Of a stretch of DNA of 64,000 nt, positions 1-64,000 are shown in pieces. The first letter of the stretch is position 1; the number at the start of each line of letters is the position of its first letter. The notes under the pieces are model-generated. The model had not been told where the DNA came from. It saw only the letters and a program-made list of their open reading frames with translations, and ran no database searches. Made by a program: the position numbers and the translations under genes. The DNA is taken from the NCBI GenBank assembly GCA_964016885.1, contig OZ024740.1, forward strand, positions 140,368,001 to 140,432,000, written 5' to 3'. Source of the stretch: Eledone cirrhosa (taxonomy: Eukaryota).

Positions 1-1491
1 CAAGGAAGTGGTTAAAGGGGGTTATCTGCCGGGAGGCCCTATAATCAATATCTGGAAAAATGAAAGTTCCCATGACCATCCGGAGTACATAAATAACCTA
101 TGTCTTAAGTTTGGTGAAAATACTGTAGAAATGCATAAGGTTTATACACGCGCGCGATCGTGTGTGTGTGTGTGTGTTTGTGAGAGGGGGGGGGGGGGTA
201 TTTGTGTGTGCGTATGTATGTGTATGTCCGTCGGGGCATACGTATGTACTGGCCTAAATCTTCACTATTTACTTTTACTATTTTAATAACCTCTGTCATT
301 TTCGTTTTCAATTTTATTTACATCATTCTTAAACTCCGGGGCTGGAAATCATTATTTTAAATAGAATATTAGTCTAACGACTCCATTTATACCATAAACT
401 TGGTCTTGTCTTTGCATGAAATTGTTCTTCTCGCTCCACATAACGTATTATCCTCGCTTTTTTTCCCGTTCATTGCCAGGGAACGTCTTCACGAACCAAA
501 ATATCATCTTCCTGTTTTCGTTCAGTTGGAACGTTTCTCGAAATATTTACTTCTGCGTTCACAGATTACTCTCAGTTCAATTTGAATGGGAAATTCCTGT
601 TTCATCGATTTTCACTGTAACCATGGAAGCTTGTAGCTTGAAAGTCGACCCAACGCCTCCTCGGGTCATTCTGCATAACTGTGTAAATTTTTGCTGCATT
701 CCACCAAGCAGTTTCGAAGTTTATCTGACTACACCTACCTACTTAAATATACAACATCCAACCACTTCCAATTTATATAGTAGATATATAGTATCAACAG
801 AAAATGCACACTGAAAACCTTTTACATAATACAAACAACATATCAAGAGGATTTGGTTTTCCTCTTCAGCACTTAGGAGTATATCAGCACTATACAGCTT
901 TTGACACTCTACAAGTTTTTCCTCACCAATATCTCCCATTCCCATCACAAGAAATAACAAGCTAAACCTCATTACAAAACAAGACTGATGCAGTACACGA
1001 ACAGGAGGAGTCTCCCACACAGAACCTCCACAAAAATAAGAAAACAGTGATTCACTCACCTCAGGAACATGGAGTTGCACTAGGTGATGCAGTAGAAATT
1101 TGAATGAAACTCCCAAGAAATAATCATAATAATTTCTTATACAGGCACAAAGCCAGAAATTTGAGAGGAAGGTTTAGATGAAAGGCAAGATCGACCTTGG
1201 CGGGATATGAATTCAGAATGCAATGTGCAGGATAAAAAAACACAATATTTGTCAGATGCTCTAAACATTCTGCCAATCCACTGCTCTAAAATAATAATAT
1301 TAATAATTTCTTACATAGGTACAAGGCCAGATATTTTGTGGAGATGGAACAGTTAAATATATTAACCCCAGTACTTGACTAGTACTTTATTTATCAAGAT
1401 AGGTGATGTGAGGAGAAAAGATGAGTCAGTTTGGAGTGCCTGAGTGGATATGGTATAAGTTCAGCAAGTTTTTAGCGAGAAAAAAAAATTA

Positions 1492-34218
<32,727 letters not shown>

Positions 34219-36699
34219 GGTGCCAAAATCAATTTTCACACTCTTGTTAGAGATTCAAAGCTATTGGTTCAAAAAAGAAGATAAAGTAGTTATGGAGCCA
34301 AGATCAAAATCAAATCAAAAATAAGGAAACATAACAAACTACACAAACAGTATATCAACAGAATTGTTAAAGCATCATGGGAAATGTCTTGTGATATTTA
34401 TTCTGGTTCTTTGCATTTTTTAACAGTTTATTGGAGCAATGAGAGAGCAGTAGATAGATAGGTAGTAAAGTTGTTAGAATGTTTGAATTAAATGTTATGA
34501 ATTATTATTCCATTAGGTAGGATGCCATGTGATAATTATTCAAGGTTTTTGTGTTCTGAGTTCAAACTCTGCCATGGTCTACCAGGATGCATTTAGTGGA
34601 GTTCACTCTGTTGCAATAAAGGGAAAAAAAAAGGCATTAATCATAGGGCCAAACGCTCTCAAATTACTCTGATAATGAAACAGATATCACATTCAGGGTT
34701 TTCCCAATATAATGTCCAATATAATGAAAACAAGGTTGTCTGTGTATATAAATGTTTTCTTTTTTAATTTACCAAATATATCAGGCATGGCTAAGTGGTT
34801 AAGAATTTCACTTCACTATCATAACATCCCAGGTTCAATCCCAATGCATAGCATCTTGGTGAAGTGTCATTTAACATAGTCACTGGTGAATCAAAGTCTT
34901 GTGAGTGAAATTGTTTGGAAGCTCATCAGATGGAGTTTACCTGCAATTCAAAAAGTCCAGCTTTCTCTCATACTGAAAGGCAATGTTGATCTCGGTGGGA
35001 TCTGAACTCAGGATGTAAATAGACTCCACACAAATAGTGCTAATCATTTGACAAATACTCTAACACCTCTGCCAACCTCCCATTATCCATCATATCAATA
35101 TATTGTGATCCAAGGATAAAAGAGAAAGTCTATTGAACATTAGAACAACAAATATGCAGTATATTCAAATGATGTCATCCTTCTCCTTATCATTTTACAT
35201 CTGCTTTCCATGTTGACAAGGACCATTATAATCCAAATCAGTTCTTATTTAGAGTTACTGCTCTCCTAGATGAATTGTGGAAAATGTTACACTCCAGACT
35301 TTGGCATGATTTAACACCAACCACTTTGCATTTTATTGTGGCACCAACACTAACACTTTACATGGTATACAAGGAACATTTTGCTGGGGCACCTGCTCTA
35401 GTGAGGTTGTCACAAGCTTATCGTAACTAAAGAGTCTGCTCAAACTCTATATTGTCTCTGAACTTTTATTGTTGCAGTGCTTGCGCTGGTGGGTGGGTCT
35501 TTTGTATTACAGCATATCAGCAATCATCTCAGTCATGAGTCATCTCCTTCATGACGTTCAGTTTTCGAGAGATCATTCTTCATAACTTCATCTCATACCA
35601 ACAGGTTCCATCCACTTTAAGCATTTGGCATCAACCAGCCAGAAACACCATGTCAAAACTATGATAAACACAACTTCATATCATACCTTCCTTAGTCATA
35701 GGTTCCATCCATTGTAAGTGCTTGACACCATCCAGCCAGAAAAAAAAATGCTAAAACTATGATAAACACTATCTACTCCATTTAAACTATAAAAGGGAAC
35801 ACATCTCAATGTTCTAAAGCATTTTGTAAGGCACTCTACCGATTCTACTGGGAAAATTCCACAAAGAACCCATAACCTTTGGAGCACCGATGCTATTAAA
35901 TTGGGAATTTTAAACATGGCGGACCCCATCACTCAACATCTGCCTTGGTGGACACCATTCTTAACTGGAAGATTTGGTGAAGAACTGTTTTCAATATAAA
36001 CAAAGTCTTTTACTTAATTGATTACTTGCTTCAGATTAGCACTGATGAAGCAGACCTATGATAAAAAGATTTTCACTTATGACCATCCCACCTTATTTTC
36101 ATGTAGAGTGTATTTAGATACACACTATCTTGAGTACCCTTCCTTTTCTAAAGATGGTTTGGTATGATTTAAGGGAGATTGGGGTGCTATTTTGAACAGA
36201 TAGAACAACACGTAGAAACTTATTCAATGGCTCATAAAAGAAAGGTATACATCCAAATGATGGTCAGTTCAGACCGATGACACCTGTATACTTGCAGTTT
36301 CTTCTTCACATTCAAGGATGAAAGAAAATGCAAAGTTGACCTTTACCTTATGGTCATTATAATCCAAAAGATAATTGGATAATGACCAAAAGAATAGGAT
36401 TGCGAATACAAAATGAGGTTCCTTCAAAGGGTCTTTGGAGTAATGTTACTTGATAGTGTGTGTAGCTCGGAGATCAGAGTGGCTACTTCACCGAATTGAG
36501 AAACCCCAGCTCTGATATTATGGACATGTGGTTAGGAATCACTGGACAGATTTTACGAGCAAAACCAATAAACAGGAGTCCCAGAGGTAGACCCAGAGCA
36601 AGATGGTTGGATAATATTCCCTAAACCTAACTCTAATCCGGGAAAAAAAGTCTATTGCAAGTATCTAAGAGGTCCAGAAAAATCGAGTTAAGATAATAA

Positions 36700-36884
36700 T
36701 TGTTTCTACTTTTGGCACAAGGCCAGCAATTACACAGTGTATTACTGGTACTTTATTTTATCGACCCCGTAAGGATGAAAGGCAAAGTTAACCTCGGCGG
36801 GATTTGAACTCAGAATGGCAAGGGCCGTAACTCAATGCGTCAAAGCATGGCGTCCGACCCTCTACCGATACTGCCAATCTACCG
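36700..36884 (-). mobile_element. Young MetaSINE-like tRNA SINE with target-site duplication
   Basis: Nearly identical to 30388-30573 and flanked by the direct repeat gataataatt (36692-36701 and 36884-36893). Confidence 0.85.
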
Positions 36885-38419
36885 ATAATAATTCCCGCTG
36901 AACGTGTGTAAATTGGCGAAACTCCGATGGTCTTTTCACCCTACTTTTTCTACAAATCTAGTCGTTTTCGACTGGTTTGGGAGTCATATTCGTTGATAGT
37001 AGGCGAAAAAGAAATTGTATAAAATACTTCAGGGGGTGGGGGTCGATTGCCAGCATCTTGATGGTTAGATTATTTGATAGCACACGGGGAAAAAAAGAGG
37101 AAAACATTTTTTCACACTGAAATCCAGTGGGGTGTACAATAAATTAACCAAAATTTTTCCTCACTTTCTTTTCACTTTTTGAACCGTTTAACTATCAATT
37201 TATCTTGTTGATAATAAAATGTATAAGAGTAGAGATAGATAAACGTTAAGAGCAAGAGGTTATCTTAATTAGTCTATAATAATTATTTCTACTTTACTGC
37301 CAATTCACCGTCTATAATAATACTAAATTGTTTAGATATGGTGTGTACCGTAAAAGGGTTATTAACCTCATGGTAAACTGACTTGTCAACTCAAAATCTA
37401 ATTTATTTTTCTTCTTGTATCACCCCCTCCGCTCTTCGGAAAAAAGGTTGATTGCCAATGGAGGTTAGATTAGTTGATAGCACACGAAAAAAAAAAAGAG
37501 GAAAAAAAATGTTATCGCAGTAAAAGCGAGTGGGGTGTACTTCTATAATAATAACATTTAAAAAAAAATATATGACTTTTGAATATGAGGCTATCATTGA
37601 AGAAACTAAACTCCCTTAAGAGGAAGAAATGTATTTGAACAAAAAAAATCGGCACTACAACGCTATTAGCTGTCAGTCGAAGCAGCCGATGAAAGCAAAA
37701 CATCGTTTATTTCCGTATTACTACCACGCGTAAGTGGAGTTACTTAAATGAAATTTTTTTTTTTCACGCGTTTTTTTTATTTTTTTTATTAAAGCATATA
37801 GATGTAAGTGGAGTTACTTAAATGAAAATATAGGTGGCCCTTAAATATATATGTGTGTATGTGTGTGCTTGGAATATTTACCAATGGTTGGTATATCGAT
37901 GAACCTTTGATAGGCTTATACAGAATTAATGGATCTCGTATCGGTTCCTTTCGTTCGATCACCAAGAACTACCCACACATTTGAATTTATAATGTAAATG
38001 GTTAATTGTTTCACAAACACTTGTACTCCCCCATATACACATACTATGTGGGCACTCAGTTTGCTAGAAATAACAGCCAATTCTTTCCACCCACCTTAAA
38101 ATAAATATTAAGAAAGAACACGATGTCCGATAATGTACTTATTAGATGCACCTAAAACGACGGGATGGTCGTGGCTGGAATACCGTTGATCATAATGGAA
38201 TTCTGTGGTTTAGTCAAGGTTGACCTAGGGCTAAACAACAACCTTTGCCCCTCAGGTGAAGGGGCCTTACTATCATGGAACAGGAATATTGTGATGGAAT
38301 ATTGTGATCGGGAATATTGTGATTTTCCCGATTTTAGAATTATTCCAGTTTATCATTTTTCCGAATTTACAAGGAAAAAATACGTATATACGTATAGACA
38401 CATTCAAAAAATTTAGAGG

Positions 38420-38525
38420 TAATATGACGTGAACACAATCACGTGACAAATCACATTATTCTTTCAAAAGGAAAAGTTTGGTGCCATTTTTCTTTCAAAA
38501 GGAAAAGTTTGGCGCCAAAATTGCC
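38420..38525. promoter_or_regulatory. Putative promoter motif cluster
   Basis: TGACGT (38425), TCACGTGAC E-box/CLEAR-like (38439-38447), GCCATTTT YY1-like (38483-38490) and palindromic TTTGGCGCCAAA E2F-like (38508-38519). The last two sit within a 31-bp direct duplication. Confidence 0.4.
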
Positions 38526-38774
38526 TTATACACGCTGAGAAACCGAGATTTTTCCATTTCTGTCAACAACTTACTGGCGAAACAACCCTTTGGATTTGGA
38601 CGTGTGTTATATAGTTATAGAGGTATTTATTTACGCTTTAATTTATATTTTTAATTATCGTGTCTATAGTCTGCCTTTCATAGGTTATAGATTCCATACA
38701 CTGGTGGTTTTTTCCCTGTTTTATTGATAGCGCACTGTATATGTCTCTCTAGTGTGTTACATTTTTCAACATAT

Positions 38775-38945
38775 TGTTATGAAGTTCATCTATCCTCAAT
38801 ATAACTTTATTTTATTGCATATCTTTCTTTTCTTACAAATATTATTGTTATATTTCTTCAAGACTAATTACTGTTTTTATATTCTAGATATTGAATAAAA
38901 GCTTGGAATTGGAGCTTTAGTTTTGCAATATTAGAACGCACAACA
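38775..38945 (+). repeat. 5' LTR
   Basis: Direct repeat of 41457-41627. Confidence 0.97.
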
Positions 38946-41456
38946 ATTTTATTCAATATCTACTCAGATAATTCGTAGTTTTGTTTAGCATCCCATACAT
39001 ACATGTATCCAATGGTTTGTAATCGTTATGTTTTACCTGCACACAGGAAAAATAGGTAGATATCCAATTGTTGTCGCTGTTAAATGACAAATATTATTTA
39101 CTCTGTGAGCCTTTGTCATCGTTGTACCCTTTTAATACTATGTACGTTAGTTAAGAACGATGAATACATTTATTCTCCCTCTCTCTCTCTGTTAATCTAC
39201 CTATCTATCAATCCAGCGCTTTTTCTCTATTTCGGTATACATGTATATATGTGTGTGAGTGTATTTGAATTTCTTCTCTAACGAAGTCTATAAATTTCAA
39301 TATGATATTTGTTACAACTGTTTCGTTCCGAGACTAGACGTTTTGTGGTATTCGTTTCCACCCTTACTCTACCTTCAAAGCTTGCTACATTCTCAATAAC
39401 AATGGCTCAATTAAAAATTCCACATCCAACATTCCCAAATGACCCCCACATCCGAGCAATGGCGATGGTGGCGGAAGTGTTTTGTGGATTCCCTACTCAT
39501 AAACGGCATAGTAGAGGACAACCATAAATTGACATACCTTCGTTCACAAGCTGGGGCCGACCTATTTAGTTTACTCGAATCTGCAGAAAACTTCAACGAA
39601 GCACTAATCACCCTGGATACTCAATTCTTAGCCCCCAGTCGTATACTCTATGCCAGACATCAACTCCTAACATGCCACCAAAAGCAAGAAGAAACCATCC
39701 GAGAGTTTATTAAAAGACTCAACCTTTTAGTGGAAAAATGTAACTGTAAAGCCATCACAACTAAAGACCACAGAGATATGTTGATCCTGGATTCACTAGT
39801 AGCAGGAGTCCAATCAGACGCTATACGAGCACGTCTCCTAGAGCTGGACGATACTCAAGCAAACCTAAAAGACTGCATAGCAATGGCAAATGCAATAGAA
39901 CTATCCAGTGATTTTACTAAATCATTCAACCTAGACGTCTCTCTGAATTCATCAACACTGTCAACTACATCCTCTCAAGAACCTACCGTAGCAGCTACAA
40001 AATCAAAACAACCTCTTCTGAAATACTTGAAAAATGCTAATTCCCAAAGTGAATTTAAATGCTTTTTTTTGTGGACTTTCTAGGCATCCTAGAAATAAAT
40101 GCCCAGCTAGAAAAGACAATCAACTGTGGAGCGAGAAGCTATGGCTATTATTGAAGCTGTACGGAGATGGTCGCAATACGTGAAGTGTTTTTATACGATT
40201 ATACGGACTGACCAAAAATCAGTAGCCTTCATTTTCTCGAGTAATAAATCACGAATCAAAAATGATAAAATATCTCGCTGGCGTTTAGAACTATCAGAGC
40301 ATCAATTTGACATTGACTACAAACCCGGCTACCTCAACACCCAAGCCGATTGTCTTTCAAGAATCGCTGCAGCTATATGGCCACCCTGTGATTTAAAAGT
40401 ATTCCACGACCAACTAGCACACCCAGGAGTAACTAGATTTTACGATTATATCCGACGCCATAACCTGCCCTTTTCCGTAGACGAAATCCGCGACGTCGTC
40501 AAAAACTGCGTATCATGTTTGGAGTGCAAGCCAAAATTCTTCAAGCCTCCATCTGCTAAACTCAAAATCTTCAAAAGCAGGAAACATATACTTATTGACT
40601 GCAGTAGACGAATTCAGCAGATTCCCTTTTGCTTTCGGTATGCGTGACATCACCTCAAACACTGTCATTAACTGTCTCAAAAAAATCTTCTCAATATTCG
40701 GAGCTCCCTCATTCATACACTCCGATCGAGGAACTCAGTTTCTCTCCAAAGAATTCGATCATTTCTGCTTGTCCAATGGTATATCCCACACGCGCACTTC
40801 GCCGTACCATCCACAAGGAAATGGCCAAAACGAGCGCTACAACGGAGTCCTCTGGAAAGGAATTCAATGCATAATTAACTCGCGCAAACTTAAAGAAACT
40901 AAGTGGGAAGATATCATACCAGAAGTTCTTGCCTCGCAACGATCACTTCTCTGTACAGCGACTAATGAGACACCCCATAACCGCATATTTAGATTCGATC
41001 GAAAGGGTTCCTTAGGATTTTCCCTACCAGATTGGCTTAGAGTTGGAAACGACGCCTATATTAGAAACTTTATTCGTACAAAGAACGACCCATTAGTGAA
41101 TAAAGTTATTATCGAACAGATGGTGAATGCTAATTTCGCGGTTGTCAGATATCAAAATGGAAGATCTAGTACAGTCTCAACAGCAGACCTCTCCCCTGGC
41201 CCAATTAATTGTCAAAATAATGACAATCAATCCATCCAAGAAAACAGTTCGATTAGCAGTCCTGCTGATATGCCGAGACCACTTAACATCGACCACAGTA
41301 ACGATCTACTCTTAGATGAAACCGTGATTGATTTAAATCCCGTGGCAAATAGCACTAGCATCCTACCGCAAGTTCCTGTTGACCCCGTGAGACGAAGCAA
41401 TCGTATACGCGTAGCCCCCAAGCGCTATATTGAAGAACAATAAAATCGGCGAAGAA

Positions 41457-41627
41457 TGTTATGAAGTTCATCTATCCTCAATATAACTTTGTTTTATTGC
41501 ATATCTTTCTTTTCTTACAAATATTATTGTTATATTTCTTCAAGACTAATTACTGTTTTTATATTCTAGATATTGAATAAAAGCTTGGAATTGGAGCTTT
41601 AGTTTTGCAATATTAGAACGCACAACA
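41457..41627 (+). repeat. 3' LTR
   Basis: Direct repeat of 38775-38945. Confidence 0.97.
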
Positions 41628-41842
41628 CATATTGTATTTTAAAGAGCTCAGGATTTCTTCTCCTTTGAGCGCATTATTTACAGGGAATGGCGAGGGTCTA
41701 TGGCTCCGTTAATTTATCGTGATATTTCGCTCCTTATAGCAGTCTTTCCTATCCCTCTGTTTGGTTGAGCACACTTCTCTGAGTGGTTTTGGGCTGCCCT
41801 TTCTAGCAGCTCGTCCCTCAGAGGCCACTGGTTCAATGCACA

Positions 41843-42290
41843 TCGTCCTTATTAAAGCAGTGGTTAGCTTTGTTGACCCCATGACAAGCTTCTCGAGTTT
41901 TCCAAGATCATCTGTATCATCCTTATTAAAGCAGTGGTTAGCTTTACGGACCCCATGAGAAGCTTCTCTAGTTTTCCAAGATCATTTGTATCATCCTTAT
42001 TAAAGTAATGGTTAGCTTTATGGACCCCATGACAAGCTTCTCTAGTTTACCCAGATCATTTGTATCATCCTTATTAAAGCAGCAGTTAGCTTTACGGACC
42101 CCATGACAAGCTTCTCTAGTTTTCCCAGATCATTTGTATAATCCTTATTAAAGCAGTGGTTAGATTTTACAGACCCCATGACAAGCTTCTCTAGTTTTCC
42201 CAGATCATTTGTATCATCCTTATTAAAGCAGTGGTTAGATTTTACGGACCCCCATGACAAGCTTCTCTTGTTTTTCCAGATCATTTGTAT
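41843..42290. repeat. 74-bp minisatellite, 6 units
   Basis: ccttattaaag recurs at 41847, 41921, 41995, 42069, 42143 and 42218. Confidence 0.95.
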
Positions 42291-42791
42291 CTCTTTCACC
42301 AAACTTCTGTTGGTGATAAGAAGGGCATAACCATAATATTACATCCAATTATCTCTGTTAAAAATACTTAATTAGAGCAACTGTTTTCTAAGATGGAACA
42401 GGGGACACATTTCATATACATTCCTGTCAGTTTTGGCATGGTTTCTACAGCTAGATACTCTTTCTAGTACCAACTACTTTGATTGGTATTAGAAAGGGTA
42501 TCTAGCTCAACCTACACTATATTGTTATGATTCAATACAAACATTTATCAAGCCAGTAAAATCCTACCAAAACTATGTCAAAACATGTTATATTTGGAAA
42601 AATTGAAAGATCTGAAAAAAAAAAAAAAAAAAAAAGGTTTCATGTATTTGTTCTAATTAGGCAAGATTCCATTCCTTGAAACTTGAATATTTGTAAATAA
42701 ATTCTCCAGAAATAAAGTCACACTCTAATTATATTTAGTACCGAATATACTTCCATTTTTTATTGATAAAATATTGAGGAATACAGTTTAT

Positions 42792-43600
42792 TTAACCCTT
42801 TAGCAGATAAACCAGCTATATCTGACCAGAATTCGCTCATCTCTTTCTGTTCAAACCGGCTGTGTCCGGCTGCTCATACTGATGTTAAGGTATTATTCTC
42901 AACATAAATAATATCAAAATCTCAGATTCGATATTATGTGAGATAATTATGTGAGATAATTACCATGAAAATATAATAGTAAATATAGAGTAATGTAAAT
43001 GCTAAAGGGTTAACCCTGTAGCATTTAAACTGGCCGTATCTGACCAGAATTCTCTCACCTCTTTCTGTTCAAACCAGCTGTAACTGGCCACTTGTATTTA
43101 TGCTAAGGTATTGTTCTCAAAATAAATAATATCAAAATCTCATAGATTTGATATCATGTTAGATAAAAATACAAGAGTATATATAGAGTAATGGTTAAAT
43201 CCTATATATAGAGTAAAGGTTAAATCCTTTCATTACCAGGAGAGTTAATGCTTATGAGTTTCAAATAATTTCGAAATGTATGAAGACTTTTGAGTGTTTT
43301 AGTAATATATAAGATTTTTAGGTAGATAAACCCTTTTGTTTCCATATTTCTAATGAAAGACACTGTTTATGTTTCAAATATTCAAGAATTTGGAGTGATT
43401 TAACTAACTTTTTCATAATTAAGCTGGTGTTTGGAATATAATTTAACCCTTTAGCATTTAAACTGGCTGTATCCGGCCAGAATTCTCTCAGCTCTTTCTG
43501 TTCAGACCAGCCATAACTAGCTACTCATACTGATTTTAAGGTATTGTTCTCAAAATAAATAATATCAAAATATCATAGACTCGATATTATGTGAGATAAA
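42792..43600. mobile_element. piggyBac-type MITE array (three related ~200-bp units)
   Basis: TTAA|CCCTTTAGCA...TGCTAAAGGG|TTAA (42796-43009). The second unit starts at 43014 on the shared TTAA and the third at 43447. Confidence 0.75.
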
Positions 43601-43629
43601 GCCTTTAGTGTGTTACCGTTTCAACATAT

Positions 43630-43666
<37 letters not shown>

Positions 43667-44199
43667 ATGAATCTCTATATATGTATATATATATATGTAT
43701 GTATATCTATATATATGTGTGTATGTATGTATATATATGTATGTATGTATATATATGTGTGTATGTATATATATGTGTGTATGTATATATATGTGTGTAT
43801 GTATATATATGTGTGTGTATGCATATATGTGTGTGTATGCATATGTATGTGTGTGTATGCATATATGTGTGTGTATGCATGTGTGTATATATGTGTGTGT
43901 ATGCATATATGTGTGTATGTATATATATGTGTTGTATACATATGTATATATATATATGAAGATAAATTAACGGAGCCATAGAGTCGCGTTATTCCCTGTA
44001 AATTATGTGCTCAAAGGGAAAGGAATCCTATACATATTGTATATGTATATATATATATGCATGTATATATATGTATATGTGTATATATATGCATGTATAT
44101 GTGTATTTGTATATATGTATATGTGTGTATGTATGTATATATATGAATATATATATGTATATATATAGATGTAATCTGAATTTTATAGATGTAATCTGA

Positions 44200-44656
44200 A
44201 TAGTATGGTAGAATATTAAGTGTTAAATGTTAATTGAACAAGTATTTTCATGCTTTCACAATCTTCAGGTTCATGATATGTGGTGACAGTCGAGTTTGCA
44301 ATTTTCAACTGTAATGAGATGGGTAAATTGTGTGCCTTATATACAGTGAAAAGCGACTACAGAATGCTACATTTTGCAAACTGTATTTCGACCAATTGGT
44401 GTGTAGTTTCACTGGATTACTGAAGCTGATTGGTTTAGGTGTCATGGTTGGTTGAGCATGTCTAACGACTTCTATTTGGCTCTATCCAAAGCATCAATTG
44501 TTTTGCTATTTTTAGAAATGATGTAAATAACATTTTCTAGGGTTTTTATACCCCTAAGAATTATTATTGTTCATTTAGCTATGAACCTGAAGATTGCGAA
44601 AGCATGAAATTACTTGTTCAATTAACATTTAACACTTAATATTCTACCATACTATT
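44200..44656. mobile_element. Element with ~75-bp terminal inverted repeats
   Basis: 44200-44275 is the near-perfect reverse complement of 44581-44656. Confidence 0.8.
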
Positions 44657-45694
44657 TCATTCTAATACCATTATAATTTTAAAGGATTGTAAATAAAACG
44701 AGTAAATCAGACACAGTTGGAATTCCTTTTATTAATATAACCTTCTATACACAATCATACACACCCGTGTATATTTATTTATATATATATGTATATATAT
44801 ATATATATATAGCTTTTAAGCTATTTTGTAGTACCTCTGTTCAGGAACACACCACTTATATTAAATTTATCTCCCTGGAGCTTCATAAAAGTCTGAGAGA
44901 TTGGCTACATATATGGTTTATATATATATTTTTTTTGTTTAGATGGAAGACAAAACAAAGAAGATGACTACAAAGATGAAGAAGAGAAAGATAAAGATGA
45001 AGAACCTCACTGCACAACACCACACTGCACCACACCACATCGCTGTAAACCGCACCACATCACACTAGACTTCACCACACCACATAAAAACATACACTAC
45101 ACCACACAACTCCATACCACATAACACCACAACACAACACAACACACCACTCCACACCACAACACAACACACCACTCATCACTACAACACACCACACTAC
45201 TCCACATAAAAACACACCACACTACTCCACACCACATAACACCACAACACAACACACCACACCTCACTACATCACACCACATAAAAACACACCACACTAC
45301 TCCACACCACATAACACCCAAAATATTTTCCTCATCTTTTTTTCATGTGTTATCAACTAATCTGATCTCCAAGATGTTTGTTATTGACTCTCTCTTCATG
45401 GAAAACTTAGGTGGATGCACTTCTCTCATTTAACCCCAGAGTTTTCTCTAAGATTTTTTGTATGTTATCAACGTATATGACCTCCAAACCAGTTGGAAAT
45501 GATTAGTTGTTCTAGAAAAAAGGAGGGGTAAAGCAGGTGGAAAAACCATTGTCGTTTTGTAGATATATACCCTAATGATTTTTCTTCGGTCTCCTTTTGA
45601 GTGCTATCAACTAATCTGACCTTTTAGTTGCTCTGAATCAATTTTTTTTTCCTGGGATTTAGAAACTAAAACTAAATTAAACATAAAATTAAAT

Positions 45695-46025
45695 CTAGCC
45701 CCAACCCTAAACTCTAAATCTAAATCAAACCAAGCTAAATCTAAATATAAACATTACCCAAACCCTTAAACTAAACCCTAAACTATACCCCAACCATAAA
45801 ACTAAACCCTAAACATTACCCCAACCCTAAAACTAAACCCTAAACTTTACCCCAAACCTAAAACTAAACCCTAAACTTTACCCCAAACCTAAAACTAAAG
45901 TCTAAACTTTACCCCAACCCTAAAACTAGACCCTAAACATTACCCCAACCCTAAAACTAAACCCTAAACTTTACCCCAACCCTAAAACTAAACCCTAAAT
46001 ATTACCCCAACCCTAAACCTAACCC
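45695..46025 (+). repeat. Telomere-like (CCCTAA-derived) ~29-bp tandem array
   Basis: The unit ccctaaaactaaaccctaaac(a/t)ttaccccaa is repeated about 10 times. Confidence 0.85.
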
Positions 46026-47862
46026 GGGGAAATAAGTTGATTGGAAGCATCTAGGAGGTCAGATTAATTAATAGCACAGGAAATAGCATAGGAAATAGCA
46101 TAGGAAATAGCATAGGAAATAGCACAGGAAATAGCACAGGAAATATACCGAAAATGATTAAGTCCCACAACATGTGAGTGGGGTGTAGATCTGCAAAACT
46201 CTTTCCCTCTTCTCTTTCTCCAAAGCTAGTTGTTTTTGACTGGTTTGGAAGTCATATTCACTGATAACGCATGAAAATAGAATCAAAGAGAAAATTCCGA
46301 GTAAGCAGGGGTTATCCGGGTGAAGGGGGAACCACCTCACCCCACCGTTTTCCTGGGAGGGGGAAAGTCAGTTTCAAGCATCTTGGAGATTGGATTAGTT
46401 GATAGCACATCTGATCATGTCTCGCCAGGCCTCGCTTCGCGAAGCCTCGCCAGGCCTCGCTTCGCGAAGCCTCGCAAAGTCTCGCCTCGCAAAGTCTCGC
46501 AAAGCCTCGTCTCTCCTCACCTCATTTCATCACATCACATTTCATCACACCACATCACATCACATTTCATCACATCACATCACATTTCATCACATCACAT
46601 CACATGCCATCACACCACATGGTACCACACTACATCCCACCACACTCCACTACACCATATCCCCCACCCTACATTGAACCACACTCCACTACACCACACC
46701 ACTGTCCACTACACTAAACCACACTCCACTAAACTACACCACATCACTGTCCACTACAATAAACCACACTACACTACACTAAACCACACTCCACTACACT
46801 ACACCACACCACTGTCCACTACACTAAACCACACTACACTACACCACACCACTGTCCACTACACTAAACCACACTACACTACTGTCCACTACACTAAACC
46901 ACACTCCACTACACTACACCACACTCCACTACACCACACCACACCACACCACACCACAGTCTATTCGACTGTTTTCTATTTCGTAGTATGTCCAGTTACA
47001 GTAAGAGAAAGAAAGTTATTTCAAAGGATCTGAGTAAGTAAACACTTCATTGACCATCATTTTAAGCAGAATCTCAGTGTAGTTTTAAATTGACCTTTTC
47101 ATATGATTACACCTCAGTCTTAACTTAATCATCTGTAGATGGATGCTACATGTAATGTTAAAATTAGTTAAACACTGTTTCCCCCTTCTCAACACATGTG
47201 GATGCTACATGTGTATTGTTAACATTAATCTAACGTTGTGTCCCCCCGTCCCACCTCACCATATCATACCACACCACATCACACCATGTTGTACCACATC
47301 AGACCACATAACACCATGCTATACCATATATATATATATATATATATGAGCTCCCCACTCGTTATATTAACTGTATCTCCTCGGTGTTTCGTGAAAGTCT
47401 GAGAGATCAGCTATATATTTGTTTACAATTTTTTTTTATATTTAGATGGAAAAGAAAAAAAAGACGACGAAGCAGATGACTAAAATGAAAATGACAACAA
47501 AGACAAAGAAGACACGGGAAACGAAGATGACGGAAAGAAGAAGAAAGTATGATCTCAATTCAGTCTAAATCTAATGATTTATAGATATGATCTTAGTTCA
47601 GTCTTAACCTAATGACCTGTAGATACGATCTATTTAGGTTTAACTTAAACATTCAAAGATATTTGTATATAATTTTGTTGATGTTTGACATTGTTTTTTA
47701 GTTATGAAATAGCTTATAAGCTACATTATAGGATCACAGTGCATGAGCACACTGCTCTTTAAATTAACTTTATCTCCTCAGCACTTTGTAAAGTCTGAGA
47801 GATAGGCAACATATATGTTTTACATTCTTTTTTTTTTTTTGGTATTTAGATTAGATGGCAGA

Positions 47863-48120
47863 GAAGTCAAAGGCACAGAAGAAGTCAAAGGCACAGAAGA
47901 AGTCAAAGGCACAGAAGAAGTCAAAGGCACAGAAGAAATCAAAGGCACAGAAGCAGTCAAAGGCACAGAAGCAGTCAAAGGCACAGAAGCAGTCAAAGGC
48001 ACAGAAGCAGTCAAAGGCACAGAAGCAGTCAAAGGCACAGAAGCAGTCAAAGGCACAGAAGCAGTCAAAGGCACAGAAGAAGACAAAGGCACAGAAGAAA
48101 ACAAAGGCACAGAAGAAGAC
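47863..48120 (+). repeat. 18-bp minisatellite (gaagtcaaaggcacagaa); 14 units here, 10 units at ~54756 and ~61541
   Basis: Counted from the KGTE repeats in the translated frames. Confidence 0.92.
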
Positions 48121-48479
48121 AAAGAAAATGAACAAGAAGAACAATTATTATTACTATTATTATTGTTATTATTATTTGTATTATTATAATCAAACTAAGC
48201 CACACTACATCAACCTATACCAAACCACAACACACTACATCAATCTATACAATACCACACCACACTGACAAACATTATACCATACCACATTATCCAACAC
48301 CACACTATGAAACACTGTACGACCTCACATCAGACCATTCTATGAAACAATATACCATACTACACTATACAACAATAGACAACACCACACAAGACTATGA
48401 AACACTATACTTTACCACACTATATCACACCACTCAAGTTAGAGAGGATCAACTTTTTTCCTGGAAAGTAGAAAACCTA

Positions 48480-51400
48480 ACTTTAAGCTAAAACCGAACT
48501 TTAAAAATAACACTTACCCTAAAACTTGCACTCACACATGCTCTAACAGTGAACTTAGCGCTAACATGAAAACTAACACAAACACAAAATCTGAAAACTA
48601 ACATTAAATAGAAAACTAACACAAACTAACCTGAACACTAAGACTAAAACTGAAACAAACACTAACCTAAACACCAGCACTAAAACTAACAATACCGTAA
48701 ACACTAATACAAACACTAACACTAACCTGAACACTTACACTAAAACTCACATTAGCACAAACATTAGCCTGAACACTAGCACTAAAACTACCACTACCAT
48801 AAACACTAACACTGACCTGAGCACTAACACTAAAAGTAACACTAACACAAACACTAATCTGAAAACTGATACTAACCAGAAAACTAAGCTAACATTAACT
48901 TCAACACTAAAACAAACACTAACACTAACAGAGATACTAACACAAATATTAACACAAAAACAAACACTAACACAATCTCTAACACTAACCTCAACACTCA
49001 CACTAAAACTAACATTAACTTGAACACTAACTCTAACCTGAAAACTAATCTAACATTAACCTGAACACTAACATAAACACTAATGCTAACACTAACAGAA
49101 ATACTAATGCTAACATTAACGCTAACCTTAACACAAAAACAAAGACTAACGCTAATACAATCACTAACACTAATGGAAACATCAAACACTAATGCTAACA
49201 GAGAGACTAACACAAATACTAACACTAACCTTAACACTAAAACTAACACTAACAGAGATACTAACACAAAAACAAACACTAACACAATCTCTAACACTAA
49301 AACTCACATTAACTTGAACACTAAAACTAACCTGAAAACTAAGCTAACATTAACCTGAACACTAACATAAACACTAATGCTAACACTAACAGAAATACTA
49401 ATGCTAACATTAACACAAAAACAAAGACTAACGCTAACACAATCACTAACACTAATGGAAACATCAATCACTAATGCTAACAGGGATACTAACACAAATA
49501 TTAGCACAAAAACAAACACTAACACAATCTCTAACACTAACCTTAACACTAAAACTAACATTAACACAAACATAACTTGAACACTAACACTAACCTGAAC
49601 ACTTACACGAAAAATAACATTAACCTAAACACTAGCACTAAAACTAACACTACCATAAACAGTAACACAAACACTAACACTGATCTGAGCACTAACAGTA
49701 ACACTAACACTACCATAAAAACTAACACTAACCTGAACACTAAAACAAACACGAAAACTGACACTAACCAGAAAACTAAGCTAACATTAACCTCAACACT
49801 AAAACAAACACTAACAGAGATACTAACACAAAAACAAAGACTAACACAATCTCTAACACTAAAACTAACATTAAATTGAACACTAACTCTAACCTGAAAA
49901 CTAAGCTAACATTAACCTGAACACTAACATAAACACTAATGCTAACACTAACAGAAATACTAATGCTAACATTAACGCTAACCTTAACACAAAAACAAAG
50001 ACTAATGCTAACACAATCACTAACACTAATGGAAACATCAAACACAAATGCTAACAGAGATACTAACACAAATATTAACACAAAAACAAATACTAACACT
50101 AACCTTAACACTAAAACTAACACTAACAGAGATACTAACACAAACATTAACACAAAAACAAACACTAACACAATCTCCAACACTAAAACTAACATTAACT
50201 TGAACACTAACACTAACACAAACACTCATGCTAACACTAACAGAAATACTAATGCTAACATTAACACAAAAACAAAGACTAACGCTAACACAATCACTAA
50301 CACTAATGGAAATAGAGATACTAACACAAATATTAACACAAAAACAAACACTAACACAATCTCTAACACTAACCTTAACACTAAAACTAACATTAACACA
50401 AACATAACTTTAACACTAACCTGAACACTTACACTAAAACTAACATTAATCTAAACACTAGCACTAAAACTAACACTACCATAAACAGTAACACTAACAC
50501 TGATCTGAGCACTAACAGTAACACTAACACTACCATAAAAACTAACACTAACATGAACACTAACACTAAAACAAACACGAAAACTGACACTAACCAGAAA
50601 ACTAAGCTGTAAACACTAACACTAACTTGAACACTAAAACTGACATTAACACGAACACGAACATTAACCTGAACACTACCACTAAAACTAACACTACCAT
50701 AAACCACTAACCTGAGCACTAACACTAAAAGTAACACGAGCCCTAACCTGAAAACTAACACTAACCAGAAAACTAAGTCAACATTAACCTGAACACTAAC
50801 ACAAACACTAACACTAACCTGAACACTAGCACTAACAAAAATGCTAACACTAATACAAAATCAAACACGAACACTAATGGAAACACTAACACTAACGCTG
50901 ACACTGACGAAGATGGCTATGCTGGCACAAACGCTAGCGCAAATGTTGACACAATCACTTACGCTGACACAAACACTAACGTGAATACTGATGCAGGTGC
51001 AAAGGCGAATGCTGACAAAGACTCTGACGCACACGCTAATGTAAATGCTACACACTCTAACGCTGACGTGGACACTGACACAAATGCTCACGCTGATGCA
51101 AATACTAAAGCAAATGCAGACACTAATGCAAACACAGATGCAGATGTTAAAGCAAACGCAAATGCTGATGCAAACGATGACAGCGATGCTAATGTGAACC
51201 TTAACGCAGACATAAACATTGACGTAGAAGCTAAAGGAAACACTGATGCAAACACTAATGAAAATGCTGATGCAGACGCTGACACAGACGCTAACACACG
51301 TTAACACAGATGCTAACGTAAACACTGACGCAGATGCTAATATAAACACTGACGCAGACGCTAACATAAACGCTGACACAGATGCTAACACACGTTAACA

Positions 51401-52690
51401 TAGACGCTAATGTAAACGCTGACACAGACACTAATGTAAGCGCTGACGTAGAAGCTAATGTAGATGCTGACGTAGAAGCTAACGTAAACGATGACGTAGA
51501 TGCTGACGTAGAAGCTGACGTAGATGCTGATGTAGAAGCTAACAAAACGCTGACGTAGTTGTTACGTAGAAGCAGGCGTAGAAGTTAGCGTTTACCCTTA
51601 CCGCCGAAGCTGATCTCCAAAACGCAATTGCTGATGCGGATTGCTGAAGCCAAAGCCAAGCTAACGCTGACGCAAATGTTGAGGCAGTTTTGCCGGCGCT
51701 GACGTGTATGCTGACGCTAACGCAAATGCTGATGCGGACGCTAGGGCTAAGGCTAACGCTAACGCTGATGCAAATACTGAAGTTAACACTTACATGGGAT
51801 ATGCAGACGCTGCAATGATGCGGACGCCACAGGAAAGGTTAATGGAAACGCTAATGCTAACGGAAAACGCTGACGCAGACGTTACGGAAACGCTGACGTA
51901 GAAGCTAATGTAAACGCTGACACAGACACTAACGTAAACGCTGACACAGACGCTAACGTAAACACTGACGTTAACTGAAACGCTGACGCTGATGTAAATA
52001 CAGACGCTGACACAGACACGGTCGGAAACGCTGACGTAGAAGCTAACGGAAACACTGACATAGATGCTAACGGAAACGCTGACGTAGAAGCTAGAGTACA
52101 CACTGACACAGACGCTAACGGAAATGCTGACAAAGACGTTAAAGGAAACGCTGTCGCTAACGCTAATGTGAATGCTGATGCAAATGCTGACGCAAATGCT
52201 AACCCCCACACAAATGCAAACGCTGATGCTAACACTGACTCAAACACTAATGCAAATGCTGACGTGCACGCTGATGCAAACCTGACACTGACGCAAGTGC
52301 TGATGCAGACGCTAATGATAATGCTGACTCAGAAGCTGATGTAGACACAGGCACTGAAACAAACACTAATGCTAACACTAATGTTGACTCAGACGCTAAG
52401 GGAAATGCTGACACAATCACTATCACCAATGCAGACGCTGACGCAAATGCTGACATAGATGCTGACACTTACGTAAACACTAACGCAGATGCTAACACCA
52501 GTCTACATAGACACCAACACAAAAGCTTATGCAAATGCTAACGCTGATGCAGACAGTAACGCAAACAGTAACGCAAACAGTAACTGTAAGAGTAACAGTA
52601 ACACTAACAGTGACAGTAATGCTAACAGTAACACCGTCACTAACAATAAACTTACCCTAACACTAACCCTAAATCTAACATTAACCCAGA
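48480..52690 (+). repeat. Degenerate hexamer satellite (AACACT grading into AACGCT/GACGCT/GATGCT); repeated at ~55300-59475 and ~62085-64000
   Basis: 6-bp periodicity, with internal ~290-bp higher-order duplications. Confidence 0.92.
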
Positions 52691-55600
52691 GAAAAAAGTC
52701 ATTTGCAATCACATTTAAGGTCACTCTTTTAGATATAGAAGATAGGCATTACATTTTAATGATTTTAATTTAAAGAGAATCACGCTATATGATGCAACAC
52801 AATAACACACCACACCACACTAACCTACACTACACCAAACGAGATTATACCATATCTTGGTAAATTTATGATAGGTTTCCATGTTATAACTACACCAAAC
52901 TAAACCATACCAAACTACACCAAACCAAACCATACCAAGTTACACCATACTACATCACACCAAGCTATTGATCTTGGTGTGAAACATTTTCTTCCCGTTT
53001 CCTTTTTTTTTTTGTGTGTGTGTGTGCTTACCACCCAATCTGACATTCAAGGTGCTCCCAATTGACTATTTTTTTTCCACTTATCAATAATTATGACATG
53101 GAAACCTGTCGAAAATGACTATCTTTGTAGAAACTTCACCAAACCACACCATACTACATCACACCAAGCTATTGATTTTGGTGTGACAAATTTTCATCCG
53201 GCATTTTTTTTTTTTTTTTTTGTGCTTACCACACAATTTTACATAAATGGAGCTCGCAAATTACTATTTTATGCACATATTATCAATGGTTATGACATGA
53301 AAACCTGATGAAAATGACTAGCTTTGTAGAAAAAAGAGGGAGGATGTGGGTGGAAATACCATTTACAAAGCTAGTCATTTTTTATTGCAGCGGAAGTCAT
53401 ATTTTTTGTTAATATGCTAAAAGCATAGTCCACTGCGAGCATCTTGGAAGTTGATAGCACATTTCATCACATCACATTTCATCACACCACATCACATTTC
53501 ATCACACCACATTACATTTCACCACACCACAGCACATTTCATCACATCACATCACATCACATGCCATCACACCACATGCTACCACACTACATCCCACCAC
53601 ACTCCACTACACCATATCCCCCACCCTACATTGAACCACACTCCACTACACCACACCACTGTCCACTACACTAAACCACACTACACTACACTACACCACT
53701 GTCCACTACACTAAACCACACTACACCACACTACACTACACACCACCACACTACACCACACCACTGTCCACTACACTACACCACACCACTGTCCACTACA
53801 CTACACCACACTCCACCACACCACACCACACTACACTACACCACACCACACCACTGTCTATTCGACTGTTTTCTATTTCGTAGTATGTCCAGTTACAGTA
53901 AGAGAAAGAAAGTTATTTCAAAGGATCTGAGTAAGTAAACACTTCATTGACCATCATTTTAAGCAGAATCTCAGTGTAGTTTTAAATTGACCTTTTCATA
54001 TGATTACACCTCAGTCTTAACTTAATCACCTGTAGATGGATGCTACATGTAATGTTAAAATTAGTTAAACACTGTTTCCCCCTTCTCATCACATGTGGAT
54101 GCTACATGTGTATTGTTAACATTAATCTAACGTTGTGTCCCCCCGTCCCACCTCACCATATCATACCACACCACATCACACCATGTTGTACCACATCAGA
54201 CCACATAACACCATGCTATACCATATATATATATATATATATATGAGCTCCCCACTCGTTATATTAACTGTATCTCCTCGGTGTTTCGTGAAAGTCTGAG
54301 AGATCAGCTATATATTTGTTTACAATTTTTTTTTATATTTAGATGGAAAAGAAGAAAAAGACGACGAAGCAGACGACTAAAATGAAAATGACAACAAAGA
54401 CAAAGAAGACACGGGAAACGAAGATGACGAAAAGAAGAAAGTATGATCTCAAATCAGTCTAAATCTAATGATTTATAGATATGATCTTAGTTCAATCTTA
54501 ACCTAATGACCTGTAGATACGATCTATTTAGGTTTAACTTAAACATTCAAAGATATTTGTATATAATTTTGTTGATGTTTGACATTGTTTTTTAGTTATG
54601 AAATAGCTTATAAGCTACATTATAGGATCACAGTGCATGAGCACACTGCTCTTTAAATTAACTTTATCTCCTCAGCACTTTGTAAAGTCTGAGAGATAGG
54701 CAACATATATGTTTTACATTCTTTTTTTTTTTTGGTATTTAGATTAGATGGCAGAGAAGTCAAAGGCACAGAAGAAGTCAAAGGCACAGAAGCAGTCAAA
54801 GGCACAGAAGCAGTCAAAGGCACAGAAGCAGTCAAAGGCACAGAAGAAATCAAAGGCACAGAAGCAGTCAAAGGCACAGAAGCAGTCAAAGGCACAGAAG
54901 CAGTCAAAGGCACAGAAGAAAACAAAGACACAGAAGAAGACAAAGAAAATGAACAAGAAGAACAATTATTATTACTATTATTATTGTTATTATTATTTGT
55001 ATTATTATAATCAAACTAAGCCACACTACATCAACCTATACCAAACCACAACACACTACATCAATCTATACCATACCACACCACACTGACAAACATTATA
55101 CCATACCACATTATCCAACACCACACTATGAAACACTGTACGACCTCACATCAGACCATTCTATGAAACAATATACCATACTACACTATACAACAATAGA
55201 CAACACCACACAAGACTATGAAACACTATACTTTACCACACTATATCACACCACTCAAGTTAGAGAGGATCAACTTTTTTCCTGGAAAGTAGAAAACCTA
55301 ACTTTAAGCTAAAACCGAACTTTAAAAATAACACTTACCCTAACACTTGCACTCACACATGCTCTAACAGTGAACTTAGCGCTAACATGAAAACTAACAC
55401 AAACTAACCTGAACACTAAGACTAAAACTGAAACTAACACTAACCTAAACAGCAGCACTAAAACTAACAATACCGTAAACACTAATACAAACACTAACAC
55501 TAACCTGAACACTTACACTAAAACTCACATTAGCACAAACATTAGCCTGAACACTAGCACTAAAACTAACACTACCATAAACACTAACATTGACCTGAGC

Positions 55601-58600
55601 ACTAACACTAACACTAAAAGTAACACTAACACAAACACTAATCTGAAAACTGATACTAACCAGAAAACTAAAGCTAACATTAACTTCAACACTAAAACAA
55701 ACACTAACACTAACAGAGATACTAACACAAATATTAACACAAAAACAAACACTAACACAATCTCTAACACTAACCTCAACACTAACACTAAAACTAACAT
55801 TAACTTGAACACTAACTCTAACCTGAAAACTAATCTAACATTAACCTGAACACTAACATAAACACTAATGCTAACACTAACAGAAATACTAATGCTAACA
55901 TTAACGCTAACCTTAACACAAAAACAAAGACTAACGCTAATACAATCACTAACACTAATGGAAACATCAAACACTAATGCTAACAGAGAGACTAACACAA
56001 ATACTAACACTAACCTTAACACTAAAACTAACACTAACAGAGATACTAACACAAAAACAAACACTAACACAATCTCTAACACTAAAACTCACATTAACTT
56101 GAACACTAAAACTAACCTGAAAACTAAGCTAACATTAACCTGAACACTAACATAAACACTAATGCTAACACTAACAGAAATACTAATGCTAACATTAACA
56201 CAAAAACAAAGACTAACGCTAACACAATCACTAACACTAATGGAAACATCAATCACTAATGCTAACAGGGATACTAACACAAATATTAGCACAAAAACAA
56301 ACACTAACACAATCTCTAACACTAACCTTAACACTAAAACTAACATTAACACAAACATAACTTGAACACTAACACTAACCTGAACACTTACACGAAAAAT
56401 AACATTAACCTAAACACTAGCACTAAAACTAACACTACCATAAACAGTAACACAAACACTAACACTGATCTGAGCACTAACAGTAACACTAACACTACCA
56501 TAAAAACTAACACTAACCTGAACACTAAAACAAACACGAAAACTGACACTAACCAGAAAACTAAGCTAACATTAACCTCAACACTAAAACAAACACTAAC
56601 AGAGATACTAACACAAAAACAAAGACTAACACAATCTCTAACACTAAAACTAACATTAAATTGAACACTAACTCTAACCTGAAAACTAAGCTAACATTAA
56701 CCTGAACACTAACATAAACACTAATGCTAACACTAACAGAAATACTAATGCTAACATTAACGCTAACCTTAACACAAAAACAAAGACTAATGCTAACACA
56801 ATCACTAACACTAATGGAAACATCAAACACAAATGCTAACAGAGATACTAACACAAATATTAACACAAAAACAAATACTAACACTAACCTTAACACTAAA
56901 ACTAACACTAACAGAGATACTAACACAAACATTAACACAAAAACAAACACTAACACAATCTCCAACACTAAAACTAACATTAACTTGAACACTAACACTA
57001 ACACAAACACTCATGCTAACACTAACAGAAATACTAATGCTAACATTAACACAAAAACAAAGACTAACGCTAACACAATCACTAACACTAATGGAAATAG
57101 AGATACTAACACAAATATTAACACAAAAACAAACACTAACACAATCTCTAACACTAACCTTAACACTAAAACTAACATTAACACAAACATAACTTTAACA
57201 CTAACCTGAACACTTACACTAAAACTAACATTAATCTAAACACTAGCACTAAAACTAACACTACCATAAACAGTAACACTAACACTGATCTGAGCACTAA
57301 CAGTAACACTAACACTACCATAAAAACTAACACTAACATGAACACTAACACTAAAACAAACACGAAAACTGACACTAACCAGAAAACTAAGCTGTAAACA
57401 CTAACACTAACTTGAACACTAAAACTGACATTAACACGAACACGAACATTAACCTGAACACTACCACTAAAACTAACACTACCATAAACCACTAACCTGA
57501 GCACTAACACTAAAAGTAACACGAGCCCTAACCTGAAAACTAACACTAACCAGAAAACTAAGTCAACATTAACCTGAACACTAACACAAACACTAACACT
57601 AACCTGAACACTAGCACTAACAAAAATGCTAACACTAATACAAAATCAAACACGAACACTAATGGAAACACTAACACTAACGCTGACACTGACGAAGATG
57701 GCTATGCTGGCACAAACGCTAGCGCAAATGTTGACACAATCACTTACGCTGACACAAACACTAACGTGAATACTGATGCAGGTGCAAAGGCGAATGCTGA
57801 CAAAGACTCTGACGCACACGCTAATGTAAATGCTACACACTCTAACGCTGACGTGGACACTGACACAAATGCTCACGCTGATGCAAATACTAAAGCAAAT
57901 GCAGACACTAATGCAAACACAGATGCAGATGTTAAAGCAAACGCAAATGCTGATGCAAACGATGACAGCGATGCTAATGTGAACCTTAACGCAGACATAA
58001 ACATTGACGTAGAAGCTAAAGGAAACACTGATGCAAACACTAATGAAAATGCTGATGCAGACGCTGACACAGACGCTAACACACGTTAACACAGATGCTA
58101 ACGTAAACACTGACGCAGATGCTAATATAAACACTGACGCAGACGCTAACATAAACGCTGACACAGATGCTAACACACGTTAACATAGACGCTAATGTAA
58201 ACGCTGACACAGACACTAATGTAAGCGCTGACGTAGAAGCTAATGTAGATGCTGACGTAGAAGCTAACGTAAACGATGACGTAGATGCTGACGTAGAAGC
58301 TGACGTAGATGCTGATGTAGAAGCTAACAAAACGCTGACGTAGTTGTTACGTAGAAGCAGGCGTAGAAGTTAGCGTTTACCCTTACCGCCGAAGCTGATC
58401 TCCAAAACGCAATTGCTGATGCGGATTGCTGAAGCCAAAGCCAAGCTAACGCTGACGCAAATGTTGAGGCAGTTTTGCCGGCGCTGACGTGTATGCTGAC
58501 GCTAACGCAAATGCTGATGCGGACGCTAGGGCTAAGGCTAACGCTAACGCTGATGCAAATACTGAAGTTAACACTTACATGGGATATGCAGACGCTGCAA

Positions 58601-61600
58601 TGATGCGGACGCCACAGGAAAGGTTAATGGAAACGCTAATGCTAACGGAAAACGCTGACGCAGACGTTACGGAAACGCTGACGTAGAAGCTAATGTAAAC
58701 GCTGACACAGACACTAACGTAAACGCTGACACAGACGCTAACGTAAACACTGACGTTAACTGAAACGCTGACGCTGATGTAAATACAGACGCTGACACAG
58801 ACACGGTCGGAAACGCTGACGTAGAAGCTAACGGAAACACTGACATAGATGCTAACGGAAACGCTGACGTAGAAGCTAGAGTACACACTGACACAGACGC
58901 TAACGGAAATGCTGACAAAGACGTTAAAGGAAACGCTGTCGCTAACGCTAATGTGAATGCTGATGCAAATGCTGACGCAAATGCTAACCCCCACACAAAT
59001 GCAAACGCTGATGCTAACACTGACTCAAACACTAATGCAAATGCTGACGTGCACGCTGATGCAAACCTGACACTGACGCAAGTGCTGATGCAGACGCTAA
59101 TGATAATGCTGACTCAGAAGCTGATGTAGACACAGGCACTGAAACAAACACTAATGCTAACACTAATGTTGACTCAGACGCTAAGGGAAATGCTGACACA
59201 ATCACTATCACCAATGCAGACGCTGACGCAAATGCTGACATAGATGCTGACACTTACGTAAACACTAACGCAGATGCTAACACCAGTCTACATAGACACC
59301 AACACAAAAGCTTATGCAAATGCTAACGCTGATGCAGACAGTAACGCAAACAGTAACGCAAACAGTAACTGTAAGAGTAACAGTAACACTAACAGTGACA
59401 GTAATGCTAACAGTAACACCGTCACTAACAATAAACTTACCCTAACACTAACCCTAAATCTAACATTAACCCAGAGAAAAAAGTCATTTGCAATCACATT
59501 TAAGGTCACTCTTTTAGATATAGAAGATAGGCATTACATTTTAATGATTTTAATTTAAAGAGAATCACGCTATATGATGCAACACAATAACACACCACAC
59601 CACACTAACCTACACTACACCAAACGAGATTATACCATATCTTGGTAAATTTATGATAGGTTTCCATGTTATAACTACACCAAACTAAACCATACCAAAC
59701 TACACCAAACCAAACCATACCAAGTTACACCATACTACATCACACCAAGCTATTGATCTTGGTGTGAAACATTTTCTTCCCGTTTCCTTTTTTTTTTTGT
59801 GTGTGTGTGTGCTTACCACCCAATCTGACATTCAAGGTGCTCCCAATTGACTATTTTTTTTCCACTTATCAATAATTATGACATGGAAACCTGTCGAAAA
59901 TGACTATCTTTGTAGAAACTTCACCAAACCACACCATACTACATCACACCAAGCTATTGATTTTGGTGTGACAAATTTTCATCCGGCATTTTTTTTTTTT
60001 TTTTTTGTGCTTACCACACAATTTTACATAAATGGAGCTCGCAAATTACTATTTTATGCACATATTATCAATGGTTATGACATGAAAACCTGATGAAAAT
60101 GACTAGCTTTGTAGAAAAAAGAGGGAGGATGTGGGTGGAAATACCATTTACAAAGCTAGTCATTTTTTATTGCAGCGGAAGTCATATTTTTTGTTAATAT
60201 GCTAAAAGCATAGTCCACTGCGAGCATCTTGGAAGTTGATAGCACATTTCATCACATCACATTTCATCACACCACATCACATTTCATCACACCACATTAC
60301 ATTTCACCACACCACAGCACATTTCATCACATCACATCACATCACATGCCATCACACCACATGCTACCACACTACATCCCACCACACTCCACTACACCAT
60401 ATCCCCCACCCTACATTGAACCACACTCCACTACACCACACCACTGTCCACTACACTAAACCACACTACACTACACTACACCACTGTCCACTACACTAAA
60501 CCACACTACACCACACTACACTACACACCACCACACTACACCACACCACTGTCCACTACACTACACCACACCACTGTCCACTACACTACACCACACTCCA
60601 CCACACCACACCACACTACACTACACCACACCACACCACTGTCTATTCGACTGTTTTCTATTTCGTAGTATGTCCAGTTACAGTAAGAGAAAGAAAGTTA
60701 TTTCAAAGGATCTGAGTAAGTAAACACTTCATTGACCATCATTTTAAGCAGAATCTCAGTGTAGTTTTAAATTGACCTTTTCATATGATTACACCTCAGT
60801 CTTAACTTAATCACCTGTAGATGGATGCTACATGTAATGTTAAAATTAGTTAAACACTGTTTCCCCCTTCTCATCACATGTGGATGCTACATGTGTATTG
60901 TTAACATTAATCTAACGTTGTGTCCCCCCGTCCCACCTCACCATATCATACCACACCACATCACACCATGTTGTACCACATCAGACCACATAACACCATG
61001 CTATACCATATATATATATATATATATATGAGCTCCCCACTCGTTATATTAACTGTATCTCCTCGGTGTTTCGTGAAAGTCTGAGAGATCAGCTATATAT
61101 TTGTTTACAATTTTTTTTTATATTTAGATGGAAAAGAAGAAAAAGACGACGAAGCAGACGACTAAAATGAAAATGACAACAAAGACAAAGAAGACACGGG
61201 AAACGAAGATGACGAAAAGAAGAAAGTATGATCTCAAATCAGTCTAAATCTAATGATTTATAGATATGATCTTAGTTCAATCTTAACCTAATGACCTGTA
61301 GATACGATCTATTTAGGTTTAACTTAAACATTCAAAGATATTTGTATATAATTTTGTTGATGTTTGACATTGTTTTTTAGTTATGAAATAGCTTATAAGC
61401 TACATTATAGGATCACAGTGCATGAGCACACTGCTCTTTAAATTAACTTTATCTCCTCAGCACTTTGTAAAGTCTGAGAGATAGGCAACATATATGTTTT
61501 ACATTCTTTTTTTTTTTTGGTATTTAGATTAGATGGCAGAGAAGTCAAAGGCACAGAAGAAGTCAAAGGCACAGAAGCAGTCAAAGGCACAGAAGCAGTC

Positions 61601-64000
61601 AAAGGCACAGAAGCAGTCAAAGGCACAGAAGAAATCAAAGGCACAGAAGCAGTCAAAGGCACAGAAGCAGTCAAAGGCACAGAAGCAGTCAAAGGCACAG
61701 AAGAAAACAAAGACACAGAAGAAGACAAAGAAAATGAACAAGAAGAACAATTATTATTACTATTATTATTGTTATTATTATTTGTATTATTATAATCAAA
61801 CTAAGCCACACTACATCAACCTATACCAAACCACAACACACTACATCAATCTATACCATACCACACCACACTGACAAACATTATACCATACCACATTATC
61901 CAACACCACACTATGAAACACTGTACGACCTCACATCAGACCATTCTATGAAACAATATACCATACTACACTATACAACAATAGACAACACCACACAAGA
62001 CTATGAAACACTATACTTTACCACACTATATCACACCACTCAAGTTAGAGAGGATCAACTTTTTTCCTGGAAAGTAGAAAACCTAACTTTAAGCTAAAAC
62101 CGAACTTTAAAAATAACACTTACCCTAACACTTGCACTCACACATGCTCTAACAGTGAACTTAGCGCTAACATGAAAACTAACACAAACTAACCTGAACA
62201 CTAAGACTAAAACTGAAACTAACACTAACCTAAACAGCAGCACTAAAACTAACAATACCGTAAACACTAATACAAACACTAACACTAACCTGAACACTTA
62301 CACTAAAACTCACATTAGCACAAACATTAGCCTGAACACTAGCACTAAAACTAACACTACCATAAACACTAACATTGACCTGAGCACTAACACTAACACT
62401 AAAAGTAACACTAACACAAACACTAATCTGAAAACTGATACTAACCAGAAAACTAAAGCTAACATTAACTTCAACACTAAAACAAACACTAACACTAACA
62501 GAGATACTAACACAAATATTAACACAAAAACAAACACTAACACAATCTCTAACACTAACCTCAACACTAACACTAAAACTAACATTAACTTGAACACTAA
62601 CTCTAACCTGAAAACTAATCTAACATTAACCTGAACACTAACATAAACACTAATGCTAACACTAACAGAAATACTAATGCTAACATTAACGCTAACCTTA
62701 ACACAAAAACAAAGACTAACGCTAATACAATCACTAACACTAATGGAAACATCAAACACTAATGCTAACAGAGAGACTAACACAAATACTAACACTAACC
62801 TTAACACTAAAACTAACACTAACAGAGATACTAACACAAAAACAAACACTAACACAATCTCTAACACTAAAACTCACATTAACTTGAACACTAACTCTAA
62901 CCTGAAAACTAATCTAACATTAACCTGAACACTAACATAAACACTAATGCTAACACTAACAGAAATACTAATGCTAACATTAACGCTAACCTTAACACAA
63001 AAACAAAGACTAATGCTAATACAATCACTAACACTAATGGAAACATCAAACACTAATGCTAACAGAGAGACTAACACAAATACTAACACTAACCTTAACA
63101 CTAAAACTAACACTAACAGAGATACTAACACAAAAACAAACACTAACACAATCTCTAACACTAAAACTCACATTAACTTGAACACTAAAACTAACCTGAA
63201 AACTAAGCTAACATTAACCTGAACACTAACATAAACACTAATGCTAACACTAACAGAAATACTAATGCTAACATTAACACAAAAACAAAGACTAACGCTA
63301 ACACAATCACTAACACTAATGGAAACATCAATCACTAATGCTAACAGGGATACTAACACAAATATTAACACAAAAACAAACACTAACACAACCTCTAACA
63401 CTAACCTTAACACTAAAACTAACATTAACACAAACATTAACACAAAAACAAACACTAACACAATCTCCAACACTAAAACTAACATTAACTTGAACACTAA
63501 CACTAACCTGAAAACTAAGCTAACATTAACCTGAACACTAACACAAACACTTACACTAACACAAACACTCATGCTAACATTAACGCTAACCTTAACACAA
63601 AAACAAAGACTAACGCTAACACAATCACTAACACTAATGGAAATAGAGATACTAACACAAATATTAACACAAAAACAAACACTAACACAATCTCTAACAC
63701 TAACCTTAACACTAAAACTAACATTAACACAAACATAACTTTAACACTAACCTGAACACTTACACTAAAATTAACATTAATCTAAACACTAGCACTAAAA
63801 CTAACACTACCATAAACAGTAACACTAACACTGATCTGAGCACTAACAGTAACACTAACACTACCATAAAAACTAACACTAACATGAACACTAACACTAA
63901 AACAAACACGAAAACTGACACTAACCAGAAAACTAAGCTGTAAACACTAACACTAACCTGAACACTAAAACTGACATTAACACGAACACGAACATTAACC

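Follow-up and report, generated by a model that had tools for sequence, protein, structure and literature searches.

Antisense host exons at the primer-binding site suggest self-priming by LTR-derived RNA in a Gypsy family without a chromodomain in Eledone cirrhosa

The window, a stretch of 64,000 nucleotides of Eledone cirrhosa DNA, contains a deleted member of a young Ty3/Gypsy family that has no chromodomain. Comparison of the copies and relatives of this element indicates that the family very probably self-primes reverse transcription with a segment of its own LTR RNA, ATATTGAATAAAA, and not with a tRNA. It appears quite probable that this LTR-derived RNA primer is retained and copied, and that chimeric RNAs in which a host exon is joined to the LTR leave antisense exons after the primer-binding site (PBS). 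The inserts found at this position would probably arise by read-through of the primer, and the window copy is itself likely to be such a product.

Results

Structure of the element

The features of the window copy are given in Table 1. The sequence around it (window 38700-38774 and from 41628 onward) is a very high-copy host repeat that served as the insertion site, with a depth in public contigs of 30,000-55,000 as against 9-22 for the unique 336-nt insert that follows the PBS. Full-length copies of the family measure ~4.07 kb, and one sister copy (L089) retains a single 1199-aa frame in which gag, zinc knuckle, protease, RT, RNase H and integrase follow one another in that order (Pfam). The best PDB match of the family protein is Ty3 (E 1e-54), and the TG...CA LTR pairs and the 5-bp target duplications of the window copy and its sister copies are those of a Ty3/Gypsy LTR element. 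The absence of a chromodomain, stated in the preliminary description, was borne out in the frame of L089 as well as in P0022, P0028 and P0033, none of which gave a Pfam chromodomain match at E<=0.1.

Table 1 Positions of the element and its parts in the window
Feature	Position	Strand	Remark
Target-site duplication, left, CATAT	38770-38774	+	Identical 5-mer at 41628-41632
5′ LTR, 171 nt, TG...CA	38775-38945	+	170/171 identity with 3′ LTR
Branch-point-like GACTAAT, pyrimidine tract and TAG splice acceptor	38862-38887	+	From sequence; AG at 38886-38887
Predicted 13-nt self-primer segment	38888-38900	+	First base is the acceptor exon start; complements family PBS 13/13
AATAAA, inside predicted primer segment	38894-38899	+	
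Single spacer base A, LTR end to PBS	38946	+	A in 11 of 12 families (among the matches listed)
Family PBS, 13 nt, non-tRNA type	38947-38959	+	
Foreign insert, 336 nt	38960-39295	-	CTA first on + strand; missing from canonical copies
Re-entry into element via 8-nt partial PBS TTCAATAT	39296-39303	+	Joint 38951-39296; 8 letters fit either side
gag remnant, broken	39402-40083	+	Retrotrans_gag and PNMA matches, under curated cut-offs
Deletion junction, ~1.5 kb, 10-nt microhomology	40109-40118	+	Protease, RT and most of RNase H gone
RNase H C-terminus, integrase zinc finger and core, broken	40111-41443	+	Without chromodomain
Short purine-rich, PPT-like tract ahead of 3′ LTR	41448-41456	+	From sequence; putative role
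3′ LTR	41457-41627	+	170/171 identity with 5′ LTR
Target-site duplication, right, CATAT	41628-41632	+	

Elsewhere in the window, a broken Penelope-like element with RT (PF00078) followed by GIY-YIG occupies 30912-33525 (+), and a different perfect 18-nt inverted repeat, its arms ~55 nt apart, occurs twice, at 53311-53381 and 60096-60166. ARAGORN detected no tRNA genes within the 64-kb window.

Pairing of the LTR with the primer-binding site

The preliminary description had reported that no tRNA-type TGG follows the 5′ LTR and that the 16 nt at 38947-38962 are exactly reverse-complementary to 38885-38900. Both observations were confirmed in the window copy, where the LTR is followed by ATTTT. 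When the LTR with 25 nt of downstream sequence was shuffled, the 16-nt match was equalled in 1 of 20,000 shuffles. Only 13 of the 16 nt (38947-38959 against 38888-38900) constitute the family site, because the CTA at 38960-38962 opens the foreign insert; the 21 canonical copies pair over these 13 nt only, so that a 16-nt primer is not a family trait. The origin of the window copy as a read-through product would explain the apparent longer match. The proposed transcription start at 38885 is likewise not supported as a family trait, since the canonical pairing starts at 38888, an exon start behind a splice acceptor.

The AATAAA reported for this region is present inside the predicted primer segment. 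The TATA-like TTATAT is also present, at 38848-38853 and again at 38877-38882, but it carries little weight as evidence because the LTR is so AT-rich. Concealment of the poly(A) signal in the 5′ LTR alone, which had been suggested as a second role of the duplex, was not seen in a fold test, as the hexamer was predicted to be paired in both contexts (unpaired 0.04-0.18 in the 5′ leader and 0.11-0.55 in the 3′ LTR context) and the test did not discriminate between them.

Junctions behind the 5′ LTR

A survey of the 3.0-Gb genome with a 25-nt LTR motif (<=1 mismatch) returned 66 matches. Thirty 5′ junctions were classified, comprising 21 canonical junctions, one without a PBS and eight aberrant events that include the window copy. 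The aberrant count derives from eight loci, two of which are a tandem duplicate of one event, together with L094, which was added separately as its LTR is split by a repeat insertion. In canonical copies the LTR is followed by A and the 13-nt complement and then by GAT. In the aberrant events the first base after the PBS is C in 8/8 and the first two are CT in 7/8, leading into foreign DNA, and such aberrant junctions make up about a quarter of copies (8/30). Antisense U3 sequence extending more than 4 nt beyond the PBS was found in none of the eight. Several aberrant copies run on into inverted element pieces, and several contain deletions and inversions.

In the window copy the PBS is followed by CTA and the 336 nt of foreign DNA, and the element is re-entered via TTCAATAT. 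Forms with and without this insert are both present in public contigs, where the insert is unbranched and at single-copy depth.

Two further kinds of altered LTR were noted. In L196, L197, L200 and L096 the 5′ LTR is cut at 117, 129-131 or 166 and fused to internal sequence, with the PBS gone, and the LTR end of L094 (C4:247011341-247011672) is interrupted by a high-copy host repeat of ~125 nt, accompanied by an 18-nt duplication.

Host exons in the inserts

Sources were sought for seven of the eight events (all but L198) and were found for six. Five of these six traced inserts meet the PBS exactly at a GT donor of the host, read on the opposite strand, against a background of 105 GT[AG][AG]GT sites among 117,114 positions of six host loci. 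The insert of L089 comprises two C5 pieces that lie 124 kb apart and are 99% identical, along with about 85 nt without a traced source. On the opposite strand these pieces are exons with the borders TAG/GACTG...AATAA/GTAAGT and CAG/GCTG...AAAG/GTAGGT (slashes denote joints), and the last donor forms the joint to the PBS. Because the exons are 124 kb apart and have GT/AG borders, this insert must have passed through spliced RNA. The exons (G000:C5:91188957-91189078 and 91313675-91313777, +; L173, L174) belong to a host transcript that appears to be non-coding and has an intron of 124 kb; the capture alone revealed it.

The insert of L091 derives from C2:26.279 Mb (99%, joint TAAG/GTAAGT), where a solo LTR of the same family follows on the same strand, 4.6 kb downstream of the donor. 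That of L090 was traced to C2:281.9 Mb at 92% identity only (joint AAAG/GTAGGT). Two of the five donor-joined sources are repeat families, namely those of L094 (best copy 97%, joint TAG/GTAAGT) and of L093 (GGG/GTAAGT in four of five exact-match copies). A same-strand LTR near the source is missing in this assembly for four of the five donor-joined sources, so that these call for the assumption either of trans-splicing or of a parent copy that is polymorphic or has been lost. Three of the donors lie at C5 (91.31 Mb, +), C2 (281.90 Mb, -) and C4 (367.79 Mb, -).

In the sixth traced event, L092, a host repeat follows the PBS and the joint has no donor. At this locus (C4:263178747-263178934) LTR, PBS and CTAG lead directly into the host repeat, with no internal region within ~16 kb, an arrangement that looks like the one-ended, PBS-directed insertions reported for integrase-deficient Tf1. 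No source of the 336-nt insert of the window copy was found in the assembly or in public contigs; this insert is likely to have been copied, in antisense, from a host RNA with ...TAG at its end.

A splice-acceptor motif in the LTR

The LTR contains, in this order, GACTAAT, a pyrimidine tract and TTCTAG/ATATTGAATAAAA, with the exon start coinciding with base 1 of the 13-nt segment. From the donor-joined inserts of the sister copies we infer that this acceptor is used in splicing. A host exon spliced to it is predicted to give exon/AUAUUGAAUAAAA, and the reverse complement of this junction is found at the PBS, contiguous with the sense LTR. The antisense PBS strand has no AG at the junction, so that only the sense LTR acceptor could have made the joint.

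Other origins of the joint were considered and set aside. Antisense splicing of host RNA into the PBS was rejected for want of an AG at that place, and an intron internal to the LTR was rejected as the L085 LTR has no GT[AG]AG or AGGT[AG] donor. Splicing of gag mRNA into the acceptor of the 3′ LTR found no strong donor near the end of gag, where a single GCA/GTAAGC-like site occurs at element position 1062. Start sites 1-3 nt upstream, or copying of the cap, as the origin of the C, CT or CTA were rejected for the five donor-joined copies and may apply to the window copy and L092; the CTA of the window copy could come from such a start because its insert has no source.

Complementarity in related families

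A metagenome scan yielded 74 loci from the best 80 of 600, of which 22 had an LTR pair. Four of them (L097, L101, L109 and L115) showed no complement at the position tested and were left out, as their LTR end is cut by the contig end. The remaining 18 loci were grouped by inspection into 10 families, which together with the family of the window element and a second family of the same genome gave 12; in L104 and L106 the LTR end was set by the motif CAACA/ATTT, which is biased towards the result, and L139 is contig-terminal too.

Among the matches listed, the PBS matched its own LTR best in 12/12 families, with 12-18 matches as against 4-13 in cross matches, and for each of these 12 none of 1000 shuffles was as good. 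The number of independent cases is below 12 because the two families of this genome resemble each other, as do L100 and L106. In related elements the PBS letters differ from family to family and match the respective LTR, the pairing itself being conserved. The reading of the element as self-priming in the preliminary description is well supported by this complementarity in 12/12 families (among the matches listed) and by the spliced RNAs fossilised as primer copies.

Within the same set of listed matches, the PBS starts with ATTT in 11 of the 12 families and with TTTT in one, and an AG lies exactly 9 nt ahead of the segment end in nine of the 12. In these nine the complement runs over and past the AG, which fits an initiator with a primer of at least 11 nt, and the occurrence of AAG or GAG in four families counts against a universal acceptor. 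The family of the window element is the one in which the complement ends exactly at the AG. In 11 of the 12 families among the matches listed (L100, L104, L106, L127, L133, L137, L142, L153, L160, family B and that of the window element), the predicted primer has AAA as its last three bases and R-C-Y or GCC (ACCT, GCCT, GCTT, GCTA, GCCA) directly behind it, possibly a cleavage-site motif.

The second family of the same genome (L213, L214, L220, L222 and L223) shares ~40% protein identity with that of the window element, and four of its five loci with an LTR pair are canonical (12 loci examined). Its U3 is pyrimidine-rich and reads TTAG/ATTGAATAAAA, and its PBS includes one further base, a C, that covers the G of the AG. 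In L223, ~200 foreign nt follow a mutated PBS and begin with A, not C.

A Tf1-type pretzel arm, a duplex with sequence downstream of the PBS, was no better than shuffles in 9/9 families (81-465 of 500 shuffles equally stable), and a stem directly behind the primer gave a marginal, non-significant result, being equalled in 102 of 2000 shuffles.

Discussion

The junctions can be accounted for by a primer that is kept and copied. RNA with the 13-nt segment would pair with the PBS and be cut directly after ...AAUAAAA, presumably by the RNase H of the RT in a Tf1-like manner. The primer would be retained on the minus strand, and plus-strand strong-stop synthesis would copy it and so regenerate the PBS. 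If transcripts of a host gene have been spliced to the LTR acceptor of a copy lying in an intron, their host part would form a long 5′ extension of the primer, through which RT would copy host exons in antisense; such inserts would open with CT because this is the complement of the exon-end AG. Template switching or microhomology would then return RT to the element, and integrase would insert the product with a normal target duplication. Inverted element pieces, as seen in aberrant copies, are expected if RT hops between RNA templates before rejoining. An antisense exon at the PBS that is contiguous with the sense LTR has the arrangement of an RNA primer on minus-strand DNA copied by the plus strand, and the chimeric copies imply that the primer need not be 5′-terminal in its RNA.

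As a tentative extension, the element may be an exon trap that owes much of its RNA to host promoters and to splicing into its LTR acceptor, with the acceptor, not a start site, setting the primer start and antisense exons being captured routinely at a fixed position. The PBS complement would then stop at the splice junction as the sole invariant part of primers with variable 5′ exons.

A doubtful alternative is that the primer is short, capped and Tf1-like, and that the PBS tail of completed plus-strand strong-stop DNA anneals by mistake to R in a separate host-exon/LTR RNA, which is then copied, so that the chimera reflects a wrong acceptor in the second transfer. This would yield the identical sequence, and the sole parent found near a source is now a solo LTR without a PBS, although it may once have been full-length. 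However, a wrong acceptor should more often be the 3′ R of ordinary genomic RNA, which would leave a PBS with long antisense U3, the class found in 0/8 events. A very improbable origin of the extensions is post-integration hairpin snap-back or end-joining of the DNA, with the inserts as patches left by templated repair: a DNA hairpin is possible at the site, several aberrant copies have deletions or inversions, and L092, with neither donor nor downstream element, may have arisen in this way, but repair cannot give intron-free exons from 124 kb apart or place five of six joints at splice donors, and is contradicted for those five copies. Priming by a tRNA fragment or other small host RNA, with the LTR/PBS duplex mainly hiding the 5′ poly(A) signal, fits the paired segment that ends at or in an AATAAA-like hexamer in most families (among the matches listed) and is equally improbable, given a PBS that lacks TGG, letters that differ and each fit their own LTR, antisense exons left unexplained and a fold test without 5′-specific occlusion.

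Capture through a retained LTR-derived primer would share with retroviral and LTR transduction that host RNA from chimeric spliced transcripts is taken up during reverse transcription, but would differ in its outcome. Under the standard scheme, ordinary minus-strand transduction would place sense host exons upstream of R, whereas here the capture is antisense, fixed directly 3′ of the PBS, and runs from the splice junction on, as expected from primer read-through and not from minus-strand switching. A modified tRNA base halts plus-strand synthesis, and tRNA-primed elements should therefore lack this route of exon capture.

Self-priming has been shown experimentally for Tf1-type chromoviruses and is elsewhere predicted from base pairing alone. 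The genome studied here appears to record the primers themselves, as spliced host-exon/LTR RNAs copied at the position of the PBS. Such fossils have no easy explanation if the PBS is not primed, or at least templated, by LTR-derived RNA, and they would move a widespread animal Gypsy lineage from predicted self-priming towards sequence-level evidence of it. Donor-joined antisense inserts after the PBS could serve as a test for any self-primed family. The name Ronin for a self-primed lineage was not met among the papers listed.

The available text of the sources places self-priming in Tf1/sushi, Tcn1 and TAR copia elements (PMC3601003, PMC6934838, PMC3286476, PMC11042837, PMC5341516, PMC6317226, PMC10085805, PMC8220671, PMC6238403). 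In the accessible portions of the openly available articles searched, a body of text that excludes supplements, subscription journals and the databases Repbase and GyDB, we found no description of self-priming in a non-chromoviral animal Gypsy lineage, nor, within the same scope, of exon capture through the primer. In the chromoviral Tf1, Tf2, Tj1 and Tosmo, as here, a PBS just past the 5′ LTR pairs with R and there is no tRNA site, and a copy of the primer is kept on the cDNA, as is proposed for the present family, according to the text available (PMC10085805, PMC11042837); in about 50% of Tf1 particle cDNA, the 3′ end is described there as still carrying the PBS copy in single-stranded form (PMC11042837). 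Unlike the Tf1/sushi chromoviruses, the family of the window element has neither a chromodomain nor support for a pretzel arm downstream of the PBS, and its predicted primer segment, which begins directly behind a splice-acceptor motif, shares sequence with the poly(A) hexamer. For the plant Tcn1 chromoviruses and the TAR copia elements Houba and Osr-1, self-priming is likewise predicted from LTR/PBS pairing; these belong to other lineages and hosts, and exon-capture fossils were not met for them in the accessible part of that source (PMC6317226).

Among animal Gypsy elements, the Mag lineage (A/B/C clades, SURL) is likewise about 4 kb long with a single ORF. Mosquito Mag elements have tRNA-Leu/Ser/Arg sites in the available text (PMC3286476), whereas the family of the window element has no tRNA-Leu/Ser-type PBS. 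Compared by LTR size and end motifs only, the window LTR resembles Mag C as given in the accessible text, with 171 nt against a mean of 174 and ends of TGTTATGA...GCACAACA against TGTNATRT...AYANAACA (PMC3601003). Relatives of the family occur in insects, an isopod, a ray, a nematode and an acoel, at ~45-57% RT/RH identity.
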